This document shows, in pieces, positions 1-64,000 of a stretch of DNA of 64,000 nt. The notes below the pieces were generated by a model. The model was not told where the DNA came from. It did not search any database and saw only the letters and a program-made list of their open reading frames with translations. The position numbers and the translations under genes are program-made. This stretch comes from Lama guanicoe (taxonomy: Eukaryota), in assembly GCA_013239625.1 (NCBI GenBank), contig MU055922.1:11870080-11934079 (forward strand), given 5' to 3'. Position 1 is the first letter of the stretch. Every line of letters begins with the position of its first letter.

Positions 1-171
1 CCCTCATCCCTCCAGAGAAGGGAAGAATGTCCTGCCAGCATTACCTGGGAAACTTTGGTTTAAATACCACTTGTCACTTTGGATGCAAAGCTGGATTCAC
101 ACTCATGGGAGACAGTGCTCTCAGATGCAGACCTTCTGGACAATGGACAGCAGCAGCGCCAGCATGCAGAG
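1..171 (+). CDS. SELP: P-selectin penultimate sushi/SCR exon (5'-partial)
   Basis: Frame from 3 reads LIPPEKGRMSCQHYLGNFGLNTTCHFGCKAGFTLMGDSALRCRPSGQWTAAAPACR; phase-1 donor G|GTAATG. Confidence 0.95.
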
Positions 172-944
172 GTAATGTGAAAAGAAGCAGGCAGTCCTGA
201 TGCTATCTTCTAGCAAGCTAGTCATTGTGTGTGCCTGTCGAAATTGCATTCAATCCCAAGGACCACTTCTGGCCTCCGCTTCTCCATGAAACTCACATCA
301 ATCCCAATTAGAAGGGATGTATAGCAAGCGTACCGCTTGTCCCCTTCCTTATGTCACAAGCTAATGGCCTGGTACTCAAAGACCTAAAGGAGGAAACATT
401 TGTAACTGTCCAAAATGTGTTAGAACAATAAGCTTGCTGAACACGAAACCAGCTACATGAAATGTGAAATACAAGTTGCGATTCTGTTAATGATGCAACA
501 GTGTAGACATCTCATATTTTCATAATTGGAACCTAAATAAAAAGAGAAAGCATGTATGATACCTCTTGAAGACCTGTCGCCCTACGCATGAAGCACGATG
601 TCTCTTCGATCATTGTGTTCCCTGTGAAACACAGTACAGCGCTTTGCAAATGGCATTATGACTCAATAACATTTATTTGGGCTAAATTCAGATTTCCGAG
701 TTGAGTTAAATTTGAGTAAAATTTAGTTCCCTATCCACAAATTTGGGGGAACAACCTGAAATTCTCTGAAAAATAGTTTAAAGAGGGTGGCAGTCTCTAC
801 TTCTTTCAAACTTTCAGAGGCCAGCTGTGCTAAACACTTATTACTTTAGAAAACATGTGTTCACATGACAGCTAACTGCCAATGGTAGTAATGATAACAT
901 TTAGAACAACAGTATTTTTAAGGAGTAAAATTTTGTTTTTTAAT

Positions 945-1092
945 ATTTTTTCTTTTTTAGATTTTTTTTGTTGGAGGGGAGGTAATTAGGTTTATTTATT
1001 TACTTATTTTAAGAGGAGGTACTGGGGATTGAACCCAGGACCTCAGGCATAGCTAAACATGCTCTCTACCACTGAGCTATACCCTCCCACCC
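945..1092 (-). mobile_element. tRNA-derived SINE, camelid Vic-1-like
   Basis: Reverse strand GGGTATAGCTCAGTGGTAGAG...GGTTCAATCCCCAGTACC (A/B boxes), then AAATAAATAAACCTAATTACCTCCC and an A-rich tail. Confidence 0.85.
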
Positions 1093-1228
1093 TGAAAGGC
1101 AGGGATTTATTGAATGTTACTATGTGCCCATCCTCATCTACTGGCAATCCTAGCCTGGTTTCACATGAAATCATAATCTCTTTACTTTCATTCTATGTTT
1201 GTTATTCATGCATTCTTTTTTTCTGCAG

Positions 1229-1414
1229 CTGTCAAATGCTCCGAGCTACACATTATTGAGCCAATAGTGATGAACTGCTCCAGCCCCTGGGGGAAGTTCA
1301 GCTACGGATCAACCTGCAGCTTCTATTGTCCAGAGGGTCAATCACTTAATGGCTCAGAGAGAACAGCCTGCCAAGAGAACGGCTGGTGGTCGACTTCTGT
1401 GCCAACCTGCCAAG
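1229..1414 (+). CDS. SELP: P-selectin last sushi/SCR exon (186 nt)
   Basis: ttctgcag acceptor; VKCSELHIIEPIVMNCSSPWGKFSYGSTCSFYCPEGQSLNGSERTACQENGWWSTSVPTCQ; donor G|GTATAT. Confidence 0.96.
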
Positions 1415-2271
1415 GTATATTTCTCAGATGGGTTAGGAAGTCACTTTGATATGGGAAATAATGAAATCAGAGTTTCTTCTCTGTGTATTTTTGACAGTGG
1501 TCTCATTTTCCATCACTGGGTTTCCCCTGCGTTTAATAAGTGCTTCACAATGACTCAAACGGAAGCTCCTTGCCTTATGCAGAGCAGTGGGAATCAAATT
1601 CAGTGACTCTGTTGACAATCACCATTCCTTTCTCAAAGCTCCAGTTTGTGAAATGAATCCTCTCATTTCTTTACAATCTGTGTGTGTTACAGCTTGAAGT
1701 TTCAAAATGTTTTAAACTGGAGGTGATTTAAGGCAGACTCCTAATTTATTATCTCAGAAGACCTTTGTTTACCATATTCCTCTACCATAGGCTTTCCTTA
1801 ATTAAGCTCCATCTGTTTGTAAGGTTTATTTCATCCCCCTCCCATTTATTTTTCCACTTTTTTTCTCCAGCAGCTTGTTTTAACTACTTTTTCTTTCTTT
1901 CTTTCTTTTTGGCACAAATGAATCTTCAATTGTCCCCCCTAAAATTACCTACAGTTTCATTTATCGAAACTTCCACTTATTCTGTCTATCATTTAATCAC
2001 TGAATCCCTTCTGTTGGGTCCTTACCCTGACTCCTTCAGAAATTATGTTTGATATTTAAGCATTAGGAAGAAAATTAGGCCCTGTGTCCCATTCTGTTGC
2101 AGTGATTTTATGACTTCCAGATCTTCTTGTGCTGGGCTGTTAGCTCTGCCAGGATCTTTGATGACCTACTTCATCTCACCTCTTAGAGTTCTGGGGACCC
2201 TCCTGGGGGAACGATGGTCTTCTGCACAATACACTTCTTATGTCTTGCATGTGTGTGTGTTTGCTTTACAG

Positions 2272-2391
2272 CGGGGCCACTGACTGTCAAGGAAGCCCTG
2301 ACTTATTTTGGTGGAGCAGTGGCTTCTACAACAGGTTTAGTGGTGTGTGGGACGCTCCTGGCTCTGCTAAGAAGGTGGTGCAGACAAAAAG
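2272..2391 (+). CDS. SELP: P-selectin transmembrane exon (120 nt)
   Basis: GPLTVKEALTYFGGAVASTTGLVVCGTLLALLRRWCRQK; AG/GT boundaries, phase 1-1. Confidence 0.96.
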
Positions 2392-2544
2392 GTAAATAGG
2401 AAAGAGTATTCTTATTTTCTTCCCTCATGTGATTTTGGGTGGGGCAGTGAAACCACAGCTTCAGTAGTACCTATCTAAAAACATTTGCATTGAAAGAAAA
2501 CAAGACTAAGATAACTGATCTTGAGAACCAACTGCCCATCAGTT

Positions 2545-2672
2545 GGTTTCAATCTTTTAGAAAAATAGAGAATTTTTATAAAAATACAGGTCCTCATAAT
2601 ATGGAGATCTGGTGATGGGCCTGTAAATCTGAATTTTTCAAAAGCCTCCCGCCCCTCCACCAGATTTTGATG
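2545..2672. mobile_element. MER5-like hAT DNA transposon remnant
   Basis: gggcctgtaaatctgaatttttcaaaagcctccc...gattttgatg resembles MER5A. Confidence 0.5.
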
Positions 2673-2759
2673 AAGACAAGTTGCACGTTGGCATTTGGGG
2701 GCCTCTGAGTTACCGCCAAAACTAATTAGAAAGGAGTTACTCTTACTTCCTTCACTCAT

Positions 2760-3300
2760 TTTTTCATGCAATAGCCATTTATTGATCATCTGTGTTAGGT
2801 AGTGAGACCCAGAATGATGGTTCCTGACGTTAAGGAACGTATAATCTAGTAGGAGAGATAGACAAGTTAAATTAGTGCTAACACTGAAGCGTAGCAAGTG
2901 TGTTTGGGCAAAAATACAACCCAAGTTATTACAGAACACAAAATAAAGGAGTCCTAACCAACTGATAGGGCAGAAAGACTCTTTTAAGCTTACCTTTGAA
3001 GAAAAAGAGGGATCTTTCCAAGAGAGAAAACTGAAAAAGAGCTCCAGCAGAAATAATGGCATGTGAAAAGACCTAAAACAGTGAAATAGCTAGAAAAGTG
3101 CTATGTTCCACAGTTTTTTTGCATCTGAATCAGAAGAAAAAAAAAAACTGGTGGAGGAAGTGAAAAACGAAGCTAGTGTGAAGAGCTGCTGCTTTATCAA
3201 TGATTTAGTATGAAAAGCTAAGAGATGTATACGTGCTCATGAAAACTTGTGGGGCTACTTCAGGCTTTAAGCAAGAAAGGGACCAAAATGGATGAAGACC
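2760..3300 (-). mobile_element. L2 remnant
   Basis: cattttttcatgcaatagccatttattga... L2 3' tail pattern followed by purine-rich L2 body. Confidence 0.5.
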
Positions 3301-4777
3301 TTCTATAAGGGAAACTGTGTTTACCAGACTGTTCATCAAAAAATAGATCTAGCCTAGGAATAAAAAAGAAAGACTCATCCCGTAAGGGTTACAACATCCT
3401 TTCACTGCCTGTCCCAGATGTTCGGCCTGCCCATACGCTGAGAAACCTCTTTTAATAAGACGCTGGGGACCATCACTATTCTTCATGGAGAGTAATGAGG
3501 GGTGTCAGAGCAGTCAGGATGCTCAAATCCAAGAACTGAAAGTGGCGATGTTAAAAGTACCTGACAGCGTTCTCATGGAGTTGAGGAGTTTCAAGACCTA
3601 TTTTTAACTGCTCGGCGGAAGAACCCCTGGTTCCCTCCTCACATGCTCTCTTCCTTCGCAAAGGCACCATTGCATTAGGCTGTTTTTCTAAAGCTGCTTC
3701 ATACACTCTGTGAGTGGGTGAATAGGGAAACGGACAAACAGCGACACTGCTTAAAGATCAAAGAGCTACAACCAATCCGTCCATGTAACATTTGTGCTTG
3801 CTTAACCAAATCCAGAAGCAGAGGCGAGAGCTCCTAAGACCTGGGTCTTAATTTCCACCACTATGTAGGAGTCATTTTCCCCAAGTCCTTTTTTTCCCTT
3901 AGTTTTCAGACATTTCCAGGGAATCCTCTGAACCATGCAGAGGGACCAGCAGCCACCCATCCTCCAGTATCTTTATACGAAATAAATTCCTTTGTAGGGA
4001 GGGAGAATTTTCCCTTGACCTGTCCCAATTTGATTTTAAACTTTCTAGGATTCTATGTTCCCACACTAGGATAATGCTGTATACTATATCCCCCTCCTGC
4101 AAATTCAAAATGCACATTATTAGCACATTGAAGGCTCAATCATCCCCTGGAATAAATATACTTGTTCATCTTCATTTCACCAAATATTTTCTAAACTTAT
4201 TTAGCCATGAGATGCTTTTCTCCTTTTATCTACCCATGGGATGATTGACAGACTTGCTTACATGTTTGAAGCTTCCACTATCAGAGTCCATTGTTTGGAT
4301 TAAGACAGAAGGCCCCTGATCACATATGTGACCAGGGAAGGAAAATATCCACTGTTACGTCGACTTGGATTTGTTTATGTGATTATCTAGTCCCACTAAT
4401 GGCTGAGGGAGTGTGACAGGATGCAAAGATAGAGGCCCTCAAGTGCCAAAGAAATGGATTTCGAGAACCAATGATCTCAACAACCACCAAGAGTAGCCAA
4501 GAGACTGAAGGCAGGGACCAGAGGTAGGAGAAGAGGTTGAAAGGGAAGATGAGAAAGATGAGAGGTCTCTGGAGTTACATATTATCAAATATTTTACTTA
4601 GTCTTAAAAAGGTCCTAGCTCTCAGGGAGGGATTGTTCCCCATATGTCCCTTATAATGAGCCCATCTGAAAATCAGCCTGCTAACTTTCCCCAGTAATTC
4701 CTATCACTGATGACCTTTCTCCTCCATCCCATTTTTTTCTTTTAAACCAATCTTTTGTGTCTTCTTGCTTATTTCAG

Positions 4778-4808
4778 ATGAGGGGGAAAGTCCCTTGAAT
4801 CCTCAAAG
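4778..4808 (+). CDS. SELP: P-selectin cytoplasmic exon C1 (31 nt)
   Basis: Polypyrimidine tract then atttcag; (D)EGESPLNPQ(S); donor AAG|GTAAGA; resembles human DDGKCPLNPHS. Confidence 0.92.
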
Positions 4809-5574
4809 GTAAGATAGAAAAGTTTCATGATTAAGTATTTCTAGTTTGGCTTTTTAATTCACTGTAATATGTCAGAAGGATTATACATACACTACCACCC
4901 GTCTTTTGCAACAGATCTTTGGCAATGTCCCCTTTACTAAATTCTGGAGCAAAATATACACATAATATATCTTAACGACACATGATGTTTGTAAGAAACA
5001 GTAAGTGCCCTAATCATAATATAAAGGAGAAATACAAGGGAAAGTGACTTGTAGTAGAAATAAAATGTGAAAGCTGGGGCATCTCACTAGCAGACGCTGT
5101 GAGGTTATCAGAGGCCTGCACCTTCGTTCAATTAGAATCACTATGAAGGCAACAACCTTAAAGGCCAACTGACAAGAATATTCCATTAGTGACTCAAACA
5201 GTATCAGAAGTGTTGCCAGAACCAACCTGATTTTTCAAAATGATGAGAGATTCTGGTAAAGAGTTGGAAAACCTGTCATTATCTTCCCTCAGATGGCAGG
5301 TGCATTTTTAAAGACACACCAAAAAACTAACATTTATGTATAAAGCAGTTAAGTTCCAGGCTCAGAGATTTTTCGCCTCCTTGAATATTGAGTAGATATT
5401 CAAAAGTTACATGGAGTGTGCAAGACAGTTCTTTTGTGGCCCATGCCTATTAGACCATTCAGCACCCCTGGCCCCTGCCCTAATGTCAATAGTAAGTCTT
5501 GATCACTATGAAAATTAAAAAAAAAAAAATGCCCGTAGGGAGCAGTACTACCATTCTTTGAAAACTATAGCCAA

Positions 5575-6010
5575 AACAACACGGATGGACCTGGAGACTG
5601 TCATTCTAAGTGAAGTAAGCCAGAGAGAGAAAGAAAAATACCATATGATATCACTTATATGTGGAATCAAAAAAAAAAAAAGACAAACGAACTTATTTAC
5701 GAAACAGAAACAGACTCACAGACATAGAAAACAAACTTAGGGTTACTAGGGGGGAAGGGCATGGGAGGGGGTAAACTAGGAGTTCGAGATTTGCAGATAC
5801 TAGCTAATATATATAAAATAGATAAACAACAAGTTTATAGTGTATAGCATGGGGAACTACATTCAATATCTTGTAGTAACTTATGGTGAAAAAGAATATG
5901 AAATGAATTATATGTCTGTTCCTATATGACTAAAGCATTGTGCTGTACACCAGAAATTGACACAACATTGTAAACTGACTATACTTCAATAAAAATATAT
6001 TAAAAAAAAC
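5575..6010 (+). mobile_element. 5'-truncated L1 3' end
   Basis: ATGGACCTGGAGACTGTCATTCTAAGTGAAGTAAG...ACAACATTGTAAACTGACTATACTTCAATAAA plus A tail; TSD-like atagccaaa on both sides. Confidence 0.9.
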
Positions 6011-6332
6011 CCATAGCCAAATGATCAAGTATCAAGGCTTGAATTTTGTAAGGATTTCCTCTCACCAAGAAGAGGCTGCAGTTGGGGGATAGCAGGTGCT
6101 CAGGACCTAAATCATCAACACTAATTTAACCTGGGTATAAGCTACAGTGCAAATTACCCAGGGCTGTTAAGTGGGATCTAGAAAATTTCTTTGGCTATTC
6201 TTCTTCCCCTCTAAAAGCAGAGCATTCCAGGGGTGGGGTGGTAATCCACAGTCTCTGGAGGAACTCTGTGCAGGATTGTGGTCAAGAACTGAGCATCATA
6301 TGGAAGGTCATCCTTGTGTTTCTGTTCTTCAG

Positions 6333-6387
6333 CCACCCAGGAAAATATGGAGTTTTTACAAATGCTGCCTTTGACCCCACCCCTTAA
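6333..6387 (+). CDS. SELP: P-selectin cytoplasmic exon C2 with stop codon
   Basis: HPGKYGVFTNAAFDPTP*; TAA at 6385-6387, donor G|GTAAGT one base later. Confidence 0.95.
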
Positions 6388-7059
6388 GGTAAGTTACCTC
6401 TGAAGGTATTTCTGGAGGAAATAGAAGAGTAGGGGAAAGAGGAAGAATATAAAGCTTGACTTTTCTTTATGATCATGAGTTAAATTTTAAGTGTGTATTA
6501 AATTTCCAAGCTGTGGCGGCAGTCGGGGACAGATATGGCAGTGGAGTGACAGCATTAAGTGAGTTCATAGGAGGATTTCCATTTCCTCCAGGATAGAAAT
6601 GTTCTAATAAGATGTAACTTATTTCAGGATGTATGACATCTCCGTGAGATGGCCCGTAGGTGGTACTGACACTGTGACCTTGCTTGATAACCAGAAGTCA
6701 TGACTGCTGGAAAGAGTTTACAGGCTTTACGGAGTCAATTCCCTTTATAGCTTTCTGGGAAAACAAAGATAATCTGACCCCTATTTCCCAAAAACTCCAG
6801 GAGTCGTTGAGCTTCCAAAGGAAAGTAGCCCAGATGGCAGAGTATCTAGAATCTAGGAAAAAATTACACTGAGCCTCAGGGGGTACATATGAAGAGAGCT
6901 TTTTCTTTTTTTAAGGAAAATATAATTATTTTTATTTTTTGTCTCATTTTCAGAGAACTGTCCTTCTCTTGGTCACCTCACTCAACCTCTACAGGATCCT
7001 AGTTTTGAACTTCAGGCTTCCTGATAGACTTGACTGTAACTGTTGCATATTTGCTGCAG

Positions 7060-7615
7060 TTTTCTGTAAATATTTGTGAATAAAGGACATGGAATTTCCT
7101 TTACAGTAGCTCTGGAACAGAGCAGAAGGATTGTACCACAAGCCCACCCTATCCACCCCCCACCCCTTCCTGCTTCATTTCCTCTTCCTCTGACATGAGC
7201 CTCAGAAGCTAGGACGGAATGTTTCCTTGGTTGGTCTGCGGGCTTTGCCCCAGCTGTCACCTGAGATACTAATTAGCTAGAGCCGGGAACATCTGACTCA
7301 CCAGAAGACCAGGCTGTGTAAAAATAAAATTGCCTCTTTACTTTGGGGTTGGAGGAAGGCATCCTCTACTTTGTTGGAAGGCAGGTGGCGTCTCTGACTT
7401 GAGGGAGTTTCTGGAGGATCTCCTGGGGTCTTCAGTGCTTGCTATTTGTGAAGTCTTTTAAACCTCTGCTGTAAGGCTTCCAGAGAAGCCTCTGGATGGC
7501 ACCAGAGGCTACAGATGACCAAGAATTAAGACAGGGAGGTACACATCACTCTCCCCCAAAGAACCCAAAGACTGATACTCAAATTTCTAAATAAAATGAT
7601 TCACCCAAATGCCAT
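7060..7615 (+). other. SELP: SELP 3'UTR terminal exon (3' end approximate)
   Basis: Acceptor ttgctgcag; start resembles the recalled human 3'UTR (...GACATGGAATT...TAGCTCTGGA); AATAAA at 7590-7595, also at 7079 and 7323. Confidence 0.7.
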
Positions 7616-8829
7616 GTTATATTATTTGATGCTTTGTTCAATAAGGTCTGTGTCCATCAGTCTGTTTACATCAATGTAATGAATGCACAATTACATTTGT
7701 CCCAATTACAACTCAGCCCTTCAGCCAACAAATATATACTGTACCATCCCCTCAAACACACAAGAAGAAAATCAGAGAAGCAGAAAAAGTCATCACCTGA
7801 ATATTCTATAGGAAAGAAGAGCGGGGTTTTACTCATTCTTTAAATCTCATGTTTAATAAATAGATTATTGAAAGTTACATAGTGGTTATCTGAAACGGAT
7901 GCAAAAAATAGAGAGCCAGACAATGTAACTGTCGTGGCTCTGTGAAATGTGAGGCAATGAACATGTCACAAAGACTAGGTAAACATGCAAATAAAATGCA
8001 AATAAAACATGCAAATAAAAATGGTGAAACAGTCCAACTAAAGGTTACAAGAATTTTGCAAGAATTTTGGTAGAAACCTTGGGATTTAGGGACACATTGC
8101 TTTTAAAAAGCTTCTCTGCTATACTGTCAGTAGCATCTCTAACTGCTAATTTTATGCCAATCACTAAGCTCGGAATTACAGGATGATGATTATCAGCCCT
8201 GTCTCCTGAGTCAGAATCTACATTTTGTAAAATCTTCCCAGGGAATTCTGGTGGTTTACCAGCTTTGTGAACCACTGATATTATAGATACAGAAGAACAA
8301 GGCACTGTTCCTGCTGTTGACTAGCTTATAATCTAGTTGGGGATACAACAGACGCCCAAATAAAGTGACAGAGGATAATCAACATGAACATATTATTGGA
8401 AGAGTGTGGAAGGAATTCATAAAATGGAAAAGTCAGTTTGGTTCAGAATCAAGGAGAGAGCTAGAACTCTGACTGGACTTAAAAAGAGTGGACAGCCAAG
8501 AGGAAAAAAGAATGGCATTCTAAGTTGATCAGATAATATCAGACAAGGGGCAAAGACAGAAGACTGTGTGTAGGAGAGCAATGCTATTGAGGAGACTGAC
8601 ATGATGGAGACCTCACGTCAGGTGCTAGATTACAATTTATTCAATCTGTTGACACAAATCTTAAGACAGAAGCTTGGAGGCATGCAGATTCAGGAGACCC
8701 AGGAAAGTCATGATGATGCTTCAGATGATATAATTCTGAGATTCCCTATAAATAGCAAAATCATATCTTAAAAGCCGTGTGAAACAGTCAAATCCTCCAA
8801 GATATACAAGGGGCCCTGCAGGCAGGAAA

Positions 8830-9075
8830 AACATAATCATAGTAATAAGTACGTGCTGTGTGCTTTCCAACTGCTAGGAATTACACACTTCACAGTGTTC
8901 TTTTATCCTTCCAGCAACCCTTTCGGGGAAAACTATTATTATCATCCTGATTTTGCAGATGTCAAAACTGAGCTCCAGACAGGCTGTGTGACCTATCCAA
9001 GAGAACACAGCCAGTACGTGAAACTGAAATCTGGTCTCATTCTCTCAGTGAAGAATCTCTAAACCCTCTGCTCTG
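8830..9075 (-). mobile_element. MIR SINE
   Basis: attattatcatcctgattttgcagatgtcaaaactgagctccaga MIR core. Confidence 0.7.
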
Positions 9076-9099
9076 TCGCTGCCTTTGCTGGCCACAGGC

Positions 9100-9743
9100 T
9101 TTTACCAAAACAGACTTGTGCGTGGGTAGAAGTCAGCAAAGTGGGGCGGGCAGCAGGTCCCATTCATGTGCTCATCCCCTTGCCTCCTCACCACCTGAAA
9201 ATACAGTATTTCTGTGCCCTGTAATAGGGCACAATGCCCTTTCCCAGATCAGAAGGAGTGGTGTGGTTCAGGGTTTTGGGTTCCATTACACTGGGAAGTG
9301 CAGAGGGTCTGGCAAATGTGCACTTTGCCCCAGGTGGTTTTTATGGTGGCTGGTGAGGGGCTAGTGCTCCGTGGGGTGAGCAGGTGGAAGCGTGGGAGGA
9401 CAGTTCTGCTCCGCCTGCTGGAGCCTCTGATCTCTGCCCTTTCTTCATCTGTAGTAAAACAGTCACTAACCTGGTACCCCTCCCTAATCCCTCCTGTCAT
9501 CTGGGGCAGTGACCTAGCCACCCCCAGCCTGGAAAGGTCCCGGGAGGCGGGGCAGCCCCAGGCTGCAGCTGCCGCAGCGCCTGGGGGAGCTGAAGGGGAG
9601 GAGGAGGCTGCCACCCGCAGCCTCCCGGAGTACACTGCAGCCCCGACGGTGGACAACCCCGAGGAGCCGGGGGACGCTCGCTCGGCTGAGGCAGCCCTAC
9701 TCACCCCTGGGTGGTGGCGGCAGGCAGGAGCAGGAAAGGAGCC
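9100..9743 (+). promoter_or_regulatory. F5: F5 proximal promoter and 5'UTR (GC/CpG-rich)
   Basis: CpG-rich from about 9530; GC boxes near 9143 and 9544; HNF4-type DR1 TGCACTTTGCCCC at 9319-9331; Kozak gccATG at 9744. Confidence 0.7.
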
Positions 9744-9901
9744 ATGTTTCCAGGTTGCCCTTGCCTCTGGGTCCTCCTGGTCGTGGGCACCAGCTGGGCA
9801 GGCTGGGGGAGCCCAGGGGCTGAGGCAGCGCGGCTAAGGCAGTTCTACGTGGCTGCTCAGAGCATCAGCTGGAACTACCACCCTGAGCCCACACACACTA
9901 G
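9744..9901 (+). CDS. F5: Factor V exon 1 (signal peptide, start of A1; 158 coding nt)
   Basis: [28 protein letters not shown]|[24 protein letters not shown]; donor AG|GTAAGG. Confidence 0.97.
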
Positions 9902-12509
9902 GTAAGGCAGGTGTGGTGCCCGGGTGGGCTTCTCTAAGGAGGATAAGCCATTTCTTTTAGAGAGCACTCTCTTTGCAATTCCACGGCTTTTTTTTTTTAC
10001 ACTTCAAGTAAGTAAATATAATTAATAGGAGAGCATAGTAAATAAAATAAACTTGGTGGATGCCACTCTTGCCTCCAGTAATACAGTTTATCACTCTGAG
10101 GATATAGAAAATATTCAGTTTGATGGCGAGATGCTGCTTTCAAGAGTTTGTTGTTGATACAGTTTTGTTAGTATGATTGATTGATGGTTAAATATATTAA
10201 TTGATTCAAAAGCCACCAGGCAACTACCTCCTCATTAGCCCTTCCTGCAAACTCCTGTTCCAGATTTTTAGTATTCCAGTGTTTTTCTTAAACTTCTAGT
10301 TACATCTTAGTTTTTTCATTGTCCACATAGCTTTATCTTCTAAAACTAAAGATGTACACCTTGTACTTTATTATAAGCAGATTATTTAACAACAATTGCC
10401 ATAATTTTGTTGCTTTCTTATAAATGACTTTCAAAACATCATCAGTCCATAAAAATGCAACACTGTTGTTCTTTTACCTTTTTTCTGCTTCATGTGACAA
10501 TTTTTCTCTCATTCTTAATCACTTTTTCAGATATGGTCTACTCTGGCTGTTTTGGTAGAGTCACTATTAAGGCACATGTAACTAAGAGGGGGGTTAAATT
10601 ATAAAACTATATTTGAGTTGCAAACTATTCTTCCTAATTGAAAGGTTAAAAATAAGACTTCTCAAAAATGTAACAAATCATAGGTTCTACTCAATATTTC
10701 CAGTTACTCATATTTTTATTTAGTTTAATGGTAAAGCTCTTAGTGTGGCTGAGTTTTTTTTAACTTAGCATTACAGTTTAAATGATTGTGAAAGATGTGT
10801 TCCTCTTTTACAATTTCGAAACAAAAGCAATCTGTCAAGAAAATAGTGTAATATTTTAAGTCTTTTAATGTATCACATCAACCCTTTTAAAACCTTTTCC
10901 TTATAACTGGGTTATTTTGAAGGGCATTACATACTACACATACTATGGTCTTGTAATAATAAGAAATCCCTCTTTTTAAAAAACGATTTAAAATATTGCA
11001 TCTCAAGGTGATAATCTAGGTCACACCCTCACCGTTAGGGAACTGCCACTAGCTAAAACCCCAAAGGAAATAACAGTCTTTCCAACATTAATTTTTCTTG
11101 CTCATGGGTAGAACTCTAACTTGGTTGCTGGCTTTCCTGTGTCATGCTGTGCTCATGCTCATGCTCATGCTGAGTTTGTTCTTTCTTCTGTAGTTAACGC
11201 AGAGAATAACAAGCAGAATACTGGAGGCAGAACCACAAAGGGCAGAAACCTGATTCACATGGTGAATTCACATAGGGAGCCATGACTGGTCATCCTATCC
11301 TCTCAGTTGAGTTTCCAGAATTCTTGATGAGCTGTTCCTCTGGTACCAATTACTGAGTCAAAATCACACAGTGATAATCCAGACCAAATGTCAATGTTTT
11401 TGAACCTCAAATCACATAATTTATTTCTACTATTTGTATGTGAAAAATCTAACCTGTATTTCTGGCTGCTTAAACTAAGAACTTGTTCTAAATTATCCTA
11501 CACCTAGAGCTTATGATACTGTAAGGAAATCAACACAGACAACTCTATTCTTTGCTAAAGTATATTTTAGTACAAAGTAAAGATTTTTCTTCTGATTTCA
11601 TATAATGTTAGCAGGACAATGCCTTTTAGAGGTGAAATATATCTTTTATTCTTGCTCCAGGTCTGTAATGAATATTTTTGAAAATTTCCCTAAAGAAACA
11701 TGTTCAATCACTTACATGTACATAGTAACAGGTATTGAAAATATATATATATATTTTTATATATATATTTTTCCCTCTAAGATTCTAGTTTATATGATTT
11801 TTATTATGAAAAATCATCTTTAAATAGTCCTTATAAATGCAAAATTATCATGTATATATAGTTTGAATTCATATCATCTTTAATTTTCTTTTCAGACAGA
11901 TTTTTCAATAGCAATTCAATTGTTCAAATCAAAATAAATATACCTTAGTATGCACATACAATATACACAAGGAACTATATTAAGAAACATACCTCTAATT
12001 AAAATTATTCCACATAAAAGACTGATTTTTCTTAGTAAAGATTTTATATCATCACCTATATTCCTGTATTTAAATATCTAGGGTTAGGGAAGGGAGCTAC
12101 TTTTCAATTATACCGAAAAAAAAGACAAATAAATAAAAATAGACTTCCACATTCAGGACACAAGCTAACATATAGAGTCCTATGGTTTTTGGGCTAGAAA
12201 ACTCTAAGAGGTTGTTTAACTCATTTTCAACTTTCATGTTTTAACCTCCTACTTTTCCCCACACCCTAAGCACCAACACCCCTAGCAAAGAGTTGTCTAA
12301 TTTCCACTTGAATGCTTCCAGTGACTGAGAACCCACTACCTTCAATAGCTAGCCATTCCCCAAATACTCATGCCTCCTTTAATTCTGCCTCCAAATATTA
12401 ACACAGTTCTTGTATACCACATTTTAAAAATTATGAGAATTACTACAATTACAGATTTTTTTTCTGCCAGGAAAACCTGAAAACCAACTTTTGTTATACT
12501 TTTAAAATA

Positions 12510-12750
12510 TTATTAGCTAACAAGCATTGAATATTTACAATATGCCAGCTCTAAACCCCTGCAAGTATCAATTTATTTAAAACTTGTAACAATTCCATGA
12601 GGGAGCTTTTACTGTTGCAGCTCACAACTTATAGAAACAGAGGCATAAATGGATTAAATAAACTTTTCAAGATTATACAGCTAACAAGGGGTAGATACAG
12701 GAGTCAAACCCAGACACTGAGTCTACTGCCAGTTCTCTTAGCTTCTGTGC
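12510..12750 (-). mobile_element. MIR SINE
   Basis: aacttatagaaacagaggcata...caagattatacagctaacaagg MIR core. Confidence 0.6.
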
Positions 12751-13037
12751 TTCATAGACGTCGTGGCACATGTGATTCGTATCCCTCTCTGTTATGCCCT
12801 AGTTAGGGCTGGGGCCATTCTCTGGATTACGAAGCATAACAAAGCCAATATGGTCAACTGGTTTAGATATTTGTAAGAAATTTCCCCCAATTCTCTTTCC
12901 TTTTACCTTCGTCTTTGAGTTTAAGACAAGGATAGGAATGATGTGCTCATCTTTAGACACAGAAGAAAAAAGATAGGCAATTATTCCAGTACTCTCCCAG
13001 CCTCTCTCTCTCTCTCTCTGAATTTCTTTCCATGAAA

Positions 13038-13221
13038 ACAGTCAGTCCTGTGAATCTATGGAGGTGAAACCTGCAGATACGGAGGGCTGACTTTACTACT
13101 CTGTTTCATATAAAAGACCTGAACACCCACAGATTTTGGTGTCCACAGTGGGGGAGGGGGTGGTTCCTGGAACCAACGCCCCTCCTGCCCCCACCCCGTG
13201 GATTCCAAGGGATAACTGTAC
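13038..13221. mobile_element. Tigger/MER2-like DNA transposon remnant
   Basis: Ends cagtcagtcc... and ggttcctggaacca...ggattccaagggataactgta, typical of Tigger TIRs. Confidence 0.65.
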
Positions 13222-13821
13222 AATGGATTCACCTTTTCAAATCTTGCTCTGCCATTGATCAACTGTTTCTCCTCCAACAAGTTAAACTTTCCAAGACTTA
13301 GTTTAATCATTTGTTTGTTTCTAATGCGAATTCCAGCGCTTTTACTCTATTAGCCATTTTCTACTTCCCAACTAGTAACAGTTCAGCAAATCAATAGTTC
13401 TTTACAATGTTCCCCACTAGCTTAAAACTGTATTTGATTGATGAGTTGAAAAATAGCTCACATATTTATCCATAAAGGATTTGGTCACATCTTTAATCAT
13501 TGAAAATCTAAACCTAAAGTTTGGGCTCACACTATGATCTTGGGTTCTTTTTTAGCAAATTGATTCTGAGTAATAGGATTAGTGAAGGCAGACTAAATTT
13601 CTGAAAGAATGGCTATCACAAGAGAATATTCTTGAAAAAACCAGTAATTATTTTAACCTCACTTATGGTTCATATTTATAAAATCTAGTTTCTAAAATGA
13701 AGTTAAAATCCTGTTATTCCTAGTACAAATCTGAGGACATGAGAGATCTATTTTTTTTTTTGTTATGTGAGCAGTAGATGTCATATAAGCCTTTCAGATT
13801 CATTTGGTATTTTATTTTCAG

Positions 13822-13913
13822 TTCAAATTCTTCTGCAACCTCCTTTAAGAAAATTGTCTACAGAGAGTATGAAGCATATTTTCAGAAAGAAAAACCACGA
13901 TCCAGAACTTCAG
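13822..13913 (+). CDS. F5: Factor V exon 2 (92 nt)
   Basis: [30 protein letters not shown]; AG/GT. Confidence 0.97.
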
Positions 13914-14599
13914 GTAAGCCTGAAACGTATTTTGTAATTTTAAAGAGAAAGCTCTATGGATAACTTGATATTCATAAAATGTATAAAATATTTACTTAGT
14001 GACATTTATAGAAATGTGTGTTTTTATCCAGTGTGGCTGGATGGTTTGTAGGGTCCTTATTCATAATACTGAATTTCAAAACAGTGACAGCAATGTATTA
14101 AGCCAGGCAGGGAGCTTTTCTGAGCGTGGGGCCCTGTGCAATTGCACGGGTCACATGCCCTTGAAGTTGGCTGTTTTCAACCTTGATAAAAAAGCTCAAC
14201 AAAACCTTTAAGTGTTTTAATTTTATTCAGTCATCTAACAGACTATTAATGAGCACCTACTGTGGGCCGGGCACTGAGCTAGGCGCTACGGATGTCACAG
14301 TGGACAAGACACACACATCTCTTGCCTTCCTGGAGCTTACGGTCCAGTTTAAGGAGCACAGATGAGGCTTAACAAATGGTCTTTTGCTTCCATCTGGCTC
14401 CCTAGACTCATTTAAAGGAACTGTATGTGGCTGAATCTTTTGCATCTGTCTTTCCTATCTCTTTTGTTTTATTTAGTGTGATATACACAATAGCTATCAC
14501 TTTTAAAGAGAAAAAATCTCTTCTGTTTCCCCCATCTCTTATTTAATGAAGAAAAGTAGATTGAATGGGTTTCTGGGATCTTAAGTATGGTACCGTAGT

Positions 14600-14888
14600 C
14601 CACAGGGATGATAAAGGCTGTTAAGAGAACTTTTTCCAGTTGGTTCCGCTCGTTAGTAATTCACTCATCCTTCTGCCTAATCAGCACTTTCTTGCTCCCT
14701 CCTCTTTGGAGATGGCCCGCACTCTGTCTATGGAGTGTGTACCTACTTTTACTTTAATTTGAGCACCCATTCCCGCACCTCTTTCCTTGCCTTTACACTC
14801 TATGCAGTATGTATCTCTCTAAATAAAATCTACCTTTACTCAACGGTGGCTTGCACTTGAATTCTTTCCTGCGAGAAGCCAAGGAACT
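14600..14888 (+). mobile_element. ERV1-type LTR fragment
   Basis: AATAAA at about 14822 followed by cttgaattctttcctgcgagaagccaaggaac, a typical ERV1 R/U5 motif. Confidence 0.65.
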
Positions 14889-17814
14889 GTATCTTATCCA
14901 GACTCATCCCTCTATCTCTCTTATTATTTCATCCTGTCCTGCCTCCTCCTTGGATCACCCTCTATCTTCAATCTTTCCTTTCCTTCTCTTCCATCAAAAA
15001 TCGTCAACCACAAAACAAAATACAACTCATATTCAGCTTACCCCCATCTAGAAAATAATCTCCCCTTGACTCGAATAGCCTTTCCTCTCCCTTTCTTTTA
15101 CTACCAATTTCCCGTATGATTGATCCATTTCATTCTCTATGACATCATTTCTTCTCCTTACCTTCCCTCCCCAACTGCTTTAATATGAGTCCACTAAAAT
15201 TACTCTCAAAAAAGGGCACTCATGACCTCTGAGATGCCAGAGCCAATGGTTTACTTCCAGTTCTTTACACTTGACGTTACTGGGACATGTCTTTCTCCTT
15301 GAAACTGTTTATCTGGTTTCCCTGGTGCCACTTCTCTTGGTGAATGGAAATGAGAAAGAATGGAAGATGAGGAAATGCAAGCAGGAGGAACTTACATAGA
15401 TAACTCTTTACTGAGCCTCGGCTCCAAATGGGAGGAGAGGCAGGGTAGTCCTGGAAGGGAATGAGGGATTTAAGAGTATTTTAAGAGTTTAAAAAAAAAA
15501 CAGAATGAGAGTGACTTAAAATATCTAAGTGCTCAAGGGAAGAATTCAGTATAAAAGGAGAAGATAAAGACATCTGAGGGAGAACAACTGATGGATCCAG
15601 GCTCAGAAGGCACAGGAAGTGATGGGATTCAAAGCTGGGCTGGATCCGCCTGAGGTGGAAGAGATACGGCCTTCATCAGGGTCTGTGTGAGGGGCTGGGC
15701 AAGGGGCCAGTGAGTGACCTTTTACTAGCAAGATGACTAATAAATCTAAGTTTGTAGTTTCAGGCAGGAAATTAAAGGATCTCCTGTCCTCCGTCACAAA
15801 GTCTATTCATTTTCATAGCTCCAGCTTCAAGCTTAGTGTGTACAATAGATACTTAAGAACTGCTTAATTAAATGAAGTTGTAGGCGGGTAAAGGGAAAAT
15901 GAGCTGGGAAACACATTCATTAGGCCTGGGAAAAGAGGAACTGGGCAGATATTTAGAGCTCTACCTTTTGTGACTTTTGCCAAGTTAACTGAATTTGAAT
16001 GTCTATGCTCTGCCCGCCGTTGTGCTGAGCGCAATAAGCCACTGAAGGACCAGTGCCAGACTGCAGACTGTTAAGCAATACAGAGGCACTGATAATTTTG
16101 GAAGAGGAGAGGACTGTGATCAAAATCTTTTGAGATGATTCATTTTTGCAGTGGTGTCTGATTCAACCTCATCCGTTAGAAGTAGACCTTGATAGCTGAT
16201 TTATGTTTTAAGCACGAGGCACTTAAAATATTACCTTTCTGTCCACCCCTGTGAATCTCATATTTGTTTTATGTGAACTCTGAGCCATTTTAACATCCAT
16301 TTTTTATGCAGCCTCTTCCTGAACTCACAAAGTTGCTAAATTATGAACCCCTGGAGTAGAGGGGTGGTATCTTACTCATCTTTGTATCCCTATAGTAGGG
16401 GATATAAGGAGGCAAATCTGGTGTAAAGGAAAAGCCTAAGATTTTTAATATGATGTGGTGTGAACACTGCCATTGACTAAGTGGCCTTCCGCATTCGGTT
16501 GCCTAATCCCTTGTTTCCTGCTCCACCCATCTGGTGGGTATGATTTTAGCCATGTGCCCATTTCTGCAGCAAGAGCCCAGAGCTATTGTAGTAGCAGGTG
16601 GGGCTAGGCTGCAAGACTAGAGATCTGAAGACACCTGCCCAGTGAGGTTTATGGACACGTGGACAGGTGGAGGGGCCAGGCTCTTTTTCAGGAATACTGT
16701 CGGGCTTTAAAATGGCTAGTTTTGAGTCTCTGTGTATTTTCAAGGAAGATTATGAAATGTTTGCCCCAAAAGGGGTTTTATCACAGCAGCCGCATGAGCT
16801 GCACTGTGTTCTGTAACTCATTATTCACCTGAGAGAAGGGAATTGGATTAGCTGACCTCCTGTAGCCCTTTCCAACTCCAAAATTGCGTTAAATTGGGAA
16901 CAGGCTGTGCTGCCCTCCTAGGATCTAAAGATAGGCCACTTCTTTCCCCAGTTGGCTTTGGGCACTGAGGAGAGGGTGGGAGAGGTCTTAGACCATCTGG
17001 CTGATGGGAACTAAACGGCAGCTCAGACAACATTCAGCCATGTGTTTGCCTACATGCATGAAGGAATGTGATCTGCATTCAGAAAAACTGCTTGAAATCT
17101 GAAGAAGCAGAAAGGGAGGCTAAATAAATATTCCAAACTATACTTGCTGTAAAAGGTTAAATAACTTAGGAGACTTACTCTGGGCATCTGGCATTTGCAG
17201 CCATGTGATGCCAACAAACAAATCAACCAAGCAAAGCAACCATGGCAACAAAATGCAGTGCACAATGTGACAGAAGAGTCGGCTTCCCACTGGGCTCCTG
17301 GGCATTCCAGGCAGGTGGGAGTGGCCACTGAGGGCTTCCGTTGAGAGTTAGGACTGAGGGTAGCAGCCAGAAGAGAGGGGTCAGTGGGCTGGTGGAGTCA
17401 GATGTGACCAGGAGTGGAAAATGGTGTAGATGTTGTGACTATTCCAGGAAAGAGGAGGGTCTGACCTGCCCTGCAGAAGGTGATAAAGAAAGTTTTGGTT
17501 CAGGAGTTCAGAGACCTAGTTTCAGAAAAGCCACCCAATCACTGACAGACCTTAGGCAAGCCACTGTCCCCAACTCCTCTTCCCAAGCTTTGGAACCATC
17601 TCTAAAGTGAGGATTAAATTATGTGGCCTCCATGGTCCTGTGCAGAACTAACATGAAAACAAACAAAAAGCTTCAGGCATGAGATCAGTATAAACTCTAG
17701 GACTGGGAGTTCAGTGAAAGAAATAAGACAACAGTGGGTGGAAAGACAGGAGTCAATGAAGACAGGACCTCTATCTCAGAGACCGTATTTTCTCATTGCT
17801 AGCAGGAAATTATT

Positions 17815-18283
17815 TTCCTATTGTCGCTGTAACAAATCACCACAAACTCAGTGGCTTAAAACAACACAAATTTATTATCTTGCAGTTCTTGAGGCAAGAA
17901 GTCCAAAATGAGTTTCCCTGGGTTAAAATCAAGGTGTTTATAGAGCTCTGTTCCTTCTGGAGGCTCTAGGGGAGAATTGCTTCCTTGCCTTTTCCAGTTA
18001 CCAGAAGCCACCCGTGCTCATGAGCTCATGGCCCCTTCCTCCATCTTCAAAGCCATCAGGGTAGCATCTTCCTAATGCTAATTTAGTTCCTCCTGCTTCT
18101 CTTTTGTGAGGACCTTTATGATGACATCAGGCCCCCTGGACAATCCAGGAAACTCTCCCCATCTCAACATGCTTAACTTAATCACATCCCCAGAGTCCAT
18201 TTTGCCATATAAGGTAGCATATTCATAGGTCTCAGATATTAGGACATGGACCTCTCTTGGAGGCCATTATCCCGTCTGCCACA
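17815..18283 (-). mobile_element. MLT1 (MaLR) LTR
   Basis: gctgtaacaaatcaccacaaactcagtggcttaaaacaacacaaatttattatc...gccattatcccgtctgccaca. Confidence 0.85.
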
Positions 18284-18289
18284 CCCACA

Positions 18290-19210
18290 AACAAAACCCT
18301 CCCACAATGTCCTCCATTTCAGAGAATGGCACCCTCATCCTCCCAGCCCTCTAAGCCAGAACCTCACCAGCCATCCATGGCAATGTGATCTCCCTTGCCC
18401 TCCACCCCATATCCAATCCATCAAGTCCTGACAGTTTGGTCTCCTAAACAGCTCCCTAACATGTTCTCTCCTCAGTATCCCAAGTGTCCTAACCTTAAAT
18501 TAAGTACTCACCAACATGTCTCTCCTGGAGCCTTCCATCTCTTCTCTCAATGTTCACTCTGGCTTCTCCCCAGATCATACTCCACAAATGCAGCCAGAAA
18601 TTTAAAAACCAATATATGGTTCATGTCGCACCTCTGCTTCCAGATACTCCTAGGTTAAAGGCCTTGTGTGACTGTATCTCTGACCGTGCCATTGGCTTCG
18701 CTTTCTGCCTGTCTCTCTTACCTACTAAGCTCTACCTTCCCTATGGTTATCTGTCAGTTCTCTGAATAGGCCAAGTTTTCTGGCACCTCAGGGCCTTTGC
18801 ACATGCTAATCCCACTCCCTGGAATGCCCTTGTCCATCCCTCGGCCTCTTTGCCTTTGGACTTCAGTTAATGCATTGCTTCCTCAGGGAAGTATTTCCCA
18901 ACCCTAGTCCCCTCTCTTCCTCTAAGATTATACTAGATGCCTCTGTCAAATTTCTTCAGAGAATTCTGTACTTTTCTTTCATAATACAAACCACAGTTTG
19001 CAATTAAATATTTGTGTGATCATTTGTTAAAAGCTGTCTTTCCTTCTGTTTTATAAGCTCTAGAAAGCTGTATCTATTTTACTCACAGTTGCAATTCTGA
19101 CATCTAGGATAAAGTAAGCACTGAATTAGTATTTGTTACTACACTTAATCTTAGCCAAAAGGCCGAGAAGTGATCAGTTAGTATTTGTTGAATAAATGAA
19201 TAAATACAAG
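18290..19210 (+). mobile_element. L2 remnant (interrupted by the U2 fragment)
   Basis: cctcagggcctttgcacatgct...; 3' tail gtatttgttgaataaatgaataaat. Confidence 0.7.
19137..19174 (-). pseudogene. 3'-truncated U2 snRNA retropseudogene (U2 nt 1-38)
   Basis: Reverse complement ATCACTTCTCGGCCTTTTGGCTAAGATTAAGTGTAGTA vs U2 ATCGCTTCTCGGCCTTTTGGCTAAGATCAAGTGTAGTA (2 mismatches); TSD ttagtatttgtt at 19126-19137 and 19178-19189. Confidence 0.93.
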
Positions 19211-19224
19211 GTGGGGGATGCAAT

Positions 19225-19460
19225 ACAAAGGGGTGGTTAAAAGCTCAATATCTAGAATCAGACAGATTTAATTTTAAATCATGGCTTTGCTTCTAATTAG
19301 CTGTGTAATATTGGACAAGATATTTAAAACTCTGAGGCTCAGCTTCCTCATTAAATAAGGATCTTAATATCTACCTTAAAGATTTACTGGGGGGTTTAAT
19401 GTAAGGATGTAGAGTGCTTGAATATATCAAGGGGGACAATAAGTGGAAGCCTTGTTATAA
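19225..19460 (+). mobile_element. MIR SINE
   Basis: gtggttaaaagc...ctgtgtaatattggacaag...ctctgaggctcagcttcctcat. Confidence 0.7.
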
Positions 19461-19627
19461 TTACCACCAATGCAAACAAATGCCCATTGAACTCCATGCC
19501 TACTGTAATTTCCTTCTCCTGCTCCTGTGATTCTTAATGGGCAGAAGCCAACTCCAGAAGAGGTTATGGATGGCTTGGAAGTGAGAACAGTCAATTCCGG
19601 TCACTTGTCTGAAATAGGGCTTTGAGT

Positions 19628-19812
19628 GACAGGTTCTCAAGCTTTAGAGGACATAAGAATCACTCATGTTTAAAATGCACATTCCCAAACCCCACCTCCA
19701 GGGACTCAGAGGATTCATTGGGGCTGAGATAGTCCTTGGGAATCTGCCTTTTAAACTGTCCCTGGTGATTCTGATGCAGAGAATCCAAGAATTATACTTT
19801 GCGAAATTCTAG
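19628..19812. mobile_element. MER5-type hAT transposon
   Basis: ggttctcaagcttt...gaatcac...aatctgccttttaaac...ggtgattctgatgca. Confidence 0.7.
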
Positions 19813-20059
19813 TATATGATTGGTCAATAATCTGACTCAGATATCACCTCTTCCCCTAACTCCTCAGAGAGAATTGGTCCTTCATCCTCTCTACTCCTGT
19901 AGCATTTTGCCCATATCTTAGCAGTAGCTTCTACCATATGTCTTATTTCCAAACAAGCTTGTGTGCTCCTTAAGGACAGGGACTGTGTCTTATTTATCCA
20001 TGTAGCCCCTGAACCTAGCGCAGCGCCTGGCTTATAGTAAATGATACCTCACTGTTGAT

Positions 20060-20650
20060 TTCTGCACCCCAACCTGCTATCCCTACTGTGTTTCCCATAT
20101 AAGTAACTGAAAACATTATTTACTCAGTTGCTCAGATCAAAAACCTTGGGGGTCATCCTTGATTTCTCTCTCTCTCCCTCAAGTGCTGCATCCAACCCTT
20201 CAGCAAATTTTGCTGGCCCTACTTTCAAAATGCCCAGAATCCAGCCTCTTCTCACCATTTCACTGCTACACATGCTGGCCTAATACACTGGTGTCTCTTG
20301 TCTACACCACCTGATCTGCTCCACTCTTGTCACTACACAGACTGTTTTCTACACAACAGCTAAGATGAACTTTTTGTCTCTTTTCTTTTAGGATGAACTT
20401 TTAAAACATATCAGACCACATCTCTCTGCTGCACAAAGCTCCAGGGATTTCCCATTCCACTTAGAAGAAAATCCAAAGTCCTTATCATGGCCCATAGCAC
20501 CTTACCTGATGTGCACCCTCACCCAACCCCAACTCTTCTCACTCTGGCCACACTGTTTGTCTGACTGTTCTTTGGATACATCAAGCTCACTTCTGCCTCA
20601 GGGACTTTGAACTTCCCACAGGGCCAGAGAACTGTCTGATTTGCTCCCTC
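20060..20650 (+). mobile_element. L2 remnant
   Basis: cagttgctcagatcaaaaaccttgggggtcatccttga...aaaatccaaagtcctt...cctcagggactttg. Confidence 0.7.
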
Positions 20651-20885
20651 GCTTAGATCTCTCAGGTCTCCCATTTCAGAGAGATCTGAAGTAGTCAGTC
20701 AACCTCCCTCACATCACCCTGTATAAATGAAAATGAACATCCCTCTTTTCTTGACCAAAGATAGTAGTCACCCCAGAAATGACAGTGGGTCAGAATGGGG
20801 TGGACATGGTCAGAACTATTTCTTCTAGTCTCTCTCTCTCTCTTTTTTGAAGTCTTTTTTTTTAATCAATGGACTTGAGAATCCA

Positions 20886-21045
20886 TTTTTTGTTTGTTTG
20901 TTTGTTTGTTTGTTTGTTTGTTTTAAGGGTAGGTAAGTAGGTTTATTTATTTATTTAATTCTAATGGAGGGACTAGGGATTGAACCCAGGACTTCATGCA
21001 TGCTAAGCATGCACCTTACCACTTGATCTGTACCCTCCCCACCTC
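20886..21045 (-). mobile_element. Vic-1-like SINE with (TTTG)n tail
   Basis: gggattgaacccaggacttcatgcatgctaagcatg; same family as 945-1092. Confidence 0.85.
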
Positions 21046-21272
21046 CTACTCTCTTAACTGGTTTTGGGCCCAAGCCATGTATTTCTACCTTCCTGTCCTT
21101 ATCTGACTGCATGTAATACAGAGTTAATGAGCTAGCATAGACTTCTAGGTTGAAGATAACTAGGTCAACTTCAGGACTGGGAGGAATAACAGCAATCACT
21201 CATGGGGTTTTCTGCATGTTTTTCTTGCTTAGCAGCTCTGTCTTGATAATCCTGAACACAGACATATTTTAA

Positions 21273-21970
<698 letters not shown>

Positions 21971-22254
21971 TTAATATCCTTCTGATGAGGGAAAATGTAC
22001 AACTCTTTACCACCAGTGCCAAACATTCAAAACCATGTTAGAGAAATCTCCTTTCCTGCAACTGGTAATTATAAAAATGATTGCTTTTATAGATTTCAGA
22101 GAGGAAAATGAGTAAGTTATTGAGTCATCTAGACCTCAGTTTTTTGCTAGCTTCTTATTTTTTAAAAGTTGCATGGGCAAGTTACCTAATTCTGAATTCT
22201 AATAAGTTCACCTGCAAAATGAGAATGGTGATGCCTATATTGTTAGATCTATTA

Positions 22255-22478
22255 AGGTGGGGGTCCTCAAAATTTTCTGTGAAGAGCCAGGCTGCAAATA
22301 TTTTGGGCTTTGTGAGCCATGGAATCTCTGTTGCAACTACTCAACTCTACCTTTTAGTACAGAAACAGTGATAGATGGTATATAAATAGATGAGCATGGC
22401 TGTGTCCCAATAAAACTTTATTTTAAAAAGCAGGCTGCTGGCTAGATTAGGCCCACGAGCCATAGTTTGATATACTGA
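22255..22478. mobile_element. MER58-type hAT transposon
   Basis: ttttctgtgaagagccag...tctctgttgcaactactcaactct...ggctgtgtcccaataaaactttattt...ggcccacgagccatagtttg. Confidence 0.8.
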
Positions 22479-22589
22479 CATAAGATTAGCCAGACATAGG
22501 GCTAGCCTGGCACAAAGATGACACTTAATAAGTGATATTTTGTGGTGGTGGTAGTGATAGTAGTAGTGAAAGGAATATTAAAGGTTTGG

Positions 22590-24640
22590 ACATAGTGAAT
22601 GACTAAGAACATAAGCTTTGAAAGAAGATTTAGGTTCAAATTCCAGCTTTACAATTTCTGATTCTGTGATCTTAGCATTTCTGAGCCTCATTTTTCTCAT
22701 CTATAAAATGGGAATGGTTATACCCACACCATCAGATTTCTTTGAGGACCAAATGTGATGACTTAGGTAATGTACTAAATGTGGTTCCTGGAACCTGATA
22801 AGCCCTGAATAAATGATGACAATGATAATGATGATAATGATGACAATGATGGTGAAGATCACCATGATGGTGATAAAAGTGACCACATCAGTTACAGGAC
22901 AGTAAGTGCCTGTTGTTGATATTGTTCTGATTATTTCCATTATGTTGATGTTTCAGACCACAATATGCAGATGGAGTTCTGTTAGGAATTGATGTAAGAA
23001 AATTATATCCATATTGTAATAGATATTGGTATAATAACATTTAAAGGTATAATAAACTTCAGACCTTCGATGATTCACAAATCATTTTTTCCCACGTGTT
23101 TCAGCCATTATACCTTTGAAGAGAAGAATTAAGTAGGAGAGTGGTTTACAATGTAGGTTCTGGAACTAGATGCCTGGTACAAATCCTGACTCAGACACTT
23201 ATTAGCTATGTGACTTTTAGAAAGTTACTTAACATCTCTGTGCTTCATCATTCTCATCTGTAAAAGGGGGATGATAATCATACCTACTTCATATAGGTTT
23301 GTTGTCATGAAATCTTAGAACAATGCCTAGCATACAATAGGCATTTGATAAATATTAGCTATGACAGTAAAGGTAATTCTTCAATCAAAATGTTTCCAAA
23401 CTATGTTATATGTCAATTACATCTCAATTAAAAAATTAAAAATATGTCCAAATAATTTAATATTTATCTGAAAATATATGGATTAGAAAGTGGCCTTTAC
23501 ATGTATTATTTCCTATGTAAATTGTTATCAAACCCATTCTGACAAGGTATAGGTGACTGACAATACGTCAATGAACTAACCTCCCCAGGACTATTAGCAT
23601 TATCATTTAATCTTCGGCTTGAGGGAAAACAATAAAGCAGTAACTGTGAAATTCCAGGCATCTTAAAGATCCAATTTGGCAAGACTCTGGGTGAGGCAGC
23701 ATGCAGTGACACAGTGAACAACCGTTTAACCTACTTATGAGGATTCCAGATGGCTGCATCGGGAATTCAGCAATGTCATGCATGAGGGGGTAATCTTCAA
23801 AATGTCCCATGCAGGTTCTATTTCAAATGTGGGAGGAGGTAGGTGCCGAGGACTTTGTACCCCAGCGAAGCTGTTTGCACAACTAATGAACCTTGCAACA
23901 TTATCCCCCTTCCTTCTCTGTTTATTTGTCCCTACACTGCCTTACAGCCAGAATAATTTGTGAGCAGTTGTTGAAAATGGTCCCACCACTTCCACTGGCC
24001 ACCTGGTTATTGCCCCTGGTTGCATGAGTCTGAGAAAGGTAAATACAGATTGATGAGGAAAGTCAAATGTTATCTTGGAAATGAGATGCAAATCTAGTAT
24101 ATAGATTAAAACTGTCTTTTGTGGTAAAAAAAATAACAATAATAACAATTAAAAATAAAACAAACCTTCCATTCATTTTATTGTGCCTCCTGTTAAAATA
24201 AAACATTCCTATCTTCATGTCTGACATTCACCCTCGCTCACAGCCTCCTATGATTTGAACGATTTTTTCAGGAGTGGAGATAAACTAACTACATGCTGAG
24301 TCAGCTACACGAGAATCCAGATTCCTTTATCTCAGAGGTAGATATTTGAAAGCTAGTCAGCTAACTTTCTTATCCGGGAATTAATCCTTGAGCCCCACCA
24401 CAAATTTAGAATAGAAGAAAAAAGCAGCCATGGAAAGAATGCTGGCTTTGGAGCCAGAATGACCTGGATCTGAACCCTACATTAACCAGGGCAATTTCCT
24501 TTACCTCTAACCCTCAGTTTTATATCTATAAAATGGGGATAGCAATTCCACTCATCTAAAGTTATTGCAAAGATTAGTCATAATATATGTAAAGTTTCTG
24601 GCATGTAGTTGCACACAGTAATGATGGCTGTTGTTGCTAT
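22590..24640 (+). mobile_element. Region containing at least three MIR copies (about 22590-22820, 23140-23360, 24420-24640)
   Basis: Repeated ctgagcctcatttttctcatctataaaatggga-type cores; (GAT)n-like tail at 22815-22875. Confidence 0.65.
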
Positions 24641-26154
24641 AGTTATTTCATGGCTATTTATAGTGCAGGCACTAAATTTTGTTTCCAGAAGCTTAGATTG
24701 AATGAAGGCCTTGGCCTTAGATAGTGCTCATCATTTTATTTCTACTCTAATGAAATAAAACTCTACTAGAACTGAGATGACAAAATAAACTAAAATTGCA
24801 TAGAAAACTTCAGTTATCCAGAGCATATAGGAGTCATTTTGAAAAATTATGTATTCTGGATAGTTTGAGGTTTTACTTTCTCAAGTGTAAGATATTTTCA
24901 TTAAATCACTTTGGCTATAAATCTTTCTAAATCTTATACTTAACCAGATTTTTTTAAAACAGAACATGAGTAAAATGCTAATCCCTTTCTAAACCATTAC
25001 TTCAAATCTACTATGAGATTTTTAAAATATTCACAAACATTAGAATTATGTGCAATCTAAGAGTAAACAGACTCTAAATGAAGGCTCACATTATTAGTTA
25101 TGGTACTGCCTACAGGTAAAGACCCTGAGCTTTCATTCATGGATTTTATAACTTTTATTTTGGTTTTCCGGGAACCTTGTTGCTTTTTTAATTCTTGGTT
25201 ATGCATTAGTTAGGAGATGATTGGAAATCTGAGTTTTGGCCAGAAAGATGTTACTGTTTTTAGTGTGGAAGTCTCATACTGGCTTTTTACCCATAAATTG
25301 GCAGTTGCACTATGAGTAATACACACAAAATTAGTTCTATAACATTCAGCTGTCTGCTGATAAGCCAACTCTCTGAATGAATGAATGCATGAGTGAATGA
25401 ATGAATTTTCCACCAGAGATTGTTCTTTGCATCTAAGTATCACCAAATTCTCTTTATGAAAACTCAGTCTTCAAGGTTTTCCCAAACATCCCAATGCTTG
25501 ACACAATGCAGTCAATTACATTTTTCACTTTGCATCTGAATATTCTCACCTTATTTAGACACTCGTTTGAGTATACAATAAATACCTGAAACAAATTATA
25601 AGGGCTAATACAATAATTCTCAGAAATCTAAAAACTGTGAACTCTCCTTTGAAAGAGACTTGCATGCCCTGTGCAATGAAACCAGGCTCTTTACAAAGCA
25701 TCAGCACTCTAATTTGCCCATTGCCTAAATTATAGCTTTTAAAAGAATGTTCTGAATCTGTGAATGCACACTGAAGCATTCACTAAGTTTTTTAAATGGA
25801 GAGGGAAAAAAAAGCTGTCCAAAAAAAGTAAGTAACAAGGGAGAAGTTCACAAACAAGCATCCAAATGGGTGACCAAAATGGCTGTTAATGGAACTTCAC
25901 TTTTCCAAAGCTTGAACGTTCCATTTTACATTTGGAAAAAAAAATCCTGAGAGCCTTTTGGCACATAATTAGTTCACGATGACAAGAGTAAACAAATTAC
26001 AAAGCTATGGACTGAGCAGGAAGTGAACAGAATTGAGAAAATATAAATTGAAGTGCTGCCCTTGTGTAAAGAATTTATTCTAGCAAGAGGCTGAACAAGA
26101 ATTTTTTGTGCTCTAGCATAATAGTCTTTCCTGTCCATGAGGTTCTCAGTTGAG

Positions 26155-27420
26155 TTTTAATTTTAATTTTTTATTTAATTTATTAATTATTAAAGTATAG
26201 CTAATTTACAATGTTGTGTTAGTTTCAAGTGTAGACCAAAATGGTTCAGTTTGTCTATCTATGGATAGATATATATCTACATATGGATACACATACTGTT
26301 TTTCAGATTCTTTTTCATAATAGGTTATTACAAGATATTGAATATAGTTCCTGTGCTGTAGAGTAGGTCTTTGTTTATCTACTATATATATACATATATA
26401 TAGTATATATGCATGCATTTATTAATCCCAAACCCCGTATTTATCCCTCCCCACCCCCTTTCTCCTTTGGCAACCATAAGTTTGTTTTCTATGTCTACAA
26501 GTTGATTTCTGTTTTGTAAATAAGTTCATTTGTATCATTTTTTTAGATTCCCCATGTAAGTGATATCATACGACGTTTGTCTTTCTCTGACTTAAATTCA
26601 TTTAGTATGAAAATGTCTAGGCNNNNNNNNNNNNNNNNNNNNNNNNNNNNNNNNNNNNNNNNNNNNNNNNNNNNNNNNNNNNNNNNNNNNNNNNNNNNNN
26701 NNNNNNNNNNNNNNNNNNNNNNNNNNNNNNNNNNNNNNNNNNNNNNNNNNNNNNNNNNNNNNNNNNNNNNNNNNNNNNNNNNNNNNNNNNNNNNNNNCTT
26801 TTCAAATTACAGTTTTNNNNNNNNNNNNNNNNNNNNNNNNNNNNNNNNNNNNNNNNNNNNNNNNNNNNNNNNNNNNNNNNNNNNNNNNNNNNNNNNNNNN
26901 NNNNNNNNNNNNNNNNNNNNNNNNNNNNNNNNNNNNNNNNNNNNNNNNNNNNNNNNNNNNNNNNNNNNNNNNNNNNNNNNNNNNTGTAGACTTTTTGATG
27001 ATGGCCATTCTGACTGGTGTGAGGTGATACCTCATTGTAGTTTTGATTTTCATTTTTCTGATAATTAGTGAGTTGAGCACCTTGTCATGTGCCTGTTGGC
27101 CATCTGCATGCCTACTTTGGAGAAATTTCTATTTAGGTCTTCTGCACATTCTTCAATTGGGTTGTTTGGTTTTTTGATATTGAGTTGTATGCACTGCTTG
27201 TATATTTTAGAAATTAATCCCTTGTCAGTCGTATTATTTGCAAATATTTTCTCCCATTCTATAGGTTGTTTTTTCATTTTGTTGGTGGCTTCCTTTGCTG
27301 TGCTAAAGTTTTTAAGTTTAATTAGGTCCCATTTCTTTATTTTTGCTTTTATTTCCATTGCTCTAGGACATGGATCCAAAAAAATATTGCTGTGACTTAT
27401 GTCAGAGTTTTCTGCCTATT
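26155..27420 (-). mobile_element. Truncated L1 with degenerate ORF2 C-terminus (gaps 26623-26797 and 26817-26984)
   Basis: Minus-strand ORFs EIKAKIKKWDLIKLKNF...WEKIFAN and KTTMRYHLTPVRMAIIKKS; L1 3'UTR; poly-T. Confidence 0.92.
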
Positions 27421-28556
27421 TAACTTTTTATTTTGATTACAGAGTCAAAATCAGATTTGCCAAAAACGTATTTCATAAATACTCTCTCTAAATAATGATT
27501 TATATTTCACATTTCATGTTATATAGTTTGTAACATCAAAGATACAACATGCTTGTTTTATTCTAGATAAAAGGTAAAATAAAATACTTTAAAGTGAAAA
27601 GAATAAAGGCATTGATAAAATTATCGCCAAACTATCTCATTAGTAACCATTACTCAGTATAATCACAGAATCTATCCCTTTATGCAAACCTATTTGTTTC
27701 AAGATGCCCATAATTCACTTTTTAGTAGTATAGTAAACAATTGAAATTATTCATTTAATTATTTGAAATTTATATTTAACATATGAATGTGAAATGCTCA
27801 GTAATTTACTCTGGTAAATTAGGTGGACATTAAAAACCACTGTGTTCAAATAAACCTGTATATGAAATTCTGACCATTTAAAAATAAGTTTGATATTGTT
27901 GGACAATCAGTTACACTACTGTATCTAGCATGTGTTAGAGCCTCTTAAGTGATTCTTGGATAATTATATTGGTTGGTCTCATTACAGATGAACAATGTGT
28001 TCTGACTGGGGCTTCTCCATTGAGATGGCCCTAGAAGAAATCTAGAAGTGAAATCCATCTCAATTAGGGCACCAGCCTGTCGCCTATTATTAACTGGGTT
28101 GTCAGCCCTGCAAGGTCTCAGGCTGTCTTCTTTACGTTTGTGCCCTGGCACCTAACACAGAGTCGGGAACATTGATGGATGACGAAGATGATAATCATTT
28201 TACTGAACAAAATTAAGGGACTGAGGACTAGACTAGAAAGTAGAGACTATGTGATTTTCTCTGTGCTTGGAAACATTAGTTTTGCTGATGATTGTGAGCA
28301 GTTACCTAATCTTGTTGCCAGTGTTCACCCCCTTTAGAATAGATGCATTAGCCTTTCTCACATATGTCAAGAGAATTTAAGAACACTTAATTGATCTCAA
28401 AGCTAGATGATGTTTCTTCTAGCTAGAATATTCTAGAATAAAAATTTAATCCCATAAATGTTTCCTTCAGATGTCTTCACTCTTAGATATGTTTATCATT
28501 TAGAGGCAGAGGGAGTATGTAAGATGAAGGCAGCAGGAAAACAGATAAAATTAAGG

Positions 28557-28790
28557 CGTATTGGGTTGATGGCTACAAACTACTATATATCAAATAGATA
28601 AGCAATAAGGACCTACTGTATAGCACAGGGAATTGTACCCATTATTTTGTAATGACCTAAAATGGAGTAGAATCTTCAAAAATACTGAATCACTATGCTG
28701 TATGCTTGAAACTAACATAATATTGTAAACCAATGATACTTTAATTTAAAAAACCCAGAAATGAATAAATGTTACATGAAAAAAAAAGAA
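28557..28790 (+). mobile_element. L1 3' end fragment
   Basis: aaactactatatatcaaatagataagcaataaggacctactgtatagcacagggaa. Confidence 0.8.
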
Positions 28791-29899
28791 CACTTAAGAT
28801 ATATCACATCAGAAATAAAATATAAATGAAAGAGGCTGTATCAATTATAAAATGGTTGGGAAAGAAAACAGACAAAATACTAAAGTGTTATTACCACAGG
28901 TTACCTGAGCACTGGTTAGGTGCCAGACATTTTACATGTATTTTTCAGTTCTCATAACCCATCAAAAGTGACAATAATATTGCTAGAAAGTGAGAATATT
29001 ATCTTAAGTTATGTATAAGAAAACTGAGGCTAAATGGGAAGTTAAGGAACTTTCTCAAATTCACACAGTTAGCAAGTGGTACAAGCAAGAAATTTCATTT
29101 TTGGCTTCCAAATTCACATACTTTCTCCCACAGTCTAGCAGGAGAAAGTATCGTCAGTGATATAATTTCATAAATGCTTAATTATAGTATCATCAGAATT
29201 TTAATTAAATATTTGTGAAATTACATGATCTATATAGGAGATTAGGGAATGAGTAAACTGACATTTACAATGACATCTGAAATATGAGCATGCACTTAGC
29301 CAGAGAAAGACAGGAAGAACTTTGAAAATTATTTCTCACCCTACAAGGAATATCACACTTTGTCCTACTGAGAGCTTATGAATGCCATTTTCTACTATAG
29401 GAACTCCTATTATGACAGTTGGAACAGTGGAGGCATTGTGTCCAGTAACATCATTTTTTAACATGAGGCCATAAAGCATGAAGCATTGAATAAGGGCCAT
29501 TGTGCTTGATTCAGGATAGCCCTAATCAGCAACTCACCATGCAAGTTCCAGTCAATAGACAAGTTCGACCTAAGAGGACAACTCTCCTTATCAGCCCTGT
29601 TTGTGTTTTGCTATCAAAGCTATTTTGCAACTCTCTAGAGATAATCCTTCCTGTTTGTTAGCAAAGACGCTTCCTTATAAACTCTTTTTTTTCTTTTTGA
29701 TGTAGACTGGAATAATTTTATTACTCACAGGAAGTTATTTCAGCTTTTAACTCAGCTCCTGATTATTTTAACACTCAAAACCTTTTTATCAACAGAGTGA
29801 ACGTTCAGCTTATCAAGTATTGGTGAGCAGTGTCAAAAAGATATCTTTTGTTGGGGGCGGGAAGATACAACAGAGTCCCACGTTAAGCTTTTCCCTAGC

Positions 29900-30168
29900 A
29901 CAAGGGTCACAAACTCAGATGCCTAGAACAGCCAGGAAGGTAATTCAATTAAAAAAAAATTGAGTCCGGTAGGGACTGGTGAACAGATAGCCACTATCCT
30001 ATCTGAAGGGGGCAGGCAGGACCCAGATCCAGTCAAATTCTATGCAGGAATTTGATCCAATGTCACCAGATCTCCAGGCTTTATTTGTTGTTGTTGTTGT
30101 TGTTGTTTTTAAGAGAAACCAGCAATCCAGATTCTTATATAATATCTCCATACTGTTAATGTTGGCAT
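29900..30168. mobile_element. MER102-like hAT remnant with (TTG)n
   Basis: ccagatctcc...aagagaaaccagcaatccagatt...aatgttggca. Confidence 0.5.
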
Positions 30169-30261
30169 TTAGTTTGTTTTAACATGCAGTTCTAACAAAA
30201 CACACCCATGAGCTTAGATTCAATGAACTTGCTTCTAGCCCATAGGACCTTAAATCGTATG

Positions 30262-31200
30262 AGTTCAGTAAACATTCACTGAGCACCTTCTCCGTGCCAG
30301 GTAGTGTGAAAAGGCACCAGAGATAATAAGACAAATACAATCCAACACCTGTCTTTGCATTGCTCACATTCCAGTGACAGGAATGGCATGGTGCAAATAA
30401 CTATTATCTAGTAGGAAAAAATGAAATTAATCATATAATCTCACACATATTTAATTATAAATTGTGATGATGAGTGCTGTAAAAGAAAAAATATATACAG
30501 CATAATCAGCGATCAGGGACGAAGTAAGCTTACACTGAAGTTGACATCTGAAGGATGAGCACACATTTATCCAAAGGAAGAAAGGGAGGAAGAACACTGT
30601 AGGCAGAGGGAATAATATCTGCAAAGACCCTGAGCTCAGATGGCACTTGGCATGTCTGGGAAATTACAAGGTGGTCCAAGTGACTGACCCATAGGACGCA
30701 AGGGGAAAAAAGTCACACATGATGAGAATGGAGAGAGAAGCAAGGGTAGATTATAAATGGACTTATGGCCATGTTAAGGATTTTGTGAAATAAGAAGCTG
30801 TTGTCAGGATGTTAAGCAGAAACATGAAAAAGTAAGATCTGGGGTTTTAAGGGATCATCCTGTCCACAGACTGGGAAATAGATTGGGAGAGTATTTTTGT
30901 GCCAGAGTCCCAATGACCAGTTAATAGGATAATTCTGGAGTCTAGACTTGTCCTAAAGTGATGACTGTAGAGATACAGAGGGGAGTGCAAACTTGGAATG
31001 TATTTTAGAGATAATAGATTGCTGTGGAGAACAAACTGTGCATGGCATAGAGGTTCAAAGGGAAATGACGCTGGACAGGTAGACTGGGGCGAACTCATGA
31101 GTGACTTCAGCTGCCATGGTAGCAAACCTGGACTTTATCCTGTAGGTAAGACAAAACTCTTGAAAGTTTTATGGAATGAGTTGACACAGTTGGATTCGTG
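30262..31200 (-). mobile_element. L2 remnants
   Basis: aaacattcactgagcaccttctccgtgccagg...aggcagagggaata...caaagaccctgag. Confidence 0.65.
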
Positions 31201-32547
31201 TTGTGCTAACAGTAACCTGGTTCAGTCTCCTGCCTTCAAAAGAATTTATGGTCCATCCATAACTAGTCATTTTTTCCCCTATGCTGCCATCAACAATAAA
31301 TTGGCAACTTCTGAGGGTATTAAAGTCCATCTTTGTTTCCCATCTGCAAGGCAAATAAAATCATGACTATAATATTATTTCAAGTTTGGTTGTATTATCT
31401 TCCATATACAGAAGATGATGCTCTGTCCTATGGAGAGCATGTCAATAAATCTAGATAAAAACTACTCAACTCTTCTCCCTTATGGCTTCTAGGCTCAGAA
31501 CCTCATGTGGTAATGCATGCAGTAATGCATGTTGCTGCAGTGCCTGAATGCTCCCTTGCTGATGGATGCATACGCCTTGTTTCTCTAGTCATCTCAGCTT
31601 TCACCTCAAGGAATTTCTCAAGCCAGTATACTAAACAAAGAGAACTGTATCCCAAAGAGAAGTTCAGGCACCAGCTGATGATGTGAAACTTCCACCTAAT
31701 TAAATGAGGAATGCCTCTGACAGAAGAAACTGCCCTTCCCACTTGCTACACATGATACCAATCTCTGCCCTTCCTGACCGCACTTGCTCCATCTCTAGCC
31801 ACATCTTCCTTTTGTTGTTGAAAGCCCCACCCAACCCTCTGCACTTCTTTTAATCTTCAGCATTACAGTTCCCTTTCTTCAATAAGGAAGACCAATTTCT
31901 ACATCCTCTCCCCTCCCACCAGTAGGGAAAGTTGAATACACATGAAAGTGTTACTGGTGGGTCTTTGGGCACACGAAGGACTGAAGTAAGACATGCAAAC
32001 TTCAGCGGGTAGATACATTTCATACTCACAAGGACAACTAGACCCTAAGACTAGGGGGCAAGCGTTGGGATGATCAGATGGTGGGGATGTGATAAACTGA
32101 TGAAACAGAGCTAAGGGTGGCAGGAGTTGGAAAGAAGATACGAAATATAGAGCAAAACAATACATAAGCAGACCTCAGTGTACTTACATCCCACACTAAC
32201 AGGCGATTAGACATTAAGATGTCTTGTCAATTGCCATAGAGAAAATATAGCCCAGTCTCTCGTTCTGAGATGATTTACTGATCTAAGGTGACTCACTTTT
32301 CCGATGTTATTTAAATAATAATTATTTAGATTGACTGGAAAACTAACTTGCTAAACTTTAAGTAATGTACTAGTAACATTTCTTACTCACTTTAGATCAG
32401 TATAGACACAAAGGTTTTATAATTACATAGATACAGAAGTGGATAGACGTGAGTCTCTCCAAATAATGAAGGTTTACTATAGAAAGGCATATACAGCTTT
32501 AACAGAGATCCTATATTCCCCCAGACTTGAGAGTGCTGAAAAAGTAG

Positions 32548-32808
<261 letters not shown>

Positions 32809-34009
32809 TAAAAAAAAATCAACAGCAAGAAAGATGTTGGACTAGTGAGGAGAACTATAATGGAATGAGGGTCCGGAGTGTCTTGGTAATTTTTGTAAAG
32901 CAAGCAGAGAGAGACGGTTGCAGAAACCAGATCAATGACATTGATACCTGAGGGCTTGGAATCTTTCTCTGTTTCTTCAGCCCCTCCTTCATCTTGGTCC
33001 TGGTTCTGATACCATGCCTGTATGATCTGTAACATTTACCTCAAGGCCACATGTTTCTAAAAGTATACAGTAGCCTATACTCTGCTGAGAGTCCTTGGAG
33101 AGAACTTTGACTAATGTGTCTGAGGTTTCGGTTGGTAATTTGGTCTGTAAACACAAAAAACTCCAGGTTCCTTTCTTGTAAATAAGCTGAACACATTGAG
33201 TGGTAGGTTTTAAACACACTCAGTTGACTTTATAAGAAATTTCATTGGCTGGGCTTCTTAAGAGCAAGCTTGGATTTTCATTTTACCCCAAAAGAATTCA
33301 GCCCATCTTTCATTAAAACAAACAACCTCAATGAACTGCACTGTGGAAATAATGTGATGGGTTCACCATCTGTCTATACATATACACATTCTATATCTAC
33401 ATACATTCCTAATTCATTTATTCACTACTCACTAACATGTTTGCATTGCCTGGTATATAGAAGATACTGTGATGACACTGAAAAAAACTTAAAACTTATA
33501 AAAAGCTCTTCTTTCATTTTACTATCAGCTGCATTTTTCACACATATGAGAATGGATTAATCTTGACCCTCTCAACCAATTCTAGTGTCTAGTGTCTATT
33601 GTCTAGTGTCCCAGTACATGGACTAGCAAGATGACTATATTAAATTTGGAGTGTGATGCTTTTACCAAATGAGATACAATCCTTATGTATTGACTTATTG
33701 ACACTGGAGGAAATGGATAGTCTTACTAAAGACTTGACAGTCACCAAATGTTTTCTTTCTGTTGCAGATCAAATTAACCTTTAAAGCCCCATTCCTCAGG
33801 ACTACAGGGTGCCAGAGAAAACAATGTGGCACCAGGATTTGAATAAGCCTCCAATCACTATTTCTGGATAGATGCTATTTAAAAAAAACAAGAACATCTT
33901 ATAGTTCTTATCATTTTGCTTGGCTGCTTATCACAAACTCTGCTGTCTAGGAATAGCTAATGAGAGCCTTCTACCTGGGATACTATTAAAAGTATGTCTC
34001 TTTTCACAG

Positions 34010-34153
34010 GCACCCTAACTGAGGATGGGATTCAGAAGATGTTTGACAAGCAACAGGTACTGATGTTTGCTGTGTTTGATGAAAGTAAAAGCTGGAACCA
34101 GTCATCATCCCTAATGTACACAGTCAATGGCTACGTGAATGGGACAATACCAG
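34010..34153 (+). CDS. F5: Factor V exon 5 (144 nt)
   Basis: [48 protein letters not shown]. Confidence 0.97.
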
Positions 34154-34994
34154 GTAACATGTGGGCTGTGCACACTATCCAACAGTTGAAGCATTAGTAC
34201 CGTTCGTCCTGTTGTTTTCCTCAAGGCACTAGGGATGTTGACCATACTCACTATTTTTTAACTCCTACTCTGAAAGGTACTATTATCCAGTTCAGTGGTT
34301 CTCAAGATTTTTTCATCTTTAAAAAAAAAAATAGTAAGTATAACAGACAAATTAGAAGCTACCTAAGAGAAGAAGTGTGCAGTCTTATTAGATGTAGTGC
34401 TCTGAGCAGGTTTCACCTTGGGCTGCCTCTCCGGAAAGACCTCCAGGATATCATCTTAGTCTCTTTCAGTGAGTTGTGTGGTCCCTGCTGCATGGTGACT
34501 ACACCTTCTTCCACAGAAGAAGCCCTATAGACAAACTCCCAGGTCAATCCCTGCAGGAAGGGTCAAGCAGGAAGAATGCAATGAAGACACTTACAGTGAA
34601 GATGAATAGATTAGAAGAAATATGCAACATACAAAAATACTATTAGCATTTCAAAAGGTGATGGCTGAGCAACATTCAATTGCATGTAGGATGTTTTTCT
34701 CTTTTCATTTGCATGTAGACTCTTGTGAACAAGCAAAACTATAACAATTGTTAAAAGAAAAAACAATTGGCTCCCACTTCTACCTCTTCTACTTCTCTCT
34801 GATAGAAATGACCTAGAACCAAAGCTCTTGTAGGGGGAAAAAATTGGAAAAAATCAAAATATAACTTTATTAAGTAAACTATGCTTCAAAACACTAAGTT
34901 TCTCAGAGGCCATACTCTATATTTGAAAATCACAATAGCTTCTTTTACTAAAAATAACACTTCAAGAGTTGAGGTCTAAACAGTTGTCTGGGAC

Positions 34995-35190
34995 TAAGAG
35001 TGGGAAAGTGTTGCTGCAGAGGGTCATGAGGGAACTATTTGGGGTGATGCAAATATCCTAAATCTTGACTGTGATGATGGTAATATGGGCATAGACATTT
35101 GTCACAACTCATTGAGCTTTACACTAAGAATAGATGCATTTTATTGTGTATAGTTTATACCTCAATAAAGCTTATGGGAAAGAAAAAAAA
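34995..35190 (+). mobile_element. Old L1M 3' end
   Basis: catgagggaactatttggggtgatg...ttatacctcaataaag plus A tail. Confidence 0.75.
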
Positions 35191-36370
35191 AGTTGAGGTC
35201 TAGACACTGCTTTTAAATTGCATTCTTCTATTTCATTTGATTCCATCTCTCCACCTAGGTTATTATAAATACATTCAGATGACTCTGGGTTGTAATTCAG
35301 AGTTTTAAAGCTCAGTTAACTGACATCTCCCTTAGGACATCTGAGCTCACACCTTGCTCACTTTTCTACCTTAGTGTGGTCAATGTGCTTACTTACAAAA
35401 ATGGATTAACCATCTATCCTGGTGCAGAGGGTGTTTAAGATTTTTTTTTTTTTAGATAAAATAGCATGTCTAGTACTATGGGTCTTAGAGGGGAGTGGTC
35501 AAAAGAGAAATTGTATCTGTATCCTGGCAGAGTGAATCATCTATGTAAACATAGAGAGAAGCCAAAAAATACACACAAAAGCAAAAAATTAATAACTCCA
35601 TCAGGATATAGAGTTCATAAATTTATAGTTGGAAAAGATAGAGTAGTTGAGGTTAATAAGGGCAAGGTAAGAAAATGTCATTAGTAGAAACTAAGAAAAG
35701 CTAATTAATGCCTGTAAAACTGCCTATGGAGCAGTGTAAATTGAATAAATATGATAAATGCTAATATAGATATATTAAATGCTGAGCCCAATATAAGCAT
35801 TGATTTGGGGTAGATAAATGCTTCCACCAAAGCCTTCTACCTTCTAGCTTCCTGTTCTTACCTGTGAGAACAGGAATCTGCCTTGTTACAACAGTCTAAA
35901 AAAGACACGCTCTTTGCCCCTCTTTGGGTAAGGGAATGATTCACAGCTTCAGGGTCTAGTATCTAATTATTACAGATCTGAAATTTAAAACCCAAGCCAA
36001 GGATAGAAGCCAGGGTTGGAATCTCCCACAGAGCAAATTAGCATTTTCTCAGTTGCTGTGGGAGCAAAGAAAGAGCAAAACAGCTTTTGTACTCAGTTCT
36101 CATTACTCCCTCCATGAAATGTTCCCAGCGGCCCAGCATAATGAGGATTTGTCCACTACATTTTAAGGAGATCCTATAACCCACAGAGTAGCTCGTTGCC
36201 TTGTCATTAAAACAATCAACAAGTAGGTAAAGAGGCAATATAAAATCCTTAAAGCATCTTCACATCTTCTTCCTCTTAGGATCAGGCCCTTTATGATTAC
36301 AGGATTAGACCCTTAAACTCAGTCCTATTAGAGGCTCTGGTAACTCCCTCCAGCTGAGCCCAGATTGGTT

Positions 36371-36480
36371 TTAGAGTGGCCAACTTCTCAGCTTGCCTAG
36401 GACTTCCTCAGTTCTAACACAGAGTTCTGCATCCTGGGAAAGCCCTCAGTCCTGGGTAAACCAGGATGGTGGGTCACCTA
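36371..36480. mobile_element. MER81-like MITE
   Basis: TIR-like ends tagagtggcca and gggtcaccta, about 110 bp. Confidence 0.65.
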
Positions 36481-36775
36481 CTTGCTTCTCTCTTGGGCCT
36501 AATTCCTTAGCAATCCCTACATTTCTGAGCTAACACTCCCTGTCTCTGGGCTCTTTAGTACCACATATTGCAATGAGTTCTGGCTGCTTGTTTGCCCTCC
36601 TCTGAGATGTCTGCTTTTTTAGGGCAGGAACCACAATTGGAGTGTCTATACCCTCAGAACCTTGCACAATACTTGATGTATAGCAGGCACTCAATATGTA
36701 TCTGGTGAGTGATTTTATTTTTAATCACAGACTGCTAATTGCCTGTTTTGGCCACCATCTCTCCCTCTCCTTCAG

Positions 36776-36997
36776 ATATAACAGTTTGTGCCTATGATCA
36801 CATCAGTTGGCATCTGATTGGAATGAGCTCTGGACCAGAACTGTTCTCCATTCATTTCAATGGCCAGGTCCTGGAGCAGAACCATCATAAGATCTCAGCC
36901 ATCACTCTCGTCAGTGCTACATCCACTACTGCAAACATGACTGCGAGCCCACAGGGAAAGTGGATCGTATCTTCTCTCATCCCAAAACATTTTCAAG
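36776..36997 (+). CDS. F5: Factor V exon 6 (222 nt), GC donor
   Basis: [35 protein letters not shown]...LIPKHFQ; donor AAG|GCAAGA. Confidence 0.95.
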
Positions 36998-38273
36998 GCA
37001 AGAAATTCTTCCAACAGTCTTGCTTATGAATGTAGGATCCTTTCTTCCTAGGCACAAACTCCCTCATTCTCCTTTGCCCTTTCAATCCACCCACACTCCA
37101 AAGGTACATGCCTTGGTCCCTGAGAACAGAATTTAGATATTTTGCTTTTAGACTTCTAATACATTAGTTGGGAAATGGAGGAAGTAGAGAAATTGACAGA
37201 TTTTTTTTAAACTGAAGCAAAAGCCAAAGAGGTCTCTACTTCCTTGAAAGGAGAAAGGAAACAAAAACATACATATATTCTTTCTTGGGGTATTTAATAT
37301 GCAGTTAAAGCAAAAGAACTAGGTATTGGAACAAGTCAAAGATCTGGATATTTATAGAAGTACCAAGATACAGAAAGTGTAAAGTTTTAACATGAAAAGA
37401 TTATCTTTTATAATAAGATAAGCACAAAGCCTGGCACAAAGAGGAACCCAAGATACGTATGTTGCAAGGAAAAAAAAAATCTCTAACCAGCTGAGGAGTG
37501 AGCTTTAAAGAACATTGGTGAGTTCTGGTGGGGGAAAAAAATCAACATAGGTTATTATATAGAATCACAAAAACAAACTAACTAATTATTCTATCACACA
37601 TTTCTGTTTTAAGACTGTTGGGAGGAGGGCTCCTGTAAACAGACTAAAATAAAAGTAAATAATATCACTATAGGAAATCATTGTGTTACCAACATAATGT
37701 GTATAAAAGCAAGACACATAAGAGGCACTTTATGGGGTCATTTCATTTTCCACACTGAATAGTCAAAACTGTATTTGAAGTAATGAAATTGTCACAATAT
37801 CCCTGGGAGATAGAATTCCAGATAATAATAAAACAGTAACAACAAAACTAACACTATTGAGGTTAAGTGCTTTTTGTACTATCTTCATTTTAACAATAAT
37901 TTTATACAGTACATACTAGCAATATCTTCATTTTATGAATAAAGGAATAGATGACAGGAAAAATGAGAAATTGGTAAGACCTAAGTCATAAGGTATTACG
38001 GATCTGGAAATTATGAGAAATTTTCCTTCTCTGGAAGAAAGAAAGGAAATCTTCCCAAGTTTTTCCCTGACCTACCCTCTCTTTCCTTTGCTTTTTATTC
38101 TTGTCCTTCTCTACTGTACTATAAGAGCTCCAAACCAAAATGTTCCAGTTGCCTATGCATTACTTTCACTGCTATTATTTAAACCTTCCACAAATTTATT
38201 TAAAAGGTATGCATTTTGATGAGCCTTAATTTCTTCTCTCAAATTCTTTCGTTGTCTTTATGTCCTAACTCAG

Positions 38274-38439
38274 CTGGGATGCAGGCTTACATAGACATTA
38301 AAAACTGTGCAAAGAAAACCAGGAATCCTAAGAAACTAACCCGAGACCAGAGGCGGCACATTAAGAGGTGGGAATACTTCATTGCTGCAGAGGAAGTCAT
38401 TTGGGACTATGCACCTATAATACCAGCAAACATGGACAA
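38274..38439 (+). CDS. F5: Factor V exon 7 (166 nt; APC site R306)
   Basis: [17 protein letters not shown]|[38 protein letters not shown]. Confidence 0.97.
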
Positions 38440-38573
38440 GTGAGTTTTGGGGGTTGTTACCAATGTGCAAAGGCTCAAGACATGTCCCATAGGGTCCTAG
38501 ATACGTGGGGGGGAAATGTCATGAATTGACAGCTTTCAAGATAATACATTTATTGGATTCCATTTGGGTCTTC

Positions 38574-39324
38574 CTTTTTTTTTTATTGAAATACAGTTAC
38601 AATATATCAATTTCTGGTGTATAGCACAATGTCCCAGTCATGCACATACATACATATATTTGCTTTCATATTCTTTTTCATTATAGGTTTTTTTCCCTAA
38701 TTTATTTATTTATTTTTAACTTTTTTAATTGAGTTATAGTCATTTTACAATGTTGTGTCATTCATTATAGGTTATTACAAGGTATTGAATATGGTTCCCT
38801 GTACTATATGGAAGAAACTTGGTTTTTTAAATCTGTTTTTATATATAGTGGCTAACATTTGCAAATTTATCCCTTCCTCCCCTTTCCCCCAGTAATCATA
38901 AGATTGTTTACTGTGTCTGTGAGTCTGTTTCTGTTTTGTAGANNNNNNNNNNNNNNNNNNNNNNNNNNNNNNNNNNNNNNNNNNNNNNNNNNNNNNNNNN
39001 NNNNNNNNNNNNNNNNNNNNNNNNNNNNNNNNNNNNNNNNNNNNNNNNNNNNNNNNNNNNNNNNNNNNNNNNNNNNNNNNNNNNNNNNNNNNNNNNNNNN
39101 NNNNNNNNNNNNNNNNNNNNNNNNNNNNNNNNNNNNNNNNNNNNNNNNNNNNNNNNNNNNNNNNNNNNNNNNNNNNNNNNNNNNNNNNNNNNNNNNNNNN
39201 NNNNNNNNNNNNNNTTGGGGTGCATGTATCTTTTTGAATTAGAGTTCCCTCCAGATACATGCCCAGGAGTGGCATTGCTGTATTATACGCTAAGTCTATT
39301 TTTAGTTTTTTGAGGAATCTCCCA
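38574..39324 (-). mobile_element. Truncated L1 (gap 38943-39214) with a nested L1 tip
   Basis: Minus strand PLLGMYLEGTLIQKDTCTP (ORF2 end); TSD-like ggtcttc(c)tttt on both sides. Confidence 0.88.
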
Positions 39325-39569
39325 GGTCTTCTTTTTCAAATCAGTCTGGAATTACTCCAAACTCACCAAGAGAGCTTAGCATAATAACAGTAGTAGTAGT
39401 AGTAACAATAATAATACTAATAATAGCAGCTACCATTTGTTGATTGCTTGCTATTGCCAAGCACTGTTAAACCCTTTCTAATAGCTTTGTTTTAACTCCA
39501 CAAGTTAGAAACAGATCTTATTTATTTTGTAGATTAGAAAATGTGTCGCTGAGATTAAGAAATTTGGAA

Positions 39570-40090
39570 ATTCCAATAGCTCTTAAACACTTGAAAAAAT
39601 ACTCAAGTTTACTCCCAGTTAGAGAAATATACAAATTAAGTTTCTCTGAAATACTATTTTTCACCTGTCAGATTCACAAGTTCAGATGACATAATCTATT
39701 GGCAAGGCTGTGGGAAACAAGCTCTATCATATATTGCTGGTGAAAGAGTAAACTGGAAAAGCCACTTTAGAAGATCATTTGGCAATATGTGTTAAAATTA
39801 CAAATGCATATATATATATCTTTCGACTGAGCAATCTCACTCTGGGAATTTACTATATAAATATACTAGTTTACAGGTGAAGTGATGTATGTATAGAATG
39901 TTCACTGCTGCACTGTTAGTAGTAGCAAAAGATTGGAAGCAACCCAAAATATCTGTCAATAGGAAATTAGTTTCATAAATCATGGTACATCCATATAATG
40001 GAACACTATGCAACTGTTTTTAAAAGTATGCAAACACTCTCTACGTACTAACATAAAAAGATCTCCAAGAAATATTTTAAAATTAGAGAG
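39570..40090 (+). mobile_element. Old L1M (L1ME-like) fragment, continuing after 41905
   Basis: gcaatctcactctgggaattt...aaaagattggaagcaacc...catggtacatccatataatggaacactatgca. Confidence 0.75.
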
Positions 40091-40092
40091 TC

Positions 40093-41788
40093 AAGGGAGC
40101 AAGATGGTAGAATAGCAGGCCCCTCATTTGTATCTCCTCACAGCAAAAATAATTTGGCAGCCAAATTACACAATCACAAACACAAGTGCCTTTGTGAAAG
40201 CTTTGAGATCAAAGTGGGAACTTGCAAAATCCCAGTGAAAGCCACAATCAAGGAAGGCTGTTTTGAAAAAGCAAATGCATGCTCAAGTGGAAGGTACACT
40301 GACCGTGATCCCAGCTACTTTGGAAATAGTCTCATCCTCTTATAGACTCAGCTACAGCCCCGCTTAACCTTGGTCCTGCCACTAGCACCATTTGACAAGG
40401 GACCCAAGATGAATCCCACCTGTCCATGACCCTGGAGGCTGACCTGCAAACCTCAGTCTGACTATGGACCTTAAAGCAGCCCCATAACTAGATCCAGCCC
40501 CATCCCAGCCATGGTCCAAGAGTAGTCCTGCCTGCTCAGGGGCCTGCTGACAGTCACACCCATTCATGCCCCGGAGGCTGGCCTGCAAGCTTTGGTCCTA
40601 CTACAGATTTTGAAGTGGCCCTGTCATCTAGCTCCAGCCCTCCAAACTGCAGTTCAGAAGCAGTCCTGCCAACTAAGGGACCTAGCCAGTGACCCAGGGG
40701 GAGCCCTCCAAAGGCCCAGATTAGAGTGACATCCATCTACATACCTCTAACAGGCTTACCATTTGCAAATCCAACTGTGAACCTTGGAGCGTACCATTAT
40801 CCCAGTGCCAGCTCTGGGACTGAGCAAGGTCTTGAAGGCAATTTCATCTTCCCAGGGACCAGCCAGGGTCTGTGCCCATCTGAGCCCCTGGCAAAAGGCC
40901 TGCCAACCACAGATGCTGCTGCAGGCTCAGCAGCAGCCCTTGTGATCTGGTTCCATGCTCATGCAACTGTGATCCTAGAGGCAATTCTATCAACCTGAAA
41001 ACCTGTCAGAAGAAGGTCTTTACCTGCCAAAATCTGTCCATAAAGACAGGAAGAGGGTGTTTGCTCCTTCAAATGCATAGACACCAACATAAGGCTACAT
41101 AAATCACAAAGAATCAGACAATACAACATCACCAAAGGGAGCTAATAAAGCTCCAGTAACCAATGAAAAAGAAATAGAGATCTACAAACTGCCTGACAAA
41201 GAATTTAAAATGATCATCTTAAAGAAGCTCAGTGAGGTACAAGATAATGTAGATAGACAACTATATGAAATCAGGAAAACAATGCATGAACAAAATAAGA
41301 AGTTTAATAAAGAAAAAACGCATCTGACAAAATTCCACATCCTTTCAAGATTAAAAACGCTCAACAAGTTAGGTATTTAAGGAATGTATATATACAATGG
41401 AATATTATTCAGCCTCAAAAAAGAAGGAAATCCTGCCATTGGCAACAACATGGATGAACCTTCAGGGCATCAGGCTAAGTGAAATATTCCAGACACAGAA
41501 TGATAAACACCACATGAGCTCACTTATATGTGGAATCTAAACAAGTTGAACTCATTAAAGCAGAGAGCATAATGGTGGTTTCCAGGGGCTAGCAGGTGAG
41601 AAGAACGGGGAGATACTGATCTGGATACCTGATACACAGTATGGTATATTACTATAGTTAATAACATTGTATTGTATACTTGAAATTTGTTAAGATAATA
41701 GATCTTAAGTATTTTCACCACAAAATTAAAAAAAAATAGTACCAGGTAATGTGATGGAAATGGTAATTAGCTTGATTGTGGTAATCAC

Positions 41789-41835
<47 letters not shown>

Positions 41836-41905
41836 AATCATTATGTTGTACACCTCAAATATATAAATTTGTTGATTATACCATAACAAAGCTGGAAAAA
41901 TGCCA
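40093..41905 (+). mobile_element. Internally deleted L1 (5'UTR, start of ORF1, short ORF2 piece, 3' end)
   Basis: Starts gggagcaagatgg; degenerate 5'UTR monomers; ORF1-like 41080-41310; RT piece 41311-41388; L1MA-like 3' end. Confidence 0.75.
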
Positions 41906-42449
41906 AAAAATGTCAAGGTATAGCACAAAATATATACATATCTGCCTTTTGTTAAAGGAGTGAGAGGATAATATTATTTATATGTGCAAGTCATATTTGC
42001 ATAAAGGTGCTCTGGCACGATATACATGAAATTAGCACAAGTGAATATTAAGAAAATGCAGGGAGGGTTAGTGAAGTTAATGTTGAGATAAGAATCCAGG
42101 ACTCTATAGCAATAGTCAGTACTTTTCATTGTATAAAAAAATGGATAAACTCTATCATGGAGTTTCTGCTTTTGTAAATGAAGGCAATAAAAAGGACCAA
42201 AGGGGAAAGTGGTTGCATTCATGTTGCTGCCCCTAAGTCATTTAGTGCAGTAGCTACAGAAAATTGGTGATGGCAGTTGGTTTACAACTGGCATCAGAAT
42301 TGGGCAGATAGTAGAAAGCATAGTGCAACAGCACAGAACTATGTCTAATAAAGACAGTAAAAGCTTCCTGGAATAGGAAAGTGCTTTTAGAGATTGAGAA
42401 ACACCTGGGAAGCCAATAGATATCATAAATTAAGCAATAAGAAAGACTT

Positions 42450-42785
42450 AATATTCTAATAAGCCAGAAAGAGAAAGAAAAATGCTGTATGATACTGCTT
42501 ACATGTGAAATCTAGATAAAAGGACACAGACGAACTTATCTACAAAACAGAAACAGACTCACAGACATAGAGAACAAACTTATGGTTACAAGGGGGTAAA
42601 GAGGGTGAGAAGGGATAAATTGGGAATTTGAAAGTTGCACCTCTTAGGGAGTGATGGAAATGTTAGATATCCTGATTGTGGTAGTGGTTTCACTGCTGCA
42701 TACATATATCAAAATTGTACATCTGAAATACGTATAGTTTACTGTACAGAAATCATACCACAATAAAGGCGCTTTTTTAAAAAAC
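42450..42785 (+). mobile_element. Two adjacent L1 3' fragments
   Basis: gaacttatctacaaaacagaaacagactcacagacatagagaacaaacttatggttac; then gtgatggaaatgtt...caataaag. Confidence 0.75.
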
Positions 42786-43139
42786 AGAAAGACTTAAGAA
42801 AAATTTGTAATGTATCTTATCCTTTCATCCAGGTAGACCTTTCCCCAGAGATAGTTAATGTCTACTCTAGCAACCAGAGTAACAGGAAGATCTAAGTAGC
42901 TACTTCTAACCATAATTATGATTTTATCAGTGGTGGAGGAGACAGATCAGAGGCTTCCAGTTTTCCAGCCAGAGAGAAAATATCAGGACTTTGCAAACCA
43001 CATGAAGTTTTTTAAAAAGAAAATTTAGCACTTTAGCTATTTCAAGAGCAGAACTTCTAAGCACAAGGGTTTCCCCATCCTATTTGGGGTCTCTACTTGA
43101 GAAGATAATTTAATTTTAAAAATTCCATTTCACTTTAAG

Positions 43140-43317
43140 AAAATATAGGTCTCTTCATTTGGATAATTTCTCAAACCAAATTGGAAAACATTATAAGAAG
43201 GTTGTCTACAAACAGTACCAAGATGAGTCCTTCACCAAACGCATCGAGAATCCCAATATCAAAGAAGATGGGCTCTTGGGCCCTGTTATCAGAGCCCAGG
43301 TCAGAGACACACTTAAA
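43140..43317 (+). CDS. F5: Factor V exon 8 (178 nt)
   Basis: [59 protein letters not shown]; acceptor tttaag. Confidence 0.95.
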
Positions 43318-44865
43318 GTAAGTAACAGAAATACAGAACCATGGAAGAAATTAAACAGTGACTAACAGGTTAAAAGTACTGGTTATTTATTTACTTTTTA
43401 ATGTGTCCACATAATTTTTAATTCAAATGCAGCTTTTTGTCTTTATTTAGTATTTGCAGTTATTATAGCCTATCTCATAATACAAAGAATCTGAGACAGT
43501 TTATCAAATCATAAAGGAATAAAACAAAGAGTTGATGTAACTGGGGTGAAGGATAATATGGAGACAAAGAAAATAAAGTCAAGGATAAATATAATGAAAC
43601 ACATCCCATATGCTCCTATAATGTTGTCTGCAAATCTTGTCCTAAGCTTTCTAGCAGCCAAGGTAAAAAATGGAAATAAGTCAGGGCAAAATTCACAGTC
43701 GTCATAAAAGAAGTACAATTTCCCCTGATACTAAGACTGAAAAGGAATTTCTCCCACGGATCCTTACAAAGAGGATGCTGTGTGATGTAATAGATGGGAT
43801 CCTTGATTAAAATCCCTACGACTGGTACAATACATTTAAAAGTTTGTAAAGCTTTTTAAGATAATGTTTCTTACTATAGCTGAGAGCATAACCCAATTGA
43901 ATGAAAGAAATCATCATCAGTGTAGTCTAGATATGTAGTTCTCTGATGATTGATCTCTGATGGAGGTAAATTTTGACTTACCTTTTGACATCAAGAGCAC
44001 TGAACCTTCTTCAGTTTTCCTTAAATGTTGCGTCACGTCATCACATTATCTTTTGACAAGAACTAGACAGCAGAGAATTGAAAGGCGCAATCTTTGGCAA
44101 GATACTAGAAAGCAGATAAGCTTCAGATTAAGGATGATTCAAATGCTTTGGCAAGCAACCAAGTAGAAGATAAGATTAAGGGTCTCTTTTGAAGCTTAAG
44201 GAGCCCAACTAGGACTCCTATGTGAATAAACTCCTCCCTTCACCTCTTCATAGAAATGAACTAAGAGGATGTCTGCAGACAAGGCCAATTCTGCTCATTT
44301 AAAGAATAACAAAAGGACAGAAAGCTGCATGTCTCTGTTTCTCTTTTCCTTTCCTCACTTCTGATCCTTTTTAGGTACTCTTAGCAAGTGTAAATATAGC
44401 TCATTGGAAATTCAGAATCTGTCTATTTATTTGTCATGCCCCATCAAGAAGATGGCTTCAAGGACAGAGGTTCTGGAACATCTGGCAGGCTGGAGAAGGG
44501 GATCATGGTTTAGAGAAGAGAAGGAGCAGAATCAAAGGCAGCTGTGGTCCTAGCTGAAAGGGGAGGGGAAGAGGGATGAGGACCAACTTGGAGAGGGTGT
44601 TACACTATGAGGAAAATGTCACTTCTAAGGTCAGACATCTCTTTCCATTTCTCACCTTACTGTGTGAGTGAAACTCTCTCAAATGCATCTGTCAGGTGAT
44701 GAGGAGAGGGGAGAGGTTGCCTCTCAGATAAACAAAATTAATTTGCATTTCACATTAACACACATACCCACATACCATCCAACAAGTGAATATACAAAGC
44801 TAGCATCCTCTATTCTCATGATTGACCTTAAATCATGAAATAATGAATTTGAGTTAATTTTGTAG

Positions 44866-45051
<186 letters not shown>

Positions 45052-45400
45052 TAACTTGTACAGTCAGGTAGTATGCATGGAGGGGCATCCTCAAAGTCAC
45101 AACCAAACACTGCTAACTTCAGAAGGATTTTGTTTACCCTACTGATTACAAAATATGGTGTCCTTTGTTTGTCCCATAGCGACCTCTAGTGGAGAAACAT
45201 CTAATAGCTACATGCTACCCAGAGTTCTACCAAGTGGAGCTTAATGTAAAAAGAATATTCCTTTCCCAATATTAATTGATACTAATGAGAGCTCAATTAT
45301 TTTTCATTCATTAATTAATTCACTCATTCATTATTTATTTATTTATTTTCATGAAATAATTTTGAAAATGAAAATAATTTTGACTATATTTTTCTTTCAG

Positions 45401-45612
45401 GCAGTAACACCATGATCAGAGCAGTTCAACCAGGGGAAACCTACACTTACAAGTGGAACATCCTAGAGTCTGATGAACCCACAGAAAACGATGCTCAGTG
45501 CTTAACAAGACCATACTACAGTAATGTGGACATTACACGGGACATTGCCTCCGGGCTGATAGGGCTACTTCTAATTTGTAAGAGCAGATCCCTGGATAAG
45601 CGAGGCATACAG
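45401..45612 (+). CDS. F5: Factor V exon 10 (212 nt; R506-equivalent CGA at 45601-45603)
   Basis: [19 protein letters not shown]...CKSRSLDKR|GIQ. Confidence 0.97.
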
Positions 45613-46716
45613 GTACTTTGTCCTTGAAGTAATCTTTCAGAAATTCCAGGAATTTCTTCTGACTGGAAAAGATTAGTTTCTCCTTGTTAAATAATGGGGC
45701 TTTTGCTTCTAGAGAACAGAAAATATTAAGTAGTCCTTTTTAACAGGAATGTAACAATGTTTATTTCTTTGGTTACCTTTTTGTCTTGTCTATTTTCCTA
45801 CGACTTCACTGGATAAGGCAACTCTACGGTGTGATACTGTATTTTTGTTTGTTTTTTTCAAATTGAAGATCTGTTGGTACCGGCTATGTGATGAGCAAAT
45901 CACTTAGCTTCTCTTAATTTCTTCCTTTCATCAAATGGATATTATCCCCTCCTAAAAATGTATAGGATTGTTCTGGGGCTCAATGAGATACCACCGGGTA
46001 AAAGTGTAAAGCTCTGGACTAATCCTTATTATTAGAGGTTATTTGTGGAGACCTGCAATAGGGGGAGGAGAGATACACTTGCGGTCATAGCTTCTTGTGA
46101 AGTTGAACTCGGACAATGGTCTACCTCTAGTGAGACTAAATTATACAGGAGAATGTGAACAAAGATATGGATCTTCTGACTTTATCTCCATTGAAGAATA
46201 GAAGTCTCACGTTATTAACTTAGAATTCCCAATTAGTCTTAGCTATAATCAAAACAGTCTCATCTGAAGGCATACAAAATATATGTCTAGAAAAATCAGA
46301 GCTAGACATTTGGAAGACCCTCATTTATTGAGCTAAGAAAGGAAGCAGGTAGGGAGAGGTATAAAACTTTCCTACTGAACTCTTCTCTTTCATCCTTTGC
46401 AACTATTTGGAGCACATCCAAGCATTCAGGTTGAAAGGTCTTCATTTATAGAGATAAGCAGAGTAACAGTTGCCATGTTGAAATGGGATTTTTCTGTTAG
46501 GATATTTTAGTCTGAATTTTCTGATCTGCCCTGTTTGCTTTTATATGCTACCTTTGGCTCTAACAAGGGCTCCATACACGATATGCACTTAGAGATGACT
46601 GAATTTTTTGGCTTCGTTGGCCCCAAGGGCTGTGCCCCTTTGGTTTCTGGGAACTCAAGTGTTGTATGTAATCGGCTAAGACATTACTCACTGACCACAG
46701 CACTTTTACCCACCAG

Positions 46717-46867
46717 AGGGCAGCAGACATTGAGCAGCAGGCTGTGTTTGCTGTGTTTGATGAAAACAAGAGCTGGTACATCGAGGACAACATCTACAAA
46801 TTTTGTGAAAATCCCGAGGGGGTGATCCGCGATGACCCCAAGTTTTATGAGTCAAACATCATGAGCA
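46717..46867 (+). CDS. F5: Factor V exon 11 (151 nt)
   Basis: [50 protein letters not shown]. Confidence 0.96.
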
Positions 46868-47715
46868 GTAAGTTGGAGCACTGTTTCTGCCCATCCGTTT
46901 TTCACTCCTGTGGTTGAAGTGTGACTGTGCCTAGAGGCAGAGATGTGAATTAGAATCCACTTACTTCTTATCTTCACTTTCAACGTAACGATTTGGTGAT
47001 GAAATTACTGGGTGATGTTATAGCAACCTTTTTTCACAGCAAGAGGTCAAAAGTTTGTTATCCTTAGATGTCTTCTTGGTCTCCTATTTCAAATATGTGT
47101 GTGTGTGCACATATGCACCTACTCTGAGCAGGGAAGACCGGGGTGGGGTGAGGGCTGGTGAGGGAAGAGGCTATAGGCCTTGGTCAGAGGTATCTGGGGA
47201 TTTTAGACTGGGTGCAGCGTGAATATTCTTTATGACCAGGGCAGAAATAAGGTAAGTAACCCAAAGCTAGCCTGTCAAATCAAACTAATGCAAAACGCAA
47301 CTCGGGAGCCAAAAGCCTTGGAGAGTCAGTCCACAAAGAGGTGTGAAGTGAGCGATAAGAAGTTCAGAAAAGAAGGAATGTCCTGAGCCAAAGTCCAGGC
47401 ATTTGTTGCAGTTTTAAAGTCAGTACCCAAAGCCACTGCTGTGGGAAGTCTGGGAGAGATTTCACTGAGCCAGCAGGAAGCCAACTTCTCCATGATGGTC
47501 GGGGGCCTTCCTCAGAGTTGAGAGTCACCATGATCACCTTCTCTGATAAGTAACCACAGAAATGAGGATGATTTCTCCATGGTCTGTTCATAGAGCTTCA
47601 GATGACTGACAAGTGGGGATTATCAGGCTTGGCAGAAAATGGTTTCAAACAGGGAGTTAGTCTCAGCTTTCTTGGCTTAATTTCATTTTGGCAGTGAATA
47701 TGTCATAGTTCTAGA

Positions 47716-48012
47716 CCAGTGCTGTCTGTCAGAAATTACATGAGCCAAAAATATAATTTTAAATGTTCTAGCAGACATATTAAAAATTAAAAAGAGATGA
47801 AATTTATTTTAATGTTTTATTTAATACAATATATCATAAATATTATCATTTCAAAATATAATAAATATTAAAAATCATTGAGTTTTGTCTTATTTCTTAC
47901 TAAGTCTTTGAAGTGTGTATTTTATACTCATAGCATGTCTCAATTCAGATTACCCATATTTCAAGTGCTCGATAGCCACTTGGAACTAGTGGCTACCATG
48001 CTAGACAGCACA
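47716..48012. mobile_element. MER33/MER3-type hAT transposon
   Basis: cagtgctgtc...catatttcaagtgctcgatagccacttgg...gtggctaccatgctagacagcacag. Confidence 0.8.
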
Positions 48013-48695
48013 GCTATCAACCATTTTAGAAAAGCTTCCTGAAGGAGGTATGAACTAAAAACACGTTATGTCAGTTATTCGATAAATCTTTAAGTCCTCA
48101 CTGGTACCAGGCATCGTCCTAGGACTAGGGCTAGTGCAGTAAACCAGACAGATGTGGACTCCGCCTCATAGAAATGTTATGTGTGATTTTATGACCATGC
48201 TTAATGTGTAAATAAATAATGAGACTGCCTAACGCTGTATCCCTTTGAAAGAGAAGGAAAATGTCTAAACTTGATACTTGAATGCCAATGATAGATTATA
48301 TAAATGCTAAGGTGGAGCAATAAAAATTGTCATATGTGTTAAATAGGCCTTATTTTTAGGGACATTATGTCTTGCTCAGTATCTCCTGAGTTGAGAAGAT
48401 GAATTTCTTATATTACGCTTTTCCTCCAGGTAAAATTACTCTAGGTAATATTCTAAGTTGATCTTCAGAATATCTTTAAAAGCAGAACCTCGAGTACAAA
48501 ATATTTGAGATACATTTAACAAATGAATAATTAAATCAATATGAATGAAAGACTTTATCTCTATCCTGATGTTTCTCCCTTGGCTAACTTAGGAGAATGA
48601 GCTCTCATTTGAAAAGTCTGAGTTTGATCTTCCAGTCACATGTTAGATTTGGGAAAGCTTATCTCAGAAAAGCTGCTTTGATACAACTCAATTAA

Positions 48696-49070
<375 letters not shown>

Positions 49071-49364
49071 TGATCCCTTGCAGGCTTTCCTCTCAATACT
49101 TCTCATGATCTTTATTTGGGGAATTAATTACTTAATGGGGTGTAGTCCTTTAATGTGGGTTCCATTTATCCTTCTTTGGGCTAAGTGAGAAGTAAAGACA
49201 CAACAGTAGAAAGAAGGCATGACTTTGAGGAGAAAGCATGGGTCTTCAGCCACTGAAGAGCGTTTCTTTTATCAGAATGCCTTTTTCAGTTTTTTAAGAT
49301 GGCCATCCCATCCTAGGGTCAGTGATCATCTGATATAGTGCCTTAGAGACTGGCCTCAGAGACA

Positions 49365-49590
49365 CCAGCGTCATGGAAAACATGTGGGCTTTGGAGTTCA
49401 TCAGACCTGGGTTCACATCCTGCTCTGCCCCTCGATATCTGTGTAACCTTAGACAAGTTACTCAACCTCACTGAGCCTCAGTTTATTCATCTGAAAAATA
49501 GAATAACAACACCTTACAGAGATGCTTTGACCATTCATTGTAATATATGCCAAGTGCCTAGGACTCAGTAGAAAATTAACATGTGGTAAC
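49365..49590 (+). mobile_element. MIR SINE
   Basis: ggctttggagt...cagacctgggttcacatcc...ctgagcctcagtttattcatctg. Confidence 0.75.
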
Positions 49591-50162
49591 TAGTGAAGAC
49601 TTCCCAGGAAATCTTCAGTGTGCCAGCAAATCATACTATTTCAAAGAGACTCAAAAATGCCCTGAATTATTTGTTACTTAGAAATATCTAAGTGTCTCTT
49701 ATTTGTCTGGATAAACATCATCACCCTCCCCCTAGCTCCAGCTGTCTGACAAAATGTGCAGCTCACAAGATGTTTATGATATTCAAAGTCCATTTCATTC
49801 TTGATACATCCTTGCTTAAGTATATTCCAAAATACTGACTCTCAATCTGTCTGTGCTGAAAGTTTTTTCTCTCTAATCTCCACTGACCAATACTTTTGGT
49901 CTATATTCTGTTAAATGATGAGTACACTGATCACATGCTTAGATGTCATAGAAATGTCAAATCGCTAAAAAGTTTCCTACGTACTTTACTCTTTCCTTAT
50001 GTCACTGTGGAACAGTAACCAACAGTTCACAGACCATTAGTGGTCCGCAGATCACAGTATCCCTGATGAAAGTTCACTGGAAATTACCTGCCACAATGGA
50101 CTGCTGGATTTTTATATCTTTTTCTGTACTTAGAGCTCTTGTTCTCTGTCTCTTTTTTGTAG

Positions 50163-52395
50163 GAACTTGGATGTTAACTACCATGAATTTCAATCGAAGA
50201 AGCAAAAAACTACGGCTGAGATTCAGGGACGTTAAGTGTATCCGGAATGAGGAGGATTCATATGAGATCACTTACGAATATTCAGCATCTACAGACATGA
50301 CTACAAGGAAAATGCATGATTCTTCAGAAAACAAAGATGAAGAGGATGATGCTGATTACCAGAACACACTGGCTTCATCATTAGGAATTAGGTCATTCAG
50401 AAATTCATCACTGAATCAGAAAGAAGAAGAGTTGAATCTTACTGCCCTAGCTCTGGAGAACAACTCTGAATTCATTCCTCCAAGTACCAATACAGCTGTT
50501 GGTTCAAATTCTTCTTCCCCAGGCAACATCAGCAGGCTCATTGTCAATAACTTTGCAGAATCTCAGAAAATGCTTCCTCACCCAGAAGGCACAACAGCTG
50601 GTCCTCACCTAGGACACCTTGGCTTAGACAAGACCTCAGTTCTCAACTCTCCCACAGCAGAGCATTCCAGCCCTTATTCTGAAGACCCTGTGGAAGATCC
50701 TCTACAGTCAGATGTCACAGGGATAAGCCTGCTTCCATTTGGTAAAAAAGGATTAAAAAGTCAAGAATATGCTAAACATAAAAGATTCAAGGCAGGAAGA
50801 GACCAAGCAGCAAAGCACAGGTCCTCCCAGATGGAATTCCCAGCGCATAAAACTGGAAGACATTTAAGCCAGGACAACATTCCTTCCTCCAGAATGGGAT
50901 CCTGGGAGAACCTTCCCAGTGATCTGTTACTCTTACAACAAAAGGATCCGTCTAAGATTTTGAATGGGAAATGGCATTTGGTTTCCGAGAAAGGTAGTTA
51001 TGAAATAATCCAAGATGCTGATAAAGACACAGCCATTGAAAAGCTGCCAAACAGCACCCAGAATGCCTCAAGGACTCAGGCAGAAAACATCCCTTTTACA
51101 AAGAAGCCTAGAAAGCAGAGTGATCACCCAGAGTTTTCTGTAACTAGACATAAGCCTCTACAAGAAAGACAAGATGAAGGAAATAGTAGATTGAAGAAAG
51201 GCCCTTTTTTAATTAGGACACGAAAAAAGAAAAAGGAAGAGAAATCTGCGCACCATGTTCCTCTATCTCCAAGGAGTTTTCGCCCTCTAAGTGGACAGTC
51301 CAACACCCCATTTTCAGACAGGAGACTCAGTCATTCATTGTTACTCCATAAGTCCAATGAAACATCTCTTCCAACAGACCTCAATCAGACATTCCCCTCT
51401 ATGAATCTTAGTCTGATAGCCTCACTTCCTGACCATATTCAGAACCCCACAAATGACACCAGTCACACAAGCTCCCCTCTGGATCTTTATCAGACAGTGC
51501 CCCCAGAGGAACGCTATGAAACATCCCCTATTCAAGACTCTGATCCAACGCACTCCTCTACTGTCCCCAGTCACAGATCTTTTCCTCCAGAGCCCAGCCA
51601 GGTACCCAACTATGACCTGAAAAACGAGGCCTTCCCAACTAATGTTAATCAAATGCTCCCCTCCTTGAAACCTGAAGTCTGGCAGACAGTCAATTCTCCA
51701 GAACTCAGTCAACCATCCCTCTCTTCAGACCTCAGCCAGACAACCCTTTCCACAGACCTCATCCAGGGGACTCTCTCTCCAGACCTCATCCAGGAGACTC
51801 TCTCTCCAGACCTCATCCAGGGGATTCTCTCTCCAGACCTCATCCAGACAACCCTTTCCCCAGACCTGGGTCAGATGCCCCTTTCCTCAGACCTCAGCGA
51901 GGCAATTCTCTTATCAGACATCAGTCAGACACCCCTTTCTCCTGATCTCAGGCAGACATCACCTCCTCTAGACCTTGATCAGACATCCTATACTTCTGAA
52001 TCTAGTCAGTCACTGCCTCCACTAGACTTTGATCAGATTTTCCCTTATCCAGATCTTGGTCAGATGCCATCTTCTCCACCACATTCTACACTAAATAGCA
52101 CTTTTATACCAAGGGAATTTAATCCACCAGTTGTAGTAGGACTCAGTAGAGATGATGGAGATTACATTGAGATTATTCCAAGGCAGAAGGAAGAGAACAG
52201 TGAAGAAGACTATGTTGAAGATTATTACGTGGCCTATGATAACCCGTACCAAACTGATCTGAGGATCAACATTAACTCCTCCAGAAATCCTGACAACATT
52301 GCAGCATGGTACCTTCGCAGCAACAATGGAAACAGAAAAAATTATTACATTGCTGCTGAAGAACTGTCCTGGGATTATTCAAAATTTGCACACAG
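50163..52395 (+). CDS. F5: Factor V exon 13 (2233 nt; end of A2, whole B domain, start of A3)
   Basis: Thrombin sites LGIR|SFR (50390), LSPR|SF (51272), WYLR|SNN (52316); basic region 51104-51241; acidic region 52157-52291. Confidence 0.97.
51683..52060 (+). repeat. F5: B-domain 27-nt (9-aa) coding tandem repeat, about 11 clear and 3 degenerate units
   Basis: QTTLSPDL[S/I/G]-type units; cagacctcatccag at 51753, 51780, 51807 and 51834. Confidence 0.93.
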
Positions 52396-53029
52396 GTTTG
52401 GCCAATTCTCTCCTTTTATATTCTCATTTTTCCACTACTGCTAAAAAAATGTAACTACAACAGTCCAAGGAGATAATTCTGGGCGAGTTATACTAAGTAT
52501 AATTTAAGCAAGTATAGTTCCCCTATTGCAACTTGGCCTATCCTATTTCCTTTGTCAATTCCAAGATTAGCTTCTCTACTTTAAGTGACATCTGGGCAAT
52601 GTAAGAGCAATCACTGTTAAGAAGTCTATGATATTTTGTAGTTAAATTAGCTCCCCTCATCTCTCTTCTTTTCTCACCACACATGTTCCTACACGTTCTT
52701 TTTGCCCCAGTGCAGAGCTGAACGTACCCATAGCCTTGCGAATCAATATGATTTCATTGAAGTTGGCTTCAATTCCAAATTTGTGATATAGAAATATCCT
52801 TTTGCAATTAACTTGTTTACCGAAAACATTTTTAAATTGTTTACTGATCATTGTAAAGTATAGAGCATCTTGGTGAAGTTTAATTCAAATTCCATGAGAT
52901 TCCAGTAATAGGAAATAAACTAGCTTAGAAACAAAAACCAAGTGTATACCCTCAACTGAGGCATTCAGTAGATAATGATTTATCTTGATTTAAACTTTTG
53001 TTTTAAATTGGTTTAAAGAATCACTCACT

Positions 53030-53420
53030 AAAACAATCTTTAATGAGTGCTTATTCTCTCTTAGGCATTGTGCTAAGTGCTGATACTATAAAAGAGAAAA
53101 TAAACACACATGACACCTGCCCTAATGGAACTTATGTCTAGTTGGCCAGGTAGATATGAACCAAGTGCTCACATAAATAAGTGTGAAAAATAACCATGGT
53201 AAAGACCAAGAAGGAAAGGCAGACACATGGTGATACGAGAACTGGGGAATCTGACTCTGGAGAAGCAGCACTTGAACTGATATCTAAAGATGAATAGGCG
53301 TGACCTAGGCAGGAGGTGGAGAGGGGAGAGCATTCTAGACAGACAGAACAGCATGGTCAAGGCCCCGTGGAAGAAGGAAGCCCTGAAGCTGGAGACCTGC
53401 GTGGCTAGAACTCAAGAAGA
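53030..53420 (-). mobile_element. L2 remnant
   Basis: taggcattgtgctaagtgctg...cctgccctaatggaactta...agcattctagacagacagaacagcatg. Confidence 0.7.
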
Positions 53421-53638
53421 GGGTAGGCGGTAACAAAGCATTCAGCTAGCTTTGCAGGGATCAGAGAATATTTACTGGCTTTTTGTTTTTAGCCATTTAT
53501 AATTCATTTGTTCATCAAATATTGACAAAATATTATCTCTATGCTAGATAAAATGTTCAAAACAAGAGATAATTTCCTAAATTCTTTGAAGGGTCTTTAA
53601 TTTGTTCTTTTAAATGAATGCTATCATTACCGTTTCAG

Positions 53639-53798
53639 TGAAGACGATGACGTTCCAAGGGACACCATATACAAGAAAGTAGTTTTCCGAAAGTACCTTG
53701 ATAGCACTTTTACCCAACTTGATCCTCGGGGGGAGTATGAAGAGCATCTTGGCATTCTTGGCCCTATCATTAGAGCTGAAGTAGATGATGTTATCCAA
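53639..53798 (+). CDS. F5: Factor V exon 14 (160 nt)
   Basis: (S)[53 protein letters not shown]. Confidence 0.95.
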
Positions 53799-54542
53799 GT
53801 AAGTCATCTTTTGATTTTTGCTAAGACCATCTGAGGGGTTTCCACAAGCACCAGAGGGTTTTAGAGGTGAATGTGGCAAGAGAGCTATAGGTGATTTATT
53901 TATTTTCCAAAATTAACAAGTAATTACATTTCTTTTCAAGACTGCTTGCTAAGTAATTTGACACTCATCAAGAAAAAAAATGATCTTATAATTTTATTTC
54001 TCCCTCTGCTGAGCTCCTATTCATTCTATAAGGGCCAACTCTTTCTCCTAAGAAACTTTAATTCCCTCAACCTCTCCTAAGCATTCAACCAAAATGCTCT
54101 TCCCAGGCATTCCCACCTAACCCCATTCATACCTCGTTTACAGTGCCTTTTGTCTCCATATTTTTAACAGAAATTCACAAGTGCATGTCTCTCTGCACCA
54201 GTAGGTTGTAAGCGTAATGTGAGTAAGAACCAAGCCTCATTCATTTTTCAAATCTGTAGCACCTATCATTTCATTTCAATTTGTAGGTAATGTCAGTACT
54301 TTTGCTTTGAGCCTAAAAACAAACCCATTTTGGTGTTTCTGGGGTAAACTAGTAGGGCCCTATCTCACAGGATGGTTGTAAAAATTAGATGAAATAATAT
54401 ACATAAGTCACTTTGCAATCGTAAGCCTTCAATACATCTTCGGTTCAATTTAATAGCCATCCACCTTGGCCCACAATGCTGACATTTTGGGATCTGGGTT
54501 TTGCTGAGCTTAAATACATCTGTGAATCACTCTTTCCTCTAG

Positions 54543-54854
<312 letters not shown>

Positions 54855-55606
54855 TGATTTCTTATTAAATATCTGCCTTGCTTTCCATGAAAAATGGATA
54901 AAGATCGTTGTCAACAGTCGACAGCAATCATAATCTGAATCATGTAGATTTCATATGTCAGTGAGAAGCATTGCTCGCTGGGGAGGAGTGAGGATTACTT
55001 AAATGGCTGGCCCCAGTTGGAGTGACTACTTTTACAGGGGAAGATGTTTATTTGTAATTTCCTTGAATAAGTATTAACTTTCTTCTGCAGAAGAACTACA
55101 AAGTCCAGACTCTCTCATTTTGGGCATGGTAGAAAGAACATAGGCTTAGATTTAATTCCTATCCTGTTACTTACTATGTGGCCCTAAGGAAGTTACTTGA
55201 CTTCTCTCAGCCTCAGTTTCCAAAGTTAAAAATGAGATAACAAGATACAGCACATATTAGGCACTTAGTAATATTTGTTCAACAAATGAATTTGTTTTTA
55301 CCATATAGGATTGTTGTCAGAATTAAATAAGATACTATAGGCAAAATATTTAACATAGTAGATGCTCAATAAATAGTGTTTATTCCAGTATCATCATCAT
55401 CATCATTATTACTACCACGTTGAGATAAAGGATTAATCAGAGGAAGACTACATGAATGTCATAGAATTAGATGATAAATATCCAGGCTTAATAAGCTATT
55501 CATTTATAATCTTCAAATTCAGAGCCTCTAAGAAGATCTCCTTTTCTATATAATCAGTTATCAGAAGAGCAAAGAAAACCCTGAGGAAGAAAGGATATGC
55601 ATAGTT

Positions 55607-55772
55607 TTCTTTTTTTAATCAAATTTTCAATTTTTTAAATTATTTTTAGAGAAAGAGGTAATTAGGTTCATTTATTTATTTAGTTAGTTATTTTTTAATG
55701 GCGGTACTGGGGATTGAACCCAGGAACTCATGCATGCGAAGCAGGCACTCTACCACTGAGCTATACCCTCCT
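55607..55772 (-). mobile_element. Vic-1-like SINE just upstream of exon 16
   Basis: ggtactggggattgaacccaggaactcatgcatgcgaagcaggcactctaccactgagctataccc. Confidence 0.87.
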
Positions 55773-55804
55773 CTACTTTCAACCATGCTCTTACTCTCTT
55801 CCAG

Positions 55805-56015
55805 GAAAAAGACATCCATTCAGGCTTGATAGGGCCCCTTCTGATCTGTCGAAAAGGAATACTTCATAAGGAGAGCAACATGCCTGTGGACATGAGAGAA
55901 TTTGTCCTACTTTTTATGGTCTTTGATGAAAGGAAGAGCTGGTACTATGAAAAGAAGCCCACAAGGTCTTGGAGACTCGCATCCTCTGAAGTGAAAAACT
56001 CCCATGAGTTTCATG
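55805..56015 (+). CDS. F5: Factor V exon 16 (211 nt)
   Basis: [51 protein letters not shown]...HEFH. Confidence 0.97.
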
Positions 56016-57063
56016 GTATTTTCTTCTGACTTTGATCTTATCTCTGAACTAAATCACACTGGGTGACAGTGATACTTGCCCATAGGTCTTCACAAGATTA
56101 GACAGGAGATGTATCTGTGGAACCAGGAGCTCTAACTAAAACCAGGTCCTTAGATGTCTCCGAGGGCTGATGTAACCTGGCAGGTGACACTCAGGTGAAG
56201 GAGAGTAGACAAAGTCTGAAAGACAGCACACAATGGCTGCTGCCAAACAAACCCAAACAAACCAACAAACTAAAAAGCAGTGTGTGTCCGCTGGAAACAT
56301 AAATTGAAAAAGCACTAGCACTATTCACAGTCTAAACAGTTAACAAAGCTCTCTCTTGATCTCTAAAGGATCAAGTACTTATATAGAGGAAGTGATCTTG
56401 TACTTTCTAAACTAAGAATGATTGTAGCAGCGCTTAGCAGTTCCCAGATGGCACCCAAAGCCTACGAGAATAAAATAGTGTAGGAAATGGGGTAACGAGG
56501 TAATGGGAGGAGCGTGCCAAGACAGCATTTGGGTGGGAAACACAGGAAAAGCACATCTACTCTGAAATCCACTCAGGAATTTTGTCCATAAAGAGGCAAT
56601 GGAATTACAGTTTTAGAAAAATGCAGAATTTAGAATCTGATGAACAGCAATGAATGACTTAGGGATCAGAAAAAAAAAAAATGAAGACGAGTAAGCTCTG
56701 CTTTTGGAGTTTGATGAATGGAGGTGGTGACTGCCGTGAGATTTCTGATCAGGAGGGACCTGTGCTTTGAGTAAGGGTCATTCACTATAACAGGAATAGA
56801 GAAAGTTGCCATTGCTTAAGGAATTAAAATAAAAAAGACATTATATACAATATCCAGTCACTGCTGCAGCCTCCCCAGCCAGTCACTGAGGCTAAGCTGG
56901 TCTGTTCTTCCTCTCCTACCCCTGTTACACACTCAGGCTACCCCTTTTCACTTGATTGGAATACAATCCGACTTCACCTGTCAAAGCACTTTGGCGTAGA
57001 GGAAGGCAAATGATATGACTTATAATCTGCTCCAAAACCCTGCTCTCTGGACTCTGCTGATCA

Positions 57064-57150
57064 CAGATAATAATTAATAGATAATTAATTAATATAACTA
57101 ATTATAATTAATATAGATAATAATTAATAGAATTTAAAATTTCTATTAAG
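57064..57150. repeat. AT-rich low-complexity direct and inverted repeat
   Basis: agataataattaatag at 57065 and 57115; inverted ttaatagaa/ttctattaa. Confidence 0.75.
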
Positions 57151-58526
57151 CTATCTGGAATAGTTGATTGACAGCTGATCCACAGACTCCGAGCAGGGCT
57201 TTCTCTTCTCCTATCACCTCTAGGCGTTCAGCCCAGGGAGGGTGCCTGGTCTCAGAGCAGGAAGCACAGCCTCTGAAAACCTCTCAACCTAGTGGGAGAG
57301 CACAGACTGTAGGATCAGACGGGCCTCCCTCTTGGCTATGCCCTGCACCGGTTGAGTACCCTCGAGGCCCTGCTTCCCAATTCCTCAACGCAAGAGGAAA
57401 ATGCATCTAGTGTGGTCTGAGTTTTAAATGTATTGTAGTCTAAATTTCTATATTTGGTAATCTTCCAGTGTAGTTCGCACCAGGGTACTTGAAGCAGGCC
57501 AGCTGTGCCTGGCCTCTGCAGTATGCGCTAGGTAAATACACGTTGGATTAGCAAACAAATGAATGAATACTATCACTCAACTCAATTTATCAAATGTTTA
57601 CTGAGCACCTACTACTACTACACTGAGAGTCTTCACTTCGGTATCCGGATGTAATGGTTTAGCAATGCTGACCTAATACAGCTGGAGATACCTTTCACTC
57701 CTAGGAGATCTATTTCTTACACAGAAATTAAGATGAGGGGGTGAGGCTGATGTTATGATTATGTAGATAGGTGCTCTCATACCTGATACAATTTTAAGGG
57801 TGCCAAAATGATCTCAACTCTTCTCCCTCCAAAAATTCACTTGCTTGGTTCCTGAAATTCCACAGCGGTTCCTTTGACTTTGGAAGAATAAACCACCACC
57901 ACCACCAAACTTCAGTCTCAGTTAAGTGCATGGTAGCACTAAGCTTTATTATGTAAATTTTGTATTATTATTTAAGGTGATCAAGTTTATCAGGTGCTTA
58001 GAAAGACACATTTCAGTAAGGGGAGAGTGGTTAAAGTCTGAGAACCCTTGACGTCCAAGCTGGGAAGGGGGTAGAGGAGCTCAGATGAATGAGAGAATAA
58101 ACATGGACCTCTAAGCTTGGTGGGGACCGCTAAGATAAAGTCAGACTTCCTAATTTTGCCTGGAACTATCTCTGAGTTTAGGAGCACATGCTGCATATCC
58201 CCTTACTTACCCTCTTCCTCTAATGACTGGAGTGCTTTTATCTGCCCATAGGAGTCTCTACCCTTTTATAGCACAGGAAGATTCACACTATAAATGTAAA
58301 GAAAAATGGATAAAACACAGAGCAGAGGTGTAAATCTGGGGAGAGATAAACTCACCCACATTTCTGCTGTAGGCTCTGTTTCAGCCTCTCACTGATACTA
58401 TGCCATATAGGGGCCCCTTGCTGTGTGTGGGTGGGCCTGAGCACGCAGAGTAATGAAGAAGATGGGTGGTGAGTGGGAGGCCTCATATTTCCTCACCAGC
58501 CTCTCTCCTGGTAGACTTTCAATTGA

Positions 58527-58763
<237 letters not shown>

Positions 58764-60597
58764 TAAAAACAGCGAAAGCAGACAGTCTTAGCACCTGTAA
58801 CTTTCCCTCCTTCCCTCCTTGTGCATGTACTTCCTAAGAGGTCAAAGCATGGGTTCTGACATAGATCCTGGGCAAAGCCATGCTCCTAAACTGCATGCAG
58901 AGTATGCAAGAGTCAGCTAATGTCTACACTGTATGCAGCATCACACAGGCTAAATGTGTGGCTCAACTCGGTTCTATGGAGTTGCTATGTTTAATGCGGG
59001 CTTCCTCCAAGCCATTACGTGTCATGCAGGCTGAGTCTTAAATAGATTACAGAAGGATCCCACGAGGCTCAGGCAGCTAAAGCTTTCTGTCAGGAGGAAA
59101 TCAGAAACTTATCAGGGTTTCAGGATTCTTGAATTCTGCTCCTCATTCTATCACCCTGATAACGTTGGGCAACTGACTAAGGGAATCTTAAACTGACTCA
59201 TGAGGCTGTTTGAAGGGGGGAATAATGGGTTTTTTTTTTAATGATTAGAGAAGCTAAAGAATAACAAAGGTATTTAGAGCTTTTCATGTGCAAATTAATG
59301 ATAAGGTTTAAACAAACTGCAGTCATCAAGGATTTTTATGTGCCAATAAGTTGTGTGTAGGTATGTATTGCAGGTGTGTAAGTGGGGGTGGGAAGGCTAG
59401 ATGCCACTGGTTCTCAAACTATAGTGGGCATGATAAAAACCTACAAAGCTGGTTAAAATATGGATGCTAAGGAGAGACTTCGATCTGGCAGAACTTGAGC
59501 AGGGGCCCAGGGGTCTACATTTTTAACAAGCACCCTACCTTCCACCAGTGCTGTCAGAGAAGCTAGTCAAGGCTAGTCAATCCCTTGACAGGCCTTTAGG
59601 TGGGGAAGCTGCTGTGAGAACCAGCCTCACATGTAGGCACAGAAGTCCAAATGGGCCTGATTTGGTTAAGAATAGGGGGAAAGAGGGTTCTTGTTTGTTT
59701 GAAACATGCCAGTGACTCATTAATAAAGTTATGAAGATCCACTCTTATTAAAAATCAGGGGCAGAAAGGTTTAGTCAGACTCACTCCTTACTCTTCACCA
59801 AGTGTTACCAGATCTGTCATCCTTTCCATGAGCCTGTGAGAAGCTGGGATTGGCGGGCCCATCTAAAGCTTCACACCTAAATATCTGCATTAGAGACTAG
59901 AAGGCTGGGGGATCTTTCTTAGTGTGTTTGAGGAGGATGACCCTCGGCTATGAACTTTTACTCACAATCTAGGAAATGGTCACAAATTATAGTCAGCAGA
60001 ATTTAAGTATTAACTGGTCATAGGTAACATTAAATACTAGAATGGATAATCAGAGGTTTTAGAAATCTCATTCTTTCAGTGATTTTTCTAAAACAATTTT
60101 TGTACATCTCTATCCAAAACACAAACTGTATAGAAAAATTGAAACATGGGGAAAGGTGGTTTTATTTTAATTTTCTCATATAAAAAATATAAATGATTGA
60201 AATGGAGAGAAAGGAAATGTACAAAATTTTTGAGGCCCAGTGATGTGTCATTCAAGGTTGCTTTGATATTTAGAACTATGAAGCCATATTATATACGGGT
60301 TGACTTCTAACATTCTATTTAGATAAATGAAAGCTTCTTTCTGGTAAGGGGTGTTAGAGATTTTTTTAAATTCTGGGGCCATTTATTTTTAGTACGTATG
60401 TGTATGTTGTTGTCCTTGTTTTGTTTTGATCTCTTTGGAATACCTGTAGTCCTGCTTAAAGAGAAAAGGATAACTCTTAGATTATATTGCTAAGCCACTT
60501 GCCATGCAGGGATTTTTAGAATTCTTTGATAACTGTCAACTAACATTAACCTGTTAATCTTTGGGTATGTAATTTTCTCCTTCACTCTCTATTTTAG

Positions 60598-60714
60598 GCT
60601 CATTTAAAACTCTTGAAATGAAGGCATCAAAACCTGGCTGGTGGCTCCTAGACACAGAGGTTGGAGAAAACCAGAGAGCAGGGATGAAAACACCATTTCA
60701 CATCATAGACAGAG
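60598..60714 (+). CDS. F5: Factor V exon 18 (117 nt)
   Basis: [39 protein letters not shown]. Confidence 0.97.
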
Positions 60715-61602
60715 GTATCATCCAAGAGCCACATGATGTTTTTAGCAGGAGAGTGCCTGTTACTAGAATATTACTAGCTTTTAGGTTGGAAATATTCAAC
60801 TCCGAGAACTCTGACATAACAGAGGCATAATCTGTAGTAGTAATTGCTTTAATTCTCACTTATGCTCTGACTACACTGCAAACATCAGTGAGCTAGGAAA
60901 CTTAAACCAAATGGTTCAAACCAAAGGCATTCCTCTCAGTTGGGGAATCAACATAAAGCATCTTTCTTAATGATTTGTGGTTCATGGGAAAGTGCATATA
61001 AGAAATTCTCCACACACCTAGAGTAGAAAAGGAGAAAGATACCAGGAATTCAAGTAGGACCGAGATACTCACTGAACTTGACAATTCAGTATTCAAGAAA
61101 CAGTATCCATCTACCCATCTGTCTGTCCATCCACCCATTCAGTCAGCCAGCTAGTCAGCATTTATTAAGCACCTGTTGAGTACCAAGCCGTGTCAACATC
61201 TAGATAGCTCAGTGGCTGGTATTCCCTTCTGTGATCAGGATGTAAATAATACTGTAACTTTTGGGTAAACTTTTGAGAACATACTCTTATGAGGGATAGT
61301 ACTTAATGTTGTAAAATGACTTGATTTAAGATACAAACAGACGGAAATCAGTTTAAAAACTAACTGTGTTCCAGGATTTCAGTTGTTTTCCTCTAAAGTG
61401 TCACTAATTTTAATTTCTATTAAAGTACCGGTCTTGCTGGTGCCTTTATCATTTTATGATCAGACATATTTAAGTCAGTGCCACACAGATAGGTGAAAAT
61501 ATGTACTGACCCACCAGAGGTATAATCTATAGCCATGGAGATTTTACTTTGTTAGATGTACTTTAGAGGAAAAAAATTATTCATCGTTCTATTTTTTTGT
61601 AG

Positions 61603-61674
61603 AATGTAAGATGCCAATGGGACTAAGCACTGGTCTCATAGCTGATTCACAGATCAAGGCTTCTGAGTCTTTGG
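61603..61674 (+). CDS. F5: Factor V exon 19 (72 nt, start of C1)
   Basis: [24 protein letters not shown]; donor TGG|GTAAGT. Confidence 0.96.
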
Positions 61675-61796
61675 GTAAGTAGCCTGTGAAAGGCACCTCC
61701 TACAATTGTGCAGTATACAGCCTGCAAAACCACACATGACAACTCTGCCTATTGAATGTATGAGTCATTGCTCCTCTCCTGGCTTTTCTGTACCAC

Positions 61797-62195
61797 TATG
61801 ACACAACATAGTAAGGCAGCTTTGTCTGGGGTGCTAGTCTGGTGATGTTACAGTTCCCTCCAACAGAATCTGTTTTCCTGCCCCTTGAATCTGGGTTGGC
61901 CAATGGAACTGTCACAAATGTGACTCCCCCAGAGGCATGAATAGCACTTGTGCATTGGAACCCTCGGTACCATATGAACAAGCCCAAGCTAGTTGGCCAG
62001 AGGATAAGAAGTCACATGGAAAAGAAACAAGGCATCCCAGACTTCTGCTGAATAGGTTAATGAATGCAGATTATTGAGTAAGCTTCAGTCACGATCAACC
62101 AAGTCTGCCTTAGACCAGAAGACCACCCAGCCAACCCAGCCCAAATAGCCAAATTGTAGAATTATGAGCTACAGAAATGGCTACTGTTCTTAGCA
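61797..62195 (+). mobile_element. MLT1-type LTR, 3' end truncated
   Basis: ccccttgaatctgggttggcc...cacccagccaacccagcccaaat...agaattatgagc...aaatggctactgtt. Confidence 0.7.
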
Positions 62196-62229
62196 AAAAC
62201 AAAAACAAGGAAATTAGAAAATATTTCAT

Positions 62230-62340
62230 TACTGACCCATTAGAGGTATAATCTCTAGCCACGGGGTTTTTACTTTATTATAGGTAATAATTATTCATTA
62301 TTCTGTTGTTCTGTAGAATGTAAGATGCCAATGGAACTAA
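62230..62340 (+). repeat. Diverged direct duplicate of the intron 18 end and first 24 nt of exon 19
   Basis: Aligns to 61504-61626: 41/48 identical in the first block, 28/29 across the splice acceptor. Confidence 0.92.
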
Positions 62341-62874
62341 ATCATGTAACATTCTATCGGGACTCAAAGGGTCTTATCAGGCAGGTATTGCAGTCCCCAT
62401 TAATAGGGCCCTTTGCTGTGTCAGCCATTCATCTACTCAAGAAACGTTGCTGATCACCCACTGTGAGTCAGGATTTCCTCCTAAATTTTCTCTCTGCCTC
62501 AAACTCATCCCAAGATCAAGAGGTCAATTGTAAGGGAGCATGAGGCTCCCGTAAATCCCTCCCACATCTTCCTGCTAGGCAGGCACACTCAGCTGAAACC
62601 ATGAATATAACTGAGAAAAAATAAATATGCCCTGTATGCAAAGAAGAGGGTAGATGGTAGTTAACAGCTGACCAACAACAGACCTGAAACCAGAATTTCA
62701 TCATCAGGGACTGACTTAGTAGCTGAAGCCTGTGTCAACTGCCTGGTCTCCTACTAACTGCAGCAGAAGTTCCTCTAGGAATCTGGTTTTCCACTGGGAA
62801 GAAACTCTCTTGAGAAATTGATACTTGTATTTTTTTTTAATTCAGAATAAATTTTTTTCTTCCTTTCGATTTAG

Positions 62875-62978
62875 ATTATTGGGAACCCAAATTAGCGAGA
62901 TTGAACAATGGTGGGTCATATAATGCTTGGATCACAGAAAAACCTTCAAAGGAAACTGCCTTTAAACCTTGGATCCAG
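62875..62978 (+). CDS. F5: Factor V exon 20 (104 nt)
   Basis: (D)[34 protein letters not shown]. Confidence 0.96.
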
Positions 62979-63074
62979 GTATGTCTTATTAACCTGATAA
63001 TACTTACTGCTGTTGTAATAATAAAGATGACACTGATTTAATAATTTCTTCTTGTTATTCTTGCAATGGTGTTG

Positions 63075-63270
63075 GGGAAATAGTGATTACTAGGTGCTGG
63101 GCACCATTCTAAATACTTCACATACTCAAAATGAACCCTATGAGGTTAGTTCTAGTAATATCCCATTTTACAGATGAAAAAACTAAGGCACAGAGGGATC
63201 AACTAACTTCCCAATTTCACATACAATTAGTCAGCGGTTGAGTCTGGACTCAAGTCTCTATACTCTGTGC
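63075..63270 (-). mobile_element. MIR SINE
   Basis: aaccctatgaggttag...cccattttacagatgaaaaaactaaggcacagag. Confidence 0.75.
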
Positions 63271-63414
63271 TCAAATATGGATTGCACCTAGCCATCTTAT
63301 TATTTTGTTGGGTGTTAGTTCTTTGTTCTAAAGAAAGTTAGTCGTACAATGACCGTAAGACAGTGTGTGACTTGTTGACAACAATGGTTGTTTAATACCT
63401 TTGCTATGTTGCAG

Positions 63415-63570
63415 GTGGACATGCAAAGGGAAGTCCTATTTACAGGCATTCAGACCCAAGGTGCCAAACACTACCTGAAGTCCTACTACACCACCGAGTT
63501 CTGTGTTGCTTACAGCTCTGACCAGACAAACTGGCGGATCTTCAAAGGGAACAGCACAAGGAACGTGATG
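63415..63570 (+). CDS. F5: Factor V exon 21 (156 nt); gene continues beyond the window
   Basis: [52 protein letters not shown]; donor ATG|GTCTGT. Confidence 0.96.
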
Positions 63571-63634
63571 GTCTGTGTGCTCAATTGTTTCTTCCTGAGC
63601 TAGGGTTACTATGACTATGTTTTTTTGTATGTGT

Positions 63635-63925
63635 TTCTTTTTTTTTTCTTTTTCATTGATGTTTACTTGATTTACAATGTTGTGTTATTTCAGGCGTATA
63701 GCAAAGTGATTCAGTTATATATATATATATATATTTCTTTTTCAGATCCTTTTCCATTATAGGTTATTACAAGATATTGAATATACTTCCCTATGCTATA
63801 CAGTAGGTCCTTGTTGCTTATCTATTTTCTATATAGTATTGTGTATCTGCTAATCCCAAACTTCTAATTTATCCCCCCTCAACCTCTTTTCCCTTCAGTA
63901 ACCACAGTTTGTTTTCTATGTATGA
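63635..63925 (-). mobile_element. L1 3' end fragment
   Basis: Poly-T, tttacaatgttgtgtt...cattataggttattacaagatattgaatat... Confidence 0.85.
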
Positions 63926-64000
63926 TTATGTCTTTTTTTTTTTAAATCGTTCTGGGTGTTATAAATATGAATGGCTTTCTTAGTGCCTTAGAGAGGAAAG

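What the first reader, a model, noticed from the sequence alone, without database searches (positions are those of the whole stretch)
62230..62390. Duplicated F5 exon 19 acceptor forms a candidate 68-nt poison pseudo-exon in intron 19
Seen: 714 bp downstream of exon 19 is a second copy of its upstream intron and acceptor plus the first 24 exon nt (tgtag|AATGTAAGATGCCAATGGAACTAA). It directly follows the truncated end of an MLT1 LTR. The copied acceptor keeps its AG and pyrimidine tract. The frame stays open (ECKMPMELNHVTFYRDSKGLIRQ) up to a plausible donor CAG|GTATTG at 62384/62385. Inference: including 62317-62384, either with or instead of exon 19, shifts the frame and meets TAG at 62893-62895 in exon 20. 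This would give NMD or an FV lacking its C domains, a possible dosage control or splice decoy. A weak donor AGG|GTCTTA at 62370 would give an in-frame 54-nt exon.
Basis: partly seen in the sequence, partly recalled or inferred. Interest (0 to 1): 0.7.

Follow-up and report, generated by a model that had tools for sequence, protein, structure and literature searches.

The report
Old duplicated splice site in F5
An intron of the clotting factor V gene in an alpaca-like camelid holds a worn 124-base copy of the neighbouring exon's front end, likely left by imperfect DNA repair tens of millions of years ago and likely skipped during splicing, so it is probably ordinary, although its use in RNA is untested.

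Summary
The duplication is real. In F5 of a South American camelid, 62217-62340 copies 61495-61626 (end of intron 18 plus 24 nt of exon 19) at 103/120 identity. The AG, a donor at 62384/62385 and the predicted stop at 62893-62895 are as described. The copy follows a 22-nt filler after an LTR-like repeat whose 3' end is missing. Its size (124 nt), distance (about 720 nt), filler and deletion fit proximal repair-mediated duplications (PMC2671141). Divergence (15/87 intronic, 1/24 exonic) is what drift alone gives; estimated age 24-75 Myr. The donor is not copied: it is flanking sequence. It scores well on a small local matrix (top 1% of intronic GTs), but 10 other equally good AG-GT pairs lie in these F5 introns, and the copied acceptor is weaker than its parent. 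None of 131 FV proteins carries the pseudo-exon peptide. No RNA reads and no outgroup intron were obtained, so inclusion and conservation, the two defining features of a poison exon, are untested. Verdict: a new instance of a known duplication class, likely an inert or leaky pseudo-exon. A regulated poison exon is not excluded (about 7%).

The parts
61495..61626 (+). Source of the duplication: last 108 nt of F5 intron 18 plus first 24 nt of exon 19
61603..61674 (+). F5 exon 19 (72 nt, start of the C1 domain), donor TGG|GTAAGT
   Evidence: spliced mapping of camelid FV P0125
61832..62194 (+). Dispersed LTR-like repeat (MLT1-like by recall, not tested), 3' end missing
   Evidence: 278/359, 189/248 and 232/321 identities to three other copies in G000 (L002-L004); their tails do not align to 62195-62870
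62195..62216 (+). 22-nt A-rich filler with no significant local template
   Evidence: best match in 61000-62194 equalled by 54 of 300 shuffles
62217..62340 (+). The copy (124 nt): 86% identical to its source, one 12-nt and one 4-nt indel
62297..62316 (+). Copied acceptor: YTNAY branch-like A at -20, worn pyrimidine tract, AG at 62315-62316; local matrix score 6.6 against 8.6 for the parent
62317..62384 (+). Candidate 68-nt pseudo-exon: 24 copied nt plus 44 nt unrelated to exon 19; inclusion untested
62368..62376 (+). Weak donor AGG|GTCTTA (54-nt in-frame form); rejected
   Evidence: score -0.11, 3 of 9 consensus matches
62382..62390 (+). Candidate donor CAG|GTATTG, outside the copied segment
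   Evidence: score 8.3, 6 of 9 consensus matches, best GT in intron 19
62875..62978 (+). F5 exon 20 (104 nt)
62893..62895 (+). TAG reached if the 68-nt exon were included, 83 nt before the exon 20/21 junction

Best explanation
This is a 124-nt same-strand copy of the F5 exon 19 acceptor region lying about 720 nt downstream in intron 19, likely inserted during imperfect repair of a DNA break and likely drifting since as a skipped or barely leaky pseudo-exon. Inferred mechanism: a break near the 3' end of an older LTR-like repeat was resected, which removed the repeat's tail. The free end then copied the nearby intron 18/exon 19 template (synthesis-dependent strand annealing or a template switch) and was rejoined with a 22-nt filler. 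The copy brought a branch-like site, a tract, an AG and 24 exon bases, but no donor; the GT at 62385 is pre-existing or chance flanking sequence. Any transcript that did include the 68 nt would be frameshifted and is predicted to be removed by NMD, so a leak of a few percent would cost little and there would be little selection either way. Shown: duplication, filler, missing repeat tail, splice-site sequences, reading frames. Inferred: repair origin, age, neutrality, skipping.
For: Size, distance and junctions match the class in PMC2671141 (parts 1-3 of 8 read): 824 human cases within 5 kb, median 147 bp, fillers of 1-68 nt, deletions, 4 donors that were partial exon/intron; 202 cases in cow (passage). 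The repeat is cut off at 62194 and its tail does not resume after the copy (158-197 of 300 shuffles score as well). The sequence after the copy is not the rest of exon 19 (166 of 300 shuffles). Divergence is 15/87 intronic and 1/24 exonic; if only the copy drifts, 2.1 exonic changes are expected (P(<=1)=0.38) and an intact AG has probability 0.84. The one exonic change is in the copy, since Gly is kept in 111 of the 111 FV proteins where the motif was found (20 of 131 had no match). The acceptor has weakened (6.6 against 8.6; only 6 of 23 real acceptors are weaker). 11 AG-GT pairs (7 donor clusters), this one included, score as well in 48.4 kb of F5 introns, and two non-duplicated AGs at separate sites in intron 19 (62579, 62846), plus a near neighbour at 62583, score higher. 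0 of 131 FV proteins hold the peptide, and all 9 camelid records covering exon 19 are canonical, although a dromedary exon-17-skipped isoform is on record. Decoy-like exons outnumber real ones tenfold (PMC3098058 passages).
Against: No RNA reads were laid, so skipping is not shown. The donor is the best GT in intron 19, above 16 of 21 real donors and in the top 1% of intronic GTs; a donor this good lies 50-250 nt from a random intronic point only 155 of 1737 times (9%) on the local matrix, though 851 of 1737 times (49%) by plain consensus matches. The branch-like site at -20 and the AG-free zone (31 against 32 nt) are kept. The neutrality test has little power (24 nt). Protein records would not be expected to show an NMD isoform. 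No microhomology is evident at either junction, and the deletion here (the repeat's tail, about 45 nt by recall of such repeats) exceeds the 1-15 nt in that paper's sample. No outgroup empty site was found. The tail control was positive for only 1 of 3 pairs of copies.
Confidence: 0.72

Rival explanations
1. Exapted poison exon: the copied acceptor pairs with CAG|GTATTG, the 68-nt exon is included in a regulated share of F5 transcripts, and NMD lowers factor V output.
For: Donor in the top 1% of intronic GTs and best in intron 19; AG, branch-like site and AG-free zone survive an estimated 24-75 Myr; stop placed for NMD. 15.7% of catalogued human pseudo-exons show splicing at one site in normal cells (PMC8819188 passages).
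Against: No sign of constraint; acceptor weaker than its parent; 10 other equal pairs in the gene. FV deficiency is recessive (PMC13116891 abstract), so small dosage changes are likely weakly selected (inference). No read or conservation evidence was obtained.
Confidence: 0.07
2. Different origin, same inert outcome: a full tandem duplication of about 720 nt (exon 19 with the repeat) was followed by a deletion that removed most of the second unit, its exon 19 donor included, perhaps because a doubled 72-nt exon would have damaged the C1 domain.
For: Same orientation; the copy starts close to where one 720-nt unit would end; exon 19 is a multiple of three, so a full copy would have been spliced in frame.
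Against: Needs two events and a separate explanation of the filler; no remnant of the rest of exon 19 or of a second repeat follows the copy.
Confidence: 0.14
3. Alternative last exon: the copied acceptor is used without the donor, the frame stops at 62451, and the AATAAA at 62620 ends a transcript for a factor V lacking both C domains that would escape NMD.
For: Open frame to 62451 and AATAAA at 62620.
Against: AATAAA occurs 1.12 times per kb in these introns, so one falls within 330 nt about 31% of the time; no U-rich element follows; no such protein among 131.
Confidence: 0.04
4. Splice decoy: the copy binds U2AF/U2 non-productively and promotes retention of intron 19 or skipping of exon 19.
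For: Intact acceptor anatomy; the concept exists (PMC8819188 passage).
Against: No data on retention; stronger unrelated AGs lie in the same intron; no constraint seen.
Confidence: 0.03

Closest known systems
Proximal repair-mediated duplications (Pace et al. 2009, PMC2671141; parts 1-3 of 8 and passages read)
   Same: Single copy, over 50 bp, source within 5 kb, size near the median of 147 bp, filler and deletion at the junction, found at a damaged interspersed repeat, partial exon/intron source (4 of 824 human donors).
   Different: The repeat does not resume after the insert, the deletion is larger than in their sample, no microhomology is evident, and the empty site was not seen. Camelids were not among their genomes.
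Unannotated intronic exon homologues and tandem exon duplications (Ivanov and Pervouchine 2022, PMC9013439; parts 1-2 of 4 read)
   Same: Intronic homologue of an annotated exon of the same gene at over 80% identity; they list 4,027 such intronic targets in human.
   Different: Only 24 of 72 exon bases are copied, without the donor, so it cannot be a mutually exclusive twin of exon 19; their expressed examples have split reads and conservation peaks, which are not shown here.
Poison exons and pathogenic pseudo-exons (PMC8819188 passages; human F5 intron 7 pseudo-exon activated by c.1119-1103A>G, PMC13116891 passages)
   Same: Inclusion would shift the frame and give an NMD-type stop in F5.
   Different: Poison exons are conserved and spliced in normal cells, neither shown here; the human F5 case needed a new mutation and gave a minor transcript, in another intron.

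Membership tests
Proximal repair-mediated duplication | Insert of at least 50 bp with one other copy in the genome | tested here: met
   124 nt; the own-genome search gave only the place and its source (counts are lower bounds)
Proximal repair-mediated duplication | Source 50 bp to 5 kb away, not a tandem array | tested here: met
   590 nt between the end of the source and the start of the copy
Proximal repair-mediated duplication | Filler, deletion or microhomology at the junctions | tested here: met
   22-nt filler and missing repeat tail; microhomology not evident
Proximal repair-mediated duplication | No poly(A) tail with target-site duplication (not retrotransposed) | tested here: met
   The copy holds intron sequence and has no 3' poly(A); the 5' filler begins with five A, noted
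Proximal repair-mediated duplication | Interrupted repeat resumes after the insert (their detection rule) | tested here: inconclusive
   Tails of 3 copies do not align after the insert, but the tails aligned with each other in only 1 of 3 pairs
Proximal repair-mediated duplication | Empty site in an outgroup | not testable with these tools
   Two metagenome scans found no mammalian F5 locus; no relatives of G000 are held
Poison exon | Inclusion creates a stop that meets the NMD rule | tested here: met
   Stop 83 nt before the exon 20/21 junction, further junctions downstream
Poison exon | Splice sites of usable strength | tested here: inconclusive
   Within the range of real F5 sites on a matrix trained on only 21 donors and 22-23 acceptors; no MaxEntScan or SpliceAI available
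Poison exon | Spliced in normal cells, rising under NMD block | not tested
   Runs were listed but no reads or contigs were laid
Poison exon | Conserved across species | tested here: inconclusive
   No orthologous intron obtained; copy against source shows no constraint, low power
Mutually exclusive duplicated exon | Full-length, frame-equivalent copy with its own donor | tested here: not met
   24 of 72 nt copied; 68-nt form shifts the frame; donor of the 54-nt form is below all 21 real donors
MLT1 (ERVL-MaLR) solo LTR, for the flanking repeat | Match to a curated repeat consensus | not testable with these tools
   No repeat library; dispersed copies at 72-77% shown; the name is recalled

The most novel reading that the evidence does not exclude
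A DNA-repair accident handed F5 a second exon 19 acceptor next to a good donor, and camelids (perhaps all artiodactyls, given the age) have kept it as an NMD-coupled switch that tunes factor V level: a traceable birth of a poison exon from a partial exon copy in a clotting gene.
Probability: 0.07. Interest if true: 0.55.

Novelty: new member of a known kind. Interest (0 to 1): 0.17.

Why it matters
As it most likely stands it matters little: one more local duplication of a known class, here catching a splice acceptor. Two practical points remain. It is a ready site for a deep-intronic F5 mutation (a G at +5 of the donor or a repaired tract would be predicted to raise inclusion) in species that carry it. 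It is also a mapping trap: 23 of 24 bases equal the start of exon 19, so short-overhang exon 18-19 reads can be misassigned to 62317, and only the 62384-62875 junction is diagnostic. If it proved to be a conserved, regulated poison exon, it would be a datable example of a regulatory exon born from a repair error and a lineage-specific control of factor V level.

Tried and rejected
RNA evidence: 24 runs were listed, but nothing was laid on the region, so inclusion is open in both directions; the unlaid word shares are not used as evidence. Outgroup intron 19: a metagenome scan with exon 21 gave 196 pattern hits, 0 confirmed; an exact 21-nt acceptor pattern gave 0; viral and prokaryote collections were not scanned, being unsuited. 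Earlier findings of this scan: nothing by place, words or sequence. The 54-nt in-frame exon was rejected. A diverged full copy of exon 19 was rejected. A local template for the filler was not found. Truncated whale FV isoforms P0004 and P0015 end at the exon 16 boundary, and deer P0119 is a partial model that jumps from exon 18 into later exons, so none reflects this pseudo-exon. My first species reading (Camelus, notebook entry 1) was wrong and was corrected. Rows dropped from matrix training: the GC donor of intron 6 and the donor of row 22, which spanned a missed exon. Real sites were scored leave-one-out and the candidate donor on the full matrix, which slightly favours the candidate. Literature: searches (listings only, plus passages of two papers) showed no report of this element; some searches were for the known classes. 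Most subscription journals are not in the library and no supplements were read, so absence from print is not established. No structure or complex prediction was run, as none bears on the question.

Full report
Setting. The window holds exons 1-21 of F5. The exon 13 translation finds coagulation factor V, best hit alpaca, and the cluster holds only camelid records. Spliced mapping gives exon 19 at 61603-61674, exon 20 at 62875-62978 and exon 21 at 63415-63570. The 1814 residues of exons 1-21 are 1811/1814 identical to alpaca P0128 and 1782-1785/1814 to three Camelus records, so this is a South American camelid.

Observation. The duplication is real. 61495-61626 aligns to 62217-62340 with 103/120 identities, a 12-nt and a 4-nt indel, and score 148 against at most 38 in 200 shuffles. 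It is one of three proximal non-tandem duplications that a self-BLAST finds in 84 kb and has no third copy among the candidates scored in the genome (2 of 2). Small corrections: 714 nt is acceptor to acceptor, a 22-nt filler separates the copy from the repeat, and the tract is worn.

Anatomy and origin. Upstream lies a dispersed repeat, 61832-62194, 72-77% identical to three other copies (278/359, 189/248, 232/321). Its name MLT1 is recalled, not tested. The other copies run on past the point where this one stops, and none of their tails aligns to 62195-62870 (158-197 of 300 shuffles score as well); the control is weak, since the tails match each other in only 1 of 3 pairs. The 44 nt after the copy are not the rest of exon 19 (166 of 300 shuffles) and the filler has no significant local template (54 of 300). 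So the order is: cut-off repeat, filler, 124-nt copy of DNA from about 720 nt upstream, unrelated flank. That matches proximal repair-mediated duplications as described in PMC2671141 (parts 1-3 of 8 and passages read): 824 human cases within 5 kb, median 147 bp, fillers of 1-68 nt and deletions at the junctions, 4 with a partial exon/intron source, 202 cases in cow. Differences: no evident microhomology, a larger deletion, and no empty site seen, because no outgroup locus was found. A tandem duplication followed by deletion remains possible.

Age and constraint. The intronic part differs at 15 of 87 sites (corrected distance 0.196, 95% range 0.107-0.332), the exonic part at 1 of 24. At the 2.2e-9 rate quoted in PMC2671141 for primates this is about 45 Myr (24-75). 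An internal check agrees that it is old: the non-repeat B domain is 97% identical to Camelus, equal to a neutral distance of 0.01-0.02, whereas 0.196 would give 67%, in the range seen against pig, ruminants and horse (70-72%), whales (77-78%), carnivores (66-68%) and primates (64-65%). The event thus far predates the camel-llama split and may be shared with other artiodactyls; this is rough, since the B domain is not fully neutral. If exon 19 is held by selection and only the copy drifts, 2.1 exonic changes are expected (P(<=1)=0.38) and the AG survives with probability 0.84, so the better match of the exon part and the intact AG need no selection. The single exonic change (Gly to Glu) is in the copy: Gly is kept in 111 of 111 proteins where the motif was found, 20 of 131 having no match.

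Splice-site strength. With no MaxEntScan or SpliceAI, I built matrices from this gene's own sites (21 donors, 22-23 acceptors). The candidate donor scores 8.3, above 16 of 21 real donors and matched by 22 of 2346 intronic GTs; it is the best GT in intron 19. A donor this good lies 50-250 nt from a random intronic point in 155 of 1737 trials (9%); by plain consensus matching (6 of 9) the figure is 851 of 1737 (49%). The copied acceptor scores 6.6 against 8.6 for its parent, above only 6 of 23 real acceptors and matched by 172 of 3327 intronic AGs. It keeps a branch-like site at -20 and a 31-nt AG-free zone. Eleven AG-GT pairs in 7 donor clusters, this one included, score as well in 48.4 kb of F5 introns, and unrelated AGs at 62579, 62583 and 62846 score higher. 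Such decoys outnumber real exons about tenfold (PMC3098058 passages). The donor of the 54-nt form scores -0.11 and is rejected. So the 68-nt exon is a plausible pseudo-exon but not an exceptional one.

Use in RNA. Not determined. Runs were listed but nothing was laid. Indirectly, 0 of 131 FV proteins hold the pseudo-exon peptide or a doubled motif, and all 9 of the 12 camelid records that cover exon 19 are canonical, the other 3 being partial models. A dromedary isoform lacking exon 17 is on record, so minor in-frame forms can reach annotation; this weighs against the 54-nt form but little against an NMD form. If included, the 68-nt exon gives a stop 83 nt before the exon 20/21 junction with more junctions behind it, past the 55-nt limit quoted in PMC8819188, so decay is predicted.

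Mechanism, committed. Likely a repair-born copy (inferred) that supplied an acceptor but no donor (shown), has drifted (consistent, low power), and is skipped or leaks at a low level that NMD would clear (inferred, untested): 0.72. Rivals: tandem duplication then deletion 0.14; regulated poison exon 0.07; alternative last exon using AATAAA at 62620, a signal expected by chance 31% of the time, 0.04; decoy 0.03. FV deficiency is recessive (PMC13116891 abstract), which likely weakens selection on fine dosage control (inference).

Comparison and novelty. It works like, and meets most testable features of, a proximal repair-mediated duplication; the empty-site test could not be run. It is also one of the many intronic exon homologues of the kind listed in PMC9013439 (4,027 in human; parts 1-2 of 4 read), and exons from intragenic duplication are called well studied in 10.1101/009282 (passages). 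It fails as a mutually exclusive exon. It meets only the stop-codon feature of a poison exon; splicing and conservation are untested. Searches showed no report of this element, within a library that lacks most subscription journals; no supplements were read. The scan's earlier notes held nothing. Verdict: new member of a known kind, interest 0.17.

Noticed in passing
window 36995-37005 (F5 intron 6 donor, exon ends 36997): The intron 6 donor is GC, not GT (AAG|GCAAGA), by spliced mapping. I recall the same for human F5; not checked.
   Followed up: no
window 62826-62846: An AG 29 nt upstream of the exon 20 acceptor scores as high as the real one (10.7 each); its use after exon 19 would give an immediate stop. 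On score it is a likelier cryptic acceptor than the duplicated one.
   Followed up: partly
window 58549-58728 (exon 17): Dromedary record P0126 (isoform X2) and marmoset record P0042 both lack the 60 residues of this 180-nt exon: an in-frame exon 17 skip annotated in two distant mammals.
   Followed up: no
window about 51720-52060 (exon 13 repeat region): Camelid FV records differ in B-domain length by steps of 9 residues (2032, 2050, 2059, 2068 aa), so the nine-residue repeat number varies within camelids.
   Followed up: no
proteins P0004 and P0015; boundary at window 56015: Two whale FV isoform records end just after the exon 16 boundary with the same short tail, suggesting a shared alternative end in intron 16; camel models P0122 and P0123 also end on sequence at 56367-56480 in that intron.
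   Followed up: no
L007:4102-4657 (scratch places 78102-78657) and window 38864-38942/42539-42621: Two more proximal non-tandem duplications: a 157-nt direct pair 400 nt apart downstream of F5 (75%) and an 83-nt inverted pair (86%) in intron 7, probably repeat fragments.
   Followed up: no
window 62620-62625: AATAAA 170 nt after the stop reached by read-through from the copied acceptor; chance level about 31%.
   Followed up: partly
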